Origin: Clostridia bacterium
Lineage (GTDB): Bacteria; Bacillota; Clostridia; Christensenellales; UBA1242
Reading direction: 5' to 3'
Assembly: GCA_045650505.1 (NCBI GenBank)
Contig: JAZRRE010000030.1
Span: forward strand, 78,285 to 142,284
Length of the DNA: 64,000 nt
Made by a program: the position numbers and the translations under genes. Within the stretch, counting starts at the first letter, position 1; each line of letters begins with the position of its first letter. The notes under the pieces are model-generated. The model had not been told where the DNA came from and made no database searches. It worked only from the letters and a program-made list of their open reading frames with translations. Shown one piece after another: positions 1 through 64,000 of this stretch.

Positions 1-1016
1 TAATCATCACCTTCTGATGCTCTATAGAACCAAGCAATTGTATAATTTTCGCTTTCTGTTAAACCACCAACATCATAGCTTGGAGTTTTTGATGAACCAT
101 CATAAACAACACCACCAGACATTGTGATTGTTGGAACATTGATTGCATTGATTGTAAAGAGGGCAACTTTTTCGCCACCATAAATACCTTTTCCGGTTGC
201 AATAACCCTATATTCACCAGCATCAACAAATATATCTACTTCGCTAACACCATCAATATCATATGAAGCAAATTCTGTTTCACCAGGAGCTTTGTAAGCA
301 TAAGAAATTTCATAATCCTCACCTTCTGTTAAACCTTCAACGGTTGCAACAGGAGTGTGTGAAGCACCTGAATAATCTGCAGAAGTTCTATCAAGAGTAA
401 CATTTCCAAATGGATTATAAATTGAATAAACAGCTGTCTTTGTACCTTGATAATTACCCTTACCGGTTGCAGTTACTCTATAATCACCTTTTTCAACAAA
501 GTTATTTACTGACTTGTCAAGAGCAACATAGGCATCATCTTCAGCTTCAAGAGTTTTATATTCCCAAGCAATATCATAGTCAGTAGCAAGAAGACCAGAA
601 ATCGAAACGCTTGGAACTTGTGACTCACTGTTATAAACATTATAACCCATTGCTGTAATGTCAGGAAGTTCAGCAACTGTGATTGTGAAAGTTGTTTCAG
701 CTGAACCAGAAACAAGTGTGCTTCCTTCTTTTGCAGCAACTTTAACTTTTGCAGTTCCAACATTTACATTGTTTTCATAAGTAACAGTATATTCATCAGC
801 ATTGATTGTGGTATCACCATCTTTAAGCACCACGGTTGGCTTCTTTTCAGTCCTATCATAAACCACTGTGTTATATTCAAGCTCAATCATTGTTCCAGTG
901 ATTGAAATCACAGGTGGCACATCATCATCTTTCTTGCAGGCAGCAAACATACCTAAACAACAAACGAGTGAAATCATTACCATAAAAATATTAAATATCT
1001 TTTTTGATTTTCTCAT
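1..1016 (-). CDS. Surface lipoprotein with repeated Ig/MBG-like beta-sandwich domains (runs off left edge)
   Basis: Not in ORF track. Manual translation from ATG 1016: MRKSKKIFNIFMVMISLVCCLGMFAAC (lipobox), then repeats such as YDRTEKKPTVVL..EYTVTYENNVNVGTAKV and YRVTATGKGNYQG. Confidence 0.8.
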   Translation of the reverse strand, partial: MRKSKKIFNIFMVMISLVCCLGMFAACKKDDDVPPVISITGTMIELEYNTVVYDRTEKKPTVVLKDGDTTINADEYTVTYENNVNVGTAKVKVAAKEGSTLVSGSAETTFTITVAELPDITAMGYNVYNSESQVPSVSISGLLATDYDIAWEYKTLEAEDDAYVALDKSVNNFVEKGDYRVTATGKGNYQGTKTAVYSIYNPFGNVTLDRTSADYSGASHTPVATVEGLTEGEDYEISYAYKAPGETEFASYDIDGVSEVDIFVDAGEYRVIATGKGIYGGEKVALFTINAINVPTITMSGGVVYDGSSKTPSYDVGGLTESENYTIAWFYRASEGDD

Positions 1017-1460
1017 AGTTAAATCTCCTTTTATATACATATATAGAATACATTCTATTGATATAAAATGTCAAATAAATTTGATTTTTATCATAATTTA
1101 TTTATATTTTTTATTAATATTTTTTCATTATGTTTTTCGAGGAGTATTCCTTGTTAGAGTGTGCCAATTTTTAAAAAATTATACAGCTATACAAGAAATT
1201 GATTTTTAACCTTTTAAAAAACTCAAAATTTTTAATGCAACACTTCATAATTTTCATTTTAAAATGTATAAATTTTTAATTAGATTAAAATTTTAAACAT
1301 TTTTAATTTACAATTAGACTTACATAAATATAAAAAACTTAACAATTTAATCACCTAAAAACATTATACTTATTATTGTTTTTTATGCTATAATGTTTCT
1401 TGTAAAAAACAAAACAATAAATAATGAATATAATAAACTAAAACAATTTAGGAGATTTAT

Positions 1461-2360
1461 ATGGAACTTGTTATAATGGCAGCAGGTATGGGAAGTCGTT
1501 TTGGCGGACTAAAACAAATTGAGCCAATTGATAATGATGGAAACTTCATTATCGATTATTCAATTTTCGATGCTATTAGATGTGGTTTTGATAAAGTTGT
1601 CTTTATTATAAAAAAAGAAATTTATGAAACTTTTAGAAACACAATTGGCAAACGCATCGAAAAATACATCAAAACTGAATATGCTTTTCAAGAACTTGAA
1701 ACCGGAAAAGAAATTAAACTTCCTTCATCTAGAACAAAACCACTTGGCACCGCTCACGCAATTTATTCAGCGATAGACAAAATCACATCAAACTTTGCAG
1801 TGATTAATGCCGATGATTATTATGGCTATGATGCAATTTCAAAAGTTGCAGAATTCTTGAAAGAAAACAAAGCTCAAAATCAATATGCCCTTGTTGGTTA
1901 TCACGCGGAAAATACAATTAATAGCGAAGAATCCGTTAAACGCGGCGTTTGTTTTACCGATGGCAATAATCTCAAAAAAATTATTGAATCTTCAATTGAA
2001 TCAAAAAACGGAATACTTATCGCAACTCCTCTTGAAAACAAATTCTCGCCATTTGAAATCAAAAACAATCAAGTTGTTTCAATGAATCTTTTTGGTTTTA
2101 CTAAAGATTTCACAAATAAATTAAACTCTGCTTTTGAAAACTTTTTAGAAGAAAATAAATCAAATCTTGAATCAGCAGAATTTTTCCTTCCAAGCGTTGT
2201 TTCGAATTTAATCGAAACAGGCAATGCCGAAACTAAAGTTATTTCAACTTCAAGCATTTGGCACGGAATAACCTATAGAGAAGATAAAGAAAAAGTTGTT
2301 GAATTTATTAAAAACTTAAAACAGCAAAGCGTTTATCCAGAACATTTGTGGATTAAATAA
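1461..2360 (+). CDS. Sugar-phosphate nucleotidyltransferase family protein
   Basis: LVIMAAGMGSRFGGLKQ, PLGTAHA, VINADDYYG motifs; AGGAG RBS. Confidence 0.9.
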   Translation: MELVIMAAGMGSRFGGLKQIEPIDNDGNFIIDYSIFDAIRCGFDKVVFIIKKEIYETFRNTIGKRIEKYIKTEYAFQELETGKEIKLPSSRTKPLGTAHAIYSAIDKITSNFAVINADDYYGYDAISKVAEFLKENKAQNQYALVGYHAENTINSEESVKRGVCFTDGNNLKKIIESSIESKNGILIATPLENKFSPFEIKNNQVVSMNLFGFTKDFTNKLNSAFENFLEENKSNLESAEFFLPSVVSNLIETGNAETKVISTSSIWHGITYREDKEKVVEFIKNLKQQSVYPEHLWIK

Positions 2361-2407
2361 AAAACGCAAAAATACAAGAAAAAAGATATAAAATATATGA
2401 AAAAAAT
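2361..2407 (+). repeat. Post-stop bipartite motif copy 1 (AAAACGCAAAAATA-N23-TGAAAAAAAT)
   Basis: Starts immediately after TAA of the nucleotidyltransferase gene; same spacing as four other copies. Confidence 0.7.
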
Positions 2408-2529
2408 AAAAAATAATCAAAAAGGCAGCAATTTTACTGTCTTTTTTTTGATTTGACCAAAATTTTAAAAACCCTATTGAATCACTTGAAACTATATGAT
2501 ATAATAACTGTGTTAAAGGGAGAATTATT

Positions 2530-3651
2530 ATGAGCAATTTTCAAGCGAGATTAAAATTTTATAATGGAATCAACACTGCATATTCAGCAAACTACACTTG
2601 CCTTCGAATTGCAGACCAAGAAACACCATTTAAACCAGAAGCCGGCAAGATTTACACAAGAGAAGATATTTTTAATAAAAAACCTAGTGATAATTGGGTG
2701 TCAAAAAAATTAGATATTGTTTCAAATATAAGAAACACAAAAATTGGTGCTTTGAGTGACGCTTTATCACCAAACGATGAGTCTTACAGAATCATTATAG
2801 AAGAATACGAAACAGCAAAAAACAATTTCTTGTTAGTTTATAACACATATTATGAAACTGAAAAAAAACTTGACGAAATTGTTGATGGTTTTAAAATTCT
2901 TGACAAAGACTTCGATGAAATGATTAGAACTTGTTTAACATCTGCCTGCATTGCATTCACTGACCCACTTCTTGAAAAGGTGGTTGAAGTTTATTTATAT
3001 TATCTTGATGTTTATGAAAAATATACTCTTATGAGAATTTATCGCGACTTAATTAGCGAAATTTCAAATTCACTCACCAGAGGCGGCAGAAAATCATTCA
3101 CTTATGACAAACCTGCAAACCCACTTATTAAAAAACTTTCAAGAGAACAAATTTTAGACTATATTAAAGTTACAGCAACAGTTTTCTGTGACCAAGAAGA
3201 CAAACTTAAAAGACTCAATAAACAGCTCACAAAAGCATATAAAAATGGTGCAAAAAAATCAACTGATATGTATGAGGCTGTAAACGAAGTTAACAGGCTC
3301 ACAACTGAAACCTCAAACGCTGGCACACTCTCATCAATTGCTGAAGAACTTTTTGATTTTGCAACAGCACTTGAGCTTCGACTTGAAAGCGCAAACACCG
3401 ATGATGGACTCACTTCTTTTTCTAAATTTATGGAAAAAGTTAACGATTTTATTTCTGGTGTTGATGTGTTTGGAACAGAACAATTTAAAGTTAATGAAAT
3501 TTATGTTCACCAATATGAACTTGATTATATGAAATTTCTTTTCCACCTTCTTCAAACCTCACCAAAGAAAGTTAGAGAAGAACATTCAGCCGAAGACCTT
3601 AAAAAATCAACCGACAAAGCAAAAGAACAAAACAAACAAAAAGGCGAATAA
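2530..3651 (+). CDS. Hypothetical helical orphan protein
   Basis: 373-aa ORF with GGGAG RBS, upstream TATAAT and downstream terminator; no recognisable motif. Confidence 0.8.
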   Translation: MSNFQARLKFYNGINTAYSANYTCLRIADQETPFKPEAGKIYTREDIFNKKPSDNWVSKKLDIVSNIRNTKIGALSDALSPNDESYRIIIEEYETAKNNFLLVYNTYYETEKKLDEIVDGFKILDKDFDEMIRTCLTSACIAFTDPLLEKVVEVYLYYLDVYEKYTLMRIYRDLISEISNSLTRGGRKSFTYDKPANPLIKKLSREQILDYIKVTATVFCDQEDKLKRLNKQLTKAYKNGAKKSTDMYEAVNEVNRLTTETSNAGTLSSIAEELFDFATALELRLESANTDDGLTSFSKFMEKVNDFISGVDVFGTEQFKVNEIYVHQYELDYMKFLFHLLQTSPKKVREEHSAEDLKKSTDKAKEQNKQKGE

Positions 3652-3667
3652 TTTTAAAATAAATCAC

Positions 3668-3701
3668 AAAAAAAGATGGAAATATTCCATCTTTTTCTTT
3701 T
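3668..3701. terminator. Bidirectional intrinsic terminator
   Basis: aaaaagatggaa-ata-ttccatcttttt between convergent genes. Confidence 0.8.
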
Positions 3702-3703
3702 GT

Positions 3704-6334
3704 TTATTTATCTTTAAATATCTTTGCAAGTATTGGTTTGATAAGCTCAATAACAAAGAATGCTAAAACAGCAATTCCAACAATGCTAGCAAATTGAAGA
3801 ATTGTGATTGGAACAAGACCAAACAAACTTCCAACACCTGTAAAGAATACAGGAATTTGTATTGCAAAAATCACAAATGTTGAAATATTCATAACTTTGT
3901 TTCCAAAAATACCTTTCTTGAAAGAGAAATCCTTAAGTTCTTTGCAATTATAAGTGAATGTAAGTTCAGCAAGCACAATAGATAAAAGTGTGAGGGTCAT
4001 AGCAATTTCATAACCAAACCATACTTCAGAAACAAAGAAAATTGCAAGAGACATACCTGCTTCAATCAATGCAGTTGTTATAATTGATGCAATCATAAAT
4101 GGCGTAAACACTCTTTTTTCAAGACCATTTGGTTTGCGTTTCATTGCACGTTTATCATTTTTTTCAAATGCTAGCGCTATTGAAGGAATGGTGTCAGCAA
4201 TAATATCAATATAGAGAATGTGAAGTGGTGAAATGATATCTTTAAGCATAATCATTCCCACAATAATAATAAAGATTTCTGCAAAGTTTGATGAAAGGTT
4301 ATAAAGAATAGTTCGAAGCACGTTGTTATAAATTCTTCTTCCTTCTTCAACCGCAGTCACAATTGTTGCAAAACTATCGTCCATCAAAATGATGTCTGCA
4401 ACATTTTTAGTAACATCAGTTCCCGCCTTGCCCATACCAATTCCAACGTGAGCAAGTTTAAGCGCTGGTGCATCATTAACGCCGTCACCTGTCATTGCAA
4501 CAACTTTTCCTGCAGCTTGGAATGCACGAACAATTCTAACTTTATGTTCTGGGGTAACACGTGCAAAAACTGTATATTTCTTAACAAAACTAACAAGTTC
4601 ATCATCGGTATATTTGTCAATTGCCTTTCCTTCAACTCCTTGAGTTTCATCTTTAGCAATTCCAACTTCAATCGCAATTGCCATAGCAGTTGCTAAACTA
4701 TCACCGGTAATCATTATTGGTCGCATCTTTGCATCTTTACATTTTTTAACCGCTTCTTTAACACCATCTTTTGGAGGGTCAACAAGCCCACAAATACCAA
4801 CCAAAATTAAATTATTTTCATCTTCTGATTCGTATTCTTCTTTAAGGTTAACTTTTTTATAAGCAAATGCCAAAACTTTGTAAGCTTTTTTACTCATCGC
4901 CTTTTCTTTTGCAAGGAAATGACTTGCTATAAGTTTAGTCATTTTAATAACTTTGCCATTTTTGTAATAACCTGAACACTTTGATAAGATTGCTTGAAGG
5001 CTTCCTTTTGTGAGCATATAGTGACCTTCATTCATTTCACAAATAGCACTCATCATTTTTCTGTTTGAATCAAATGAAATTTCATTCACTCTTTCATATT
5101 TCTCACGAACTGAATCAAGTGAAATATTGATATTATACAAATATTTTGAAAGTGCAATTTCAACAGGGTCACCAAGAAACTCACCTTTGTTTTTTGCATC
5201 GGCTTCGTTGTCGTTGCAAAGTGCCATAATGTTGTTAAGCATTTCAAGTTCATTATAATTTTTCTTTACATCAAGATAAGTTTTGTCGTTCGCATAAAGC
5301 TGAACAAGTGTCATTTGGTTTGTTGTGATTGTTCCGGTTTTATCAGAACATATAATTTGTGTTGCACCAAGTGTTTCAATTGCTGCAAGCTGTTTAACAA
5401 CTGTTTTTCTTTTTGACATCTGCTGAACACCAATTGTAAGTGTTGCAGTAATCGACACCGGAAGCACTTCTGGAACTGCAGCAAGCACCATTGAAATGCA
5501 AAGCATAATAATTGAAAGAGCATCTTTTTGAAGCACCAATCCATAGCAAAGTGTTGCCGCAATCAATATGCACGCAACTGCGGTAATGAATCCACTAACT
5601 TTTTTAATTTTCACTTGAAGTGGAGTAAGCGCCTCTTTGCCAGAATCTAGACTTCCCGCAATTTTTCCAAGTTCGGTATCCATAGCTGTTGCAAACACAA
5701 CCGCTTCAATTCGACCATTAACTACATTTGTTCCCGAAAATATAATGTTTGTTTGGTCTTGAATAAGTTTATCACCTGAAAGCACACCTTCATCTTTTTC
5801 AACCTGCATACTTTCACCGGTTAAAATTGATTCATCAACCTTTGCATTTGCTGCCATTAAAATTCTTGCATCTGCTGGAATTTTATCACCGGCTTCAAGT
5901 GAAATAATATCACCAACAACAAGGTCTTTTGTGTCAACTTCAACCCAAACACCATCACGCTTAACTTGAACTTTTGACTGTGTCATAGTTTTTAGTGCAT
6001 CAATTGCATTTTCAGATTTCAGTTCTTGGAAGAATCCCATAAAAATATTAACTGTTATACAAGAAAAAATTACAATTGCTTCAATGATACTTTCGCCATT
6101 CACTAATGAATAAACAAGCGACACAATGCCAACAAGAATCAAAAGCAAAACCATCATATTTGAAAACTGACTAAAAAATATTTTAAGTGGACTCTTCTTA
6201 TTTTTCTCTTTTAAAATATTCTCTCCGTGAGTTTGAAGCCTTTCTTCTGCTTCTGTTTGAGTTAAACCTTTTTCAGAAGTTTGAAGTGTGCCAAAAACTT
6301 CTTCTTCGGTCATTTCATAAAATCGTTTTTTCAT
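3704..6334 (-). CDS. P-type ATPase, type IIA (Ca2+-translocating-like)
   Basis: TGES, DKTGTIT, TGD, GDGVNDAPAL motifs; multiple TM segments. Confidence 0.95.
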   Translation of the reverse strand: MKKRFYEMTEEEVFGTLQTSEKGLTQTEAEERLQTHGENILKEKNKKSPLKIFFSQFSNMMVLLLILVGIVSLVYSLVNGESIIEAIVIFSCITVNIFMGFFQELKSENAIDALKTMTQSKVQVKRDGVWVEVDTKDLVVGDIISLEAGDKIPADARILMAANAKVDESILTGESMQVEKDEGVLSGDKLIQDQTNIIFSGTNVVNGRIEAVVFATAMDTELGKIAGSLDSGKEALTPLQVKIKKVSGFITAVACILIAATLCYGLVLQKDALSIIMLCISMVLAAVPEVLPVSITATLTIGVQQMSKRKTVVKQLAAIETLGATQIICSDKTGTITTNQMTLVQLYANDKTYLDVKKNYNELEMLNNIMALCNDNEADAKNKGEFLGDPVEIALSKYLYNINISLDSVREKYERVNEISFDSNRKMMSAICEMNEGHYMLTKGSLQAILSKCSGYYKNGKVIKMTKLIASHFLAKEKAMSKKAYKVLAFAYKKVNLKEEYESEDENNLILVGICGLVDPPKDGVKEAVKKCKDAKMRPIMITGDSLATAMAIAIEVGIAKDETQGVEGKAIDKYTDDELVSFVKKYTVFARVTPEHKVRIVRAFQAAGKVVAMTGDGVNDAPALKLAHVGIGMGKAGTDVTKNVADIILMDDSFATIVTAVEEGRRIYNNVLRTILYNLSSNFAEIFIIIVGMIMLKDIISPLHILYIDIIADTIPSIALAFEKNDKRAMKRKPNGLEKRVFTPFMIASIITTALIEAGMSLAIFFVSEVWFGYEIAMTLTLLSIVLAELTFTYNCKELKDFSFKKGIFGNKVMNISTFVIFAIQIPVFFTGVGSLFGLVPITILQFASIVGIAVLAFFVIELIKPILAKIFKDK

Positions 6335-6454
6335 AAAACTTTCCCCCTAACAATAAAATGATAGCATAAACTTAAAATACACTCAAAACAAAAAAACACA
6401 ACTTATTTAATTTCAAACAAAAAAACCTTTGAAATCCAAAGGTCTTTTTATTTT

Positions 6455-6787
6455 TTATTTATCTTCTTTAATCGTTTTTTCCAAAAATATTCTTTCTTTG
6501 AAAGCACCACGCTTTTTTGCTTTTTCTTCTGCCACTTGAATCACCTGTTCAAGATTTGAACCTTCAAGTTCTGCAAGTGCTTTTAAAATTTCAAGCATAT
6601 CGGCAAGTTCTTCAACTCTTTCACTTCCCTGTGCTTCAAGCACTTCGTTATATTCTTCAAAAAGTTTCTTTTCAAGTTCAGCCTTAAATTCTTGCTCATC
6701 AAGAATTCTGCACTTTGCAATTTCACCATTTGATTCAATTATTTCTGGAATTTTATCACGAACGAGTTTGTTATAAATCTTTTCCAT
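6455..6787 (-). CDS. All-alpha NTP pyrophosphohydrolase (MazG/HisE-like)
   Basis: YNKLVRDKIPEII, KKLFEE, EELADMLE, KRGAF; start reassigned to ATG 6787. Confidence 0.85.
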   Translation of the reverse strand: MEKIYNKLVRDKIPEIIESNGEIAKCRILDEQEFKAELEKKLFEEYNEVLEAQGSERVEELADMLEILKALAELEGSNLEQVIQVAEEKAKKRGAFKERIFLEKTIKEDK

Positions 6788-6797
6788 AACCTGCCTC

Positions 6798-7979
6798 TTA
6801 TTCAGTTGCATAGTTATCAAAGTAACCAGTGATTAAAATGATAGGAGTTCCCTTATCGCCAGAACCTGAAACAAGGTCTGAAAGCGAACCAACAAGGTCT
6901 GTAATTCTTCTTGGAGTTGTTCCAAGGGAAACCTTGCTTGTTTTCAAATCTTTCTCTTTGTTTAAAATAAACTTTTTCATTTCATCTTCTGCTTCTTTTC
7001 CTGTTAAACCTTCAATGTTGTTATCAGCAACATATTTAAGCTTAATTTCACTAGGAGTTCCAACAAGTCCTGAAGTGAATCCTGGGCTAACAACAGGGTC
7101 AGCAAGTTCCCAAATTCCACCAACAGGGTCTTTGAATGCACCGTCACCATAAACCATACATTCAATAGTTTTGCCGGTTCTCTTTTTCATTTCTGCTTGA
7201 AGTTTTTCAGCAAATTCTTGACCTGCTCTTGGGAATAGTTTGAGTTGACCGTCTTTTGATTTGTTTGAACCAAGAACACCATACTCTTCATGATATCCGT
7301 GTTCTGTTGATGGTTCACTTAAAATGTCTGTGAGTGAAATAACTTTTTCGGCACCATTTGCTTGAAGAAGTTTCTTTGTTCTGTGTCTTGAATGAATGTC
7401 AGCACCAATAACTTTTTTGGTGTATTTCAAAATTTCGGTTGGGTCATTACTTAAGATAACTTTTGCTTTGCCACCACAAATTTCAAGATATGTCTTGATG
7501 TAATCCATTCCTGTGAATGGGTGTTCAACACTTCCAACAAGGTTGTAAAATTCTTCGCTTGTGTAAGCCTTATCAAATTTATAAATTCCAAGTTCGTAAA
7601 GTTTGTCGATTGAAACAAGTGGGTTGCCCACTTCATCAAATGGGTATGAAAGTTGAATGATAAGTTCATCAACACCTTTAATAATACCCTCTAAAATGCC
7701 TGTGAAACGATTTCTTGAAAGAATTGGAAAGATTAAACCAACAGGGCCTTCTCCAAGTTTTGCTCTAACATCATTTGCAATATCATCAGTTGTTGCAAGG
7801 TTGCCTTGACTTTTAGCAAGCACTGCTTCAGTTACAGCAATAATATCTTTATCCTTCAAATTAATATTTCTTTCGCTGACAGTTGCAAGAACAGAATCAG
7901 CAACAATTGAAACAAGGTCATCGCCAGGTCGAATGATTGGTGCTCTAACACCAAACGCACAAGTTCCGTATGTTCTCAT
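6798..7979 (-). CDS. Coenzyme F420-0:gamma-glutamyl ligase (CofE)-family protein, Firmicutes type
   Basis: PIIRPGDDL, AVTEAVLAKSQG, GTTPRRITDLVGSLSDLVSGSGDKGTP. Confidence 0.85.
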   Translation of the reverse strand: MRTYGTCAFGVRAPIIRPGDDLVSIVADSVLATVSERNINLKDKDIIAVTEAVLAKSQGNLATTDDIANDVRAKLGEGPVGLIFPILSRNRFTGILEGIIKGVDELIIQLSYPFDEVGNPLVSIDKLYELGIYKFDKAYTSEEFYNLVGSVEHPFTGMDYIKTYLEICGGKAKVILSNDPTEILKYTKKVIGADIHSRHRTKKLLQANGAEKVISLTDILSEPSTEHGYHEEYGVLGSNKSKDGQLKLFPRAGQEFAEKLQAEMKKRTGKTIECMVYGDGAFKDPVGGIWELADPVVSPGFTSGLVGTPSEIKLKYVADNNIEGLTGKEAEDEMKKFILNKEKDLKTSKVSLGTTPRRITDLVGSLSDLVSGSGDKGTPIILITGYFDNYATE

Positions 7980-8162
7980 ATTTTACCTCCTTATTGTAAA
8001 ACAACAAGTTTATTTTAATTTTTTTAAAAGACTGCTGTCAAATAAATCATAATAATCACACAAACTTTTTCAATCTTTGTGTAATTTTGACAGCAAAATA
8101 TTATGCAATCAAAAAAAAGTGTGTTATCATTTTATTGCAAAGAAATAAAGGAGTGTTCATTT

Positions 8163-9140
8163 ATGGTAGAAAAGTTAGTTTCAGTAATCGTTCCGGTGTT
8201 CAACGCCGAGAAATATGTGAATCGTTGTATCGATTCAATTTTAAACCAAACCTATGAAAATTTAGAGGTTATTTTGGTGAACGATGGAAGTGTTGATGGA
8301 AGCATTAAAATTTGTGAAAAGTGGCAAAAACTTGACTCAAGAGTTAAACTTATCACACAAGAAAATGCTGGCGTTTCTGCTGCAAGAAACACAGGAATCG
8401 AAAACGCAACCGGTGACTATATTTCTTTTGTTGACAATGATGATTGGCTTCGACCAGAGATGTATAAAGACCTTGTTAGACAAGCACAAAAAGATAATGC
8501 TGACCTCACATTCTGCAAATTTATCAATGTTGATAAATCATATAACAGAGAAAATATTAATGAAATCAATCTTTCACCTGAAAATTTAAAACACCCTGAA
8601 TTCTTCTTTTTGAAAAACAGAAAAGGCAACAACCTTTCAGGAATCATTGGTTGCTGCAACCGAATTTTAATCAAAAAAGAAATGCTCAAAAAACTTAAAT
8701 TTGACACATCACTCAAGTTTGGTGAAAATGTGCTTTTTGTTTTAAACCTTGTGAAAAATGCAAAACGCATTTCAGTTGTTGATGAATATCTTTACAACCA
8801 CTTCAAAGATTCAGACATCAAAACTTATGATGAAAACTATATCGAGCATTTGAACACATATCACAAGGCAGTTAGCAAGTTTTTCAAGAGCTACAACCTT
8901 GAACTTGGCTATCTTCTAGATAACGACTATGTTCACAAAGTAATCAAGGCATACATTAAAAATGACAACTTTGTAAGTGCGATGAAAGACGCCGAAGAAT
9001 CAAACGAAATCTTCAAATCTGCCCTTTCTAAAGCAAACTATAAAAAACTCAAAAAACTTAAACACACTGCAAAACTTAAATTTAAAAACTATTTAATCTT
9101 CCACAAAAAATGGAACTGTTATAAAAAGTTTTTCAAATAA
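8163..9140 (+). CDS. Glycosyltransferase family 2
   Basis: VSVIVPVFN, VNDGSVD, NAGVSAARN, FVDNDD; ATG 8163 after AAGGAG. Confidence 0.92.
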   Translation: MVEKLVSVIVPVFNAEKYVNRCIDSILNQTYENLEVILVNDGSVDGSIKICEKWQKLDSRVKLITQENAGVSAARNTGIENATGDYISFVDNDDWLRPEMYKDLVRQAQKDNADLTFCKFINVDKSYNRENINEINLSPENLKHPEFFFLKNRKGNNLSGIIGCCNRILIKKEMLKKLKFDTSLKFGENVLFVLNLVKNAKRISVVDEYLYNHFKDSDIKTYDENYIEHLNTYHKAVSKFFKSYNLELGYLLDNDYVHKVIKAYIKNDNFVSAMKDAEESNEIFKSALSKANYKKLKKLKHTAKLKFKNYLIFHKKWNCYKKFFK

Positions 9141-9143
9141 AAG

Positions 9144-9173
9144 GCAGCACCTTGAAAACAGGTGCTGTTTTTT
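9144..9173 (+). terminator. Intrinsic terminator
   Basis: cagcacct...aggtgctg stem followed by T-run. Confidence 0.8.
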
Positions 9174-9240
9174 GTTTGATATCAAAATTAATTTTTAAAA
9201 ATAAAACACTTGTGTTAAAATTAAATCATAGGAGAATTTT

Positions 9241-10125
9241 ATGGAAAAATCTAAAGTTTATTTTTCAAAAGAAATCACACCTGAATCACTTGTTAAAATG
9301 TTTGAAGTTTTAAACAAACCACTTGCTGGAAAAGTTGCTGTTAAACTTCATTCAGGTGAGAAAGGTAATCAAAATTATTTAAGACCAGAGTTTGTGAAAA
9401 GCCTTGTCGAAAAGGTTAACGGCACAGTTGTTGAATGCAACACAGCATACGCTGGTGCAAGAAACACAACTGAAAAACACATCAAACTTATGGCTGAACA
9501 CGGTTGGTCAAAACACTTTGATGTTGACATTTTAGATGGCGAAGTTGAAGACCTTGTGCTTGAAGTTAAAAATGGCAAAATTTTAAAGAACAACTATGTC
9601 GGTGGTGGCATTCAAAAATATGATTCAGCACTTGTGCTCTCACATTTCAAAGGTCACCCAATGGGTGGCTATGGTGGAGCAATCAAACAACTTTCAATCG
9701 GTTTTGCTTCATCAAACGGAAAGGCTCACATTCATTCAGGTGGCAAAGTTTTAAGTCAAGCAACCGTTTGGAGAAACACTGCCCCACAAAACGACTTTTT
9801 GTGTGCTATGGCAGAATCTGCAAAAACCGTTGCTGACTATTTTGGTGACAACATTGTTTACATCAATGTTATGTGCAATATGTCAGTTGATTGCGACTGC
9901 TGTGCTGTTGCTGAAGACCCATGCATAAGTGATATTGGCGTGCTTGCTTCAACCGACCCTGTTGCGATTGATAAGGCGTGCGTTGACCTTGTTTATTCTT
10001 GCACAGACCCTAAAAAAGGTCATTTGATTGAAAGAATTGAAAGCAGAAACGGGCTTCACACAATCAAATGCGCAACTGAAATTGGGCTTGGCTCAACTGA
10101 TTATGAACTTATAAACATTGACTAA
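9241..10125 (+). CDS. DUF362-family Fe-S protein
   Basis: KLHSGEKGN, SHFKGHPMGGYGGAIK, DCDC, DPVAIDKAC. Confidence 0.85.
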   Translation: MEKSKVYFSKEITPESLVKMFEVLNKPLAGKVAVKLHSGEKGNQNYLRPEFVKSLVEKVNGTVVECNTAYAGARNTTEKHIKLMAEHGWSKHFDVDILDGEVEDLVLEVKNGKILKNNYVGGGIQKYDSALVLSHFKGHPMGGYGGAIKQLSIGFASSNGKAHIHSGGKVLSQATVWRNTAPQNDFLCAMAESAKTVADYFGDNIVYINVMCNMSVDCDCCAVAEDPCISDIGVLASTDPVAIDKACVDLVYSCTDPKKGHLIERIESRNGLHTIKCATEIGLGSTDYELINID

Positions 10126-10135
10126 AGGAGGATTT

Positions 10136-10651
10136 ATGACTTTTAGACTTGCAACTGAAAAAGACCTTCCAGCACTTGAAACAATGTATAAAGACATTGC
10201 AGACAATCTCACAAAAAATAATATCAAAATTTATTGGAGCAAGTTTTACCCTTACGAAGAAATTGAGGAGATTGACATAAAAAACAAAACTTTTTATGTG
10301 CTTGAAGAAAATGGTAAAATTGTTGGCGGAATCAATCTTTCAACCACTCACGAAAAAGCAAACCAAATTTCGTGGAAACACCAAACAGAAAACACAATTT
10401 ACATTTCAAAACTTGGTGTCAATATTAAAAATTTAAAGCAAGGTGTTGGCAGCAAACTAATCAATCACGCAAAACAAATTGCAAAGAAACAAGATGCAGA
10501 AGTGTTAAGGCTTTTTGTGGTTAACATAAACACACCTGCAATCAAACTTTATGAAAAGAATGGTTTTGAAAGAACAAATGGAACAACCAAAGAACACCTT
10601 GAGTTTCACGGTGTCACTCTAACCGAATTTGGCTATGAACTTAAAATTTAA
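10136..10651 (+). CDS. GNAT family acetyltransferase
   Basis: FRLAT..DL, QGVGSKLI, NTPAIKLYEKNGF; ATG 10136 after AAGGAGG. Confidence 0.9.
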   Translation: MTFRLATEKDLPALETMYKDIADNLTKNNIKIYWSKFYPYEEIEEIDIKNKTFYVLEENGKIVGGINLSTTHEKANQISWKHQTENTIYISKLGVNIKNLKQGVGSKLINHAKQIAKKQDAEVLRLFVVNINTPAIKLYEKNGFERTNGTTKEHLEFHGVTLTEFGYELKI

Positions 10652-10667
10652 ATAAAAAAATGACACA

Positions 10668-10696
10668 AAAAAACACTGACAGTTGTCAGTGTTTTT
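10668..10696. terminator. Bidirectional intrinsic terminator
   Basis: aaaaacactgaca-gt-tgtcagtgttttt. Confidence 0.8.
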
Positions 10697-10703
10697 ATTT
10701 TTA

Positions 10704-11702
10704 TTATTTATCTCCAGGTTGTCCTGGTTGGCTTGGGTTTCCTGATTGTTTTGCAACCCTTCTTGCCATTCCTTGAGAGAATAATTTTTCAAGACCTCTA
10801 ATTCTAACAAATTCTTCAGGAGTTGTTGCTCTTGCTTTTGCCTTTTTGATTTTTTCTTCAAGTTTATCAAGTGTTTTATCACCGTCCATTTCACGGCCAG
10901 CAAGAACTGCATCTTTTGCGCTTCCAAGTGAAATGATTTGTGCCCCACCAAAACCAACAGCTTCAAGTGCGCGTCTGTGATGTTCTGGCATATTTGGGTT
11001 AAACACTTTATGAATAACATTCACATTTTCTGGGTGTTTTGGGTCATTAGACCTTGTCACAACCACAATCGCATCATAAAGCCCACGCTCTTCAATGTGC
11101 CCAACAGTTGTTGGAAGACCTTTATAAGCAAAGTCGTGATTTTCTTGAGGAACCCATCTGCAAGTGCCATCATAAGCAAGATTATCTTGACATCTGCGAA
11201 GCATACCTTCGTTGCTTGTCATTTCATCAGCAGCCATAACCACAATAACTCTTGCGTAGTCACTGTTTGTAAGGTCTGTGATTGCATAGTTGATAATTGT
11301 GTCATTTTTAAGAGTTTGGTGGATAATCATATTATATCCATTTGCTCTTGCGTGTTCGATTGCCCTTGGAGTTGTTGCGAAACTTAATTGGTCGGTGCAC
11401 TCTGTGTAAATTTCAGGGTGAACTTGATTGATTTCATCAACATTAGGGTGATACATTCTATAGTCATCATTATCAATCAAAACATAATTTGTGCCATGGT
11501 TTTGCATTATGTTTGTGATGATTCCACTCTTTCCTGAACCAGGTTGTCCACCAACAATAAATGCAACAGGTGCTGCTGATGGGGTTTTTGTTTCAGTTGA
11601 ACGAGCAAGTATTTTTTGAATGGTGCTTTCGAGTGTTTCAGGGTCAAGTTTATTCCCTGCAATATACATTTGTTGTTCTGGAGAAAAATCTTCAATAGCC
11701 AT
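10704..11702 (-). CDS. Zeta toxin (PezT-like) P-loop kinase
   Basis: GGQPGSGKS Walker A, IDNDDYRMYHP, RWVPQENHD..YKGLP match zeta family motifs. Confidence 0.88.
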   Translation of the reverse strand: MAIEDFSPEQQMYIAGNKLDPETLESTIQKILARSTETKTPSAAPVAFIVGGQPGSGKSGIITNIMQNHGTNYVLIDNDDYRMYHPNVDEINQVHPEIYTECTDQLSFATTPRAIEHARANGYNMIIHQTLKNDTIINYAITDLTNSDYARVIVVMAADEMTSNEGMLRRCQDNLAYDGTCRWVPQENHDFAYKGLPTTVGHIEERGLYDAIVVVTRSNDPKHPENVNVIHKVFNPNMPEHHRRALEAVGFGGAQIISLGSAKDAVLAGREMDGDKTLDKLEEKIKKAKARATTPEEFVRIRGLEKLFSQGMARRVAKQSGNPSQPGQPGDK

Positions 11703-11902
11703 TAGTTCTCTCCTTTAAGTGCATTACTGTAACTTTCTAAAACTTCATCAATAACCACTTCATTATTTTTTAAAATTTCTTCTTTCATTTGAACAAGTGC
11801 TGTTAAAAATGGATTAGTTGAATCATATCCATTTCTTGTTTCTTGAACGATAAGTCGTTCAACGATATCTTTTGCGATATCGATTTTATTAATTTGTTCC
11901 AT
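11702..11902 (-). CDS. Putative small helical antitoxin of zeta toxin
   Basis: 66-aa acidic helical ORF coupled to the toxin by TAATG overlap. Confidence 0.65.
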   Translation of the reverse strand: MEQINKIDIAKDIVERLIVQETRNGYDSTNPFLTALVQMKEEILKNNEVVIDEVLESYSNALKGEN

Positions 11903-11940
11903 AAAATCCTTAAATTTTTTTCTTTAGTAAAAGTAAATTT

Positions 11941-11973
11941 TTGGAGGGGTGTTTTTTAAAAAACACTCTCCAA
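11941..11973. promoter_or_regulatory. Near-perfect palindrome in leader of zeta operon
   Basis: ttggaggggtgtttttt/aaaaaacactctccaa, downstream of a minus-strand TTGACT-18-TATAAT. Confidence 0.55.
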
Positions 11974-12147
11974 CTTTCACTATTGGTATTATACCCCACT
12001 AAAAAATGTCAAGTCAACGCCAAACAAAACTATGGCAATACCGATAATTTATAGTCAGCATTAATAATTTTTATAATGCTATCAAAAATATTAAAAAATA
12101 AATAAAAATTCAACAAAAAATGCTGGAAAATATCCAGCATTTTGTTT

Positions 12148-14397
12148 TTATTCAGGTTTAGCATCTTCTGCTGCCTTTTTGATTGAAAGGCCAATACGCT
12201 TTTTAGCTTTGTCAATAGAAATAACTTTAACAGTAACAATTTGACCAACAGTAAGTTCTTCACTTGGGTGTTTGATGAATCTATCACAAATTTCACTGAT
12301 GTGAACTAAACCATCTTGGTGAACACCAATGTCAACAAATGCACCAAAGTCAATAACATTTCTAACAGTGCCTTTAAGCACCATTCCTTCTTGCAAATCT
12401 TCAATGCCTAAAACATCAGTGCGAAGTTCAAGGTGTTCTGCTTCTTCACGAATATCTCTGCCAGGCTTTACAAGTTCTGCAACAATGTCGGTTAAGGTTG
12501 GAACACCAATGCCAACTTCTTTTGCAATCTTTTCTTCGCCAGCTTCTTGAACAAGTTCAGGAAGTTTTGACACTTTGCCATTCTTCACATCTTCTTCTGT
12601 CATTTTGAAAGTTTTAAGAAGTTTTTTAGCACTGTCATAACTTTCAGGGTGAACTGAAGTGTTGTCTAAAATTTCATCACCATCAGCAATACGAAGGAAA
12701 CCTGCGCATTGTTCAAACGCTTTCGCACCAAGTTTTGGAACATTCAAAATATCTTTGCGAACTCTAAACGCACCATTCTTTTCACGGTATGCCACAATGT
12801 TTTTAGCAATACCTTCGTTAAGACCAGCAACTCTCTTTAAAAGGCTTGGGCTTGCAGTGTTGATATCTGCACCAACAGCGTTAACGCAGTCTTCAACAAC
12901 ACCATCTAAAACTTCAGTTAAACGTTTTTGAGGCATATCGTGTTGATATTGACCAACACCGATAGATTTAACATCAATCTTAATAAGTTCAGCAAGTGGG
13001 TCTTGAAGTCTTCTTGCGATTGAAACAGCACTACGAAGGTTAACATTATAGTCTGGGAATTCTTCAGCACCAAGTTTTGAAGCTGAATAAACTGAAGCAC
13101 CTGCTTCACTAACCACTGCGTAGCCAACTTTTCTTTCAAGTGTTTTGATAAGGTCAGCAACAAAAATTTCACTCTCTTTGCTTGCAGTTCCGTTGCCGAT
13201 TGAAATAACATCAACTTTATGTTTTGAAATAAGCATTGTCATAATGCGTTTAGCTTCATCAATCTTTTTAAATGGCTCTGTTGGATAAATAACGTTTGTG
13301 TCTAAAACTGTTCCGTTTTCATCAATAACAGCAAGTTTGCAGCCCATTCTGTATCCAGGGTCGAAACCTAAAATTCTCTTATTTTTGAGTGGCGCTTCCA
13401 TGAGGAGAGGTTTTAAGTTAAGTTCAAAGTTTTTAATTGCTTGTTCGTTTGCTGTGTCAGTAAGTTCTGCACGCACTTCTCTATCTAAGCTTGGCTCGAT
13501 GAGTCTTGCAAAAGAATCTGCTTGAACTTCACGAAGAAGGTCAGCAAAAATTGTGTCTTTAATCTTATAAGCCTTTTCAATGATTTCTAAACATTTTTCA
13601 AGATTCTTTTCAACAGAAACTTTAAGGAATGTTTCATTTTCACCACGATTGATTGCAAGAATTCTGTGTGATGGAATTTTTGAAATTTCTTGTTTGAAAC
13701 CATCATAAATTGCATAAGTGTCGGCTTCACGTGCTTTATCGTTGCCTTCTTTGTCTTCATATTTATTTGAGTTGTCAATAACTTCTTGCTTTTTCTTTTT
13801 GGTTTCTTTTTGCTTTTTCATTTCACTAGCAATAAAGCCGGTTTTTTGAATGAATGTTCGAAGTTCTTTTCGAAGGTCACTATCATCACTGATTTTTTCA
13901 GCAACAATATCTTTAGCGCCTTGGATTGCATCTTCAACAGTTTCAACACCTTTTTCAGGGTCAACAAATGCGCTAGCAATTTCTTCAATAGTTTTGCCGT
14001 CTGGTTTTTGTGCCATAAAGATATCAGCAAGTGGTTCAAGACCTTTTGCAATCGCAATGGTTGCCCTTGTTTGTCTTTTTGGCTTGAATGGACGATAAAT
14101 ATCTTCAAGTTCGGTAAGTGTTTTTGCACTGTCGAGTTTTTTCATAATCTCATCAGTGAGTTTACCTTGCTCATCAATTTGTTTAACAATAGTCTTTTTT
14201 CTGTCTTCAAAATTTCTTAAATATTGAAGTCTGTCTGCGAAGTTTCTGATAACTTGGTCATCTAAACTTCCGTGCATTTCTTTTCTGTATCTTGCAATGA
14301 AAGGAATTGTGCTTCCTTCATCTAAAAGAGCAATAAGGTTTGTTGAATATTCTTCCTTAATATTAAACTCTTTCGCAAGCATTTGATAAATTTCCAT
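12148..14397 (-). CDS. tex: Tex family RNA-binding transcriptional accessory protein
   Basis: TIPFIARYRKE, DPGYRMGCK, EAGASVYSAS, C-terminal S1 domain. Confidence 0.95.
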   Translation of the reverse strand: MEIYQMLAKEFNIKEEYSTNLIALLDEGSTIPFIARYRKEMHGSLDDQVIRNFADRLQYLRNFEDRKKTIVKQIDEQGKLTDEIMKKLDSAKTLTELEDIYRPFKPKRQTRATIAIAKGLEPLADIFMAQKPDGKTIEEIASAFVDPEKGVETVEDAIQGAKDIVAEKISDDSDLRKELRTFIQKTGFIASEMKKQKETKKKKQEVIDNSNKYEDKEGNDKAREADTYAIYDGFKQEISKIPSHRILAINRGENETFLKVSVEKNLEKCLEIIEKAYKIKDTIFADLLREVQADSFARLIEPSLDREVRAELTDTANEQAIKNFELNLKPLLMEAPLKNKRILGFDPGYRMGCKLAVIDENGTVLDTNVIYPTEPFKKIDEAKRIMTMLISKHKVDVISIGNGTASKESEIFVADLIKTLERKVGYAVVSEAGASVYSASKLGAEEFPDYNVNLRSAVSIARRLQDPLAELIKIDVKSIGVGQYQHDMPQKRLTEVLDGVVEDCVNAVGADINTASPSLLKRVAGLNEGIAKNIVAYREKNGAFRVRKDILNVPKLGAKAFEQCAGFLRIADGDEILDNTSVHPESYDSAKKLLKTFKMTEEDVKNGKVSKLPELVQEAGEEKIAKEVGIGVPTLTDIVAELVKPGRDIREEAEHLELRTDVLGIEDLQEGMVLKGTVRNVIDFGAFVDIGVHQDGLVHISEICDRFIKHPSEELTVGQIVTVKVISIDKAKKRIGLSIKKAAEDAKPE

Positions 14398-14581
14398 AAA
14401 ATACTTCCTTCTACAACATCTAGCAACCCACAAAAAGCAATTCACTTTTTATGACCGCCGTGAGATTATTATACCAAATCTTGTGCAAATTTCAAACCAA
14501 TTAAAAATTTATTTCATTTTTATGCAGTTTCGACAAATTTACGCATAAAAAAAGAAATGACTTTCGCCATTTCTTTTGATT

Positions 14582-15349
14582 TTAGAATGCTGTCAAACCA
14601 CTGTCTGCAGTAACAATAGCACCACTAACAACGGCAGCTTCATCACTAGCAAGGAAGAGTGCAACATTTGCAATTTCAATTGCTTCAGCACTTCTTGTTC
14701 CAAAGTTTGCAGAAAGCATAGCGCTTTGAAGACCTTTTTGGTCAGCATTTGCAAAAAGTTTTGGGTCTGTCATTTCAGTGTTGATTCCACCTGGGCAGAT
14801 AGCGTTGCAACGAATACCATCTAAACGGCAAGAGAATGCTGTGTTTTTGGTAAGACCAATAACAGCGTGTTTTGCCATTGTGTAAGCACAACCACTCTTT
14901 CCACCACAAATGCCTGCGATTGAAGCAACGTTAACAATGCTTCCCTTTATTTTGTTTTTCATAAACACATTAACAGCTTTTCTTGTTGCCCATGCTGGAC
15001 CATAAACGTCAACAGCCATAAGTCTTTGAAGAAGTTCTGTGTCAAGGTTTTCAACCGGTGCAAAGTTATCCATAACACCAGCGTTATTGATAAGAATATC
15101 AAGTTTGCCAAATTTTGAAACAGCAAAATCAATCATTTTTTCATTTGTCTCTTCAAGTGAAATGTCACCAGCAAAAGCAACAATTTCTCCTGGAAGTTTT
15201 TTGCTTTGTTTTTCAAGGTCTGCAAGTCTTTCAGCACGTCTAGCAACTGCAACAACCTTTGCACCTTCTTTAGCAAATAAAAGTGCGATATCTCTGCCAA
15301 CGCCACTAGAAGCACCTGTAACGACAGCAACTTTGTCTTTTAATCTCAT
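14582..15349 (-). CDS. SDR family oxidoreductase
   Basis: TGASSGVG, NNAG, YTMAK. Confidence 0.95.
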   Translation of the reverse strand: MRLKDKVAVVTGASSGVGRDIALLFAKEGAKVVAVARRAERLADLEKQSKKLPGEIVAFAGDISLEETNEKMIDFAVSKFGKLDILINNAGVMDNFAPVENLDTELLQRLMAVDVYGPAWATRKAVNVFMKNKIKGSIVNVASIAGICGGKSGCAYTMAKHAVIGLTKNTAFSCRLDGIRCNAICPGGINTEMTDPKLFANADQKGLQSAMLSANFGTRSAEAIEIANVALFLASDEAAVVSGAIVTADSGLTAF

Positions 15350-15555
15350 TATTTTGTTCTCCTTTTTTATCTTTTAGATATTTTCAATATATCTAAAAAT
15401 AATATATGTTGTCAAACTTCTTTAAATTATATTTAATTTTTTTAACATTTTTCGCACAAAACAAATGGGGTTAAAATGTAAATTTAAAAAACTTTTTCAA
15501 TTTTTCTTTGACAAAACCTCATTTAAATTTATACTTAAAGTGTAGGAGATATAAT

Positions 15556-16407
15556 ATGAAAATTGCAATATCAATGGAATCAACCTGTGACCTTCCAAAA
15601 GAACTTATTGAAAAATACGGATTTGAAACACTTGCTTATTCAGTTATTCTTGGCGACAATATTTACGAAGATGATGAAACTTTGCAAGCAAAAATCTTTG
15701 AATATGTTGAAAAAACAAAAGTGCTTCCAAAAACAAGCGCAATAAATGAAATGCAATATAAAGAATATTTCACATCACTTCTTGAAAAGTATGATGCTGT
15801 TGTTCATCTCACACTTTCAAGTGGGCTCACATCTTCATCAGCTCATGCACAAACTGCTGCTGAAAAAATGAAGAATGTTTATGTTATAGACTCACTTTCA
15901 CTTTCAACCGGAATTTCACTTCTTGGCATTTATGCAAAAGAGCTTGCTGATGCTGGCAAAACTCCTGAAGAAATTGTTGAAAAAGTAACAGCAAGAATCC
16001 CTTATGTTCAAGCAAGTTTTGTTGTTGAACGCCTTGACTATCTTTATAAAGGTGGCAGATGCAGTGCCCTTTCACTCTTTGGTGCAAACCTTTTAAAGAT
16101 TCGCCCACAAATTGTGGTTACAGACGGAAAAATGAAACCTGCTAAAAAGTATCGTGGAAAAATGCCAAAGGTTATTGAATCTTACTGTGCAGACACTCTT
16201 GAAGAATTTAACAATGCTGATAAAAAGATTGCATTCATCACATACACAACTGCAACAGAAGAAATGATTGAACCTGCTAAAAAAGCGTTGACAAATGCAG
16301 GTTTTGAAACTATAATTGAAACACAAGCTGGTGGAACAATCACATCTCATTGTGGTGAACACGTTCTTGGAATTTTGTATCTTAATGATGGAGACAAAAT
16401 TCAATAA
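15556..16407 (+). CDS. DegV/FakB family fatty-acid-binding protein
   Basis: STCDL, PKTSA, LSSGLTSS, YLYKGGR, SHCG; ATG 15556 after AGGAG. Confidence 0.92.
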   Translation: MKIAISMESTCDLPKELIEKYGFETLAYSVILGDNIYEDDETLQAKIFEYVEKTKVLPKTSAINEMQYKEYFTSLLEKYDAVVHLTLSSGLTSSSAHAQTAAEKMKNVYVIDSLSLSTGISLLGIYAKELADAGKTPEEIVEKVTARIPYVQASFVVERLDYLYKGGRCSALSLFGANLLKIRPQIVVTDGKMKPAKKYRGKMPKVIESYCADTLEEFNNADKKIAFITYTTATEEMIEPAKKALTNAGFETIIETQAGGTITSHCGEHVLGILYLNDGDKIQ

Positions 16408-16579
16408 TCAATGTTGGAATTTAGTTTATAAGAAATTATAAACAAATTCATATATCCATATAATTTGTATGGAAAAAGAAAAAAGCATAGCTATTCACTC
16501 CCTTTAAAGCTATGCTTTTTTCGAGCCCAAAATTATTAGCATTAAATCAAACAAAAAAGACCGGCAAACTTGCCGGTCT

Positions 16580-16786
16580 TTAATCTTCTAAACCTAACAT
16601 ATAATTTGGCGTAACACCAAAAAATTCACAAATCAACAACAGTGCATCAACGCTTGGCGACATTGCCCCATTTTCCCAACGAAGTATGGTGGTGTCACGA
16701 ACACCAAGAGCCTCACCAAGTTTGACTGCTGAAAGTTTTTTCTCTAACCTTAATTCTTTAAGCCTTTCACAAAATATTTTAACCAT
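16580..16786 (-). CDS. XRE/Cro-CI family HTH regulator, probably leaderless
   Basis: RLKELRLEKKLS..LGEALGV....ILRWENG; TATAAT 6 nt upstream of ATG, no SD. Confidence 0.9.
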   Translation of the reverse strand: MVKIFCERLKELRLEKKLSAVKLGEALGVRDTTILRWENGAMSPSVDALLLICEFFGVTPNYMLGLED

Positions 16787-16803
16787 AAATAAATTATATG
16801 CGA

Positions 16804-16848
16804 AAAAGCCGAGTTTTACTTTACATCGGCTTAAAAGCCGAGTATAAT
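16804..16848 (+). promoter_or_regulatory. Divergent sigmaA promoter with operator palindrome
   Basis: TTTACA(16820-25)-17-TATAAT(16843-48); spacer holds tcggctt-aa-aagccga; aaaagccgagt repeated at 16804 and 16833. Confidence 0.7.
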
Positions 16849-16901
16849 AAAACTGTTAGCATCTGCTAACTATCATATAATAAGTATGATATATCCTTAT
16901 G

Positions 16902-16935
16902 AAAAACACCCCTGCGAAAATGCAGGGGTGTTTCT
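16902..16935. terminator. Intrinsic terminator
   Basis: aaacacccctgc...gcaggggtgttt. Confidence 0.8.
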
Positions 16936-18928
16936 ATTCTTCTTCAGTTTCTTCTTTTGAAAGCACGGTTTCAATCTTTTCAAGTTTTTCTTGAATTTCA
17001 AGCCAATCAGCCATAAACTTTTCTATCTGGCTTTCAACCTTTTCAGTTTCTGCTTGAATTTCCATAAGTTTAACAAAATCAGTTGCAATTTCAGGGTTAA
17101 CAAAATCTTCTTGAAGTGCTTTTAGTTTTTCTTCGGCTTCTTTCGATTTTGCTTCTGTTTTTTTAAGTTGGTTTTCAAGTTTGTTCTTCTCTTTTCGAGC
17201 AAGATATGGTGACAAACTTAAAATTGGGTCATCTTCTTTCGGGTCATCAAAGTCGATTGGATACTCAACTTTTTCTGGCTTTGGTTTCTTTTCAATTTCT
17301 TTTGTGATTTCTTCAACTAATTTTGTGTTTGGGTGTGCATAGTCACTATACTTTCCATCAAAAATTTTAGTTTCACCAATTTCAAAAATCAAAAGTTTGG
17401 TTGCAATCTTATTCACAAAATATCTGTCGTGCGAAACAAAAATAACCGTTCCTTCATATTTCAAAATAAGTTCTTCAAGGGTTTCTTTGCTGGTGATGTC
17501 CATATGGTTTGTCGGTTCATCAAGAATCAACACATTTGGCTTGCGTTCAAAAATTTTGCAAAGCTCAAGCCTAACAAGTTCGCCGCCAGATAGACTTGAA
17601 AGTTTTTTAAGCACATCTTCACCTGAAAATAAAAATCTGCCAAGTGATGTTCGAACTTCATTGCCTGAAAGGTCAGGAAACGCAGCCTGAAAATCTTCAT
17701 AAATGGTTTTATGGCTTGAAGATTTTGAAGCAAGTTGCTCAAAATAGCCATACTCCACATTATAACCCCACTTGAAATGCCCCGAAAGCATTGGAAGTTT
17801 TTCAGTGATGGTTGCAAGAAGCGTTGACTTTCCAAGCCCATTGCCACCAATAATGCCAAGCCTATCATGTTTTAAAAGTTTGAAATCAACAGTTGAAAGC
17901 ACATTTTCGCGTATGTAGCCAATTTTTAAATTCACACACGAAAGCACTTCGTTTCCACTTTCAACTTCTGGCTTGATTCTTGCTTTAAAGGCTTTGTTGT
18001 CTGCCTTTTCTGGCTTTGGAATGATTTCCATTTTTTCAAGCATTTTAACTCTTGACTGCACAGCATTTGCCTTTGTTGCCTTATATCTAAACCTATCAAT
18101 GAAAGCTTGAATGTCAGCAATTTCTCTTTGCTGTGCTTCATACATTTTCATTTGGCTGTCAAAGTTTGCTTCTTTGGTTTCTAAAAACTTTGAATAATTG
18201 CCCGCATAACGAACAAGTTTTTTGTGAGCAATTTCATAAACCACATTCACAGTGTTATCTAAAAACGCTCTATCGTGCGAAACAATAACCACTGCTTTTT
18301 TGTAACTTGAAATATAATTTTCAAGCCAATTCACAGCCTTGATGTCAAGGTGGTTGGTTGGCTCATCAAGAAGCAAAAGGTCTGGTTTTGAAAGCACAAG
18401 TTTAATGAATGCAATCTTGGTTTTTTGTCCACCAGAAAATTCAAAAAGTTGTTTGAACTTGTCGGTTTCAGCAAAACCAAAAGATGATAAAATTGAGTTC
18501 ATTTCAGCCTTATATGAATAGCCGTCATTTCTTTCAAACTCATCATGCACTCTTGAAAATTCAGCAACCACTTTATCGCTATAATCAGTTTCAAGTTTCT
18601 TTTGAAGTTCATTAAGTCTGTTTTCTAAATCAATAATATGCTTATAGCATTTCAAAATTTCTTCTTCAAGTGTCACGCACTCATTGTCAAAAGTCATTTG
18701 TTTGAGTGTGCCAATGGTTGGACTTCCCGTCACCGAAAACACAGGTGAAGCATTGTCTGGCTGATGAAGTTCAATTTCGCCGGTAAGCATTTTAAGGATT
18801 GTGGTTTTGCCACTTCCGTTTCTGCCAATAATTGCAATTTTGTCAGTGGTGTTAACTTCAAACGAAAAGTTTTCTAAAATGTTTTCGCCATTATAACCAA
18901 AACTCGCCTTGTTGATTTTTATCTGCAT
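16934..18928 (-). CDS. ABC-F family ribosome-associated ATPase
   Basis: Two ABC cassettes (GRNGSGKT, FSGGQ, DEPTNHLD; GGNGLGKS, LSGGE), no TM, coiled-coil tail. Confidence 0.95.
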   Translation of the reverse strand: MQIKINKASFGYNGENILENFSFEVNTTDKIAIIGRNGSGKTTILKMLTGEIELHQPDNASPVFSVTGSPTIGTLKQMTFDNECVTLEEEILKCYKHIIDLENRLNELQKKLETDYSDKVVAEFSRVHDEFERNDGYSYKAEMNSILSSFGFAETDKFKQLFEFSGGQKTKIAFIKLVLSKPDLLLLDEPTNHLDIKAVNWLENYISSYKKAVVIVSHDRAFLDNTVNVVYEIAHKKLVRYAGNYSKFLETKEANFDSQMKMYEAQQREIADIQAFIDRFRYKATKANAVQSRVKMLEKMEIIPKPEKADNKAFKARIKPEVESGNEVLSCVNLKIGYIRENVLSTVDFKLLKHDRLGIIGGNGLGKSTLLATITEKLPMLSGHFKWGYNVEYGYFEQLASKSSSHKTIYEDFQAAFPDLSGNEVRTSLGRFLFSGEDVLKKLSSLSGGELVRLELCKIFERKPNVLILDEPTNHMDITSKETLEELILKYEGTVIFVSHDRYFVNKIATKLLIFEIGETKIFDGKYSDYAHPNTKLVEEITKEIEKKPKPEKVEYPIDFDDPKEDDPILSLSPYLARKEKNKLENQLKKTEAKSKEAEEKLKALQEDFVNPEIATDFVKLMEIQAETEKVESQIEKFMADWLEIQEKLEKIETVLSKEETEEE

Positions 18929-19112
18929 TTTCGACCTTCCTTTACCAGCAGATTATAACACACCTGCATTTTATTTTCAATCATAAATTATATCTAACAC
19001 AAAAAGGCTTTGTATCAAAATATTTGTGCATAATAATATCTTTTAATATTGACACACGGCTTGCGATTTTATTAAAATATTGTTAGTAGAAAATTTTTTA
19101 GGAGATACACTT

Positions 19113-20459
19113 ATGAAATTTAATGAAACCGGCGCTTTTATTTTAAGCGAAACAAAAAATGGTGAAAGAATTGTTTCTTGTGGTGGAAGAATTTCAACAC
19201 AACCAGGAACAGCCGTTGAACTTTACAAAAAAGCAACAGACAAAGAAAAGAACTTGAAACTTGTTTCAAGAGTTGTTGCTTCTGGTCACAAAACCATTCT
19301 CGAGCACCACTATTTCAACATTGCTTTCAACAATGTCAGCATTTTTATTGAACAATATTTAATCGAGTTTAGACTTGCTTCATTCACAATCAAGTCGGGC
19401 AGATATGTAAACTTCTCAAGCGCAGGTTTCAACCTTCCAAACTCATTCACTGATGAGCAAAAGAAACTTTTGAAAACACACTATAAAAAGATGTTCAAAA
19501 CTTATGACAAATTTGTTGCAGCAGGCATTCCTGTTGAAGATGCAAGATTTGTTTTGCCTTATGGTCTTAAAACCAACATTTATATGAGTATGAACGCAAG
19601 AGAGCTTGTTCATATCATCTGCTCAATGATTTATGGCAGAGGCAAATATTATGAAGAAATCATTGAACTTGGCTTGCAATTAAAAGCACAATTTGACGAG
19701 CGTTATCCAGGCCTTATTGAAGCAAACTCAAAATATTACACTGAAGACTTAAACAAAGTGCTTCAAATTTCTCAAGAACCTTGCAAAAAACCTGAATTTG
19801 TTTCACACTCTGCAAGCCTTATTTCAGGTTCAACTGGTAGTGGCGAGGCAATCAATGAATTTGCAAAAGCAAGTGGCTATGAAAAGTTTGACTTTGAAAC
19901 AGCCTTAAAAGATGACAAACAATCAAAACTTCTTGAGCATTTCTCATACACATTCAAAGTTAACCACTTTGCACTCATCATTTTAAAACACTATTCAAGA
20001 CACAGAATGCAAACCCTTTCAACTGCTCCAATCGTTCAAATGGCAGGCATTAACAAATTTGTTATTCCTGAAACAATTTTAGCAGAACCAGAACTTAAGA
20101 CAGAATTTGAAAAATGCATTAAAGAAAACAGAAGAATTTATAACAAATTACTCGAACAAAACATTAACCCATATTTAATGATTTACATCACCCCACACGC
20201 GACAGCAATTGACTTTGTTTCAACAATGAACGCTCGTGAACTTCTTCACTTTATGAACCTACGCACTTGCTCAAGAGCACAATGGGAAATCCGTTATCTT
20301 GCAAACGATATGCTTAAACTTTTAAAGAAACACGACCCAACACTTTTTGGTGGATTTGGTCCAAGTTGCTACACTTATGGCGTTTGCCCTGAAGGCAGAC
20401 TCTGCTGCGGAAAGCAAGCTGAAATGAAAGCAAAATTTGATAATTTGGAGAACGACTAA
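19113..20459 (+). CDS. thyX: FAD-dependent thymidylate synthase, tandem two-domain form
   Basis: GHKTILEH, EDARFVLP, MNAREL twice, RHR, LRTCSRAQWEIR; ATG 19113 after AGGAG. Confidence 0.9.
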   Translation: MKFNETGAFILSETKNGERIVSCGGRISTQPGTAVELYKKATDKEKNLKLVSRVVASGHKTILEHHYFNIAFNNVSIFIEQYLIEFRLASFTIKSGRYVNFSSAGFNLPNSFTDEQKKLLKTHYKKMFKTYDKFVAAGIPVEDARFVLPYGLKTNIYMSMNARELVHIICSMIYGRGKYYEEIIELGLQLKAQFDERYPGLIEANSKYYTEDLNKVLQISQEPCKKPEFVSHSASLISGSTGSGEAINEFAKASGYEKFDFETALKDDKQSKLLEHFSYTFKVNHFALIILKHYSRHRMQTLSTAPIVQMAGINKFVIPETILAEPELKTEFEKCIKENRRIYNKLLEQNINPYLMIYITPHATAIDFVSTMNARELLHFMNLRTCSRAQWEIRYLANDMLKLLKKHDPTLFGGFGPSCYTYGVCPEGRLCCGKQAEMKAKFDNLEND

Positions 20460-21292
20460 TGGAAAACATTATTCTTGATGGAAAAACCACTTCAAAAAAT
20501 ATTATTGAAGAACTCAAAGCAAAGTTTGAAAAAGAACCAACTGACAAACGCCTTGCAATTGTTTCTGCTGGTGATGACTATGGTTCAGCAGTTTATTGCA
20601 ATATGAAGAAAAAGAAGGCTGAATATATCGGCATTGGCTGTGATGTTTTTCACTTTGAAGAAACAGTAACTCAAGAAGAACTTGAAACAAAAGTTCGTGA
20701 GCTTAATGCTGATGACACTTATGCCGGAATTATGATTCAACACCCACTTCCAAAAAGCATAAATGAACAAGCTTGTTTCAACTTAATCTCACCTGAAAAA
20801 GATGTTGACGGACTTTCTGCAACAAGCTTTGGCTATATTGTTCAAGACAGACAACTTTTTGCCCCAGCAACAGCACTTGGCATTATGAAACTTTTAAAGG
20901 CTTATGACATCAACCTTGTTGGCGAAGAAGTTTTAATGGTTGGAAAGAGCCAAATTGTTGGTCTTCCACTTGCTGTTATGCTTATGAAAGCTGGCGCAAC
21001 CGTAACCGTTGCACACTCAAGAACAAAAGACCTTGCTTCAATGGTTAAGAACTATAAAATTGTTATCGTTGCAATCGGCAAACCTGAACTTGTGAAAGCA
21101 GAATGGTTCACCGAAGGTCAAATTATTGTTGATGCTGGCTACAACGAAGGCAATGTTGGAGATGTTGACCATTTGGCTTATGAAAAGGCAAGCTATTACA
21201 CTCCTGTTCCTGGCGGTGTTGGTCCAATGACCATTGCTTCACTTATGAGTCAAACTGCAACTGCAATTGATAATATGAAAAATAATAAATAA
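20459..21292 (+). CDS. folD: Methylene-THF dehydrogenase/cyclohydrolase
   Basis: GIMIQHPLP, EKDVDG, GKSQIVGLP, TPVPGGVGPMT. Confidence 0.96.
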   Translation: MENIILDGKTTSKNIIEELKAKFEKEPTDKRLAIVSAGDDYGSAVYCNMKKKKAEYIGIGCDVFHFEETVTQEELETKVRELNADDTYAGIMIQHPLPKSINEQACFNLISPEKDVDGLSATSFGYIVQDRQLFAPATALGIMKLLKAYDINLVGEEVLMVGKSQIVGLPLAVMLMKAGATVTVAHSRTKDLASMVKNYKIVIVAIGKPELVKAEWFTEGQIIVDAGYNEGNVGDVDHLAYEKASYYTPVPGGVGPMTIASLMSQTATAIDNMKNNK

Positions 21293-21338
21293 AAAACGCA
21301 AAAATATATAAAAAATAATTAAAAAATGGAGAATAAAT

Positions 21339-22088
21339 ATGAAAAAGAAAATTTTAACATTTATTTTAACAATCTGTTTAATCTTCCCTTGTGTGTTTAT
21401 GTTTAGTGCTTGCGACAAAGAACCTGAAAATCCATCAAATGAAACACCATCAAATTCACCTTCAGGTTCATCTGTGGTTTACACAGTTACTGAAGCTGAA
21501 TGGGAAATTAACTTCAATATCACAAAATTACAAAGTGAACCACAAGCAGAACCTGTTTGCTATACTGTAAGCAATGTTGCTGATAGTTCATTAGATGAAA
21601 TCACCTCTTACACACTTCGTGCTGAAGGTGAATCTGAAGGCGAGCCTGGTTTAGGCATTTTAAAAGTTGCTCAAAATGGATTGTATATGGAATTTTATGT
21701 GGATAATGTTTTATCAGAAGATGAAACAGGAACATTTACAAGTTCAAACCCAATTTATATTGGAATGACAAAAATGTTAGGCAGTTACCTTCCTTTTTCA
21801 GGTCAATATGATAGATTTACTTTCGACCAAACAAAAAATGCCTATGTTGCTCAAAACTTAAAATCAACCGTTATTAACGAAGAAGATATTAACGAAACTC
21901 GTGACTTATTCAACAAATATGTTGAAATCACATTTATCAATGGATACCTTAACACTGTATCTATTCAACTTTGTATGGATGAATCATATGTAGACCCATA
22001 CCTTACATTAACATTTACTTTTTCAGATATAAACAACACAATAGTTGACACCACTGTTGAAGGTGTAGATAGTAAAACTGAATTTTAA
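21339..22088 (+). CDS. Lipoprotein of unknown function
   Basis: Signal peptide ending FMFSAC, Pro/Ser linker, beta-rich domain. Confidence 0.85.
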   Translation: MKKKILTFILTICLIFPCVFMFSACDKEPENPSNETPSNSPSGSSVVYTVTEAEWEINFNITKLQSEPQAEPVCYTVSNVADSSLDEITSYTLRAEGESEGEPGLGILKVAQNGLYMEFYVDNVLSEDETGTFTSSNPIYIGMTKMLGSYLPFSGQYDRFTFDQTKNAYVAQNLKSTVINEEDINETRDLFNKYVEITFINGYLNTVSIQLCMDESYVDPYLTLTFTFSDINNTIVDTTVEGVDSKTEF

Positions 22089-22135
22089 AAAACAGGGAAA
22101 CTTCCCTGTTTTTTTTGTGTTTTTTTAAATCTAAT

Positions 22136-23110
22136 TTAACTTGGTTGTGAACCTTCAATTTGCTTTAATATTTCATTAAGTCTTGAATGTTCTAAATCAA
22201 AGTCTGGCGCAAGTCTTGCTCTCACATCATCAAAAAATGGCGTTTTTACGCAAGTGTCCCAAAACTTATCGCTATTGTTTGAGTTGTTCACCCAAGGTTT
22301 TCTTTGACCTGCAAAGTGCGAGATTTTGATATTCTTTGTAGTTTCATCATACTCTTTTTTGAGCCAAGCAGGAAGATAGTTTGTCCAACCGAAATCTTGA
22401 AGATGGTCCCAAGCGCCGTCAACAAGCAAAATTCTGCCCTCACAAATAACATTCAAGATATCTTGGTCGTGTTGACGCCAATCCATAAGCCCCGCAATAT
22501 CCATAAGCATTTCAGGAGTGTAAGTTTTGTTGAATTCTGGAACATTAATAACAAGCATTCCAGACAAAATATAATCATCAACATTTTTAAGCCCCAAAAT
22601 TTCTTCGCGATACCACCTTCTGTCATCGTTATCTTTATAGCAGTGGCAAAGCCCCGCATAATCTCTTGAAGAAGCAATCAAATTGTCACCAAGCTCTGTG
22701 CCATGATAAAGTTCTGCAACATCGGTGAGTGCAAGCATATCGCCATCAAAATATAAAACCTTTTCATAATCAGGCATAAGTGTTGGAATCAAGAGTCTGT
22801 AATAAATTTCAGGTGAATAAGAGGTTTGTGTGTAAATGTTTTCAGTGAACAAATTTTCTGGCATCTTGATATGTTTTTCAAGGTCAAAAAGGCGGATTGA
22901 AACATTTTGTTTTCCATCAGCCATTGAAAGCAACTTCTTTTTGAGAATAGGGTCTGCATTGCTGCAAAGCACCACAATATCATAATTGTCATTTTTATTT
23001 GCGTGGTCAATGATTGATTGAATCATTACACCTGTGAATGGCAAAAAGCCATTGTTTGCCGCAAAACAAATTGGAACAGCATTATCTTTAAAAACTTTAT
23101 TGATAACCAT
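22136..23110 (-). CDS. Glycosyltransferase family 8
   Basis: YYRLLIP, YFDGDM, SGMLVIN, DQDILN, HFAGQRKPW. Confidence 0.92.
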   Translation of the reverse strand: MVINKVFKDNAVPICFAANNGFLPFTGVMIQSIIDHANKNDNYDIVVLCSNADPILKKKLLSMADGKQNVSIRLFDLEKHIKMPENLFTENIYTQTSYSPEIYYRLLIPTLMPDYEKVLYFDGDMLALTDVAELYHGTELGDNLIASSRDYAGLCHCYKDNDDRRWYREEILGLKNVDDYILSGMLVINVPEFNKTYTPEMLMDIAGLMDWRQHDQDILNVICEGRILLVDGAWDHLQDFGWTNYLPAWLKKEYDETTKNIKISHFAGQRKPWVNNSNNSDKFWDTCVKTPFFDDVRARLAPDFDLEHSRLNEILKQIEGSQPS

Positions 23111-23269
23111 TTTGCCCTCCTTAAATCGTAATAATATTATATCACTTTAAATCATCTTTTTCAATATATTCCTAAAAACTGCTCTTAAACCCCGAAAATT
23201 TCAGCATTTGCAAGCATTTATTTTATCAAAATTCTGCTAAAAATCTAAAATAAATTTTATTTATACATA

Positions 23270-23298
23270 TTGACATTACATTTATTTTCATTTATAAT
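23270..23298 (+). promoter_or_regulatory. Consensus sigmaA promoter of LysR gene
   Basis: TTGACA-17-TATAAT. Confidence 0.85.
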
Positions 23299-23332
23299 AT
23301 GGCTGTTTACGAAATTTTATGGAGATACAATA

Positions 23333-24226
23333 ATGCAATTTTCCAATATAAACTACAACCTATATAAAAGTTTCTTGGTTGTATATGAAACAAAAAATAT
23401 TTCAAGGGCTGCCGACCTTCTTTACATTTCGCAACCAGCAGTCAGCCACAACATTAAAGAACTTGAAAAACAACTTGGAATTCAACTTTTCTATAAAAAA
23501 GCAAACGGTATGAGTTCAACAAGCGAAGCAGATATTTTATATAAATATATCTCAAGTGCTTTCAACTCAATCTGGAAAGGTGAACTCACAATTTCAGATA
23601 TGGCAGGTCTTAAAACCGGCGTTGTTAAAATTGGTTCACCATCATATCTTGCTGTGCTTTATCTCTCAAACATTATCACAGATTTTAGAAAGCAATATCC
23701 AAACATTAAAATCGAAATTGTTTCAAAGTCAATGCCAGACCTTATTGCAATGCTTCAAACCCAAAACATTGACTTTGTGATTGACTGTCAACCTATTCCA
23801 ACTGACAAGTCAAAAACCGAAGTGAAGTATTTAACTTCATTTGCACACTGCTTTGTAACAACTGATAAATATTACACAAACAAGCCGGTTGGCATTGAAG
23901 CATTAAACACACTTCCACTCATCATTTGCTCACAAACTTCTGAAGAAATCAAGCTTTTGAAGAACGCAATGAGTGAAATTAAAATCAATCCTGTTATTGA
24001 ATCGTGGACAACTGAAACCCTTGTTAAACTTGTTAAAGATGGCAACGGTGTTGGTTACATTCAAGAAGAATATGTTAGGGGTGACCTTGAGAACGGAACA
24101 CTTAAAAAACTCAACATTTCGTTCACACCACCAAAACTTGATATCTATTGCGGATACATCAGTGACACTCTTGCTTATGCTCCAAAAAAGTTTATCGACC
24201 ACGTGCTTTCAGTTAAACATCAATAG
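23333..24226 (+). CDS. LysR family transcriptional regulator
   Basis: ISRAADLLYISQPAVSHNIKELEKQLG HTH plus substrate-binding domain. Confidence 0.95.
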   Translation: MQFSNINYNLYKSFLVVYETKNISRAADLLYISQPAVSHNIKELEKQLGIQLFYKKANGMSSTSEADILYKYISSAFNSIWKGELTISDMAGLKTGVVKIGSPSYLAVLYLSNIITDFRKQYPNIKIEIVSKSMPDLIAMLQTQNIDFVIDCQPIPTDKSKTEVKYLTSFAHCFVTTDKYYTNKPVGIEALNTLPLIICSQTSEEIKLLKNAMSEIKINPVIESWTTETLVKLVKDGNGVGYIQEEYVRGDLENGTLKKLNISFTPPKLDIYCGYISDTLAYAPKKFIDHVLSVKHQ

Positions 24227-24363
24227 AAACCAGACAAATTTTGTCTGGTTTTTTCTTTATCAATTATTTTTATATATCATATTTCTTTTTTGCATATTTA
24301 CCCATTCAAAAAAATTTTGTTTTATTTTTAAATTGTGATATCATTAATTTGAGGAAGAATGAT

Positions 24364-25305
24364 ATGAATAATTATTATTATTGCATTGATGTTGGTGGCA
24401 CAACCATCAAAGGTGGAATTGTTGACACCGATAATAACATTTTGTTTTCAAGCTGGGTAAAGACCCGAACATTTGATGGTTCAATTTCACTTGCTGAAAA
24501 CATTATGTCACTTGTTTCAAATCTAGAAGAAAACTCACAGCTTCCCGTTTCAAAAGCAAAAGGAATTGGAATTGGTGTTCCGGGAATTATTTCAGATAAA
24601 GGTGTTGTTTGCAGGTCAGCAAACCTTAACCTTAACCAATATCCACTCAAAACCGAACTTGAAAAAATCTTAACTATTCCTGTTAAAATTGCAAACGATG
24701 CTTGCGTTGCAGGGCTTGCAGAAAATGCCTTTGGTGCTGGGAAAGATTTTAACAACTATCTTATGCTCACACTTGGAACCGGAATCGGCGGTGAAATTTT
24801 TATTGGTGGCAAACCACTCCGCTTGCTCCGTTGCTTTTCATCTGAAATGGGACATATGAAAATCACTGACAGAAACATAAGATGTGGCTGCGGTGAATAC
24901 GGCTGTTTTGAAAGTGTTGCAAGCACAATTGCACTTGAACGTCAAACCCGTGAAGCAATGGAAAAGAACAAAGATTCAAAAATGTGGGAAAAATACACCA
25001 TCGAAACCGTTAACGGAAAAACCGTTTTTGAATTTAAAGATATCGACAAAACCGCTGCAACAGTTTTTAAAAACTACATAAAATATTTAGGGACAGGTGT
25101 TGCAAACCTTATCAATATTTTATCACCAGAGGCAATCATTATTGGTGGTGCAGTTTCTGCACAAAAAGACAACCTAACCACTCCACTCAAAGAGTATGTT
25201 TACAGTCACATATATGCCCGAAATGAACGACCATATCCTGAAATTTTAAACGCGAAGGCATCAGGAAATGCAGGAATTTTGGGCGCAAAATGTTTATTTG
25301 ATTAA
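24364..25305 (+). CDS. ROK family sugar kinase (glucokinase-like)
   Basis: IDVGGT, NDA, GTGIGG, EMGH, CGCGEYGCFE. Confidence 0.92.
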   Translation: MNNYYYCIDVGGTTIKGGIVDTDNNILFSSWVKTRTFDGSISLAENIMSLVSNLEENSQLPVSKAKGIGIGVPGIISDKGVVCRSANLNLNQYPLKTELEKILTIPVKIANDACVAGLAENAFGAGKDFNNYLMLTLGTGIGGEIFIGGKPLRLLRCFSSEMGHMKITDRNIRCGCGEYGCFESVASTIALERQTREAMEKNKDSKMWEKYTIETVNGKTVFEFKDIDKTAATVFKNYIKYLGTGVANLINILSPEAIIIGGAVSAQKDNLTTPLKEYVYSHIYARNERPYPEILNAKASGNAGILGAKCLFD

Positions 25306-25329
25306 AAATTTTATCAAGGAGAAAAAAGT

Positions 25330-26589
25330 ATGAAATTAAATTTAAGACACAGCACACTTAAAGACAAAGACTTTGACTCAAAAGAGTTCGACAAAAAAAT
25401 TAAAGAGATTCACGAAAAACTTCACTCTAGCGACACAAGTGCAGGAACCACTTGGGCAAACTGGCCAGAAACTTATGACAAAAAAGAATTTAACAAAATC
25501 TTAAAACTTGCTAAAGAAATTGAAAAAAATGCCGACGCCCTTTTAGTTATAGGAATTGGTGGTTCTTATCTTGGAGCAAAAGCAGGTATGGATATGCTTG
25601 CTCCTAAAAAACAAAAAGTTGAAATCATTTTTGCAGGAACCAATTTTGATTACAGCGACCTTGAATCAAAACTTGAATATTTAAAAAACAAAGATGTTTA
25701 CGTTAATGTGGTTTCAAAATCAGGCACAACTGTTGAAATTTTGTCAACCTTAAACATTGTTGAACGCTTCTTAAAAAATAAGTATAAAGGTGATTATAAA
25801 TCAAGACTCATCTTCACAACCGATAAAGAAAAAGGCTATCTTCGTGAACGCGCTAACCTTGAAGGTATTGAAACACTCTGCGTTCCTGACAATATGGGTG
25901 GAAGATTCTCTGTTTTATCAGCAGTAGGTTTGCTTCCATTTGCTGCAGCAGGAATCAACATCAAAAAGATTATGGATGGTGCACTTCAAGCTTATAACGA
26001 ATTTTTAACTGACAAAATCGAACTCAACCCTGCATATAAATATGCAATTTATAGATATTTAATCAATAAAAAACTTGGCAGAAAAATTGAACTCTTTGCA
26101 AGCTTTTCATCAAGTTTAACATCATTTGGAGCATGGCTTGTTCAACTTTTCAATGAAAGTGAAGGCAAAGACCACAAAGGCTTGTTTGTTTCATCACTTG
26201 CCTATTCAACTGACTTGCACTCTGTTGGACAATTCATTCAACAAGGCACACCAATGATTGCTGAAACCTTTATTGATATCAAAACTCCACTTAAAGATAC
26301 AACTCTCACAAACATTCCACTTTCAAGTCCAATCAAATTTTTAGATGGAAAAACAATGAACGAAATCAATCGTGCTGGCTTTGAAGGAACTGTTAAAGCA
26401 CACACCGAAGCAGATGTTCCAATTGCAATTTTAGAAGTTGAAAACATCAGCGAAGAATCTTATGGCTATATGGTTTATTTCTTTGAACTTGCTTGTGGTG
26501 CAAGCGGATATCTTTTAGGCGTTAACCCATTCAATCAACCAGGTGTTGAACAATATAAAGCACATATGAAACAACTTTTAAAAAGTTAA
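25330..26589 (+). CDS. pgi: Glucose-6-phosphate isomerase
   Basis: GIGGSYLG, SKSGTT, GGRFSVLS, ESEGK, NPFNQPGVE. Confidence 0.96.
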   Translation: MKLNLRHSTLKDKDFDSKEFDKKIKEIHEKLHSSDTSAGTTWANWPETYDKKEFNKILKLAKEIEKNADALLVIGIGGSYLGAKAGMDMLAPKKQKVEIIFAGTNFDYSDLESKLEYLKNKDVYVNVVSKSGTTVEILSTLNIVERFLKNKYKGDYKSRLIFTTDKEKGYLRERANLEGIETLCVPDNMGGRFSVLSAVGLLPFAAAGINIKKIMDGALQAYNEFLTDKIELNPAYKYAIYRYLINKKLGRKIELFASFSSSLTSFGAWLVQLFNESEGKDHKGLFVSSLAYSTDLHSVGQFIQQGTPMIAETFIDIKTPLKDTTLTNIPLSSPIKFLDGKTMNEINRAGFEGTVKAHTEADVPIAILEVENISEESYGYMVYFFELACGASGYLLGVNPFNQPGVEQYKAHMKQLLKS

Positions 26590-26594
26590 TAAAT

Positions 26595-26625
26595 AAAAAG
26601 ACTAGCAAATTGCTAGTCTTTTTTT
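26595..26625 (+). terminator. Intrinsic terminator after pgi
   Basis: aaaaagactagcaa-a-ttgctagtcttttt. Confidence 0.8.
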
Positions 26626-26683
26626 ACTATTTTTTTGCAAAATAAAAAGTCGTGAAAATTTCACGACTTTCATTATTCACTTA

Positions 26684-27004
26684 TTAGCCTACTACACCAA
26701 CAAGGTTGTTCCAAGTTCCTGGGAAGAACATAAACACAACAACAAGAGCAATAGCTACATAGAAAATAATTCTTGTAACCAAGTTCTTACCACTAACAAA
26801 TTCAAGACCCACAAGACCAACCACAACAAGTGGAGCATATGTTTGAATGACACGAAGAACATTCATAACAAATGAATCAGCAGGAATGAATTCCCAAGTA
26901 GCGTTGATGCACAAAACCAAGTAAACTAAAATTGTTACAGCAGCAGCAAGCATACCAATAACATCTAAAATTTGTTTTCTTACTTCTTTTGCGTTATCTA
27001 CCAT
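26684..27004 (-). CDS. Small membrane protein (about 3 TM)
   Basis: Three hydrophobic segments; AAGGAG RBS fits ATG 27004. Confidence 0.8.
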   Translation of the reverse strand: MVDNAKEVRKQILDVIGMLAAAVTILVYLVLCINATWEFIPADSFVMNVLRVIQTYAPLVVVGLVGLEFVSGKNLVTRIIFYVAIALVVVFMFFPGTWNNLVGVVG

Positions 27005-27278
27005 ATTTCTCATCTCCTTGATTCAATGATACAACAAATAAAAATTGTTTGTCAAACTTAAAAATTGTTTTAATGAAATTTGTCAACATTTTTTATTTTC
27101 AAGCATAAACTATAATAGACCACAAAAAAAGCGTTTAATATTCTTTATTTGCGGTCAATACAAAAGAAATAATGGGCAATCATAATTTTCCAACACACAT
27201 AAAAAACACCAAAAGAGGCAATATATATTTTGCCTCTTTTTTTGCATAAAAAAAACAAACCTTTCACACACTAAAAAT

Positions 27279-27419
27279 ATGGAAAGAACAGTGAAAGAAA
27301 CTTATGACGCACTTTATTCATCAAGTCTTGAAAGACTTGAGAAAAATCTCGACAGACTTATTGAAGCTAAACATAACGACCTAAAAACAAGACTTGAAAA
27401 TCGAACTGAAAACAATTAA
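27279..27419 (+). CDS. 46-aa leaderless protein with sigmaG-like promoter
   Basis: MERTVKETYDALYSSSLERLEKNLDRLIEAKHNDLKTRLENRTENN; host-like codons; GCATA-18-CACACTA ends 5 nt before ATG. Confidence 0.6.
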   Translation: MERTVKETYDALYSSSLERLEKNLDRLIEAKHNDLKTRLENRTENN

Positions 27420-27481
27420 TCACAAACAACCCTTTATGGTCGCATAAAAAAAGAACTCTAGTTTTAGAGTTCTTTTTGTGT

Positions 27482-29206
27482 TTAATCTTTTATTGATTTT
27501 TCAAAATCTGGCGAAAGCATTTCATCAGCAAGTTCTTGAATGATGTAACCATTAAGTTTTTTGCTGAACTTCTTAATCACTTCTGCAATAAACGAAATAT
27601 CATCACTCCAAACAAACCACTTCATAATATAGTTTTCAGCATTCTTTACATTTGCGTCAAGTTGAAGCCTGATTGCCTCTTTCATCATTTCTTTTGCAGT
27701 GTCAATAACCTTGTCAAAATCAAACCAAAGTTTTCCGTCACGAACTTGAATCGCCTTTTCAGTGAGCATACGATTGCAAATCATAACCGACCTTGTTCTG
27801 TGTGCTTGCGAAAGCGATGGCTTGCCTTTCAAGAACCCATAAGCAAGGCTTGTAACAATAATTTGCTTTGCTTGTGTTTCAGTGAAATATCCTTCTTTAA
27901 CAAACTCACGAAGGAAGCAGTACATTCCCATATCAGCCTTATATTCTTCAATAATGAAACTGAACTTTCCAAGCCCGCTATGTGTTTGTGGTCCTAAACT
28001 ATGAGTGTTTTCGTGGCAGATAACAGCCCAATGGTCTGCTTCAGGGTTGAAATATTTAAACTGGTCTTCGTGAATCAAATTTTTATAAAGTTTCTTGTTT
28101 GAGTTTGAACGAACTTGTCTGTGATAAACATTTCTTCTTCCACCACCAATTTTAAGTGCTGGTTTGTCATCATTTGGAAGGTTTTGTGCAAGCACCAAAC
28201 TTGCCCTATAAGCCCCCTCTTCTCCGGTCAAGGTCACAAGGTCAACATCAACAGCTGTTTGCGGAATATCATCTTTTTCATTTGCCCTTTCATACTCATT
28301 TGCGTAAGGCATAAGTTTTGCAGAAACATCAATCAATCGTTTGAGTTTTCGAAGAAGTTTTGTGCCTGACTTATTCACAATCCCAACTCTCGCACCAAGA
28401 CTGTCTTTTGCATAAACAGTAATATTGTTAGCTTTGAGTTTTGCCATAAGTTCATCATTTTCATAAATGCTCTTTGTGAGTTTTTCATCATAACACTCTC
28501 TGCAAATAGTGAACTCAAATTTACCACCAGAAAGTTTTGCCCACTCTTTGTCAGCCTTTGCATCAAGCATTGGGTCAGCCTTTCGAAGTGCTTTAATTTG
28601 AAGCTCTAAATATTTATTAAACTTTTTGTCATCACTAAACTCAATTGCTTTTTCAAGTTCATCAGCCATTTCTTGAAACTCTGTGAATGCATTAACAAAA
28701 TCAATCGCTTTAAGTTTATCGCCATCACGAACAACAATCGAACGTTGATTCAAAATTTCTTCAACTTGCTTGTTGTCACCTGCATCAAGCATATCATTAA
28801 TGATTTTGTGGAACTCTTCTGCTTCAAGGTCTTCAGGAAAATATCCAAGCCCATCAGGTTCATTCACGCCTTTAGCAAGTTTTGTTTGTTCACCAAGTGC
28901 ATCAGGTGAAAACATACTTTTTTGCGACAAAAAGAGCTTTTTGGCGAGAATTGCTTTTGGGTTGCCCGCTTGTTCTTCTCTATTCAAAAAGTCTAAAAAT
29001 TCAAGGTTTTTAGGGTGACCAAGTTTAAGGTTAACACTTTCAAGTTTGTTTGCTGCTCTTGTTAAATGCATAAGCACCAAAAGGTCATTTTTTGAAAGTT
29101 TTTTAACTTCTCTTGAATCTCTTTTTAAAAACTTAACACCTTTATAATATCTCTTGCTTGTTCTCTTTTTAAGTTCTGCAAGTGACATTTGAAATTTAAA
29201 ATCCAT
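27482..29206 (-). CDS. Peptidase family M49 (DPP III-like), HExxH type
   Basis: AQNLPND, HENTHSLGP, EEYKAD; ATG 29206 after AAGGAG. Confidence 0.85.
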   Translation of the reverse strand: MDFKFQMSLAELKKRTSKRYYKGVKFLKRDSREVKKLSKNDLLVLMHLTRAANKLESVNLKLGHPKNLEFLDFLNREEQAGNPKAILAKKLFLSQKSMFSPDALGEQTKLAKGVNEPDGLGYFPEDLEAEEFHKIINDMLDAGDNKQVEEILNQRSIVVRDGDKLKAIDFVNAFTEFQEMADELEKAIEFSDDKKFNKYLELQIKALRKADPMLDAKADKEWAKLSGGKFEFTICRECYDEKLTKSIYENDELMAKLKANNITVYAKDSLGARVGIVNKSGTKLLRKLKRLIDVSAKLMPYANEYERANEKDDIPQTAVDVDLVTLTGEEGAYRASLVLAQNLPNDDKPALKIGGGRRNVYHRQVRSNSNKKLYKNLIHEDQFKYFNPEADHWAVICHENTHSLGPQTHSGLGKFSFIIEEYKADMGMYCFLREFVKEGYFTETQAKQIIVTSLAYGFLKGKPSLSQAHRTRSVMICNRMLTEKAIQVRDGKLWFDFDKVIDTAKEMMKEAIRLQLDANVKNAENYIMKWFVWSDDISFIAEVIKKFSKKLNGYIIQELADEMLSPDFEKSIKD

Positions 29207-29316
29207 AATATTCTCCTTATAATATTCTATCCATAAAAAACAAAATCTTTCACACAAATGAAACAAAAAAGACGCAATCACTCTTGCGTCTTTTGTTAGA
29301 TTTTGAAATAAACTTT

Positions 29317-29913
29317 TTACATCTCTTTTCTGTCAGAAAGTGCTCTTGAAAGAGTGACTTCATCAGCATACTCAAGTTCACTTCCCATAGAAATACCCTG
29401 CGCAATTCTCGAAACTTTAACACCAAGAGGCTTTAAAAGTTTTGCAATATACATTGCTGTTGCTTCACCTTCAACATCAGGGTTTGTTGCAATAATAACT
29501 TCTTCGGTTCCATTTTCAGCAACCCTAGAAAGAAGTTCTTTAAGTCTAATATCATTTGGTCCAACACCTGCAAGAGGGTTAATTGTTCCGTGCAAAATGT
29601 GATAAGCACCTTTGAACGAACTTGTGCGCTCAATAGCCATTGCATCTTTTGGTTCTTTCACCACGCAAATAGTTTTGCTTGAACGCTCTCTGCAAACTCT
29701 ACAAGGGCTTGTTTCGGTATAGTTTCCACACACTTCACAAAACTTAATTTTTGCTTTAACATTCATAATAGCATCTGCAAAATTTTTGGCACCCTCATCA
29801 CTTGCACGAATGATATGATAAGCATATCTTTCAGCAGTTTTCTTGCCCACGCTAGGAAGTTTTGAAAACTCATTAATCAGCCTTGCAATAGGTTCAATTT
29901 GATTAATATCCAC
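29317..29913 (-). CDS. recR: Recombination protein RecR
   Basis: LPSVGKKTAER, C4 zinc finger, ATNPDVEGEATA Toprim. Confidence 0.97.
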   Translation of the reverse strand: MDINQIEPIARLINEFSKLPSVGKKTAERYAYHIIRASDEGAKNFADAIMNVKAKIKFCEVCGNYTETSPCRVCRERSSKTICVVKEPKDAMAIERTSSFKGAYHILHGTINPLAGVGPNDIRLKELLSRVAENGTEEVIIATNPDVEGEATAMYIAKLLKPLGVKVSRIAQGISMGSELEYADEVTLSRALSDRKEM

Positions 29914-30245
29914 TAAATAAGTCCCCCGAATGCTCCAAGTGAACTTGCTTTCTTTTCATCAATTTTTGCTTTTGCATCGTTATATGCTGCAACCACAAGG
30001 TCTTCAAGCATTTCAATGTCATCAGGGTCAACCACTGCTGGGTTGATTTTTACGCTAACCATTTCAAATGCACCGTTAACTTCAACCTTAACCATTTCGC
30101 CACTAGCACTGCCTTCAAAAACAGTGTTTTCAAGTTCTTCTTTTGCTCTCATTGCATCTTGTTGCATTTTTTGTGCTTGCTTCATCATTGCTTGCATATT
30201 TCCGCCGCCGAAGCCGCCACCAAATCCACCAAATCTATTTGCCAT
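29913..30245 (-). CDS. ebfC: YbaB/EbfC nucleoid-associated protein
   Basis: MMKQAQKMQ, DDIEMLEDLVVAAYN; position between dnaX and recR. Confidence 0.95.
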   Translation of the reverse strand: MANRFGGFGGGFGGGNMQAMMKQAQKMQQDAMRAKEELENTVFEGSASGEMVKVEVNGAFEMVSVKINPAVVDPDDIEMLEDLVVAAYNDAKAKIDEKKASSLGAFGGLI

Positions 30246-30358
30246 AATAATCTCCTTAAAATATCTTTTTACTTTTTTATTATAATTTATAAACCCTTGA
30301 TTTTCAAACAAATTTGCGAAGTGCTTTGCATTTTGTTAGATTTTATCAAGTTTTTTTA

Positions 30359-30838
30359 TTAATAATTTGTCTTTTTTTCTTTAATGACAAGTTTTCTGCC
30401 AAGCAGTCTTTTAAGCTCATCAATTTCTGTTTTATCTTCAATAATTTCTTGCACTTTAAAGCTCAAGCCCTTGCTTTCAAAAAAGTTTGAAATCTCTGCA
30501 TAATACCTTTCATTTTTTTGAAGTTCAATAATGTCTTTATCTTCTGAAAAAATCACTGCTGTTTTGCCATCAAGCTCAATTTTTGAAATCTGCCTGCAAA
30601 GCATTAAAAGTGACATCGACTTTGCTTTTCGAAGATTAACAAGCAACTCACCTAAAAGTTTGATTGAACCATTATTTTGGGTTTGAGTTGAACTTTTTTC
30701 ACTTTCATCAAAAATCGGTTTGTTTTTAATTTCTTGCTTGATGCTTGAAATTTCTGTTTCTAGTTTTTGAACCACTTGTTTTGTGACTTCAATTTCATTT
30801 TTTGAAAGTTTCTTTTCACTTGAGCCGTTATCTGGGAA
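30359..30838 (-). CDS. dnaX: DnaX C-terminal (tau-specific) part in the +1 frame
   Basis: Frame overlaps the dnaX stop; no SD before GTG 30775; fusion gives 537 aa. Confidence 0.65.
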   Translation of the reverse strand, partial: FPDNGSSEKKLSKNEIEVTKQVVQKLETEISSIKQEIKNKPIFDESEKSSTQTQNNGSIKLLGELLVNLRKAKSMSLLMLCRQISKIELDGKTAVIFSEDKDIIELQKNERYYAEISNFFESKGLSFKVQEIIEDKTEIDELKRLLGRKLVIKEKKTNY

Positions 30839-31973
30839 ACTTGAGATTCTTCACAAATTCTTCAAGTTTTTCAACTCTTGCTTCTAAACTAGCATCAGTA
30901 ATAACTTTAATGATTGCAGTTTCAAGCACAATTCTTGGTTGAACTGAATAACGAAGTTCTTGCTCAATTTCACTTAAAACTTCAATTGCCTTAACCATAA
31001 CAGCATAATTTTCTTTTGTGGCTTGTGCTTTCATTTTTTCAAAAATGTCATCTTTAACAACCACAATTTCACGAGATTTATCTGCTAAAGTGTAAACCAA
31101 AAGCAAATCTCTAAAATATGAAATCAAATCATTTGAGAACACAAGTGGACTTTTGCCTTGAGATAACACTTTGTCAAGTTCAACAAGTGCCTCACCCACA
31201 TTTTTTGTTAAAATATGGTCTGTGATTTTAATTAAAATTTCTCTTTCTGAAACACCAAGCACTGCAAGCACTTTTTGGTAAGTGAGTTCATCACCTGCAA
31301 ATGAAACGCAACGGTCAGCAATCGAAAGTGTGTCACGAACTGAACCTTCGCCTGCCCTTGCAATAATGTTTATTGCTTGCTCATCATATTTCACATTTTC
31401 ACTATCGAGAACTTTCTTTAAAAGTGAAGATAACTCTTCAAGTGAAACAAGTTTAAAATCAAATCTCAAACATCTTGAAAGAATAGTTGCAGGAAGTTTG
31501 TGAACTTCGGTTGTTGCAAGCACAAACACTGTGTGTGCTGGTGGCTCTTCAAGAGTTTTTAAGAGTGCATTGAATGCAGATGTTGAAAGCATATGGACTT
31601 CGTCAATGATATAAACTTTATATTTTCCAACCACAGGTGGATATTTCACTTTTTCACGAAGTTCACGAATTTCATCAACGCCATTGTTTGAAGCAGCATC
31701 AATTTCTAAAACATCGATGTTTGTGCCATCAAGTGATTTGCAAACATCACACTCAAGACAAGGTGAACCATCTTTTGAACTAGTGCAGTTTATTGCTTTT
31801 GCAAAAATTTTCGCAGTGCTGGTTTTTCCTGTTCCACGGCTACCACAAAAAAGATATGCGTGTGAAATTTTATCAAGCTTAATTTGGTTGATTAAAGTTT
31901 TCACAATATGGTCTTGACCGATAACTTCATTGAAAGTTCTTGGTCTATATTTTCTATAAAGTGCCAAATACAT
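30828..31973 (-). CDS. dnaX: DNA polymerase III gamma/tau, domains I-III
   Basis: ALYRKYRP, GSRGTGKT, DEVHML, SRC; ends at 381 aa. Confidence 0.97.
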   Translation of the reverse strand: MYLALYRKYRPRTFNEVIGQDHIVKTLINQIKLDKISHAYLFCGSRGTGKTSTAKIFAKAINCTSSKDGSPCLECDVCKSLDGTNIDVLEIDAASNNGVDEIRELREKVKYPPVVGKYKVYIIDEVHMLSTSAFNALLKTLEEPPAHTVFVLATTEVHKLPATILSRCLRFDFKLVSLEELSSLLKKVLDSENVKYDEQAINIIARAGEGSVRDTLSIADRCVSFAGDELTYQKVLAVLGVSEREILIKITDHILTKNVGEALVELDKVLSQGKSPLVFSNDLISYFRDLLLVYTLADKSREIVVVKDDIFEKMKAQATKENYAVMVKAIEVLSEIEQELRYSVQPRIVLETAIIKVITDASLEARVEKLEEFVKNLKFPR

Positions 31974-31994
31974 AAGCGTTCTCCTTGCTTTTGC

Positions 31995-32041
31995 TATTTT
32001 TTCATTATTTTCTGGTATTATTTTTATTATTTTTGCGTTTT
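31995..32041 (-). repeat. Post-stop bipartite motif copy 2
   Basis: AAAACGCAAAAATA-N23-TGAAAAAATA right after sigH stop. Confidence 0.7.
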
Positions 32042-32596
32042 TTATTTCAATTTATTTTTGATTCTTTGAAGAGTGTTATCAATCGCCTTAACTTCTTTGT
32101 TTAAGTTTTTAGCAATTTCTGCTTGTTTTTCACCATCAAGATAATGCTTTAAAACCTCTTTTTCATAAGGTGTCAATTTCTTTTCACACTTCTTCATTCT
32201 CTCACTAAATTTTTCTTTATCAATAAAAAGGTCAAGTGGGTCATTTGATGTGTTTCGGTCAGCAAAAACTTCAAGAAGCGTTTGCTCTTCACCCTCATCA
32301 TCAAATGTGGTGAATGGAACCGACTCATTAAGTGCTTTATTTTTGCCTGTGTTGGCTTTTTTGATTGCGTCTAAAATTTGTCTTTTCACACAAAGTTTCA
32401 CAAATGCATCAAACTTTGGTTCAAACAAACTTTCTCCGTTATAATCGTTGCAAGCTTCAATAATGCCAATCACACCCTCTTCAAAAAGGTCTTCAGCTGT
32501 GCCGCCCACAATATAATATTTTCGTGAAAGTGAACTGACATATTTTGAATATTTCTGCACCACTTTCACAACATCACTAGGATTCACATTTTTCAA
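32042..32596 (-). CDS. sigH: SigH-like RNA polymerase sigma factor
   Basis: YYIVGGTAEDLFEEG, KNKALN, KAIDNTLQRIKNKL; follows mrnC-rlmB; TTG start. Confidence 0.85.
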   Translation of the reverse strand: MKNVNPSDVVKVVQKYSKYVSSLSRKYYIVGGTAEDLFEEGVIGIIEACNDYNGESLFEPKFDAFVKLCVKRQILDAIKKANTGKNKALNESVPFTTFDDEGEEQTLLEVFADRNTSNDPLDLFIDKEKFSERMKKCEKKLTPYEKEVLKHYLDGEKQAEIAKNLNKEVKAIDNTLQRIKNKLK

Positions 32597-32621
32597 AACT
32601 TTATCCTCTCTTTGGTTTTAA

Positions 32622-33344
32622 TTAACTTCTTTGTCTAACTGCTTCATAAAGCACAATGCCTGCACTAACACTAGCGTTGAGTGAGTTCACTCTTCCAAAC
32701 ATAGGAATCGAAATGATTCCATCACAAATTTTTCTTGTGAGTGAGTGAACGCCTGTTCCTTCACCACCAATAACAAGAGCAATGTCACCTTTAAGGTTTG
32801 TCTTGCCCATTGGTGAGCCGTCCATATCAGCGGCATAAACCCAAACATTTCTTTGCTTTAAATCTTCAAGTGTTTGGTTAAGGTTTGAAACTTTAATCAC
32901 CGGCATATAAGCAGTTGCACCAGCAGAAGTTCTTATAACTGTTTCATTAACAGTTGCACTTCTTCTTGCAGGAATAATCACACCGCTTGCCCCAGCACAT
33001 TCAGCAACACGAATAACTGAACCCAAGTTGTGTGGGTCTAAAACTTCATCAAGCACCACAAACAAAAGGTCTTTTCCTTTTGCTTTTTCACTTGCAATAA
33101 CTTCATCAAGATTTGCATATTTAAACTCTGTATAATAAGCAATGATTCCTTGATGATGACCTGTTTCACTTGCTTTATCAAGCCCACGCTTGTCAACATA
33201 ATCAACTTTAATGCCTTTATCTCTTGCAAGTTGTGCGAGTGCACGAACTTCGTTATCTTTTGAACCATTTTCGATTGAAATTTTTTCAATGGTTGCCCCT
33301 GAACCAAGAAGTTCACGAACAGGATTTTTTCCTTCTGCTTTCAT
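32622..33344 (-). CDS. rlmB: 23S rRNA 2'-O-methyltransferase RlmB
   Basis: HQG, DPHNLG..IR, GGEGTG, IPMFGRVNSLNAS. Confidence 0.95.
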   Translation of the reverse strand: MKAEGKNPVRELLGSGATIEKISIENGSKDNEVRALAQLARDKGIKVDYVDKRGLDKASETGHHQGIIAYYTEFKYANLDEVIASEKAKGKDLLFVVLDEVLDPHNLGSVIRVAECAGASGVIIPARRSATVNETVIRTSAGATAYMPVIKVSNLNQTLEDLKQRNVWVYAADMDGSPMGKTNLKGDIALVIGGEGTGVHSLTRKICDGIISIPMFGRVNSLNASVSAGIVLYEAVRQRS

Positions 33345-33362
33345 ATTTTTACCTCAATATTT

Positions 33363-33409
33363 TATTTTTTCACTATTTTATGTTTATTTTTCTTTAATTT
33401 TTGCATTTT
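33363..33409 (-). repeat. Post-stop bipartite motif copy 3
   Basis: AAAATGCAAAAATT-N23-TGAAAAAATA right after mrnC stop. Confidence 0.7.
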
Positions 33410-33820
33410 TTATTCAGTCTCAAGTTCTTCAAGTGAAAGTGTTAAAATTTCGTGAAGCCTTGCTTTTTCGCCCGTCAAGTGCAAATAGCCAATAAGTGCT
33501 TCAAGTGCTGTTGCATAAATATATTCAGCATAACTGAAATTTTTTGCTTTTGAATGAATGTGAGTGTTTCTTGCCCTTCTTGCAACATCTTGTTCTTCTT
33601 CTGTTAAACTCTCTTCAATCTTCTTGAAAGTTTTAAACTGCGAACCGGCTTTAACCACCGATGAAACCATCTTATTCATTTTGTTAACTTTAACGCCAAA
33701 CTTATCAGCAATATATGTTCGAACAAAGAGTGTTTGAACACTGTCACCAATCATAGCAAGCACAAGTGGTTGCATTGTTTTTGCTTTGGCTTTATCCATT
33801 ATAAAATCAATATTTTCCAT
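33410..33820 (-). CDS. mrnC: Mini-ribonuclease III
   Basis: LAMIGDSV, RRARN, ATALEALIGYL. Confidence 0.93.
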   Translation of the reverse strand: MENIDFIMDKAKAKTMQPLVLAMIGDSVQTLFVRTYIADKFGVKVNKMNKMVSSVVKAGSQFKTFKKIEESLTEEEQDVARRARNTHIHSKAKNFSYAEYIYATALEALIGYLHLTGEKARLHEILTLSLEELETE

Positions 33821-33922
33821 ACTTTCACCTTACTGCTTTATTATATCATTTTTCACATCATATTGCAATAATTAAATTTGCAAGTGCCTATAAAATAAAT
33901 AAAACTCATAAACACATTAAAA

Positions 33923-33952
33923 GTATATTTCAAATTTATTTTGCACATATTA
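33923..33952 (+). promoter_or_regulatory. Sporulation sigma (G/E-like) promoter of amidase gene
   Basis: GTATA-18-CATATTA upstream of CwlD-like gene. Confidence 0.55.
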
Positions 33953-33972
33953 ATAATAAAAGGGCTTATTTT

Positions 33973-34791
33973 ATGAAAAAAATATTAAATTTCACTATTT
34001 TCTTTAATTTATTCTTTATTTTTTGCAGTTTTTTTGTAAACGTTTTTGCCCCACCACCCATAAAAATTCCAAAACAAACTAATGCAAAAGATATAACAGC
34101 AAGTGAACTTGAAATCAAAGAATATCAAAACTTTGAGCATGGGGTTTACACCAGCACAAATGCTGAAGAGTTTGAAACCGAAACCAAACCCACCGACACA
34201 CCAAAAAACCAAAACTATACCATCGTGATAGACGCTGGTCATGGTGGGCCAGACCCTGGTTCAATTGGCTATAAAACCAAAGTGCTTGAAGCCGACATCA
34301 ATTTAAAAATGTCTTATCTTTTAAAAGATAAACTTGAAAAAGCGGGCATTTCTGTAATTATGACACGTTCTACAAATGAAGCACTTGCAGAAGGCAGAGG
34401 CAAATCTTTCAAAAAACGAGATATGGAAAGCAGAAAAGAAATCATAAAGCAAGCAAGACCAAATATGGTGATTAGTTTGCATCAAAACAGTTTCACAAAT
34501 CACTCACTTCGTGGCGCACAGGTTTTTTATGATAAGAAAAGTGAAATCAGCAAACAAATTGCCGATATGATTCAAAAGGAGTTTTTGAAAAACCTTGAAC
34601 ATAGCAATAAATCAATCAGTCCAGGAAACTATTATATGCTCAAATGCACAGCTGCCCCATCAGTGATTGTTGAATGTGGATTTTTGTCACACGCAGAAGA
34701 AGAAAAACTTTTGCAAACTGAAGAATATCAAAACAAAATCACCGATGCTATATGCAATGGAATTTTAAATTTTATCTCAACAATCAAATAA
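33973..34791 (+). CDS. N-acetylmuramoyl-L-alanine amidase (CwlD-like)
   Basis: IDAGHGGPDPG, EADINL, ISLHQN, RGAQVFY, VECGFLS; N-terminal TM. Confidence 0.9.
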   Translation: MKKILNFTIFFNLFFIFCSFFVNVFAPPPIKIPKQTNAKDITASELEIKEYQNFEHGVYTSTNAEEFETETKPTDTPKNQNYTIVIDAGHGGPDPGSIGYKTKVLEADINLKMSYLLKDKLEKAGISVIMTRSTNEALAEGRGKSFKKRDMESRKEIIKQARPNMVISLHQNSFTNHSLRGAQVFYDKKSEISKQIADMIQKEFLKNLEHSNKSISPGNYYMLKCTAAPSVIVECGFLSHAEEEKLLQTEEYQNKITDAICNGILNFISTIK

Positions 34792-34842
34792 TATTTTAAA
34801 ATAAAAAAAGACCAGTTTTTTCGCTAAAATTTGGTCTTTTTT

Positions 34843-34889
34843 TATTTTTTCATTATTTTTAATATATTTTTCTTTGATTTTTGCAGTTT
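34843..34889 (-). repeat. Post-stop bipartite motif copy 4
   Basis: AAACTGCAAAAATC-N23-TGAAAAAATA right after stop 34890. Confidence 0.7.
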
Positions 34890-36485
34890 TTAATCAGCCA
34901 TCATTCCAGCATAGGCAGGTTTTTCTTCTTGTTGTTCTTCTCTTTTAACTTCTTTCTTTTGCGGTTGCTTTATGGTGTTTTTAATCATCACTGCTTCTTG
35001 TTGAAAGAAGTTTTCACAGGCTTCATTTAAATTCCATTTTGAAAGTGCTAGATAAACTGAATTTTCAAAAATATCATTTGCTTTATTTTCTGCCATAGCC
35101 TCATCTTGATATCTCACAAAATAAACATTTGAAAGTGCTTCATAAAGCATCATTGAATCAAGTGGCAAAGTTCTTGCGCATTCTTCTTGCATCAATTCAT
35201 AATTAATGTTTGCAACTTTGTCATCAACCTTTTCAGCAATTTCTTCTAAAATGCTATCATCAGGTTGATACTTATTTCCATAATTGATAAGCTCTGAAAA
35301 CAGTTCTTCAATTGAAAGATTGCTTGAAACATAAGTTCGAAGCAGAAGCATTTCAAGTCGCCTTGAAAGATATTTATCTTTCGGCTGAATAATCATTCGA
35401 TAAAGCTCATCATAAATGCTTGGGAAAAATGTTTGTTCAATTTCATCATTAGAAAGCTTTTGAACAGTTGACCTTTGTTTAAACACCTCAAAAGCATCGG
35501 CATTTTTTGTGAATGTTTCCACAAGCATTCTGTCAATTGTATTTCCAAAACTTTTGATATCAAACACTTTATCAAATTCGCTGTCATTCACACCGGAAAC
35601 AATTCTCATAAATTCATTGATAGTTTCAGTGTAAAACCAAGACTCACCCGCAAGGCGAATCTTTCCAGAATATAAAATTTCTAATTCTTCATCAGTTAAA
35701 AGTGCGTGATTGATTGTTTTTCCAAGTGTTTCTTTTCTAGCATCTTTGCTTGGGTCAGAGTTAAACATTCCAAAACAATCATACATTTTATCATTAATAT
35801 AAACCTTGCAAATTGCGTGGTTTATACTGTTAAAATCTTCTTTTTCATCAACGCCATCAACTGCAAGTTGAACAATGCAAGGAATACCTATCCTTTTGCA
35901 GAGTTCTGCAAGCATTGATGCATAACCAATGCAAACAATTTTATCACCGTTTAAAACTTTCACAAGGTTTCTTGAATCCATACGTTTATCAAGTGTTGCA
36001 TCATCACTTTTTTGATATTCAAAACTTGTAACAAGTTCGTAAGCATAAATAAACTTTTCAAGCGGAGTGAATTCTCTGCCAAAAACTCTAGCTTCATTTA
36101 TTCTTTTTGCCCATTTTGAAATTTTGCTACTTGCTTGAAGAGTTTCATCAAGAGTGTAGCCTGAATAATTAAAAACATCTTCGCCCTCAACAAAAAGAGC
36201 GTTAAATTTATTGCTTTCTAAAGTAGCGAAATTTTGCTTTAAAATTTCGGTTTCATCTTCATCAAAAATTGTACTATTAGAAGTGTTTCCAATAGGAATG
36301 CTTATTCTAATATCACCTGCTCTAAAATGCTTGCAGATTCTCTCAATCATTTCACTGTTAAGTGCGATGTCACGAGTAATAATAATTGTTTCTGCATTTT
36401 CTTCATTTGCTGAAATTGCAATTCTTGCAAGTTCTTCATCTGAATAAATTTTAGACAAAAAAACACTGTTGTTTGCAATCAACAT
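34890..36485 (-). CDS. Transglutaminase-like (Cys-His-Asp) domain orphan protein
   Basis: IVCIGYASML..LCKRIGIPC, NHAICKVY, NSDPSKD. Confidence 0.75.
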   Translation of the reverse strand: MLIANNSVFLSKIYSDEELARIAISANEENAETIIITRDIALNSEMIERICKHFRAGDIRISIPIGNTSNSTIFDEDETEILKQNFATLESNKFNALFVEGEDVFNYSGYTLDETLQASSKISKWAKRINEARVFGREFTPLEKFIYAYELVTSFEYQKSDDATLDKRMDSRNLVKVLNGDKIVCIGYASMLAELCKRIGIPCIVQLAVDGVDEKEDFNSINHAICKVYINDKMYDCFGMFNSDPSKDARKETLGKTINHALLTDEELEILYSGKIRLAGESWFYTETINEFMRIVSGVNDSEFDKVFDIKSFGNTIDRMLVETFTKNADAFEVFKQRSTVQKLSNDEIEQTFFPSIYDELYRMIIQPKDKYLSRRLEMLLLRTYVSSNLSIEELFSELINYGNKYQPDDSILEEIAEKVDDKVANINYELMQEECARTLPLDSMMLYEALSNVYFVRYQDEAMAENKANDIFENSVYLALSKWNLNEACENFFQQEAVMIKNTIKQPQKKEVKREEQQEEKPAYAGMMAD

Positions 36486-36673
36486 ATTAGCGCCCTCCCT
36501 TTAAAAGCGTCTCTAATGTTATTATAACATACTTATTTTTCAATTTCAATAGTGCTATGAAGATTAATTTTTGACAGATTTTGCACTAATTTTGTCGAGT
36601 TTTGCACAATTAAATTAACTCTTGATTTAAAAAAGCAATTTACAATAAACTTTAAATGTGATATTATAAGCAT

Positions 36674-37270
36674 ATGGAACAAAAAGAATTAGAACAAAAC
36701 AAAGAAGAATTTTTAAGAATCGCAAGAGAAAACATTAAGCGTGAAGGCATTGAAGAACTTTTGAAGTGGCTTTCTTCAACCGACTTTTTTGAAGCACCTG
36801 CTTCAACAAAGTTTCATATGGCAGAAGCCGGTGGTCTTTGCAAGCACTCAATCAATGTTTATAACAGACTTGTTCGCCTTGCGCGTGATGAATGGGGCGA
36901 AGAAAACTTAAACCACGAAACACTTGCAATTGTGGCACTTTTTCACGATATCTGCAAATGTTGTTTTTATAAAACTGAAATGAGAAATGTTAAAGAAAAT
37001 GGCGAATGGGTGCAAAAACCATATTACACAATTGATGATGCCCTTCCTTATGGACATGGCGAAAAATCAGTTTATATCGTGAATGGATACATTCGTTTAA
37101 CTCGTGAAGAAGCCCTTGCAATCAATTGGCATATGGGCGGTTTTGATTCAAGAGTTATGGGCGGAGATATGAGCCTTGCAAAAGCATACTACAAATATCC
37201 ACTTTGCACACTCGTTCATCTTTCTGACATTATGGCAACATATTTAGATGAAACACAAACACAATCTTAA
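36674..37270 (+). CDS. HD domain phosphohydrolase
   Basis: APASTKFH, GGLCKHS, FHDICK, GHGEKS, WHMG. Confidence 0.9.
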   Translation: MEQKELEQNKEEFLRIARENIKREGIEELLKWLSSTDFFEAPASTKFHMAEAGGLCKHSINVYNRLVRLARDEWGEENLNHETLAIVALFHDICKCCFYKTEMRNVKENGEWVQKPYYTIDDALPYGHGEKSVYIVNGYIRLTREEALAINWHMGGFDSRVMGGDMSLAKAYYKYPLCTLVHLSDIMATYLDETQTQS

Positions 37271-37287
37271 ATTCAAGGAGAACTATT

Positions 37288-38958
37288 ATGGACTATCAAA
37301 AACTTGCAAATCTATTATATAAAAATGTGCACACCACACCAGAATATTACTATGAAAAATTCCCTGAAAGAAACCTTGCTCCAAAAGCTGAAGTAACAAG
37401 AATTGCTCCAAGCCCAACAGGATTTTTTCACACAGGAACACTTTTTGGCTCAATGATTGACAAATTTGTTGCAGACAAATCAAACGGTGTGTTCTTCCTT
37501 CGAATTGAAGACACTGACCAAAAGAGAAAAATTCAAGGTGCGGCAGATATTGCTTATCAAATGCTTAACAAATTCAATACTTCACCTGATGAAGGTTTTA
37601 TGGGTGAAGGAAAAGAACAAGTTGGCGCTTATGGCAGCTACGTTCAATCTGAAAGACTTGAAATGTATCACGCTTTTGCAAAACGCCTTGTTGAACTTGG
37701 CAGAGCATTCCCTTGTTTTTGTAAACAAACCGAAGGCAAAGAAGACATCAAAGAACGTCGTGCAAAACAACTTGAAGAAACCGGAGCAATCATCGACCAC
37801 GATGTTTGCCGAAACCTTGATATTGCTGACATTGAACTTAATCTCAAAATGGGCAAGCCTTGGGCACTTAAACTTCTCTCTACCGGAGACCCTGACAAAA
37901 CTTTCAAGTTTACTGATATGATTAAAGGTGAAAGAGAAATTCACGAAAACACAAAAGATATCGTGCTTGTAAAGAGCAACGGAATTCCACCTTATGCTCT
38001 TGCACATATTGTTGATGACACACTTATGCACGTTACAACCGTTGTACGCGGCGAAGAATGGTGGCCATCACTTTCCGCTCACCTTGAACTTTTCAGAGCA
38101 TTTGGTTTAAAACCACCTAAATATGCTCACACCCCTGTAATTTGCAAACTTGATGAAAAAACAGGCAACAAGAGAAAATTAAGCAAACGTTATGACCCAG
38201 AAGCAGACACAAGATGGTTTGTTGTTGAGGGTTATCCAACCGTTGCTTTGAATGAATATTTGTTGAATCTTTTAAACAGTGATTTCGAAAATTGGAGAAA
38301 GGCTAATCCTGATGCACCTTACACAGATTTCCCATTCTCACTCAAAAAAGTTGGTTCAAGCAACCCAATGTTCGATGTTGTTAAAATTAATGATATCTCA
38401 AAAAACATTATTTCAAAAATTCCTGGAAAAGAACTTTTAAGATTCATTGTTGATTGGGCAAATGAATTCGACCAAGACTTCGCATCAGTGTTACTTCGCA
38501 ATCAAAGTATGGCAGAAAACCTTTTCTCTCTTGACCGTGATGGTGCACCAAGACCAAGAAAAGACATCTCTCACGCTAGCGAAGTTAAAGAACTTTTCAG
38601 CTATATGTTTGATGAATATTTTGACAAAACCTCATCTCTTAACTTTGATGAAAATCAACCAAAAGAAACCATTGTTAAACTTTTAACTGAATACAAAAAA
38701 GTTTATAGCATTGATGATGACAAACAAGCTTGGTTTGAAAAACTCAAAGAGGTTGCTACCGCTTGTGGATACGTTGATATGAAAACATATAAAGCAAATC
38801 CTGAAGCTTATGTTGGAAATATCGCCGATGCAAGCAACATTGTGCGTGTGGCAATAACCGGCAGAAACAACACTCCTGACCTTTGCTCACTTATGCAAAT
38901 GCTTGGCAAAAACAGAGTTCTTGAGAGAATTGACTATGTTATTTCAAATTTGAAATAA
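37288..38958 (+). CDS. gltX: Glutamate--tRNA ligase
   Basis: TRIAPSPTGFFHTG, LRIEDTD, VVRGEEW, KLSKR. Confidence 0.93.
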   Translation: MDYQKLANLLYKNVHTTPEYYYEKFPERNLAPKAEVTRIAPSPTGFFHTGTLFGSMIDKFVADKSNGVFFLRIEDTDQKRKIQGAADIAYQMLNKFNTSPDEGFMGEGKEQVGAYGSYVQSERLEMYHAFAKRLVELGRAFPCFCKQTEGKEDIKERRAKQLEETGAIIDHDVCRNLDIADIELNLKMGKPWALKLLSTGDPDKTFKFTDMIKGEREIHENTKDIVLVKSNGIPPYALAHIVDDTLMHVTTVVRGEEWWPSLSAHLELFRAFGLKPPKYAHTPVICKLDEKTGNKRKLSKRYDPEADTRWFVVEGYPTVALNEYLLNLLNSDFENWRKANPDAPYTDFPFSLKKVGSSNPMFDVVKINDISKNIISKIPGKELLRFIVDWANEFDQDFASVLLRNQSMAENLFSLDRDGAPRPRKDISHASEVKELFSYMFDEYFDKTSSLNFDENQPKETIVKLLTEYKKVYSIDDDKQAWFEKLKEVATACGYVDMKTYKANPEAYVGNIADASNIVRVAITGRNNTPDLCSLMQMLGKNRVLERIDYVISNLK

Positions 38959-39016
38959 TTTAATAAAAATAATCACAAAAAAAGATATGGAAATTCCATA
39001 TCTTTTTCTTTTGCAA

Positions 39017-40381
39017 TTAAATAACCGTAACAAAATCTTCTTCTAAAACTTGTTTTGAAAACTCAAGATTTTCATAAGTTCCAGGTGAAGTTTCTCTTTT
39101 CACTTCAATTTTAAGAATGTCATTAACTCTTAAATCAAGCAAAAGTTCAGTGGTCAAATATTCTCTTGTGATTTCAGTTTTTTCGCCATTTATTGTCATT
39201 GACACAAAAATATCATTAACTTCTAAATCATCTGCAAAAATTGATTCACTATTAATTGCAGAAATCTTCACACTATCAATAAGTTCAACAAGGCCTGTGG
39301 TTGGATTATATCTTGAAAATTTATCATAAATATCATTTGTGATTTTTAAATTAACAGTTTTAAGTTTTGTGGTGCTTGAACCCGCTTTGTGTGATTCAAT
39401 AAGTTGTTCTGCAATTCTTTGAACCACATCTACAGGAATTGCATATTTGGTTTGGTTGTCGGCATCATTTCTTGCTCCACCATTTGTGATTCCCACCAAA
39501 TTGCCCTCAAGGTCAAAAAGTCCACCGCCACTATTTCCATTAATAATATAAGCATCGTGTTGAATGAGTCTGTGGTCGCAAGTGTGACCCGCAACAGTGA
39601 CAGAAACATTTTCACTTGGAACATCAACCACCCCACGCGAAATGTTTATTCCTTGTGCGTGGCTGTTGCCAATTGCAACAACCGGTGTGCCAGCTGAAAG
39701 TGTTTCATCTGAAAATGTCACACCGGTTGCATTTGTGTTTGAAATAAAGTTTGCAGCATCAACTTTCAAAACTGCAATATCATAAGTTGATGAACCACCA
39801 ATAAATGATGCTCTCATATAATGATGATTTCCGTGACCATAAAATTTAAGTTTGAAATAAGGATACGCTTTGTTTGCTCCCAATGAATAATATGCCACGT
39901 GATAATTTGTCACAATATATGCATCACCATTGTCATCAATATCATAAATCACTCCAGAACCTGCACTTGAAGGTGATGCATTAAATTGCAAGTCAGAAAG
40001 ATTTGTGTAACAAGACACTTCTAAAACATTTAAAAGATTTTTATTGATAGCATATTTTTCTTCATCAATCACAATTTCAAAATTTGCTTTAAGCCAATCA
40101 ACATAAGAAAGTTCAGTTTCATCGTTGTTAAACGCTTCAAGCCAAACATTATAAGAACTGATTGAATCAGCCCCGTCATCGCCATCTGTTCCATTTGTTC
40201 CAGCATCGCCTTTTTCACCCACCAAACTTTCAAGCCATTCTTCTTCAGTCATTGTTGAAGTTGGGTTGTGCTGTTTCCAAAGTTCATAAGCAGAAAGCCC
40301 GTCTTTGCCACAGGCTGAAAACATAAACATACATGGAACAATCATTAAACATAAAAATAATTTTTTCAATATTTTTTTCAT
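39017..40381 (-). CDS. HtrA-like S1C serine protease lipoprotein with short collagen-like linker
   Basis: Lipobox FSAC, GEKGDAGTNGTDGDDGAD, TNYHV, DIAVL, GNSGG, PDZ-like tail. Confidence 0.9.
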   Translation of the reverse strand: MKKILKKLFLCLMIVPCMFMFSACGKDGLSAYELWKQHNPTSTMTEEEWLESLVGEKGDAGTNGTDGDDGADSISSYNVWLEAFNNDETELSYVDWLKANFEIVIDEEKYAINKNLLNVLEVSCYTNLSDLQFNASPSSAGSGVIYDIDDNGDAYIVTNYHVAYYSLGANKAYPYFKLKFYGHGNHHYMRASFIGGSSTYDIAVLKVDAANFISNTNATGVTFSDETLSAGTPVVAIGNSHAQGINISRGVVDVPSENVSVTVAGHTCDHRLIQHDAYIINGNSGGGLFDLEGNLVGITNGGARNDADNQTKYAIPVDVVQRIAEQLIESHKAGSSTTKLKTVNLKITNDIYDKFSRYNPTTGLVELIDSVKISAINSESIFADDLEVNDIFVSMTINGEKTEITREYLTTELLLDLRVNDILKIEVKRETSPGTYENLEFSKQVLEEDFVTVI

Positions 40382-40507
40382 ATGATTTTCTCTCTTTTTA
40401 TTATGCCCTTATTATAACATTTTTAACTAATAATTAAAACTGTTTATATTTATAATTTTTAAATTCAAGCATTTTGCACCATAGTCTAAAATTTATATTT
40501 AAAACTA

Positions 40508-41047
40508 TTATTCTTTTCCATTGTTCTCATAATAACTTAAATATAAGTTTTTGTTATTCCACAAAGAAATTTCTTCACTTACTAAACATTTTGAAAAAAT
40601 TAAAGTGTTTCCAATTTTAAAGCAATTATCATCTGCGTTGTTATAAATCTCTCGAAACATACCCATCTTTTCATATAACTTAATGGCTTTTTTGTTTTCG
40701 ATATCATCTGTATAAAGTCTAAAATTTTTAAAACCCAATTCTTGCGACATACTCATCATTCGGTTTAAAATTTGTGAGCCATAACCTTTTCTTCGTTCTT
40801 CTTCAACAACACCAAACCAACCAAGCCAAGCATCGTCTTTATATAAATGATAAGAATAAAGTCCACAAATTCCCATAATTTTATTATCTTCTTTAACTAA
40901 CCAATATTTAATTGAAGACAAATGTTTGTCTTTGTTTTTAGAAACACTTTTTTTAAGCGCAAAAGTTCCATCTTCTAATGGAAATATTTTTCTTTGAACC
41001 CCTATCGCAATATCAATATTATCACAAGTTATAAGTTCTAACTCCAT
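40508..41047 (-). CDS. GNAT family acetyltransferase
   Basis: WFGVVEEERRKGYGS, NKKAIKLYEKMG. Confidence 0.9.
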   Translation of the reverse strand: MELELITCDNIDIAIGVQRKIFPLEDGTFALKKSVSKNKDKHLSSIKYWLVKEDNKIMGICGLYSYHLYKDDAWLGWFGVVEEERRKGYGSQILNRMMSMSQELGFKNFRLYTDDIENKKAIKLYEKMGMFREIYNNADDNCFKIGNTLIFSKCLVSEEISLWNNKNLYLSYYENNGKE

Positions 41048-41151
41048 AAAATCTCCTTACGCATTAATCATAACACAAATTTTAAAAACTCAATAACTTT
41101 TTAACACAAAAAAAATGCTCTATCTAAAAATGATAAAGCATTTTTCTTTTA

Positions 41152-42264
41152 TTAATCTTTTTCAAATTGTCTTGAACCACAAGCTGGACAAATGTCATCG
41201 CCATCTGGAACATCTGCACCGCAATATTTGCAAGTTCTGCCAATTTTGCTAGCCTTTGCTTCTGCAAGTTCTGCATTTGCTCTTGCTTCTGCAATTTCTG
41301 CTTCGTTTTTAGCATCTTGAACCGCTTGGTCTTTTTTTGCTTGTTTATATTTTCTTCTAATGAAGAGAACAGCAATCAAGATAATTACTGCAAGAACAAC
41401 ACCTGTGATAACAAGCATCTTAACATAAGAACCTTTGTTATCTTCAAGGTCAGCTAAATAATCTTTTTCAGCTTGATAATCTTTGTTTCTTTCAAGAGTG
41501 TAACTTGTGTTGATTGCAAAAACATTTCCGTTAATATAAGTGTATGCAACTTCGATTTTACCTACCTTTCCAAGGGAAGTGTTATCAGGGTCTTTATAAA
41601 CAATCATATCATTAACGCCGGTTTCTAAAGAACCTTCTTTTGTATATTCAATGAATGTTGAATCATTCCATTTTGCATTAGCACCTTTTGCTTGACCAAT
41701 TTCATCATCTGCATGATATTTAAATTCATAAACAATGAAATAATAATATTGACCTTTTTCATAATAATCAGTTAAATAATAACCTGTATTTGATGGATTA
41801 TCACCATATGTCTTATATTCTGTTGGTTTAAATTCTGCTGTAACAATGAAATAATCATCATCAACATTTTTCTTTGCCTCTTTGATTATCGTTGCAAAAA
41901 CCTCATCATATTCTTCATATTTTGCAATCATTTCTTTGCTTTCTTCAATATATGCTTTATTGTCGTTCATATTGCCAATAATGCCCGCAAAGAAAACAAT
42001 TGAGAATATAAACACGCCAAGCAATAAACTTAAAAGTGTTTGTGCAGGGCCTGCAAGAATGACTGTTCTTCCAAAGAAATGCATTCTCCAAGGTCTTCTT
42101 GGACCTCTTGGTGTGTGATGACTATGTCCATAACTAGAACCACCTCTGTTATAACTGCTTCCGTTGCTTCCAAAGCCGGCTCTAAAGCCACCGCCTCCGC
42201 CGCCAAAACTGAAGCCGCCTCCACCGCCGCCACTTCTACCGCCGCGTGAAAAACCTCTTGCCAT
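41152..42264 (-). CDS. Two-TM membrane protein with Gly/Arg-rich N-terminus and C-terminal zinc ribbon
   Basis: RGGRSGGGGGG N-terminus, two TM helices, CKYCG..CPACGS. Confidence 0.85.
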   Translation of the reverse strand: MARGFSRGGRSGGGGGGFSFGGGGGGFRAGFGSNGSSYNRGGSSYGHSHHTPRGPRRPWRMHFFGRTVILAGPAQTLLSLLLGVFIFSIVFFAGIIGNMNDNKAYIEESKEMIAKYEEYDEVFATIIKEAKKNVDDDYFIVTAEFKPTEYKTYGDNPSNTGYYLTDYYEKGQYYYFIVYEFKYHADDEIGQAKGANAKWNDSTFIEYTKEGSLETGVNDMIVYKDPDNTSLGKVGKIEVAYTYINGNVFAINTSYTLERNKDYQAEKDYLADLEDNKGSYVKMLVITGVVLAVIILIAVLFIRRKYKQAKKDQAVQDAKNEAEIAEARANAELAEAKASKIGRTCKYCGADVPDGDDICPACGSRQFEKD

Positions 42265-42391
42265 AAATCCTCCTTTCTTTATCTTACGATATATTTAATT
42301 TTTTATTTCGCTAACATTAACTGTTACACATTCATTATCTTTATTTTTAAAAATAAAGTCAACAAAATAAACTTTGTTGACTTAAAATTAA

Positions 42392-43897
42392 TTATTTATT
42401 TGATAGTTGAGTGTATTTCACACGAACCTTTTTCTTGGTTTTAAACCTGTTTGTGTTTTCATTATTATTGTTTTTTATTTGTTTTGGTTTTTCGGTTATC
42501 TTTTTGTCTTTTTGTGTTTCAATTTTTTGCTTTTCTTCTTGTTGATTTATCTCTATTTTGTCATCTTCTTTTGTTAAAGTTGTTTCACTCACAAACACAA
42601 CTTTGTTTTTCTCTTTATTTTCAAACAAAAGCATTAAACCAAAAATTAAGAAAATTGTGAATTGGTCACTCAAAACAACTTCTTCAAGCCCAATCACTGC
42701 CCAAGTGATAAGAAGCAAAATTTTGCAAAAACTAAACTTAAACTTTGATTTTGCAGATTTAATATAAGCAAAAATTAAAACAAAGATTGCAACAATTCCA
42801 ACAATGCCAAATCTGTGAAGCACAAAAAGATATGCGTTGTGTGGGTCAAAAGCAAAGTTTGGTCTAAAAAGCCCCACCCCAAACCAAATGTTATGCCAAC
42901 AATTTTTATAGTCTTTAAAATAATCTTTCCAAATGTCAACTCTGCCATTCAAAACTTCATTTAAAAAGCTGTCGCCGTGATTATACAAAAACATTCTATC
43001 ATAAATATCTGCAATATATGACCTGCCCACAATGCAAAGCACCACAACCAGCCCCGCAAAAGCAATTAAATATTTAATAGCTTTTTTGCGAAGTTTTATC
43101 ACAAGTGCAATCATAAAATAAAGCACAAAAAGTACAAGCATAATAAGGAACACTTTTGAAAGTGTAAGTACACCAAGTGTGGTTACAAACACAATAGAAA
43201 CAAGGTCAATCCAAAGTTTTCGTGATTTATTCAAAATTGAATGAACTGAATAGGCAAACTCAAATAAACAAAGAAGTGCCAAATTGTTCATATGGAAGGT
43301 TGTCATTTTAAGACGCATATAATAACCTTCAAAAGAACGAATGAAATATTTAAATTCTTCAAATCTTGAAAGCACAAGGGTTATCCCCGCTGAAACAAAC
43401 AAGCCACAAAGAAGTGCATTGAAGCATTTTGCAACTTTGATTTCTTTGCGATAAACAAACGCAAAATAGAAAAGTGCAAATACAAACACAAGAAGCATTC
43501 CGGTTTCAATATCTTGGTCACCAACAATAAAGCTTTTTAATGAAGAAATCCCAACAATTGAAAGTGTGAGCATAAGTGGAAACCAAAAAATCTGTTTGTT
43601 CTTTTTAACAATATCAATAATATATTTTATAAGCACCACAACAAGTGCAATTATGATTGTGATGACATAAAGTGAATCAAGACCAGAAAATGGCATCATA
43701 AACAGCATCACTGCAAAAATCTCTTCAACAGAGCAAGTGAACAAAAATAATCCAAGCACAACGCTGACTGCTATCCACATTTTGCTGACAAACGGACACG
43801 CAAAAAGCAAAGCAGAAATTATGCCAAGCCCTATAAATAATTTATACTTTCCATAAAAATCTTTTATTTTTGTGAGTTTTGTTTCGTTTGTTTTCAT
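42392..43897 (-). CDS. O-antigen ligase/Wzy-like polymerase
   Basis: Many TM helices, TLSK, GRVDIW, FGVG, PHNAYL..RFGIVG. Confidence 0.8.
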   Translation of the reverse strand: MKTNETKLTKIKDFYGKYKLFIGLGIISALLFACPFVSKMWIAVSVVLGLFLFTCSVEEIFAVMLFMMPFSGLDSLYVITIIIALVVVLIKYIIDIVKKNKQIFWFPLMLTLSIVGISSLKSFIVGDQDIETGMLLVFVFALFYFAFVYRKEIKVAKCFNALLCGLFVSAGITLVLSRFEEFKYFIRSFEGYYMRLKMTTFHMNNLALLCLFEFAYSVHSILNKSRKLWIDLVSIVFVTTLGVLTLSKVFLIMLVLFVLYFMIALVIKLRKKAIKYLIAFAGLVVVLCIVGRSYIADIYDRMFLYNHGDSFLNEVLNGRVDIWKDYFKDYKNCWHNIWFGVGLFRPNFAFDPHNAYLFVLHRFGIVGIVAIFVLIFAYIKSAKSKFKFSFCKILLLITWAVIGLEEVVLSDQFTIFLIFGLMLLFENKEKNKVVFVSETTLTKEDDKIEINQQEEKQKIETQKDKKITEKPKQIKNNNNENTNRFKTKKKVRVKYTQLSNK

Positions 43898-44065
43898 TGT
43901 CAGTTATGCCCGCCAATCCTTAATTTTTCTACATTTATAATATACACATAATTACTTCCATTTGTCAATAAAAGCAGACTTTAAAAAAACATCAACTTTT
44001 CACCCCACACGAAAATAATTGCTTTTTTTTTGCTTTTAAATTATATTATTAGTGAGGTATAACTT

Positions 44066-44980
44066 ATGAAAAAAACAGAGAAGACTAACGCTTATAAAGA
44101 ATTAAATTTAACTTATTCATTCTATTCAAGATTTTTAAAACGCTTTTTTGACTTTTTGCTTTCGTTTTTAATGCTCATCATCTTGTCGCCAATTCTTTTA
44201 ATTTTAAGTTTATTAACTTTAATTTTCAATGGTGCACCAGTGTTTTACAAACAGGCCCGCCCTGGCAAAAACCATAAAGTGTTTCACATTTATAAATTCC
44301 GTTCAATGAACAACAAAAAAGACAAAGATGGCAACCTTCTTCCAGATGCTGAAAGAATCACCAAGTTTGGAAAATTCTTAAGAAAATCATCACTTGATGA
44401 ACTTCCACAACTTTTCAATATTTTAAAAGGTGATATGAGTTTCATTGGTCCAAGACCACGCCTTGTTAAAGATATGCTCTTCTACCCTGAAGATGTTTAC
44501 CCTTATTACATCGGCAGACCAGGTCTCACCGGCCCAACACAAACCACCGGAAGAAACCAAAACACTTGGGAACAAGTTTTTGAAAAAGATATTGAATATA
44601 TGCACCATGTAACTTTCTGGAACGATATCAAAATTTTCTTCAAAACATTCACAAGCGTTTTCACATCAACAGGACAATCTCACGCTGAAAGTGAAGAAGA
44701 CAAAAAGAAAGAACAAGTTAAAGAACAAGAATATTATTACGCTGACTATGTGCTTCGCATTGAGAAAATCAATAAAGCTCAATACGACAGAGGTATGGCT
44801 CTTGCAAAACAAATCACAGGCACAAAGAAAGCTAAAGTTGAGTTTTATCCAGAACTTCATAATGCTGAACTTATGCAAGAATTTTTAGAAAAACAAAACA
44901 CAGAAACCAAAGTTCAAGCTGAAGAAAAAGTTGAAGAAAAAACTGAAAATACAGACTCAAATGAAACAACTGAAAAATAA
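44066..44980 (+). CDS. Polyprenyl-phosphate sugar-1-phosphate transferase (PglC/EpsL-like)
   Basis: KRFFD, YKFRSM, SLDELPQL, GPRP, PGLTG. Confidence 0.93.
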   Translation: MKKTEKTNAYKELNLTYSFYSRFLKRFFDFLLSFLMLIILSPILLILSLLTLIFNGAPVFYKQARPGKNHKVFHIYKFRSMNNKKDKDGNLLPDAERITKFGKFLRKSSLDELPQLFNILKGDMSFIGPRPRLVKDMLFYPEDVYPYYIGRPGLTGPTQTTGRNQNTWEQVFEKDIEYMHHVTFWNDIKIFFKTFTSVFTSTGQSHAESEEDKKKEQVKEQEYYYADYVLRIEKINKAQYDRGMALAKQITGTKKAKVEFYPELHNAELMQEFLEKQNTETKVQAEEKVEEKTENTDSNETTEK

Positions 44981-45178
44981 ATCACAAACCACACCAAAGT
45001 TTATGTTTGGTGTGGTTTTTTTATTCGCTTTCGTATTTTGCCTTTAAAAATCGCTTAAAACACCGATATTTCTTTAATTTGTGGGGTTTTCGAAGTTAAA
45101 AAATTTGCAATTTTTAAATTTTTATTATAAACTAAAATCAGTAAATTATTTTATAAAAGCTTTTTAGGGAGGACTTTT

Positions 45179-47461
45179 ATGTATAGCGATTTTGGAAATA
45201 TAAACGATATGACTAAAGGTCAGTTCAACACTGCCATTGAATATTATCGTAATAAAGTGAAAATGATGAATGAAGATACATCAATTTCAGAAAGGTCAAA
45301 AGCTTGGTTTTTGGAAAGATATGAAGCAAGAATTAAGTCTCTTGAAACAACTCTTGAAAATTTGAATGTTGCAATCAACAATTCAAAAAACAGTGGCGTT
45401 TTGGTTAACGAAGAAACCATAACTTTGGGCCGACTTGGAGCCTCAACCACAGCAACAACCAATTTTGACACACTTGCTCAAAACGAACAAAGACACCGCA
45501 CTTCACAACGTTGGAAAATTGTTGGAGCTTGTCTTCTTCCTGTGGTTGGAACTATTCCATTTTTGATTAGCTGGAGAAGAGCTAAAAAAAGACACAAAGA
45601 AGTTGCTTCAAAAATCAATCAAGAAAACATTGAACTTGGCAATTTTATCAACCGTGAAAGAAGACCTTATGAGGCAACTCTTTTAACTTCAACAAAGTTT
45701 TCTGATGCCGAAAAAGCCAATCTTCTTGAAGACACAACTGAACTTCGAAGAATTGAAGCACTTGCCTTGTCTGGAACAATCACACCTATTGAAAAAACAA
45801 ATCTCACAAAGAAACTTATTGAGGTTCGTGAATTTGGTCAAAAGAACGGTTATAACGTAACCGCAATTTTAACAGACCCATCATTTAGAACAAAAGCTGA
45901 TAAAAACAACATTCAAGTAACAGCTCACGAAACCACTTATAATAGCACACTTGCAACTGCAACAAATTTAAAAGATGCTTATGATTCAATTAGAAAGCTT
46001 GAAAATTTGAGAGCAGAGGTTCAAACACTTTATAATGAAACAAAAAATAGCAGACTTGAAACCTTGCTTAACAACATTGATTCAAGAATCACAACACTTA
46101 AAAACAACGCAAAAACCGCAATCAATGCTGGTGTTAATGCAATTGTTGCTGATGTAAATGCTGTAACTGCAGCATCTGCTGATGAAGCTGGTTACACAGC
46201 AGCAATTAATACCGTTGAAGCAAGGGCGGTTGCAGCAAACGCCAACTTTGGAACAGGTGTAAATTTTGAACAAGCTCAAAAGATGGCTGAAGAGATTGGT
46301 TTTGACACTGAAAGTGCTGAATATAAGAAATTTAACGAAATCGAAAATGCAAGAGCCACCAAAAAATCTGAATTTGAAACCGAACTTAACAAAGTTAAAG
46401 GTGAAACTCAATTTAGAACAAATATTGCTGATAATATGAATGCACTTAACAATGTTTTAACAACAAAACTTAACCCTTTATCAGCGGTTGCAGACATTGA
46501 CACAAACATCAATGAAATTAATATTAAAGAAGCGTTCACATATCTTGCTGAAGCAAAATCTGCTTATGATTATTTAGAAAGCAATATCTCAAGCTTAACC
46601 GCAGCAGAAAAAGGAACTTTCACACCACTTCAAAAAGAGTATTTAGATTATAAAGCTAAACTTGAACAAAAAAATCAAGAATTTGCTTCAAAGGCTGAAA
46701 ACTTTGATAATTATAAAACTGAAATCAATTCAGCAATTGATATAACAAAAGACAAAGATACACTTTCTGGTGAACTTGAACTTTTAAAGAGCACACTTGC
46801 AATAATTGAAAGTGTTGAATATAAAGAAAAGATGAATAAAATTGGTCTTTCATCAGAGCTTAACAGATTAATCTCAACTGCAAAAACAAAAATTACTAAA
46901 TATGAAAGATTAATCACTCAAAAAGAAACCGAAGAAGAGAACACAAAACATAATGCAGAGGTTAAAGATATTCTCGATGAAAACGAAGCTATTTTAACCC
47001 CTATTCTTACAAGCATTTCATCTGGCACACCTTCAACCGATTTAATTGAACTTGCAAATTATGAACAACAAATAAATAATGTAATTACTGCACTTTCAGC
47101 AATAACAGGAACTCTTGACACTGCAAATAAAACAAGGTTAAGAACACTTTCGCAAAGTGCAAACAAATCAAGTGTTGCTGTTAAAAGACAAATTCAAGCT
47201 GCGAAAAGACCAGAAGAACTTAAAGCTTATTATCAAGGTGAAATTGAAAAAATTGAAAATGAAGTGCTTGCTTGCATTTCTAAACTTAATTCTTCAAGAA
47301 CAAAGGCACAAGCGATTAATCAATTAAGTTTATGTTCTGCAAAATTGCAAAGATTAAAATCTGCTGCAACCGCAGACCACGTAAGCCTTGATTTTGACTC
47401 ATTGCTCACAAACATTTCAGACACAATCACAAATAATCCACTTGGACCAACAGCACCATAA
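45179..47461 (+). CDS. Large helical orphan protein with one internal hydrophobic segment
   Basis: 760-aa ORF, GGAGG RBS, WKIVGACLLPVVGTIPFLISW then coiled-coil-like sequence. Confidence 0.8.
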   Translation: MYSDFGNINDMTKGQFNTAIEYYRNKVKMMNEDTSISERSKAWFLERYEARIKSLETTLENLNVAINNSKNSGVLVNEETITLGRLGASTTATTNFDTLAQNEQRHRTSQRWKIVGACLLPVVGTIPFLISWRRAKKRHKEVASKINQENIELGNFINRERRPYEATLLTSTKFSDAEKANLLEDTTELRRIEALALSGTITPIEKTNLTKKLIEVREFGQKNGYNVTAILTDPSFRTKADKNNIQVTAHETTYNSTLATATNLKDAYDSIRKLENLRAEVQTLYNETKNSRLETLLNNIDSRITTLKNNAKTAINAGVNAIVADVNAVTAASADEAGYTAAINTVEARAVAANANFGTGVNFEQAQKMAEEIGFDTESAEYKKFNEIENARATKKSEFETELNKVKGETQFRTNIADNMNALNNVLTTKLNPLSAVADIDTNINEINIKEAFTYLAEAKSAYDYLESNISSLTAAEKGTFTPLQKEYLDYKAKLEQKNQEFASKAENFDNYKTEINSAIDITKDKDTLSGELELLKSTLAIIESVEYKEKMNKIGLSSELNRLISTAKTKITKYERLITQKETEEENTKHNAEVKDILDENEAILTPILTSISSGTPSTDLIELANYEQQINNVITALSAITGTLDTANKTRLRTLSQSANKSSVAVKRQIQAAKRPEELKAYYQGEIEKIENEVLACISKLNSSRTKAQAINQLSLCSAKLQRLKSAATADHVSLDFDSLLTNISDTITNNPLGPTAP

Positions 47462-47474
47462 AGGAGAATGATAT

Positions 47475-47840
47475 ATGGCAACAAAATTCACAGATGAACA
47501 ACTTATGGCATTTAAACGTGCAGGTTTTTCTGCAGAAGAAGTTTCACTTTTTGCACACAACCCAAAATATGCCCCAACACCTGAAGAACTTGATGCTTTA
47601 ATGGAAACAAATGATGTTGAAAAAACTTTAGAAAGCCTTCCAAAAAACCTTGATAAATTTTTTGAAGACATCAACAAAACTTATGGTATTTTGTTTAGGT
47701 CAAACATTCCTCAAAAACAATTTGAAGAAGCAGTTCAAGAACTTGCTAAACAAAATCCAGAACTTGCAAAACAAGTTGCATCATTTGCTCTTTTATTAGA
47801 CTATGCTGAAGAAACTTCTGAAGAAAACACAGAAAATTAA
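47475..47840 (+). CDS. Small acidic hypothetical protein co-transcribed with the 760-aa gene
   Basis: AAGGAG RBS directly at the upstream stop; terminator at 47848-47879. Confidence 0.8.
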   Translation: MATKFTDEQLMAFKRAGFSAEEVSLFAHNPKYAPTPEELDALMETNDVEKTLESLPKNLDKFFEDINKTYGILFRSNIPQKQFEEAVQELAKQNPELAKQVASFALLLDYAEETSEENTEN

Positions 47841-47881
47841 TCAAAATAAAAACTCTCGAAAACAATTCGAGAGTTTTTTCT

Positions 47882-48706
47882 TTATTTTTTATTCTTTGAA
47901 TTTTTAGAGGTTGTTTTCACGGTGAGCTTTGCTTTTGTGGTTGCCCCTGAAACAACTTTTTTCTTGCCATTTTTTGGTTGTGTTGTTGTTTTTTTCTTTA
48001 CCGGTTTATTTTCTTCAACAACCTCATCTTTCTTTTCTTCTGCTTTTTCAATTTTTGGTTTTTCTATAGTTTCAATTTCAATTTTATTCATTAAACCAAA
48101 TTCAACTTTGATATCAGTGGTTTCATTAAGTTTTAAAAGCACTTCTCTTCCTTTAAGCACTGTAAACCATTTTTCTTCAAACACTTTTTCATCGGCAATT
48201 CTTGCTCTGTGATAAATCAAACCCGAATAAACCGAAACGATTTTTCCATCAATCACTTCTTCTTTATAATCAATTCGAATAACAGCAATCATAACCACAA
48301 ACATTAAAACTGAAAGCATCATTGAAATAATATCAACTTTTCTTTCATTAACAGTTTTAACGTGCGCAGATTTAATTTCATATCTAACACATTCATCTAA
48401 TCTCTCATACTCAATTTCACACTCTGCGAATTTTGTATAGTTAGATTCGAATAAAACAACCGGACCATATAAAAGTTCATCTTCTGCATTAAAAAATTGA
48501 AAATAAATATGGCCCCAAAGAGCATCTTCAGAAAATTCCACTTCAATTGTTTTAAAGGTTGCGGTGCTTTCTTCAAGTTTAACCTCTTTATAGTTAACAA
48601 CTTTAACATCTTCAATCTTTTCAAAAATGTCAGGAATAAACAATGTTAAAACCCAAAGACAAATTGCTGCAATTTTAACAGTCCATAGCAATATCTTTTT
48701 CTTCAT
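47882..48706 (-). CDS. Hypothetical membrane protein
   Basis: Two TM segments, Lys-rich tail; AGGAG RBS. Confidence 0.8.
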   Translation of the reverse strand: MKKKILLWTVKIAAICLWVLTLFIPDIFEKIEDVKVVNYKEVKLEESTATFKTIEVEFSEDALWGHIYFQFFNAEDELLYGPVVLFESNYTKFAECEIEYERLDECVRYEIKSAHVKTVNERKVDIISMMLSVLMFVVMIAVIRIDYKEEVIDGKIVSVYSGLIYHRARIADEKVFEEKWFTVLKGREVLLKLNETTDIKVEFGLMNKIEIETIEKPKIEKAEEKKDEVVEENKPVKKKTTTQPKNGKKKVVSGATTKAKLTVKTTSKNSKNKK

Positions 48707-48826
48707 AATATCTCCTAAAACTTTCTAGCATAAATATTTACACTAAAATTATATCATTTAATAAAATAAAACACAATATAAACTTGAACCGCCAAACAAA
48801 AAAACAACCAAAACGGTTGTTTTTTA

Positions 48827-48873
48827 TATTTTTTCAGTATTATTGAATGATTTTTTTGTTATTTTTGCGTTTT
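48827..48873 (-). repeat. Post-stop bipartite motif copy 5
   Basis: AAAACGCAAAAATA-N23-TGAAAAAATA right after WYL stop. Confidence 0.7.
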
Positions 48874-49860
48874 TTAATTGTATTTTTTAAGCATTTCTTC
48901 AAGCTTAAGTTTAATTTTTTCGCGCGTTTGAACAGGCTCTAAAACTTCAATATGTTCACCATATTGAAGTGCCCAATAAACAAGAGCATCTTCATTCACC
49001 TTTAAACTTGCAAGAATTTCACCATCTTTATTCTTTTTGATAAACACATCTTTGCCGAACCAATCAATAAAATCATTGACCTTATTTTCTTTGTAAATTT
49101 TAATTTCAGCATTCACAGCCTTTCCCGCCATCATATAGATATGTTCTTTGATATAATCTTTAATGGAGAATTTTTCACCACCAGAAACACTTTCAATCGG
49201 TTTTGAATCTTCTTCAATAATTCTTGCGCCTCTAATGTTTTCAATCTTATAGTTTGAGATATCATCATATTTATCATTGTTGCAAACAAGATAATATTTT
49301 CCCCTGCTGTTAATCATAAAATATGGATTGATTTTATAAAACTTTCCATCGCCTTTGAGCACTAGTTCTTTATTAATTCCATAAGCACCATATTGAAACT
49401 CAACTTTCTTTTTCTGTTCAATAGCTGTGTTTAAAATTTCAATTGTATAAAAAATTTGCTTATTATCAAAGTCACTTCCATCATCAAACTTTTCAAGGTG
49501 ATTAAACATCTTGCGTTTAAATCTGCTAAAGCTTTTTGTGAGTTTTGTGGCTAAATCTTTAGCATATTTTGTTGGCATCGATTTTGATGAATAAATCGCG
49601 TCAATCAAAAATAAAAGCTCTCCATCTTCAAAATCACGTTCTCCAAGATATAGCCCATTTTTTCCACATTTAACAATATCAAAACCATGCTCAATCAAAA
49701 CATCAATGTTTCCTGCAATGGTTTTTCTCTCAATCTCAATTCCAAACATTTGATAAAGTTTTTCACCAATCTCATTATATGTGAGTTTGTGTTTTTCATC
49801 TGTGCTCTCTTTTAAAATTTTTAAAACATAAAGCAAACTACTCTTTTTTTCACTAGCCAT
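48874..49860 (-). CDS. WYL-domain transcriptional regulator (wHTH-WYL-WCX)
   Basis: N-terminal wHTH (TDEKHKLT..ERKTI), KVEFQY, INPY..GKYYLVC, WALQYGEHIEVLEP. Confidence 0.92.
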   Translation of the reverse strand: MASEKKSSLLYVLKILKESTDEKHKLTYNEIGEKLYQMFGIEIERKTIAGNIDVLIEHGFDIVKCGKNGLYLGERDFEDGELLFLIDAIYSSKSMPTKYAKDLATKLTKSFSRFKRKMFNHLEKFDDGSDFDNKQIFYTIEILNTAIEQKKKVEFQYGAYGINKELVLKGDGKFYKINPYFMINSRGKYYLVCNNDKYDDISNYKIENIRGARIIEEDSKPIESVSGGEKFSIKDYIKEHIYMMAGKAVNAEIKIYKENKVNDFIDWFGKDVFIKKNKDGEILASLKVNEDALVYWALQYGEHIEVLEPVQTREKIKLKLEEMLKKYN

Positions 49861-49895
49861 AATGCCTCCTATTTGTCACATTATAACACACCTTA

Positions 49896-49915
49896 AAATC
49901 CAAAATAAAGGATTT
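49896..49915. promoter_or_regulatory. Putative WYL operator 1
   Basis: AAATCC-aaaataaa-GGATTT, 10 nt upstream of minus-strand extended -10 TGtTATAAT. Confidence 0.7.
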
Positions 49916-49926
49916 AAGAGCAGTTT

Positions 49927-50193
49927 TTACGCCTCTAAATAAAAATTTTCTTTTGCATCAGCTTTAAAAACATCAAGAGTTACAAGCACTTTGCGGTTTG
50001 AAATTTTGTTCGATACATAACCAAAATTAATCATAAAATCAATATAACCCGCTGCTTTTGCATAACCCCAATGAAACTTTCTTTGCAAAAATGCTGTGCT
50101 GGCATTTTGATTTTCAATGACACATTTAACAGCGCTAATAAAATCTTTATCTTTAAAAATTTCATAAATATCAACAGTTTTTTTCTTTTCCAT
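49927..50193 (-). CDS. Stand-alone FtsK gamma (winged-helix) domain protein
   Basis: AVKCVIENQNASTAFLQRKFHWGYAKAAGYIDFMINFGYVS...RKVL matches the FtsK-gamma pattern AS.S.LQR...GY.RAA.IID.....G.V...R.VL. Confidence 0.85.
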   Translation of the reverse strand: MEKKKTVDIYEIFKDKDFISAVKCVIENQNASTAFLQRKFHWGYAKAAGYIDFMINFGYVSNKISNRKVLVTLDVFKADAKENFYLEA

Positions 50194-50442
50194 TTATGCC
50201 TCCAACATTTTCTTAAACTCATTAAAGCTAATCATTTTGTTTCCCTGATTTGAAAACTCACGCAAAAAGTTAGTGTTTGTCATATAAACCACTTTTCTCT
50301 TAACATCAATGCAAAATGGAAAACAATGTTCTTCATTATTTATCGATTTGCCATTTGCCCATTTATACCCTAAAAGTTTTAAGAATAAATAAAACTTATC
50401 TCTTTCTTTAATTTCATAACACACAACAAAACAATTTTCCAT
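50194..50442 (-). CDS. 82-aa hypothetical protein
   Basis: AAGGAG RBS; abuts FtsK-gamma gene; LGYKWANG motif. Confidence 0.75.
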   Translation of the reverse strand: MENCFVVCYEIKERDKFYLFLKLLGYKWANGKSINNEEHCFPFCIDVKRKVVYMTNTNFLREFSNQGNKMISFNEFKKMLEA

Positions 50443-50459
50443 AAAACTTCTCCTTATGC

Positions 50460-50573
50460 TTAATTTTTCTTTGCTTTTTTGTCAGCTTTTTCAAGAGCCT
50501 CAAATTCCACTTCTGCAATAGGAGTTTCATCATCCATAACTCCCCAACCCATAATCAAATCAATAATACCCAT
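50460..50573 (-). CDS. 37-aa hypothetical protein
   Basis: MGIIDLIMGWGVMDDETPIAEVEFEALEKADKKAKKN; AAGGAG RBS before ATG 50573. Confidence 0.65.
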   Translation of the reverse strand: MGIIDLIMGWGVMDDETPIAEVEFEALEKADKKAKKN

Positions 50574-50584
50574 AATTTTTCTCC

Positions 50585-50650
50585 TTATTTTCTTATTCCT
50601 AAAAAATTTATTCTCGTGTAAACAAGAAATATAACAACCATCAAAGCCAT
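50585..50650 (-). CDS. 21-aa hydrophobic peptide
   Basis: MALMVVIFLVYTRINFLGIRK; AAGGAG 8 nt upstream; its TAA overlaps the next gene's RBS (TAAGGAG). Confidence 0.55.
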   Translation of the reverse strand: MALMVVIFLVYTRINFLGIRK

Positions 50651-50688
50651 ACATATCTCTCCTTTACACCCATATAATATCATACAAT

Positions 50689-50708
50689 AAATCCCAAAAA
50701 ACGGATTT
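50689..50708. promoter_or_regulatory. Putative WYL operator 2
   Basis: AAATCC-caaaaaac-GGATTT, 9 nt upstream of minus-strand TGaTATTAT. Confidence 0.7.
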
Positions 50709-50803
50709 AAAAACTCTTTTTTAATAAATTTAAAAACTTTTACCATTTTAATAGATTGTCAAAAAGCATTATTTGTGATAAACTGAAAAGCAAGGAAAAG
50801 CTT

Positions 50804-51352
50804 ATGAAAACTAAATTTAATGAAATTATTGAAAGCTTCAAGTCTGCAACTCTTAAATTTGATAATGATGACAAAGAATATTCTTTAGCTGTCAAACAAG
50901 AGTTTGTCGGAGACCGTTTGTGTTTGAAATACACCCTTGAAGCCGGATACGAAAAAGTGGCAAGGGTTTCACTTTATTATGTTTATAACGATGAAAATGG
51001 CATTAAAAAAAGAACCTCTTTTGGTTACACAGAAGTTCCTGAAAGTATGTTTGAAATTGACCATTTTTATGTTGAACCAAAGTTTAGAAATGCCGGGATA
51101 GGCACTGCATTTTTTAATATCATTATGCAAAACATTGTTGATTTCGACAAGTCACAAAACTTAAACTCAAAACTTGTGCTTGTTAGACTAAACACACCTG
51201 AAGCCACTGCATTCTTCCAAAAATGGAATGCTCGTGAAAATGACAGATTTATTAATGAGGCAGTTCAAACAACAAGAATGATTATTGACAAGCCAAAAGT
51301 TGTTCCAGCAAAAAACTTGATTGTCACAAACAACCCTCCACAGTTTCAATAA
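50804..51352 (+). CDS. Divergent GNAT-fold protein
   Basis: IDHFYVEPKFRNAGIGT, EATAFFQKW. Confidence 0.75.
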   Translation: MKTKFNEIIESFKSATLKFDNDDKEYSLAVKQEFVGDRLCLKYTLEAGYEKVARVSLYYVYNDENGIKKRTSFGYTEVPESMFEIDHFYVEPKFRNAGIGTAFFNIIMQNIVDFDKSQNLNSKLVLVRLNTPEATAFFQKWNARENDRFINEAVQTTRMIIDKPKVVPAKNLIVTNNPPQFQ

Positions 51353-51393
51353 ACGCAAAATAAAAACACACCAAACTATGGTGTGTTTTTTTA

Positions 51394-51930
51394 TTAAACA
51401 TTTTTACCAAGATTATACGCTTGATTCATAACCTCTTCATTTTTCCTTGCATCGCCACGCTCATTCATTCCAATACCATAAACAAGCCCCTTTTCTTCAC
51501 ATTCTTCAAAGCAATATTTAGTTGCACCACGAATTGCTTCAAAGGTGTTATCCATAATTTCGGCATCACTATCCCATTGAGTTGCAATCATATAAATATC
51601 TGCTCTAATTTTTGTGTAGTTAGTCACAAGTCTATCGATAAACACTTTGAGTTGTCCGCACATTGAATAAAAATAAACAGGTGTTGCAAACACAATTGCA
51701 TCAGCATTCAAAAGCTTTTCAGAAAGTTCATTCATTCCGTCATCAAGAATACATTTGCCGGTTGTGTGACAAGAATAACAGGCTGTGCAATATTTCAAAT
51801 TGTAATCACGAAGCGAAATGAATTCAACATTATTCCCAGCCTCTTTTGCACCTCTTTCAAATTCTTTTGCAAGAGTTTCAGAGTTTCCACCCACTCTTGG
51901 TGAAGAAGAAATTATAACCACATTTTTCAT
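51394..51930 (-). CDS. Flavodoxin family / iron-sulfur flavoprotein
   Basis: SSPRVGGNS, CTACYSC....C, ATPVYF. Confidence 0.9.
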   Translation of the reverse strand: MKNVVIISSSPRVGGNSETLAKEFERGAKEAGNNVEFISLRDYNLKYCTACYSCHTTGKCILDDGMNELSEKLLNADAIVFATPVYFYSMCGQLKVFIDRLVTNYTKIRADIYMIATQWDSDAEIMDNTFEAIRGATKYCFEECEEKGLVYGIGMNERGDARKNEEVMNQAYNLGKNV

Positions 51931-52021
51931 TTTTCTGCTCCTTAAAATAAAATTTATCTACACCTAAATTATAAATAAATGGTAAATAAAAAAGCAACTA
52001 AAAAATTTAGTTGCTTTAATT

Positions 52022-53803
52022 TTACTCAATGCTTTTAAGTGAAGCATTCATATCTATCTTTGTTATTTTCTTTTTCAAAAGAAGTGTTGCAAGAAAACTG
52101 AAGAACATTGTGATGAATGGATTAAGCACCCATGTCCACCAATTCATTTGCTCGATTGAACCAAAGTTAATCAGTTCAAACACAAAATCTAAAAACACAT
52201 ATCCAAGTGGAAGCCCAAGAATTGCACCGATAAATGCCATAATATAAACTTCTCTAAAAATGTATCCCATAACTTCTTTTTCGTGATAGCCAAGCACCAT
52301 CAGTGTTGCGATTTCTCTGTTTCTTTCACTAACATTTATGTTTGTGATGTTATAAATAACAAGTGCTGAAAGTGCTGCTGAAAACGCAATAATTGCAGCG
52401 GCGATAGCAACAATTGAAACTGCATCTTTATATCCCACTGCACAATCAAAAAGCCCCATTCCTGCAAGCAACAATATAGATGAACCAATAATTGAAAACA
52501 CCATCATAAAGAAACGACTTTTAAATAAAAACACATTTCTAAATGTTGATTTATATCTAAAACTTAATCTGTTCCAAACAATAGGCATTCTTTCAATCAA
52601 AACTTTCTTTCCAACTTTTGCAGACTTTGGTGTTAAAAGTTCAACCGGTTTTCTGTCAGCAATTCTCATACCGGTGATAAATGTAAGTAGGCAAGTTGCA
52701 AACATAATTATTCCAAATGTAAATAAATAATATCCAAAGTTGAATGATGACACATAGTCTGGCATATCATAATGTGCAGACATCGCAACATAAATCATCT
52801 TTGTAAGTGCTTGACCAACACCAAATGCAAGAAGTCCACCAACAACTGTTGCGATAAACACAAAGAATGTATATTTGCCGGTAATTTTTGAACTTGAATA
52901 ACCAAGTGTTTTTTGACACGCAATTTGCGCCCTCTCTTCATCTAACAGTCTTGACATTGTTGAGAACACAACTAAAAGTGTGATGAGCAAGAAAAATACC
53001 ACAAAAATAATTGTAATTAACCCAATTTTTTCCGCATAAGAATTAAGCGAATATAAACCAAAATTTTCAAACAAACTTAATGCTGAAACATTTTCTTCAC
53101 CAAGCTTTGAAATGATATCTTGTTTTGCAAGGCTAACCTTGTCTTCATATTTTTTGTTAAATGAATCAAAAAGTGTGTTATCAGAAAACTTAACATAAAT
53201 ATCATTGGTCATCATAAGTGAATTTAAATAAACAACTTGTGAAACCATTTTGTCTTTGTTTGAAAACGCAACTTCTTCTGCCCTGTGCATCAAAAGAGGG
53301 TTTTGAACAATTCCTGAAACGGTGTATGTTTTTGCACCCACCACCGGAAGTGTGATGGTGATAGAATCTCCAACTTTTGCACCTTCAAATAAATCGGTTT
53401 GTCTTTCAACCATAACTTCATTGTCATTCTTTGGAATCTCACCTTCTAAAATTTGAAGCTTGTTGATTTCCGCGTTTTTTAAATCATATGAATAAACTCT
53501 TGTGATTTTTTCATTATCTTCAAATTCCATACAAAATGATTTTAAGATATTTTCTGCACCGAAAGTATTTTCAATAATTTCAATTTCTTCAACTGAAAAT
53601 CCTGTTAATTTTTTGCTTTTCAAATAAAGGTCTGAAATGTTATATGTTTTATAATTTTTGTTGATTGTCTTTTCAATTGTTGGTTGAACTTCGCCAACTC
53701 CTGACATAAAACCAATACTCACAACCACAATGGCAATGATTGTGATAAGCCTTGCAATATGTTTTTTAAATAACCTTGCGGCTGAAATAAAACTTGCTTT
53801 CAT
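52022..53803 (-). CDS. ABC transporter permease (FtsX/MacB-like)
   Basis: Two permease repeats (ERAQIACQKTLG, ERNREIATLMVLG). Confidence 0.92.
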   Translation of the reverse strand: MKASFISAARLFKKHIARLITIIAIVVVSIGFMSGVGEVQPTIEKTINKNYKTYNISDLYLKSKKLTGFSVEEIEIIENTFGAENILKSFCMEFEDNEKITRVYSYDLKNAEINKLQILEGEIPKNDNEVMVERQTDLFEGAKVGDSITITLPVVGAKTYTVSGIVQNPLLMHRAEEVAFSNKDKMVSQVVYLNSLMMTNDIYVKFSDNTLFDSFNKKYEDKVSLAKQDIISKLGEENVSALSLFENFGLYSLNSYAEKIGLITIIFVVFFLLITLLVVFSTMSRLLDEERAQIACQKTLGYSSSKITGKYTFFVFIATVVGGLLAFGVGQALTKMIYVAMSAHYDMPDYVSSFNFGYYLFTFGIIMFATCLLTFITGMRIADRKPVELLTPKSAKVGKKVLIERMPIVWNRLSFRYKSTFRNVFLFKSRFFMMVFSIIGSSILLLAGMGLFDCAVGYKDAVSIVAIAAAIIAFSAALSALVIYNITNINVSERNREIATLMVLGYHEKEVMGYIFREVYIMAFIGAILGLPLGYVFLDFVFELINFGSIEQMNWWTWVLNPFITMFFSFLATLLLKKKITKIDMNASLKSIE

Positions 53804-54504
53804 TACCACTCAATCTCCTCAATTGGAATTGGTTTTTTATTGACAGTAACTTTCTTGATTGTGCCATTTTTAATTGAAATAACCCTGTCTGCCATATCTT
53901 TAAGTGCTTGGTTGTGAGTAACCACAATAACAAGTTTATTATTCTTTTTTGAAACATCATATAAAAGTCTTAAAATGTTTTTTCCAGTGATGTAATCAAG
54001 CGCGCCGGTTGGCTCATCACAAAGAAGAATTTTAGGGTTTTTAGCAATAGCCCTTGCAATTGAAACTCTTTGTTGTTCACCACCTGAAAGCTGTGCTGGA
54101 AAGTTGTTAAGCTTATCACCAAGCCCAACCTCTTTCAAAATTTCAGTTGGGTCTAATGCTTCTTTGCAAATTTCAGTTGCAAGCTCAACATTTTCTTTTG
54201 CAGTCATATTAGGCATCAAATTATAAAACTGAAAAACAAAGCCAACATCAGTTCTGCGATAATTAGTAAGCTCTTTTTTGTGAAGCTGCGAAATAATTAA
54301 TCCGTCTAAAATGATGTCACCAGAAGTAGCAGAGTCCATTCCACCAAGAAGATTTAAAAGGGTTGTCTTTCCCGCACCACTTGGTCCTAAAATCACAACG
54401 AACTCACCATTTTCAAGTTCAAAATTCACATCTGTGAGCGCTTTAAATGCCCCCGCTTCTGACTTATATTCTTTGCATACATTTTCAAGTTTTAAAAAGC
54501 TCAT
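53803..54504 (-). CDS. ABC transporter ATP-binding protein (LolD/MacB-like)
   Basis: [24 protein letters not shown]. Confidence 0.96.
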
Positions 54505-54679
54505 AATTACCTCTCTTATACTAGATTATCATATCAAAAAAATATCAAAAACACAATGCTTTTTTTTGCGGTAATTTCATATATTATAAATCTTTTATCA
54601 TCACAATATATTTATTGTCAAATTATGTTGATTATTTGCTTGTTTTGCATTAAAATATAATAGATAAAAGGAAAAAAAT

Positions 54680-56452
54680 ATGAAAAAATTAGAAAAAAAT
54701 AAAGTTAATAATAAAAACGAACAAACCGAAAAGGTAACAAAAAAAGAAAAACTTGAAGTTACACCAAAAAAGAAACGACTTGCTGTCACCATTCTTGCAT
54801 CGTTTGCACTGCCTTTCATTTTGTGTGTTGCAACACCTGTGGCTGTTTTTTCAAACAACATTAATGAGTTTTTATTCTCTTGGAGTGATTTTATTCCAAT
54901 GTGCTTGCTCTTCACAGTTATTCTTGCGGGAATTTTATTCTCTATAATATTTTTCTTGCCAGAACGAGCATATAGAATTTGTTTGCACATTGTGATTGCG
55001 TTTGCATTCTTGTTCTTTGTTCAGTCAACTTATCTCAATGGTTCAATGTCACTTTCTGGTGACAATATGGGCGGAACACCATCACTTGTTTCAAGAATAA
55101 TCAATCTCATTGTTTGGGTTGGTTGTATGGCTGCATTTGTTGTGCTAGCAAACTTTAAAGACAAGAAAAAATATATCAAAACCGTTTCACTCATTTTGTG
55201 TGTTGTGGTAATTTTTACACAAGTTATTTCAAGCATAACACCAATGCTTTCAAACAAAAACTTTTTTAAAACCAAAGCAGAACGTGATGGCGCAAGTGCT
55301 ACCGTTAATTATGTAACTTATAAAAACTTAAATAAATATTCCACAACCGATAATATCTATTATTTTGTTATTGACAGATTTGATGAAAATTATGCAGAAG
55401 AAGCAATTTCTCACAGCCCAACATTCTTCAATCACTTAACCGGTTTCACTTGGTTCCAAGACAATATTGCACTCTATGGTCACACTTTTCCAGCAATGGC
55501 ATATTTATTGACCGGAATCGAATATTCTTGTGAACTTGACAGGGGCGAATATTTTGAATCAATTTATACTCAAAACAACTATTTGAAAGAATTTGCAGAT
55601 GCAGGCTATGATGTAAACGTTTATAGTGAATCATATTACACATATACTTCTGCAACCCTTCCAGATTATATTGCAAACAAAGAGCCTTGCACCTCTTCAC
55701 TTAAAAGCAAATTCAAACTTGCTTGGAGAATGGTTGAGCTTGGCGTGTTTGTTGGAGCACCTCTCTTTTGCAAATCACTTTTTAACAATATGAGCACTTC
55801 TGCTTTTGATAACTTGTTTGAATTCACATCTCTTGAGGGAAACATTGGTTACACAGGCACAAATGATATTGTTTTAGAAAATGTTGAAAAGTTAGAGTTT
55901 GAAGAAACCACAAATAAACAATTCAATGTTATTCACATTGAAGGTTGCCATGAAGAATCTTCAAACAACCCAGACAATAAAAATAGTTCTTACTCACTTC
56001 TCACAAAGAGTTTCAAAATTATCAATAAATTTATCAACAACTTAAAAGATAAAGGGCTTTATGATGAAGCAACAATTGTTATCACCGGTGACCACGCAGC
56101 ACCATATAACCACTTTGTAGAAGTTTATAACGAAAGAAGAATGGCTTTGTTTTTCAAACCTTCACAAACCGAAGCTGAATCACAAGAAGCCTTGAAAATC
56201 TCAAAAGCAAAAGTTGAACAAAAAAATATTATGCCAACAATTTTTGAATCTGTTGGTTTAACAAGTGAAATTGCCACAGCAAATGGTGACACATCACTCT
56301 TTGTAACAGACTCTGCTGAAAGAAAACACGTTTGGCACACCTATGTTGGAAATGTTATTGAATTTATTTACAAAATAACAGGCGATGGCAGCAACTTTGA
56401 CAATTGGCACGAAATTAGCAAAAAAACATATAACCGAAATATTATGAACTAA
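54680..56452 (+). CDS. Membrane-anchored sulfatase/alkaline-phosphatase superfamily protein
   Basis: About five N-terminal TM helices; IYYFVIDRFD, HTFPA, IVITGDH. Confidence 0.8.
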   Translation: MKKLEKNKVNNKNEQTEKVTKKEKLEVTPKKKRLAVTILASFALPFILCVATPVAVFSNNINEFLFSWSDFIPMCLLFTVILAGILFSIIFFLPERAYRICLHIVIAFAFLFFVQSTYLNGSMSLSGDNMGGTPSLVSRIINLIVWVGCMAAFVVLANFKDKKKYIKTVSLILCVVVIFTQVISSITPMLSNKNFFKTKAERDGASATVNYVTYKNLNKYSTTDNIYYFVIDRFDENYAEEAISHSPTFFNHLTGFTWFQDNIALYGHTFPAMAYLLTGIEYSCELDRGEYFESIYTQNNYLKEFADAGYDVNVYSESYYTYTSATLPDYIANKEPCTSSLKSKFKLAWRMVELGVFVGAPLFCKSLFNNMSTSAFDNLFEFTSLEGNIGYTGTNDIVLENVEKLEFEETTNKQFNVIHIEGCHEESSNNPDNKNSSYSLLTKSFKIINKFINNLKDKGLYDEATIVITGDHAAPYNHFVEVYNERRMALFFKPSQTEAESQEALKISKAKVEQKNIMPTIFESVGLTSEIATANGDTSLFVTDSAERKHVWHTYVGNVIEFIYKITGDGSNFDNWHEISKKTYNRNIMN

Positions 56453-56483
56453 TCAAAATTCATCACTAAATTGGAGTTCATTT

Positions 56484-56987
56484 ATGGCAAGAGAACAACG
56501 TGAGTTTTATGACAAAAACAGCAACCCAACCGGAATCACATACTTTAAAGGCGACCCTATTCCAGAGGGCTTTTACCCAATGGTTGTTATGGTTTGCATT
56601 CAAAACAGCAAAGGCGAATTTTTAATGCAAAAACGCGTTCCTGAAAAAGGTGGCGACTATGGTGTGACCGGTGGTCACCCAAAGAAAAGTGAAACCCCAA
56701 TTGAAGGAATGCTCACCGAAATCAAAGAGGAACTAGGAATCACTGTTAACGCTGACGACCTTGAAATTTTTGACGAAGGTTGTGACGGCACTGATTGCTA
56801 TAAAATGTATTACTTAAAACTTGACCTTGAAATCACAGACTTTGAAATTCAAAAAGAAGAACTCACTGAAGTTCAATGGTTCTCAATTGAGAAACTTCAA
56901 GAAATGGTTAAAAACAAAATCTTAAACCCAAATCAAATTGCCTGCTTTTTGAAATGTATGAAATATTTAAATTCAAAAAATAAATAA
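56484..56987 (+). CDS. NUDIX hydrolase
   Basis: GGHPKKSETPIEGMLTEIKEELGI Nudix box. Confidence 0.9.
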   Translation: MAREQREFYDKNSNPTGITYFKGDPIPEGFYPMVVMVCIQNSKGEFLMQKRVPEKGGDYGVTGGHPKKSETPIEGMLTEIKEELGITVNADDLEIFDEGCDGTDCYKMYYLKLDLEITDFEIQKEELTEVQWFSIEKLQEMVKNKILNPNQIACFLKCMKYLNSKNK

Positions 56988-57008
56988 TTAAAAATAAAAT
57001 TTAAACAA

Positions 57009-57033
57009 AAAAACCGGAAAATTTTCCGGTTTT
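57009..57033. terminator. Bidirectional intrinsic terminator
   Basis: aaaaccggaaaattttccggtttt palindrome between convergent genes. Confidence 0.8.
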
Positions 57034-57051
57034 TATTTTGCGTTCAATTCA

Positions 57052-57789
57052 TTATTGCATTGTTTGTGGTTCTGGCTTTGGTTGTGGTTTTGTTACCACT
57101 CTAACATTTTGAAGTTTGTTAAAATCAACAACCACTTCATCTTCGCCTTTTCTGTCAAAATAAGCAAACACATCTTGCTTGTTGATATTTGCAGCATAAA
57201 CCTTGCCCTTGCCCCATCTTTCAGCAAACCATTTTGCTTTGCCAAAACTTGTTGTCCAAGAAAGTGCTTTTGTGCTTTGTTTGTTTCCTTCAGCAACCCC
57301 TCTATAAATAACCAAAGTGTCATCTAAATCACGGTAAGTTTCCATTTCACTTTCACTCATAAGTGCTTTTTTGTCAACACGCTTGAAAAGTTCAAGCACT
57401 TCTTTTTTTGAAACATTTGCATCTTCGTTTGCATACTCACTTTTAACCCACGCTTCACCAAGAAGTGTTCCAAAGTCTTCATTTGATAAAAAGGCTGCAA
57501 CATCTCTCACAAACATTAAAGCATAAGCATCATTAACCAAATAAAAAATATGATGTGCATTAACACTATCATCAATTTGCCCTTCCATAACAAGTTTCCA
57601 CTTTTTGAAATCAATTTGATTTGTGATGTTTAATTGATAATAATCGTCATCATAAGGCACAACAATAAGTCCACTCTTTGTAAATGGGTGGCTAACAATC
57701 ATTGGTGAATATTCTGTTTTTAAAACAGGAACACCCAAAAGCCCTTTTGCAATATTTTTAACACTTTCAAAATCAGTTGTTTTTTCCAT
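57052..57789 (-). CDS. Putative ADP-ribosyltransferase-fold protein (R-S-E type)
   Basis: IYRG, LSWTTS..KAKWFA, GEDEVVV; ATG 57789 after AGGAG. Confidence 0.65.
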   Translation of the reverse strand: MEKTTDFESVKNIAKGLLGVPVLKTEYSPMIVSHPFTKSGLIVVPYDDDYYQLNITNQIDFKKWKLVMEGQIDDSVNAHHIFYLVNDAYALMFVRDVAAFLSNEDFGTLLGEAWVKSEYANEDANVSKKEVLELFKRVDKKALMSESEMETYRDLDDTLVIYRGVAEGNKQSTKALSWTTSFGKAKWFAERWGKGKVYAANINKQDVFAYFDRKGEDEVVVDFNKLQNVRVVTKPQPKPEPQTMQ

Positions 57790-57882
57790 AAATTTTTCAC
57801 TCCTGTTTTTATTATAACACATTTTAAAGGCATTTTTCAATACCCCTTTTTTCAAGCCATCATTCAACCCTTTATTATATGT

Positions 57883-58392
57883 TTAGACCATATATTTATG
57901 AATATCCATTTCAATAAATGTGTTAGACTTTTCTTGAATCTGCTTTAAAATTTCATCTTTAACTTGAACCGCAAAATCAAACTCATCTTTGGTGATAACA
58001 CCAAGTTTCAAAGCCTCTTCAAGTTCATCTTCATCAAGCACACGAATGTCACCCGACCTTCCAATAATGATATCTAAAAATAAATCATCATAATATGGTG
58101 CGTTTGCTTCGGTGTCAAAACCTGTGCTTTTTGAAATGTCGATATAACGCTGCAAAATATTGCGTTCTTCATCAAAAAACACCCTCACATTAAAGTTCGA
58201 ATTTTTCGGCGTGATTTCAATAAGCATATAGCCGTCATCAACCAAAGTTTCACCATTCACGCGAAAAGGTTTTTCTGCTTTTGTGATTTTTTTCACAACC
58301 ACAAAACAGCCAATGTCTTTTTCATCAAACATTTGACTTTTAAACTCAACAAGATTTTTGGTATGCGTTTTTGTTGTCCATTTCTTTCTCAT
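57883..58392 (-). CDS. DUF402 domain protein
   Basis: YIDI, YDDLFLDII, VLDEDELEEAL..G.I. Confidence 0.88.
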   Translation of the reverse strand: MRKKWTTKTHTKNLVEFKSQMFDEKDIGCFVVVKKITKAEKPFRVNGETLVDDGYMLIEITPKNSNFNVRVFFDEERNILQRYIDISKSTGFDTEANAPYYDDLFLDIIIGRSGDIRVLDEDELEEALKLGVITKDEFDFAVQVKDEILKQIQEKSNTFIEMDIHKYMV

Positions 58393-58490
58393 AATTTAAT
58401 TATAACACCCACATAAAATTTTTCAATAGCCTTTAAAATTTTAAAGCCCACAAAAAAATCACCCTGCAACACAAAGCAGAGTGACTTGTT

Positions 58491-59024
58491 TTAAAAATTA
58501 ATGGTTTCAATAACTTTTCCTTTAAGTTCTTTAATTTCAATTTTGCCATCACTAATCACTGCATAACTTGGCCCATAAGCCCCTTTAGGAAGTGAAAGTG
58601 AACCAGGGTTGATATATTTGCAAGCATCAACATAATCAATCACCACAGGAACATGAGTGTGACCACCAAACACAAAGTCTTTTTTTGGCATATTTTTAGT
58701 GTCTAACTTGTGACCGTGAACAAACAAGAACGACTTTCCAAAAAGTTCAGTTTCATATAAGTCTGCAATTTCAAAAGTTGAAATCATTTGGTCAACTTCA
58801 GCATCGCAGTTGCCTTTCACGCATTTAATTTTATCTTTATAATGGTTCAAAATTTCAGCCACTTTCATAGGCGCATATTTCTTTGGAAACTTATTTCTTG
58901 GCCCATGATAATAAAGGTCACCAAGAAGAATAATTTGCTCTGGCTTTTCTTCTTCAATTTTTTCAGCCAACTTCTTCATATAATAACTTGAACCATGAAT
59001 GTCAGACGCAACAAAAATTTTCAT
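58491..59024 (-). CDS. Metallophosphoesterase, YfcE family
   Basis: ASDIHGS, LGDLYYHGPRN, GNCD, HGH, GHTH, NPGS. Confidence 0.93.
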   Translation of the reverse strand: MKIFVASDIHGSSYYMKKLAEKIEEEKPEQIILLGDLYYHGPRNKFPKKYAPMKVAEILNHYKDKIKCVKGNCDAEVDQMISTFEIADLYETELFGKSFLFVHGHKLDTKNMPKKDFVFGGHTHVPVVIDYVDACKYINPGSLSLPKGAYGPSYAVISDGKIEIKELKGKVIETINF

Positions 59025-59034
59025 AATCTTTCTC

Positions 59035-59556
59035 CTATTTAATAAACTTAACTTCGCCGATTTCTTTGTATGCTGGCTTTGGAGCGTTAGGGTTGGCATA
59101 TCCAAGAGCTGCAAGCCCATAAACAATGTGATTATCAGGAATTTCAATTTCTTTCAAAATTTCACGAATCTCTGGTTCATCGCAAATGCCTGTGAGTTGA
59201 TTTATCCAAACCGAACCCACGCCATAAGACTCTGCTGCCAAAAATATGTTTTGAAGCGCACACGCATTATCTTCTCTGCCATATTTGCTGTCACGCTCAT
59301 TTGAAGGAATAATGAGTGCCACAGGGTTATACATATCATAACTAGGCCTGTCTAAAACTTTTTCAATCACTTTTGCAAGCCTTTCAATAATCTCTTTATT
59401 CATCACAACAGTAAATTTCCAAGTTTTTCTGCACATTCCACTTGGTGCGTGCATTGCGGCATCTGCCAACTCTTTCAAAATTTCTTCAGCCACCGGCTCA
59501 CTTGAAAAACTGCGAACACTTCTTCTATTCATTATAGTTTTCATTGTTTCATTCAT
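59035..59556 (-). CDS. Nitroreductase family protein
   Basis: RRSVRSF, HAPS, QNIFLAA..GVGSVWI. Confidence 0.93.
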   Translation of the reverse strand: MNETMKTIMNRRSVRSFSSEPVAEEILKELADAAMHAPSGMCRKTWKFTVVMNKEIIERLAKVIEKVLDRPSYDMYNPVALIIPSNERDSKYGREDNACALQNIFLAAESYGVGSVWINQLTGICDEPEIREILKEIEIPDNHIVYGLAALGYANPNAPKPAYKEIGEVKFIK

Positions 59557-59697
59557 ATCACACCTCTCCCACCAACATTATATCACACCCCACCCCACAT
59601 TATGCAACAATATCACACAAACAAAATTTTCACACTCACATATTTCCATTTTTTGGAAAATGAAAAAGACTTGAGATTTCTCTTGAGGTTTTTTGTT

Positions 59698-59718
59698 TGG
59701 TGACCCCAAGCGGATTCG
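59698..59718 (-). other. tRNA 3' end remnant (probably tRNA-Glu); candidate att site
   Basis: Minus strand CGAATCCGCTTGGGGTCACCA (T-loop end, acceptor strand, CCA) without the rest of a tRNA. Confidence 0.75.
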
Positions 59719-59971
59719 TGAGGAGCAAAGCGACGGAATAGCAAGAACTTGTTTCGAGCGTCACTCATTTTGAACTGTCCAGCTTGGGGGAATAAAAAAA
59801 GCAGAAGCTTTTCTGCTTCTGCCTTGCTGGTGAAGCCACATCAACGATAATCGATGCAATCTCTTATAAAATCAGCAGTTAGATTGTGTTTTGAAAATTT
59901 ATCATTTTTGTTTGGCAAAAATTAAGCAATGTTTTTCTTAATGAAATTGTAATGTTTTTATGCCGTGAAAG

Positions 59972-60092
59972 GTTCTTGACACGAGTTTGAAACATTTAGG
60001 CTTTTTGCCCAAGGCAAGAGTTAAATCGCAAAGCGATTGGTGTCTTGCCACATTGCCCGAAAAAATGTTTCTACGAGGCTCGTGTCAAGAAC
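59972..60092. repeat. Long imperfect hairpin
   Basis: gttcttgacacgag/ctcgtgtcaagaac with nested gaaacattt/aaatgtttc, ggcaaga/tcttgcc, aatcgc/gcgatt. Confidence 0.75.
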
Positions 60093-60110
60093 ACCATGGA
60101 ATAAATACAT

Positions 60111-61592
60111 CTATACAAATAATTCAAGTGTAAGTCTTAAATATAGGTTTTCACTTTCAGTGTTTTCAGCTAATTTTTTGTAAAAAGAAAAACCCTGATT
60201 ATCAGGGCTTCTCAATGGATTGTTTAGAGTGATTTCTATTTTATCATCAAACAACTTTATTTCTTTAATTAGATAATCAACTAATACTTTACTTTCTTTT
60301 GTAAGTGCTAGTTGATAATACTTTTTAATATCACTTTCAGTTAATTTTATATCTTCTTTATTTTTTTCAATTAATATTTGATGTTCTATTTCTTTTAATC
60401 TTTCTTCAATCTCTTTCATTCTTTTATTTGTTGTGTTATTGAAAACCCCACATTCTATTGCATTCATAATATTTTCAAGCGAACTATTAAGTTTGCTTTT
60501 TTCTTTTTTCAATGTTTGCAAAAGTGTATTACACTCTGCTTGATTGTTTTGAATTTTCAATAATGTTTTTACTAAGTTATTCATTATATCTTGATTCTTC
60601 AATTTGCTAATTAAAGATTTAACGATATAATCTTCTAAAAGTTCTTTCTTTTCAGTTTTCTTTAAACAAGTGTTAAGTCTTTTCTTTCTACCAGAACATT
60701 TGTAATAACAAAGTTTTGTTCCATTTCTGCTATTGCCACATTCAGCACAAATTGGCATTCCACAATAGCCACATATCATTTTGTGTCTAAACAAATATGT
60801 TAATCTAACACTTCGTGTTCCAAGTTTATTTGCATCAATTTTCTTTCGAACTTTGTCATAAATTTCTGGCGAAACGATTTGTGGATACATGTTTTCAATT
60901 ACTTCATCTTCGTGTCTATAAACACCAGAATATTTTTCGTTTTTCAAAATACAATAAACCGTGTTTCTCGCAAATGGTTTATTTTTATTTAAAATACCAT
61001 TGTTTGTTAATGCTCTAATTATTTCATGCACAAACATTCCACTTGCATATTGTTCAAATATGAATCTTACAATTTCTGCTTTTTCTTCATCAATTACAAT
61101 TTTTCGTCCGTCTAGTTTATAACCATAAAGTAATGTTCCACCTTGAAAATAACCTTTAATTCTTGTTTCTTTCATACCACGCTTAACCTTTCTTGCAAGT
61201 TCAGCAGAGTAGTATTCATTGATGTTTACAATAACACCTTTTAAAATTTTACCTTCGGCTGTGTCTGGTATGTTTTCAGTTGCTGAAAGTAAAGATACAT
61301 TATTCACATTTAATGTATGTTCGTGAATTGCTGTTTCATATTGGTTTCTTGAAAATCTATCAAGTTTATAAACCAATACATAGTCCCACTGTTTTTTAGA
61401 ACTATCACTAAGCATTCTTTTAAACTCTGGTCGATTATCGTTTGTTCCAGTCATGGCTCTATCGATATATTCATCAAGAATGATTATATCATTTCTTAAA
61501 GCATAGTCATTGCAAACTCTAAGCTGACCTTCGATAGATTGCTCTGTTTGGCTATTGCTAGAATATCTAGCATATATAACTGCTGTTTTCAT
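60111..61592 (-). CDS. Large serine recombinase
   Basis: YARYSS, SIEGQ, DRFSRN, recombinase domain, CGYCG..YYKC zinc ribbon, coiled coil. Confidence 0.95.
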   Translation of the reverse strand: MKTAVIYARYSSNSQTEQSIEGQLRVCNDYALRNDIIILDEYIDRAMTGTNDNRPEFKRMLSDSSKKQWDYVLVYKLDRFSRNQYETAIHEHTLNVNNVSLLSATENIPDTAEGKILKGVIVNINEYYSAELARKVKRGMKETRIKGYFQGGTLLYGYKLDGRKIVIDEEKAEIVRFIFEQYASGMFVHEIIRALTNNGILNKNKPFARNTVYCILKNEKYSGVYRHEDEVIENMYPQIVSPEIYDKVRKKIDANKLGTRSVRLTYLFRHKMICGYCGMPICAECGNSRNGTKLCYYKCSGRKKRLNTCLKKTEKKELLEDYIVKSLISKLKNQDIMNNLVKTLLKIQNNQAECNTLLQTLKKEKSKLNSSLENIMNAIECGVFNNTTNKRMKEIEERLKEIEHQILIEKNKEDIKLTESDIKKYYQLALTKESKVLVDYLIKEIKLFDDKIEITLNNPLRSPDNQGFSFYKKLAENTESENLYLRLTLELFV

Positions 61593-61621
61593 TTATCAAT
61601 TTCTCCTTTCTAAATTATTTG

Positions 61622-61781
61622 ATTATCTTTCGACAGGAGCGAAATAAACGAAACAGCCAGAGCAAACAAGGACCAAGAAAACTATTGTGTTTTTATTTTT
61701 AATTTCTCATAAGCACTCCACAATCTTTTTCCCTTGTTTGAAATGGAGGGTTCGTTTACGCTCCACAAGGCGAAAGATAAT
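61622..61781. repeat. 160-nt rod-like hairpin between rep and recombinase
   Basis: Nested pairs attatctttcg/cgaaagataat, ggagcg/cgctcc, taaacgaa/ttcgttta, caaacaagg/ccttgtttg, attgtg/cacaat. Confidence 0.75.
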
Positions 61782-62699
61782 TTAATTTGTTTTCGGCATT
61801 TGAGAAATTGTTTCTTTGCTTACTTTTCCAATTAAAACACCTTCATCAAGGCAATGGAAATCATCAAACAGCAGTAGCTTTTTATCTTCTATTCCTATTT
61901 TACAAACTACATCATCGGGCAAAATGTCAGATACGAAATATGTCGGCAAGTTCTTTGAATAAACTATTTTTTCGCCAGTCTTTTCCATATATTTCATTAG
62001 ATATGCCACACATGAAGATAAGTCATCTTTGGTTATTATTGGTTTGAAGTCATTTCTTCCAAATCTCTCTAAAAAATAAGAGTTTTGAATAGCTGTCTGC
62101 ATTTGATGTTTTGTTGTGTTATAGTCTTTGGTTTCTATAAAGTCGCCAACCATATTTGGTGTATAGAACAAACCATGAAAATGCAGTCGATTGTTTATTG
62201 GACTTCGTTCCCAGACTCCTGCATATTTCCAACCACGCCTATAACACAATTTCTTGAAACAATTACTCAATGTCTTTTTAAATTGTTGTTCATCACATTT
62301 TTTGTCATCGTAGGTAAATGTGCAAAAATAATCCCACGCTTGTAAATTTACTTTTCTCATTAATCTAACTTTCCTTACTATTGCATTTCTTCTTTTTCTT
62401 TCCATATTCATACTTATAAATTCCTTTAAACTTTCTTCATCTTTAAATTTATCTTTTAACTTTTCACTTAATACTTTTTTCTTTTCTTTCTTACTTAAAT
62501 TCAAATTTTCTTTATAGACTTCTTCAAATATTTCTTTATTACTTAATTCTTTCTTTTCTTTACTTTCTTTCTTTTCATTTTCTTTTTTCTGCAATACATC
62601 TTTATTATTTTTTCGTTTCTTCCAAGGTTGCTTTTGGTGTGGAATCCCAATGTAGTGAGAACCATCAAAATAAATCTTGGTTTTTGCATAATCTTCCAT
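61782..62699 (-). CDS. HUH rolling-circle replication initiator / relaxase-like protein
   Basis: Motif I FCTFTY, motif II RLHFHGL, motif III YLMKYMEK. Confidence 0.88.
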   Translation of the reverse strand: MEDYAKTKIYFDGSHYIGIPHQKQPWKKRKNNKDVLQKKENEKKESKEKKELSNKEIFEEVYKENLNLSKKEKKKVLSEKLKDKFKDEESLKEFISMNMERKRRNAIVRKVRLMRKVNLQAWDYFCTFTYDDKKCDEQQFKKTLSNCFKKLCYRRGWKYAGVWERSPINNRLHFHGLFYTPNMVGDFIETKDYNTTKHQMQTAIQNSYFLERFGRNDFKPIITKDDLSSCVAYLMKYMEKTGEKIVYSKNLPTYFVSDILPDDVVCKIGIEDKKLLLFDDFHCLDEGVLIGKVSKETISQMPKTN

Positions 62700-62809
62700 T
62701 ATGTCTTTTTATGCAAACTTAGAATTTGCTCAAAAATAATCTTGTAAAAGTTGTTGTCAAAAACAGCTGTATCAAGTTTATTTTTGAAAATAATCTTTTG
62801 TTTTTGCAT
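62699..62809 (-). CDS. 36-aa protein coupled to rep
   Basis: MQKQKIIFKNKLDTAVFDNNFYKIIFEQILSLHKKT; AGGAGG RBS; TAATG overlap with rep. Confidence 0.7.
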   Translation of the reverse strand: MQKQKIIFKNKLDTAVFDNNFYKIIFEQILSLHKKT

Positions 62810-62844
62810 TATAAACCTCCTTGTTTAGATTTTTGTGCATAGAA

Positions 62845-63015
62845 CTAATTGTTTCTAAGCATTTTGTTTTCAACTTTATATGAGAAATTTCTATAACTCA
62901 TAACTTTAAATGCTTCTTCTAATAACTGAAATTGGTTGTCAATAAAACGAGTCAATTCAGCATCAGACATTTCTTCTAGCATTTCTTCAAGTTTTGCTTT
63001 TGTAATTTCTTTCAT
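62845..63015 (-). CDS. 56-aa hypothetical protein
   Basis: MKEITKAKLEEMLEEMSDAELTRFIDNQ...; AGGAGG RBS. Confidence 0.75.
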   Translation of the reverse strand: MKEITKAKLEEMLEEMSDAELTRFIDNQFQLLEEAFKVMSYRNFSYKVENKMLRNN

Positions 63016-63048
63016 GTTATAAACCTCCTTTAATTTATTTTTTAAGCC

Positions 63049-63113
63049 AAAAAAAAGTGCGTAGCCTAAAAGAGAATAGATTTTTACATCTATACACTTT
63101 TGGAACTACGCAC
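63049..63113 (-). terminator. Terminator/attenuator in leader of rep operon
   Basis: gtgcgtag...ctacgcac long stem followed by T8, downstream of TTGACA-18-TATACT (63270-63241). Confidence 0.7.
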
Positions 63114-63543
63114 GTATACAGCAACCACTGTCTCTCAGCGAGAATCTCGGCTTGCTATCGCTAGTTTACCACAAAGATTTTTTGACTTATTATTTACAAT
63201 TGTTTTCTATTTGAAAAACAGATTTAACAATTGCAAGCTCAGTATAAACTATTAAAAAATGACTTGTCAATAGTTTTGAATGGGGTGAAAATCTCAAGTC
63301 CCATTTTTAGGACATGATATTAAAAATTTTCAAATTTGAATATAAAAAGATGTTATGCATTTGTGAAAAAATGATACATCTTTGCAAGATTTTGAAGTAA
63401 AAGTGTGAAGCAATAGCGAAAACAAAGCAAAACGGGGGCGGAGAAAATTGTGCGGGCAATCGTGGAAAGTTTACGCACGATGCCCCACAATTCGACCCCG
63501 TTTGGTTTGCACGGGGTTTAGTTTAATTTTTTTGAATAGAAAA

Positions 63544-63603
63544 AGACGTGTGCTTGTCTGGTGGAGCGAAGCGACACCACTTGTTCAAGACAAGCACACG
63601 TCT
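63544..63603. other. Candidate double-strand origin / oriT cruciform
   Basis: Perfect 16-bp IR agacgtgtgcttgtct/agacaagcacacgtct around a GCGAAGC mini-hairpin. Confidence 0.6.
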
Positions 63604-63643
63604 GAGTGCCAAATAAAAAAAGAGATGTGTTATTACACACCTC

Positions 63644-64000
63644 TTAACATCTAGATTCATGACAAGAAAAATAGATTAGTTGATAAGTTTTAGATAATTC
63701 TTGTAAAAATTGTTTTGCATTTTCTACTTTTGTTTCATCCATATTTACAAATGGGTCATCTAAAACTATAAATGGTTTTTCTTTATCAAATAATGAATCG
63801 ATTAATGCCAAACGCATACATAAATCAATAGTATTTCTATAACCTTTACTATAATAATCAACAGCTCTATATTTTCCATATTCTTCAAAAGAAATATTAA
63901 AGTCTGTATCTAATTGAAGATTTTCAAAATCTTTACTAGTAATAAGTTTTAAATACTTATTTAATCCATTTTTCATTGGGTCTAAAAATTTAGTTGTTAA
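63644..64000 (-). CDS. SMC-like/YhaN AAA ATPase, C-terminal part
   Basis: YSKGYR..LCMRLAL, LDDPFVNMD, QLIYFSCH; frame open to the window edge. Confidence 0.85.
   Translation of the reverse strand, partial: LTTKFLDPMKNGLNKYLKLITSKDFENLQLDTDFNISFEEYGKYRAVDYYSKGYRNTIDLCMRLALIDSLFDKEKPFIVLDDPFVNMDETKVENAKQFLQELSKTYQLIYFSCHESRC

Follow-up and report, generated by a model that had tools for sequence, protein, structure and literature searches.

A probable +1 frameshift at a rare proline codon in the dnaX gene of a genus of gut Clostridia

The gene dnaX is the textbook recoding gene of bacteria and, to our knowledge, all the cases described so far involve either a -1 frameshift or transcriptional slippage. 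In Escherichia coli the shift is by -1 at A AAA AAG, in Thermus thermophilus slippage occurs on a run of nine A residues, and in both species tau and gamma are obtained from one gene through a change of frame near the end of domain III, a feature shared by the locus described here. In these two genes, however, frame 0 encodes tau and recoding yields gamma, the change being by -1 or made at the RNA level, and the E. coli site uses Shine-Dalgarno (SD) and hairpin stimulators, none of which was found at the present site.

The reversed arrangement, with the gene in two open reading frames (ORFs), has also been described. In all 17 published two-ORF dnaX genes the break at the DNA level is by -1, and 12 of them carry runs of 7-10 A (Antonov et al. 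2013, NAR 41:6514, PMC3711429); such genes are also covered by Atkins et al. (2016, PMC5009743). As in these genes, the frame-0 product of our locus is of gamma length, a stop comes right after the putative recoding site, and tau, whose C-terminal part lies in a second ORF, would need recoding; unlike in the published ones, the break is by +1 at TTT CCC AG and no A-run is present. The reversed gamma/tau logic is already published for the -1/A-run genes (PMC3711429), and what is new here is confined to the +1 direction and to CCC-A as the signal. In the openly accessible full-text literature that was searched (subscription-only papers lie outside this scope), and in passages of PMC3711429, PMC5009743 and bioRxiv 10.1101/2025.10.02.679949, no mention of a +1 dnaX was found; nor, within the same scope, was a CCC-A signal that has no adjacent stop, or the recurrence of such a signal beside -1, continuous and split dnaX.

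Three +1 systems are close to the site. In the 'shifty stops' CCC_UGA and CCC_UAA, of which natural uses are listed in E. coli pheL, a Listeria phage tail gene, the phages SPP1 and Q54 and some antizymes, peptidyl-tRNA-Pro slips by +1 on CCC, CCC_UGA being especially prone to it (Gurvich et al., PMC3082878). In pheL the shift is stimulated by the Phe residue preceding CCC rather than by its codon; this Phe is crucial there, which fits the invariant Phe-Pro at the dnaX junction; loss of tRNAPro(GGG) raises shifting (PMC3082878). Unlike at the classical sites, the common sense codon AGA follows CCC in our gene and the stop comes one codon further on, which counts against a +1 reading. When tRNAPro(UGG) is the sole reader of CCC-A in E. 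coli, a +1 shift of 4.2% is observed, rising to 11.6% without m1G37, an effect ascribed to an exchange of the weak U34-C3 pair for U34-A4 in translocation (Demo et al. 2021, PMC8324841). The same four bases and the same tRNA species are found here, and the in vitro mRNA of that study, AUG-CCC-AGU-U, contains the CCC-AGU-U of four members of our genus; the model is nevertheless an artificial reporter with 4-12% shifting, whereas dnaX would offer a natural, conserved signal in an essential gene, in an organism whose only tRNA-Pro found is UGG. The third system, the CUU UGA C site of prfB (RF2), is likewise a chromosomal bacterial +1 frameshift needed for a full-length product, but there UGA occupies the A site, an SD lies upstream and RF2 regulates its own synthesis, and no such elements were found in the dnaX of the window.

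Layout of dnaX in the window

The window is the whole stretch of 64,000 nucleotides that was analysed. On its minus strand dnaX is followed, between 29317 and 30311, by a ybaB/ebfC-like ORF (MANRFGGFGGG..., ending at 29913) and recR (29913..29317); ybaB and recR are the usual neighbours of dnaX in Firmicutes.

Frame 0 of dnaX starts with the ATG at 31973, and at the junction the minus strand reads AAG TTT (30839-30837) CCC (30836-30834) AGA (30833-30831) TAA (Table 1). Pfam places the ATPase PF13177 (E 5.5e-45), the lid PF22608 (E 1.9e-13) and domain III, PF12169 (E 3.6e-15, residues 231-371), on the 381-aa part, so that frame 0 stops immediately behind domain III. Open for 163 codons from 30850, the +1 frame overlaps frame 0 by 23 nt; reading CCCA as one step yields a fused protein of 537 aa. 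An earlier note on this DNA had described just such a split at TTT CCC AGA TAA near the end of domain III, a downstream ORF overlapping by about 7 codons and bounded by a +1-frame TGA, and a fusion of that size, and its layout and coordinates are borne out.

Table 1. Features of the dnaX locus in window coordinates
Feature	Position	Strand	Basis
dnaX frame-0 ORF, 381 aa and TAA; gamma-length product with clamp-loader ATPase, lid and domain III	30828..31973	minus	Pfam
Putative recoding motif TTTCCCAG: TTT CCC AG in frame 0, T TTC CCA G in frame +1	30832..30839	minus	Identical in 19/19 dnaX-holding genus genomes
CCC-A, proposed shift point of tRNA-Pro(UGG), CCC to CCA	30833..30836	minus	CCC rarity, tRNA set, PMC8324841
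Frame-0 stop TAA, one codon past CCC, terminating the short product	30828..30830	minus	Stop directly after AGN in 18/19 genus loci
TGA closing the +1 frame upstream; 5' limit of the shift window	30851..30853	minus	Frame reading
Linker in +1 frame, poorly conserved, without a conserved start codon	30677..30832	minus	Alignment; 0 +1-frame stops over 44 codons in 20 loci
Conserved C-terminal domain (LLGELLxxLR...), tau-specific, predicted KH-like alpha/beta fold	30362..30676	minus	Aligns with the C-end of continuous DnaX in other genera; predicted model
+1-frame stop TAA, end of the proposed 537-aa tau	30359..30361	minus	Frame reading

The N-terminal AAA+ ATPase, lid and domain III identify the frame-0 product as DnaX, and the tau-specific C-terminal domain is recognized by sequence. 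The downstream ORF matches the C-terminal end of continuous DnaX frames of 488-600 aa from other genera of the family, the best match being a 506-aa protein (G041, E 2.3e-18), and the fused readings align end to end with the continuous DnaX of sister genera. Six invariant or near-invariant residues stand out in an alignment of 27 C-domains. Searches with the ORF gave no significant match in Pfam, only E 0.17 or worse in a PDB profile search with the C-domain, and no Foldseek match at E <=0.001. The structure model of the domain has a mean pLDDT of 83, and its best fold match is DnaA domain I (4tps_D; Z 9.6, rmsd 2.0, 76 residues), followed by DciA (Z 5.3) and the C-terminal chain of E. coli tau (5fku_E; Z 4.9, 70 residues). 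These three presumably share a common KH-like fold, and the fold evidence for a tau domain is weaker than that from sequence, the match to 5fku_E scoring well below that to DnaA domain I.

Conservation in the genus and relatives in the family

The genus of the window comprises 21 species-level genomes; dnaX was found in 19 of them, and the two that gave no dnaX match are 56% and 85% complete. In all 19, frame 0 ends at TTTCCCAG and the +1 frame stays open for 135-177 codons past the stop. TAA or TAG follows AGN directly in every locus except L016, where it comes 7 codons later, and the N is A in 7 loci, T in 4 and C in 8. Over the 93 nt anchored on the site (-48..+45 nt), TTTCCCAG is the only fully conserved block and TTTCCCAG.TA the only one common to at least 17 of the 19 sequences. 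In six genomes of the genus, one of them represented by two loci, the +1 frame opens just 2 codons before TTC, and the shift must therefore fall within about five codons that include TTT CCC AGN. The alignment with related dnaX genes that the earlier note had called for thus shows the break and the motif in all the dnaX-holding relatives of the genus and a continuous ORF in none of them.

In a quick maximum-likelihood tree of 65 DnaX N-terminal parts, the DnaX proteins of the genus form a clade (SH-aLRT 99) whose sister is a genus with continuous dnaX, and the enclosing clade (support 96) is mostly continuous. In the aligned column the sister genus has L-P-A-K, encoded by CTT CCA GCA AAA, and another continuous genus has CTT CCT GCT AAA; the TTT CCC AGC TAA A of our genus corresponds to the sister-genus sequence with one extra C. 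A single C added to the ancestral CCA accounts for the shift codon as well as for the stop. The site probably originated in such an insertion and was then kept.

The family shows other forms of the gene as well. Among the 150 dnaX frames listed from 201 family genomes, 56 are of at least 480 aa and 94 of at most 418 aa (counted by eye). Among 23 short genes read in other genera, the break lies at a run of 6-10 A in 21, and these continue in the -1 frame; the gene of G066 goes on in the +1 frame, and the last one runs into a contig end. Most of the short genes at L042, L044, L048 and L051-L070, from other genera, and at L105, L106, L113, L117, L118, L125 and L148 have the A-run, followed by a stop, and the tau C-part in the -1 frame. 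Two-ORF dnaX of this -1/A-run type seems to be the majority state in this family of gut Clostridia with genomes of roughly 1 Mb. A further 80 loci from named Clostridia records included 11 short ones: seven with an A-run and a -1 break, one from the genus of the window, two with +1 breaks at CCC TAG or CCC TAA, and one shorter but complete gene.

CCC-based +1 junctions recur outside the genus. The gene of G066 (L057) reads TTA CCC AGT TGA and that of G227 (L104) TTG CCC TAG, both with +1 continuations; each is the sole genome of its genus, and as the two junctions are unreplicated, an assembly error is possible for both. The genus of G228 provided 15 loci, of which eight have CCC TAA with a +1 continuation, two AAA TAG with a +1 continuation, two are continuous, one is uninformative and two have a separate ORF for the C-domain. 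G227 and the G228 clade thereby carry exactly the CCC TAG and CCC TAA of 'shifty stop' sites, and together with G066 they indicate that CCC-based +1 dnaX is recurrent.

Two further forms were observed in the G228 genus. In L192 and L193 dnaX ends with AAA TAG and the C-terminal part lies in the +1 frame (AAT AGT ...), possibly reached by a +1 shift on a Lys codon beside the stop, unlike at the CCC sites. In L198 and L199 the ORF for the tau C-domain is in the -1 frame and has its own ATG a few bases past the dnaX stop, preceded in L198 by the SD GAGGGG. This looks like a truly split dnaX with the C-domain untethered from the clamp loader, and an unlinked C-domain may therefore be viable in this group.

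Ways of reaching the downstream frame

In the 44 codons that follow the Pro codon, the 20 loci together have 0 stops in the +1 frame, 139 in frame 0 and 54 in frame +2; the +1 frame codes from the motif onward. In the window its first ATG, GTG or TTG is the GTG at 30775, 20 codons past CCA, and nothing resembling an SD precedes it. At five of the 20 loci no such codon occurs at all between the motif and the conserved domain; at the remaining ones (L008 was not scored by the pattern used) the candidate starts differ in position, and none is preceded by GGAGG. The continuation ORF is accordingly free of an initiation signal of its own, in agreement with the earlier note, which had reported no SD for the downstream ORF.

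The way in which this frame is entered can be explained by more than one model. Nothing was found in favour of an assembly or sequencing indel in the MAG as the source of the break, and against it stand the identical junction in 19/19 genus genomes, the public proteins and independent contigs. Residues 340-440 of the fused reading, compared with about 5.8 billion public proteins, gave 83 clusters, all of 379-382 aa; every one covers 38-43% of the query, corresponding to the part before the junction, and none spans it. Contigs of three runs from three studies (X1 record 2, X2 record 11 and X3 record 17), which come from relatives, that is, other strains (shared sampled words <=0.11), bridge the junction with 0 gaps and provide the independent sequence support that had been asked for. 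An indel is refuted by these results and retains practically no probability, and no continuous form of dnaX was found in the 19 genomes or among the 83 clusters that match the junction region. The single extra C relative to the sister genus would also account for the layout if a frameshift mutation had simply inactivated the gene, with tau destroyed, the downstream frame a relic and only the 381-aa protein of importance. The +1 frame, however, has remained open for its full 135-177 codons in 19 species whose DnaX proteins have diverged down to 74% identity, and the C-domain keeps its near-invariant residues and a confident predicted fold, purifying selection on it being already visible; such a relic is most improbable.

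Two further models keep a functional C-domain and dispense with a shifting ribosome. The C-terminal ORF could be translated separately as a free protein, from a weak or non-canonical start or by re-initiation, as the separate ORFs of L198 and L199 and the GTG 20 codons into the frame of the window would allow. This is unlikely in view of the five loci that lack any start before the conserved domain and of the unconserved candidates elsewhere; moreover, independent initiation does not need a +1 frame that is stop-free right from the motif in 20/20 loci, and it leaves the invariant rare CCC and TTTCCCAG without a reason. Transcriptional slippage, in which RNA polymerase would omit one base at TTTCCC and the edited mRNA would be read normally, as on the A9 of Thermus dnaX, would give an identical protein sequence, and it is plausible in most other genera of the family, which have A8-A10 runs at the dnaX break (PMC3711429). 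At our site, however, the run is only T3-T6 followed by C3, well under the at least 8 nt cited for slippage (PMC3711429), and the other +1 lineages read TTACCC, ATCCC or TGCCC, with no usable run. We regard slippage here as very unlikely, and slippage, a relic and an artefact taken jointly as less probable than independent initiation.

With the break conserved, no indel and no conserved start or SD, the best reading is the one put forward in the earlier note, namely that gamma is made by default and tau by recoding, and programmed +1 ribosomal frameshifting in dnaX is considered likely. Standard decoding would give a clamp-loader subunit of 381 aa, similar to gamma and ending FPR-stop. On a fraction of the ribosomes, the CCC read by the sole tRNA-Pro found in the cell (UGG), with its weak U34-C3 wobble, would be exchanged for CCA by a slip of one base, and these ribosomes would continue in the +1 frame (F-P-D-N-G-S...) through the linker and the C-terminal domain to give tau of 537 aa. 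Across the genus, tau would most likely be obtainable only by a +1 slip on this rare Pro codon. We infer that the ribosome, rather than RNA polymerase, shifts and that it does so at CCC-A. Perhaps no more than a few percent of the ribosomes would shift; as a cell needs only few replisomes, this level could suffice.

The CCC codon, its tRNA and the wider meaning

In the genome from which the window comes (31.6% G+C), CCC is the rarest Pro codon, with 160 of 9225 Pro codons (1.7%) in 893 long ORFs. ARAGORN found 36 tRNA genes in it, with a single tRNA-Pro, of anticodon UGG, and in a homology search UGG was also the sole tRNA-Pro found in four other genomes of the genus (two of them in 4-5 contigs) and in G228. 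The set of 36 is incomplete, tRNA-Lys(UUU) being missing although AAA is very common; this limits any claim of tRNA absence, and a second tRNA-Pro is possible. None of the 36 has an 8-base or otherwise odd anticodon loop. TrmD and EF-P, which keep tRNA-Pro from slipping by +1, are both present, and their loss is thereby rejected as a cause of shiftiness; their presence counts against a +1 reading.

One of the features expected of a +1 site is a conserved P-site codon whose tRNA is able to re-pair at +1, and this is found in the CCC that is invariant in 19/19 loci and in tRNA-Pro(UGG). The earlier note had proposed that the Phe and Pro tRNAs both re-pair at +1 on UUU CCC A. The Pro part of this proposal, from CCC to CCA, is retained; tandem re-pairing of tRNA-Phe is not required, as the codons before CCC in the other CCC-based +1 dnaX lineages are TTA, TAT, CAT, TGT, TGC, AAT or TTG. 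A slow A-site codon beside the shift codon is present in the relatives with CCC TAA or CCC TAG, and absent in the genus itself, where AGA (7497), AGT (4892) and AGC (2406) are all common codons. No SD-like stimulator is visible on the 5' side in the anchored genus sequences, and on the 3' side RNAalifold predicted 0 pairs for 18 of them (-5..+70); these two results count against the +1 reading. An invariant G follows CCCA; it opens a variable +1 codon (GAT, GCT or GTT) and is not accounted for by the +1 model.

If these suggestions are correct, several consequences follow. We lean towards the view that this clade of small-genome gut Clostridia has turned a rare CCC and its sole known tRNA-Pro(UGG) into a compact +1 signal for the essential tau, a second chromosomal +1 site of bacteria beside prfB, having in the genus neither a stop or rare codon in the A site nor an SD or RNA structure, and being of multiple origins. 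Such origins (CCC AGN stop, CCC TAA and CCC TAG) would then lie within one family that also uses -1/A-run, continuous and split dnaX, and the site would be a natural counterpart of the laboratory CCC-A model and would illustrate how an indel came to be rescued by frameshifting and was then fixed. If the +1 site is conserved in this way, the tau/gamma split can be reached from either direction, a four-base CCC-A with a single tRNA-Pro can suffice in nature, and an essential gene that has gained one base can be rescued by translation and maintained in that state throughout a genus. With continuous, -1, +1 and split dnaX side by side, the family would offer a natural setting in which to study the amount of tau that a replisome requires. 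Since all 83 public clusters are called as proteins of 379-382 aa, the tau form is missing from the databases.

The motif itself is not confined to dnaX. Another 39 in-frame CCC-A occur in the 893 long ORFs, with no clear avoidance, and as these are tolerated, the motif on its own cannot shift ribosomes with high efficiency. In the test for avoidance of in-frame CCC-A or CCC-AG, 2 cases were observed where 4.7 were expected, a deficit that is not significant (P 0.13; 0.046 when dnaX is left out). CCCAGNTRA/TAG occurs at 26 sites in the genome, and only in dnaX is the site both preceded by a long ORF in frame 0 (405 codons) and followed by a long one in frame +1 (158 codons). This two-frame layout is absent at the other 25 sites, as it is at all 13 non-dnaX TTTCCCAGNTAR loci examined in the genus, and the layout of dnaX at CCC AGN stop is more than chance. 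Outside the window, on the minus strand of contig C6 of the same genome (around position 19727), a frame downstream of a chance CCCAGATAG site is open for 6877 codons and may represent a giant gene.

Follow-up and report, generated by a model that had tools for sequence, protein, structure and literature searches.

What does a WYL-domain regulator control when its gene follows four very small ones, one of which encodes an FtsK gamma domain without the motor? WYL regulators are emerging as ssDNA sensors behind SOS-independent damage responses (DriD, PafBC) and behind the induction of phage defence (CapW, BrxR). The locus examined here lies on the minus strand of a 64-kb stretch of DNA, hereafter the window, from a gut Clostridia bacterium with a small genome (G000). 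An earlier note had read it as a candidate DNA-damage division checkpoint, in which the ssDNA-bound WYL protein induces a division-blocking membrane peptide together with a gamma protein that masks KOPS or alters XerD-dif recombination. Part of that interpretation stands, namely the operon layout, the shared operator, the DriD/PafBC-like regulator, the promoter geometry and the linkage between WYL and gamma genes; the KOPS decoy does not, and the checkpoint as a whole now appears unlikely. A stress and defence regulon is most likely to be preferred over a demonstrated division checkpoint. Judged from sequence, structural models and analogy, there is a moderately good chance that the locus constitutes an inducible regulon of this kind, with small effectors under the DriD/PafBC-type regulator WYL-1. 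The papers cited by PMC number are drawn on in excerpt.

Organization of the locus

In the order of transcription, the features are the following:

50688..50709, minus strand: operator 1, a perfect 7-N8-7 palindrome, TAAATCC-GTTTTTTG-GGATTTA, in the cassette promoter at about -42 to -21
50674..50682, minus strand: extended -10 of the cassette promoter, TGaTATTAT, with the hexamer beginning 8 nt past operator 1 and no -35
50585..50650, minus strand: 21-aa hydrophobic micro-ORF, MALMVVIFLVYTRINFLGIRK, the first cassette gene, with a strong SD, aaaggagag
50460..50573, minus strand: 37-aa micro-protein, MGIIDLIMGWGV..ETPIAE.., SD aaggag, which serves this promoter class as a conserved 'leader' gene
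50194..50442, minus strand: 82-aa protein, u82, SD aaggag, matching no known family
49927..50193, minus strand: 88-aa stand-alone FtsK_gamma winged-helix protein, gamma88 (Pfam FtsK_gamma)
49895..49916, minus strand: operator 2, TAAATCC-TTTATTTT-GGATTTT, preceding the WYL gene, a predicted autoregulatory site
49880..49888, minus strand: extended -10 of the WYL promoter, TGtTATAAT, with the hexamer beginning 9 nt past operator 2
48874..49860, minus strand: 328-aa wHTH-WYL-WCX regulator, WYL-1, SD aggagg (Pfam WYL and WCX)
48799..48825, minus strand: hairpin then T-run 3' of the WYL gene, a terminator-like site and probable end of the transcription unit

The four close-packed small ORFs with their SD sites, followed by the WYL gene, were all recovered at the sizes first reported. 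The ATG of gamma88 directly abuts the stop codon of u82, and a terminator scan found no terminator-like site in the interval between gamma88 and the WYL gene. The stem at 48799..48825 is palindromic, and the minus strand likewise reads as a stem followed by a T-run.

The shared operator and the promoters

When up to two mismatches are allowed, TAAATCC-N8-GGATTTA has exactly two matches in the window, one perfect (50688-50709) and one with a single mismatch (49895-49916); shuffled sequences gave a mean of 0.38 matches and reached two in 5 of 100 shuffles. Both copies fall in the two intergenic promoter regions, before the cassette and before the WYL gene, and the palindrome is thus indeed common to the two promoters. 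Operator 1 carries the highest PWM score in the genome (32.1) and operator 2 scores 30.0. The core motif xxxxTCC-GTTTTTT(T/G)-GG(A/G)xxxx, of which the WYL-1 promoter is a spacer variant, occurs in seven copies in the genome, all seven with TAnnnT 8 nt downstream. Among the 13 genome sites listed, the distance from operator to -10 is 8 nt in 11 and 9-10 nt in two.

A consensus promoter scan detected no two-hexamer promoter (-35/-10 pair) at either the cassette or the WYL gene, and an extended -10 (TGn) is present at most sites of this promoter class. Extended -10 promoters can function without a -35. Within the genus, the full operator-promoter pattern has 22 copies in 10 of 21 genomes (none for the reversed-pattern control) and is found in 8 of 12 WYL-positive relatives versus one of eight WYL-negative ones. 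Sites also precede the WYL orthologue in 7 of the 30 WYL loci scanned for autoregulation, most of these 30 being distant homologues.

This geometry resembles that of published WYL activators: a site over the -35 region, a set spacing and no -35. DriD sites, in the excerpts of PMC13004042, overlap the -35 position at a set distance from the -10 of promoters that have no -35. DriD homologues carry a site with an AT-rich gap in their own promoter in 68 of 69 cases (PMC10853764, in part). PafBC promoters, as described in sections of PMC8635444, have no -35, a canonical -10 and a -26 element that spans -23 to -28; the proximal half-site here falls at about -27 to -21.

An occluding repressor of the CapW/BrxR type also fits these promoter sequences. 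WYL-1 would then cover the extended -10 promoters, whose presence at most sites agrees with such a role, and would be released by ssDNA, making the locus a de-repressible defence-island module. We regard this alternative as possible although doubtful. The set spacing from operator to -10 counts for activation, since activation from one face of the helix needs it while occlusion would tolerate variable positions, and in the excerpted literature surveyed such activator-like geometry is without description for CapW or BrxR.

The WYL-1 regulator

WYL-1 scores 37.7 bits against Pfam WYL (PF13280; cut-off 21.8; 40.8 bits in the genome scan) and 33.1 bits against WCX (PF25583; cut-off 23.9). Its N-terminus has no Pfam HTH match, but the AF2 model, of moderate confidence (pLDDT 81.3, pTM 0.49), predicts a winged helix: two helices (28-39 and 45-57) and then a beta-hairpin (61-74). 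Searched by sequence alone, WYL-1 retrieves no PDB chain. With Foldseek, its closest predicted relatives are the ssDNA-activated activators DriD (8tp8, E 5e-15) and PafBC (9fnd, 4e-12), which run 4-7 orders of magnitude ahead of CapW (9c5g, 7e-9) and BrxR (7qfz, 5e-8), the CapW/BrxR matches spanning 7e-9 to 2e-7; all four full-length alignments include the predicted winged helix. Pfam and the model support the assignment as a wHTH-WYL-WCX protein, and Foldseek its likeness to DriD and PafBC, with TM-scores to DriD of about 0.5 at 15 % identity.

The linker may point the same way. Three helices are predicted (79-91, 97-108 and 113-119) at a pLDDT of only 67-81, falling to 39 in block 121-130, and the excerpts of PMC10853764 describe the DriD linker as a three-helix bundle. 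In its length of 328 aa, and in its linker if the three helices hold, WYL-1 would match DriD rather than CapW and BrxR, which have about 266-290 aa and a two-helix linker. Repressors of that type do share with WYL-1 the wHTH-WYL-WCX family and an operator that is a palindrome of roughly 20 bp. According to the parts of PMC11662680 drawn on, CapW and BrxR repress anti-phage defence systems and respond to ssDNA, the defence-associated WYL regulators so far described are repressors, and the activator and repressor classes both sense ssDNA. The only PADLOC models matching WYL-1 are the CRISPR-associated and generic WYL ones (90.4 bits), which likewise speaks for the repressor alternative.

The comparison with DriD of Caulobacter crescentus, whose regulon includes didA, bapE, driD and others, extends to a homodimer-type wHTH/helical linker/WYL/WCX architecture, to a palindrome whose gap is rich in A/T (7-N7-7 for DriD, 7-N8-7 here) and to a site in the promoter of the regulator itself; small effector proteins are induced by DriD and, by analogy, predicted here. 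However, the half-site is AAATCC versus a CGAC-type one, the host belongs to the Clostridia, and the targets here encode micro-peptides, gamma-domain proteins and defence functions, with no site at the repair gene recA and no DidA homologue recognised. PafBC, the second-best structural match, acts in mycobacteria by sigma adaptation and differs in being a PafB-PafC heterodimer with a single -26 element, as far as the excerpts describe it. WYL-1 is encoded by one gene and its operator has two-fold symmetry, which implies a homodimer.

The resemblance of regulator and promoter to DriD favours the checkpoint, as does the failure to find any LexA_DNA_bind or Peptidase_S24 gene in this 98.55 %-complete genome, in which RecA is present. 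Against it, WYL-1-type regulators are patchy, just 12 of the 20 congeners having one, and their presence is not complementary to the loss of LexA: among these 20, five have WYL without LexA, seven have both, five have neither and three have LexA without WYL. Moreover, no site with a PWM score of at least 13 lies at recA, uvr and similar genes of the genome, and the regulon is therefore not a general SOS substitute.

The stand-alone gamma protein

The FtsK/SpoIIIE gamma domain is a reader of KOPS/SRS and an activator of XerD. The 88-aa ORF was proposed to encode a solo version of it, which is confirmed: gamma88 has its own SD and start, no alpha/beta motor and only the FtsK_gamma domain (53.1 bits, Pfam cut-off 30.6), it matches E. 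coli FtsK gamma (PDB 2j5p) at E 0.0011, and it aligns across the entire winged helix with the E. coli and P. aeruginosa gamma structures. A decayed ftsK fragment was considered and rejected, since its 12 relatives (61-91 % identity) are constant at 87-90 aa each and an intact 993-aa FtsK with its own gamma domain is retained elsewhere in the genome.

Whether such a protein could mask KOPS depends on the residues that read it. In the excerpts of PMC2533119 the KOPS contacts of E. coli FtsK gamma are N1296, R1300 and E1303, which were placed on the 2j5p alignment through the pattern N-x3-R-x2-E. At these positions E. coli has N/R/E, the host's own FtsK S/K/D and gamma88 A/G/D, with two of the three KOPS-reading residues replaced in gamma88. 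The recognition helix is variable in the 13-member family, the first two KOPS positions differing and the R1300 position being occupied by G, D, S, N, A or M, while the motifs that are invariant and its own (N-terminal DIxEIFKDKDFI and C-terminal DAKENFY) lie outside this helix. Because two KOPS-reading positions are lost and the helix varies, a KOPS decoy is unlikely, which also weighs against the checkpoint. Most likely, from its sequence, gamma88 keeps the gamma fold and would act via protein contacts or a new DNA specificity rather than as a KOPS mask. In favour of the Xer branch of the checkpoint, the single tyrosine recombinase of the assembly, located on another contig, could be a Xer enzyme.

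Of the 21 genus genomes, eight carry additional gamma copies, and seven of these eight are WYL-positive. The additional copies adjoin a WYL gene (<600 nt) in five genomes (G000, G002, G003, G004, G012) and lie at most 9 kb from one in G001, G008 and on a further contig, C3, of G000. The claim that solo or short gamma genes co-localise with WYL genes thus holds repeatedly, in seven genomes, within a genus whose members are related and not independent observations.

Could the cassette instead be a remnant of a phage or mobile element, gamma88 being a phage-type solo gamma or a small-terminase-like DNA-binding protein unrelated to host physiology? PHROG families match gamma88 (e.g., phrog_13700 at 8e-8), tblastn with gamma88 retrieves five phage records, including Bacillus phages, and WYL-1 orthologues occupy differing neighbourhoods in most congeners. 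A Bacillus phage small terminase with an N-terminal FtsK_gamma domain is described in the portion of PMC8190038 considered. Like gamma88, the solo gamma proteins and gamma-TerS fusions of phages (Bacillus phages Sam46/Sam112) are small gamma-only or fused proteins outside FtsK, with 40-44 % identity over 54-69 residues. In contrast, the gamma88 gene is chromosomal and WYL-linked, no integrase, terminase, capsid or other phage genes lie beside the locus, and the sole tyrosine recombinase sits on a different contig. The flanks are syntenic with those of G003 and partly with those of G020, and the GC content of the locus (0.29-0.31) is close to that across the window (0.29-0.36). A remnant is accordingly very improbable.

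The micro-proteins and u82

A small hydrophobic peptide is, as first noted, the opening gene of the cassette. The 21-aa ORF matches no NCBIfam family, and related hydrophobic ORFs of 20-22 aa stand at the equivalent position in three other loci (L011, L013, L016). Its place directly behind a WYL operator would fit, by analogy, a DidA/SidA-like theme, this type being small membrane proteins that a damage regulator induces and that block late proteins of the divisome. The two conserved peptides at the head of the cassette are among the points in favour of the checkpoint, together with the induction of the small division inhibitor DidA by DriD (PMC10853764, in excerpt), and a DidA-like arrest role for the micro-peptides is possible.

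Homologues of the 37-aa peptide (33-39 aa) are found with phmmer at 6 of the 10 loci of the WYL-1 type. Two more operons driven by the operator, L061 and L065, also carry one, and in L065 it is followed by an ATPase of the AAA_21/PtuA-like kind. Eight copies share an unchanging stretch of 11 residues at the N-terminus, MGIIDLIMGWG, as well as ETP, and among differing codons 164 are synonymous and 177 non-synonymous. A search of 5.8 billion proteins found only five other clusters.

No Pfam, PHROG, PADLOC or NCBIfam family matches u82, for which 1.84 billion representatives yielded 12 matches, one of them a spurious repeat protein. Its AF2 model is alpha/beta with a pLDDT of 92.8, and searches for a known fold gave at best E 1.7 (Foldseek PDB), Z 3.7 (VIA-align) and E 0.21 (BFVD); this confident model predicts a protein of novel fold. 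Its look-alikes in the ESM Atlas are mostly viral, a point for the remnant, at scores of 0.88-0.89, below the lead threshold of 0.9.

Exchange of cargo and the wider regulon

The unit is modular: the regulator, the operator-promoter and the two micro-peptides are stable and the downstream cargo is exchanged among congeners, which further argues against the checkpoint. Among the 10 WYL-1-type loci, u82 is present in three and gamma in four (phmmer), plus a gamma-like gene in L016, gamma being missing from five to six. The G020 locus carries unrelated cargo (98-aa and 61-aa proteins). In G001, the genes behind the operators encode two ATPases of the FtsK_SpoIIIE family (105 and 44 bits) and a protein of 207 aa that has an FtsK_gamma domain at its C-terminus (41.8 bits). 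Overall, the cargo of the genus comprises several kinds of gamma-domain proteins, u82 paralogues, unrelated small proteins, a PtuA-like ATPase and FtsK-like motor ATPases.

Elsewhere in the same genome, on contig C3, operators stand before genes for an IetA-like AAA+/M41 protein, a metallophosphatase, the paralogue WYL-2, a 228-aa protein and UzuA, and before a HEC-05-like gene and a 78-aa gamma-like gene. The genes behind this promoter class that PADLOC recognises are UzuA, HEC-05-like and IetA-like, with PtuA-like in G008. These phage-defence genes speak against a dedicated division checkpoint and for a defence module, including one under a CapW/BrxR-type repressor. The two cassette proteins scanned, gamma88 and u82, matched no PADLOC family, and the cassette's own link to defence is guilt by association.

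A model for the locus

In the stress and defence regulon that we prefer, a WYL-1 dimer would bind the 22-bp palindrome in place of the -35 region (about -42 to -21), 8-9 nt from the extended -10, at its own promoter and at that of the cassette. The input, which we infer from the family, would be ssDNA arising from DNA damage or from phage or mobile-element replication, and this signal would make both promoters fire, activation in the DriD/PafBC mode being modestly favoured over CapW-type de-repression. The cassette would then deliver a 21-aa membrane-type peptide, the 37-aa micro-protein, u82 and the motor-less gamma88, most likely as a stress and anti-invader programme, for example arrest of growth or at the membrane combined with small effectors directed at DNA.

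A bolder reading, which we hold to be speculative and rather improbable, is that the genus has split FtsK into inducible modules. An ssDNA-sensing WYL activator would switch on free gamma proteins and, in some genomes, free FtsK-type motors. On DNA that is invading or damaged, these would re-target or jam translocation or Xer recombination, and the 33-39-aa peptide MGIIDLIMGWG... would be the universal first effector, a DidA-like arrest factor. If true, parts of the chromosome-segregation machinery would here make up a new principle of defence or of checkpoint control, driven by an activator-type WYL regulator.

The locus is a compact example from the Clostridia, defined wholly by sequence: the DNA itself displays a DriD-like regulator, a stereotyped activator-type promoter and small effectors that can be exchanged. 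In the excerpted literature surveyed, no link of activator-type WYL regulators to defence islands is described, and this locus may bridge the two WYL worlds, with what may be an activator-like regulator before defence genes. For study it offers a pair of conserved micro-proteins, u82 with its confidently modelled but unmatched fold, and the family of gamma proteins that lack the FtsK motor, parts small enough for direct heterologous tests. The operators come in variants with AAATCC and TGTCC half-sites, and there are two candidate regulators, WYL-1 and WYL-2.

The cassette and its regulator

The locus is best read as an autoregulated unit in which the WYL-type regulator WYL-1 would respond to single-stranded DNA (ssDNA) and fire an exchangeable cassette of small effectors, the cassette probably being part of a regulon that spans the genus and takes in phage defence. 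It lies in the window C30:78285-142284 of an assembly of 1.27 Mb (36 contigs, 98.55 % complete), the G+C of the window being about 29–36 %, and comprises the following features:

50709-50688, minus strand: operator 1, the perfect palindrome TAAATCC-GTTTTTTG-GGATTTA, read in the sequence
50679-50674, minus strand: hexamer of the cassette's extended -10 (TGaTATTAT), 8 nt past operator 1
50650-50585, minus strand: 21-aa hydrophobic ORF
50573-50460, minus strand: 37-aa ORF
50442-50194, minus strand: 82-aa ORF (u82), without a Pfam family
50193-49927, minus strand: 88-aa ORF (gamma88), its ATG abutting the stop codon of the 82-aa ORF
49916-49895, minus strand: operator 2, a copy of the palindrome with one mismatch, inside the 66-nt spacer between gamma88 and WYL-1
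9 nt past operator 2, minus strand: extended -10 of WYL-1 (TGtTATAAT)
49860-48874, minus strand: 328-aa ORF (WYL-1), Pfam WYL and WCX
48825-48799, 3' of WYL-1: hairpin with a T-run, from a terminator-like scan

A Shine-Dalgarno sequence stands in front of all five ORFs (21, 37, 82, 88 and 328 aa). The palindrome occurs exactly twice in the 64-kb window, where 0.38 copies are expected and at least two were found in 5 of 100 shuffles. Every item that the earlier note had observed here, namely the ORF layout, the tight packing, the ribosome binding sites, the shared palindrome and the FtsK_gamma and WYL-WCX families, was confirmed by reading the sequence and by Pfam.

Divergent from the cassette promoter lies a GNAT-type acetyltransferase ORF (50756-51352, plus strand) with weak Pfam matches (Acetyltransf_1, 21.7 bits against a cut-off of 20.7). 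It is kept in this genome (G000) and in the related genome G003, whereas G020 lacks it and has an FMN-reductase gene right next to the cassette. Downstream of WYL-1 are found a 274-aa membrane-like protein with a lysine-rich tail (47882-48706, minus strand; no Pfam or PHROG match), whose gene adjoins the WYL gene in G003 too (49 % identity), and a 760-aa protein that has a coiled-coil look by eye (45179-47461, plus strand). Flanking genes are common to G000 and G003 alone, and partly to G020.

Promoter class and mode of regulation

In the two promoters the operator, whose gap is T-rich, takes up about -42 to -21 (proximal half-site, -27 to -21), and the -35 is absent. This geometry, an operator in place of the -35 at a given spacing from the -10, resembles that of DriD and PafBC promoters. 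According to PMC13004042, DriD sites overlap the place of the absent -35 at a constant distance to the -10, and PMC8635444 describes PafBC promoters as devoid of a -35 and carrying a -26 element at -23 to -28. The DriD target is a palindrome with an A/T-rich gap, and 68 of 69 DriD homologues have such a site in their own promoter (PMC10853764).

The core motif, defined by the regular expression xxxxTCC-GTTTTTT(T/G)-GG(A/G)xxxx, has seven sites in the whole G000 genome, all seven being followed by TAnnnT after 8 nt. Of 21 genomes of the genus, 10 contain the full pattern, with 22 occurrences in all, and the reversed-pattern control gives zero; 8 of the 12 WYL-positive relatives contain it versus 1 of the 8 WYL-negative ones, although these genomes are kin and hence not independent. 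Operators were also located upstream of WYL orthologues (loci L010, L011, L014, L016, L018, L019 and L021). Because of the promoter geometry and the motif distribution, a wiring in which a WYL dimer would control its own promoter together with a second one is well supported.

AlphaFold2 modelling of WYL-1 on 23 homologues (pLDDT 81.3, pTM 0.49) predicts an N-terminal winged helix, three linker helices, a WYL beta-domain and a C-terminal alpha/beta domain. When this model was compared with the PDB by Foldseek, DriD came out on top (8tp8, E 5e-15, TM 0.52, 15 % identity), ahead of PafBC (9fnd, E 4e-12), CapW (9c5g, E 7e-9) and BrxR (7qfz, E 5e-8); by sequence alone, no PDB chain reached E 0.1 or better. 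Of 61 related genomes, 25 have a WYL homologue, and 12 of the 20 congeners are among them.

The fixed operator spacing, the DriD/PafBC-like fold and the absent -35 incline us moderately towards WYL-1 activating its promoters. De-repression, to which we give somewhat less than an even chance, is favoured by the TGn extended -10 that is frequent at these promoters and by the fact that WYL regulators with a link to defence have so far been described as repressors (PMC11662680). As for the signal, we infer from its family that WYL-1 would respond to ssDNA. Sequencing runs searched for the locus yielded five DNA-type runs (shares 0.05–0.08) and no RNA run containing it.

A stand-alone gamma-fold protein

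Judged from its sequence, gamma88 is a member of a real gene family and a genuine stand-alone gamma-fold protein. It passes the Pfam FtsK_gamma model (53.1 bits, cut-off 30.6) and aligns across the whole winged helix to the E. coli FtsK gamma domain (2j5p, E 0.0011). Nor is it a decayed ftsK fragment: its 12 relatives (61–91 % identity) are all 87–90 aa long, and G000 retains a full 993-aa FtsK with a gamma domain of its own (85.6 bits).

The earlier note had proposed that gamma88, as a decoy, could mask KOPS or alter Xer-dif recombination, in an ssDNA-triggered candidate division checkpoint or an anti-mobile-element role. gamma88 lacks two features that define a functional FtsK gamma, the motor attachment and the residues that read KOPS. 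In E. coli, N1296, R1300 and E1303 are implicated in KOPS recognition (PMC2533119), positions that were mapped through the N-x3-R-x2-E pattern in the alignment with 2j5p. gamma88 has A, G and D there, the FtsK of the same organism S, K and D, and the R1300 position varies between G, D, S, N, A and M across the 13-sequence gamma88 family. The N-terminal block DIxEIFKDKDFI and the DAKENFY tail at the C-terminus, both of which lie off the recognition helix, are invariant in these 13 sequences. The family retains the fold, yet its conserved surface lies elsewhere than on the helix that reads DNA; this argues against a KOPS decoy and for putative protein contacts or a different DNA specificity. The reading as a division checkpoint with a KOPS decoy has a low probability, and may yet apply to the micro-peptides.

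The sequence argues neither for nor against XerD activation by gamma88; a single tyrosine recombinase was counted in the assembly. The search of genome contigs with gamma88 gave five loci. Of the four that were read, only L005 is a solo orthologue, L006, L007 and L009 being complete FtsK genes from other Clostridia; the fifth, L008, is a 1.6-kb contig with the same 42 % match. Gamma-like genes are also found in phage records, among them that of a small terminase whose N-terminus is a gamma domain.

A third gamma gene of G000 encodes a 90-aa solo FtsK_gamma protein (C11:21772-22044; 55.5 bits; loci L002 and L048) whose residue at the R1300 position is still basic. The next genes downstream were named by eye as exonuclease III-like (265 aa) and S-adenosylmethionine synthetase-like (362 aa). 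Contig C11 ends 25 nt upstream of the gamma gene, the promoter of which presumably lies beyond the contig end.

The 37-aa peptide and u82

In eight copies of the 37-aa family, the first 11 residues (MGIIDLIMGWG) and an ETP motif are invariant. Differing codons, over 28 pairs, are synonymous in 164 cases and non-synonymous in 177, and such a large number of synonymous differences supports translation. The peptide had no usable match in the ESM Atlas and none in NCBIfam.

The structure of u82, predicted with confidence (pLDDT 92.8), has strands at residues 4-8, 43-46 and 51-54 and helices at 11-23, 57-65 and 73-81. Foldseek found nothing in the PDB at E 0.001 or below (best E 1.7), and VIA-align over 48,161 chains no convincing structural neighbour (best Z 3.7). 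In BFVD the best E was 0.21, with a TM of about 0.6 to a few phage proteins of about 80 aa, and the ESM Atlas gave mostly viral unnamed clusters (best score 0.89); together, these leads point weakly to small phage proteins. The sequence family of u82 is small, with 12 matches (one spurious) among 1.84 billion representatives. Modelled as a complex, u82 and gamma88 scored 0.00 in two runs (mark 0.32), evidence neither for nor against.

Exchangeable cargo in the genus

Ten WYL-1-type loci (L010-L019, at least 56 % identity) were compared with 1.5-kb flanks. A 33–39-aa peptide is encoded in six of them, a hydrophobic ORF of the 21-aa type in four and u82 in three, twice in L012. By phmmer, a gamma protein is present in four (the L012 copy being the C-terminus of a 205-aa protein), and L016 has an additional gamma-like gene beyond these. 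The cassette is absent from three of the ten; the cargo in G020 consists instead of unrelated 98-aa and 61-aa genes.

Other operators of the genus have still other genes behind them: in G008, a peptide of the 37-aa family and then an AAA_21/PtuA-like ATPase; in G003, a HEC-05-like gene and then an 81-aa gamma-like protein; in G001, a pair of FtsK_SpoIIIE ATPases that stand alone (105 and 44 bits), while a second operator there precedes a 207-aa protein carrying FtsK_gamma (41.8 bits). Short FtsK-type ATPases are present in G001, G004 and G012 and absent from G000. Of the 21 genus genomes, 8 (7 WYL-positive) have gamma copies in addition to that of FtsK; outside the genus such copies were found in 2 of 40 genomes, both below the Pfam cut-off. 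The extra copy lies at most 600 nt from a WYL gene in five genomes and at most 9 kb away in three more cases. The gamma-WYL linkage looked for as a check on the earlier note is thus real within the genus. It joins a class of cargo to a system of promoter and regulator, and is not that of one fixed operon.

The G001 region (C2:279590-283000; L051, L060, L076 and L081) has two operator-type promoters. Its ATPases (about 263–280 aa) show PADLOC similarity to the SspH C-terminal and mad8 models, and FtsK_gamma stands at the end of the 207-aa protein, separate from the motors. The whole resembles a "split FtsK" behind WYL-type promoters, with the WYL gene about 9 kb away.

The putative regulon and phage defence

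Thirteen operator sites of L010-L021 gave a position-weight matrix (PWM), with which G000 was scanned. The two window operators scored highest (32.1 and 30.0), and further sites, including two variants with TGTCC-type half-sites, were located on contigs C3 and C25:

C3:85781: operator, PWM 28.4, at the contig end
C25:18660: operator, PWM 27.7, upstream of a 131-aa protein without a family
C3:41038: operator, PWM 27.0, in front of the gene for a gamma-like protein of 78 aa (FtsK_gamma 25.5 bits, under the cut-off)
C3:35135: variant operator, upstream of genes for an IetA-like AAA+/peptidase_M41 protein, a metallophosphatase, WYL-2 (51 % identical to WYL-1), a protein of 228 aa and UzuA (GIY-YIG)
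C3:39908: variant operator, upstream of a HEC-05-like protein

With operators upstream of IetA-like, UzuA and HEC-05-like genes, the promoter class of the cassette would also drive recognised anti-phage genes in G000. Neither of the two cassette proteins scanned with PADLOC, gamma88 and u82, is itself a known defence protein. The gene behind C3:85781 was sought by joining contig ends, with no overlap found. The 131-aa C25 protein is a candidate for a further regulon member; in that region (C25:18660-19145; L043 and L069) TATAAT follows after 8 nt, and the protein has no Pfam, PADLOC or NCBIfam family.

WYL-1 was also considered as a LexA replacement. LexA_DNA_bind and Peptidase_S24 have no match in G000 (98.55 % complete), in which RecA is present. 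Peptidase_S24 occurs in 10 of 20 congeners, versus 46 of 61 genomes in the whole sample including G000, and shows no anticorrelation with WYL. A general SOS-like regulon was likewise rejected, no PWM site of at least 13 being located near recA or other repair genes of G000. As LexA markers are lacking in roughly one half of the genus, with or without WYL, and none of the repair genes has an operator at that score, the system is not read as an SOS replacement.

The regulator logic of the WYL unit is known already. For the cargo (micro-peptides, u82 and WYL-linked solo gamma proteins) and for a possible use of an activator-type WYL regulator before defence genes, no description was found in the searchable literature (subscription journals and supplementary files lie outside it). 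One paper on WYL together with FtsK deals with the HerA/FtsK motors of BREX-related systems and not with gamma domains.

Outside the window, the C3 region (C3:35135-41337; L044, L055, L063 and L066) places WYL-2 (343 aa, paralogous to WYL-1) in a defence island with three operator-type promoters. The island holds the IetA-like protein, the metallophosphatase, the 228-aa unknown, UzuA, the HEC-05-like protein (338 aa, matching the C-terminal half of the PADLOC model only) and the 78-aa gamma-like protein. Directly upstream (C3:33617-35050; L044:618-2051), a protein of 189 aa ends in a barnase-type ribonuclease domain, and after it stand three barstar-like genes in tandem (98, 93 and 92 aa), the first of which alone is confirmed by Pfam; the array looks like a toxin with its immunity genes.
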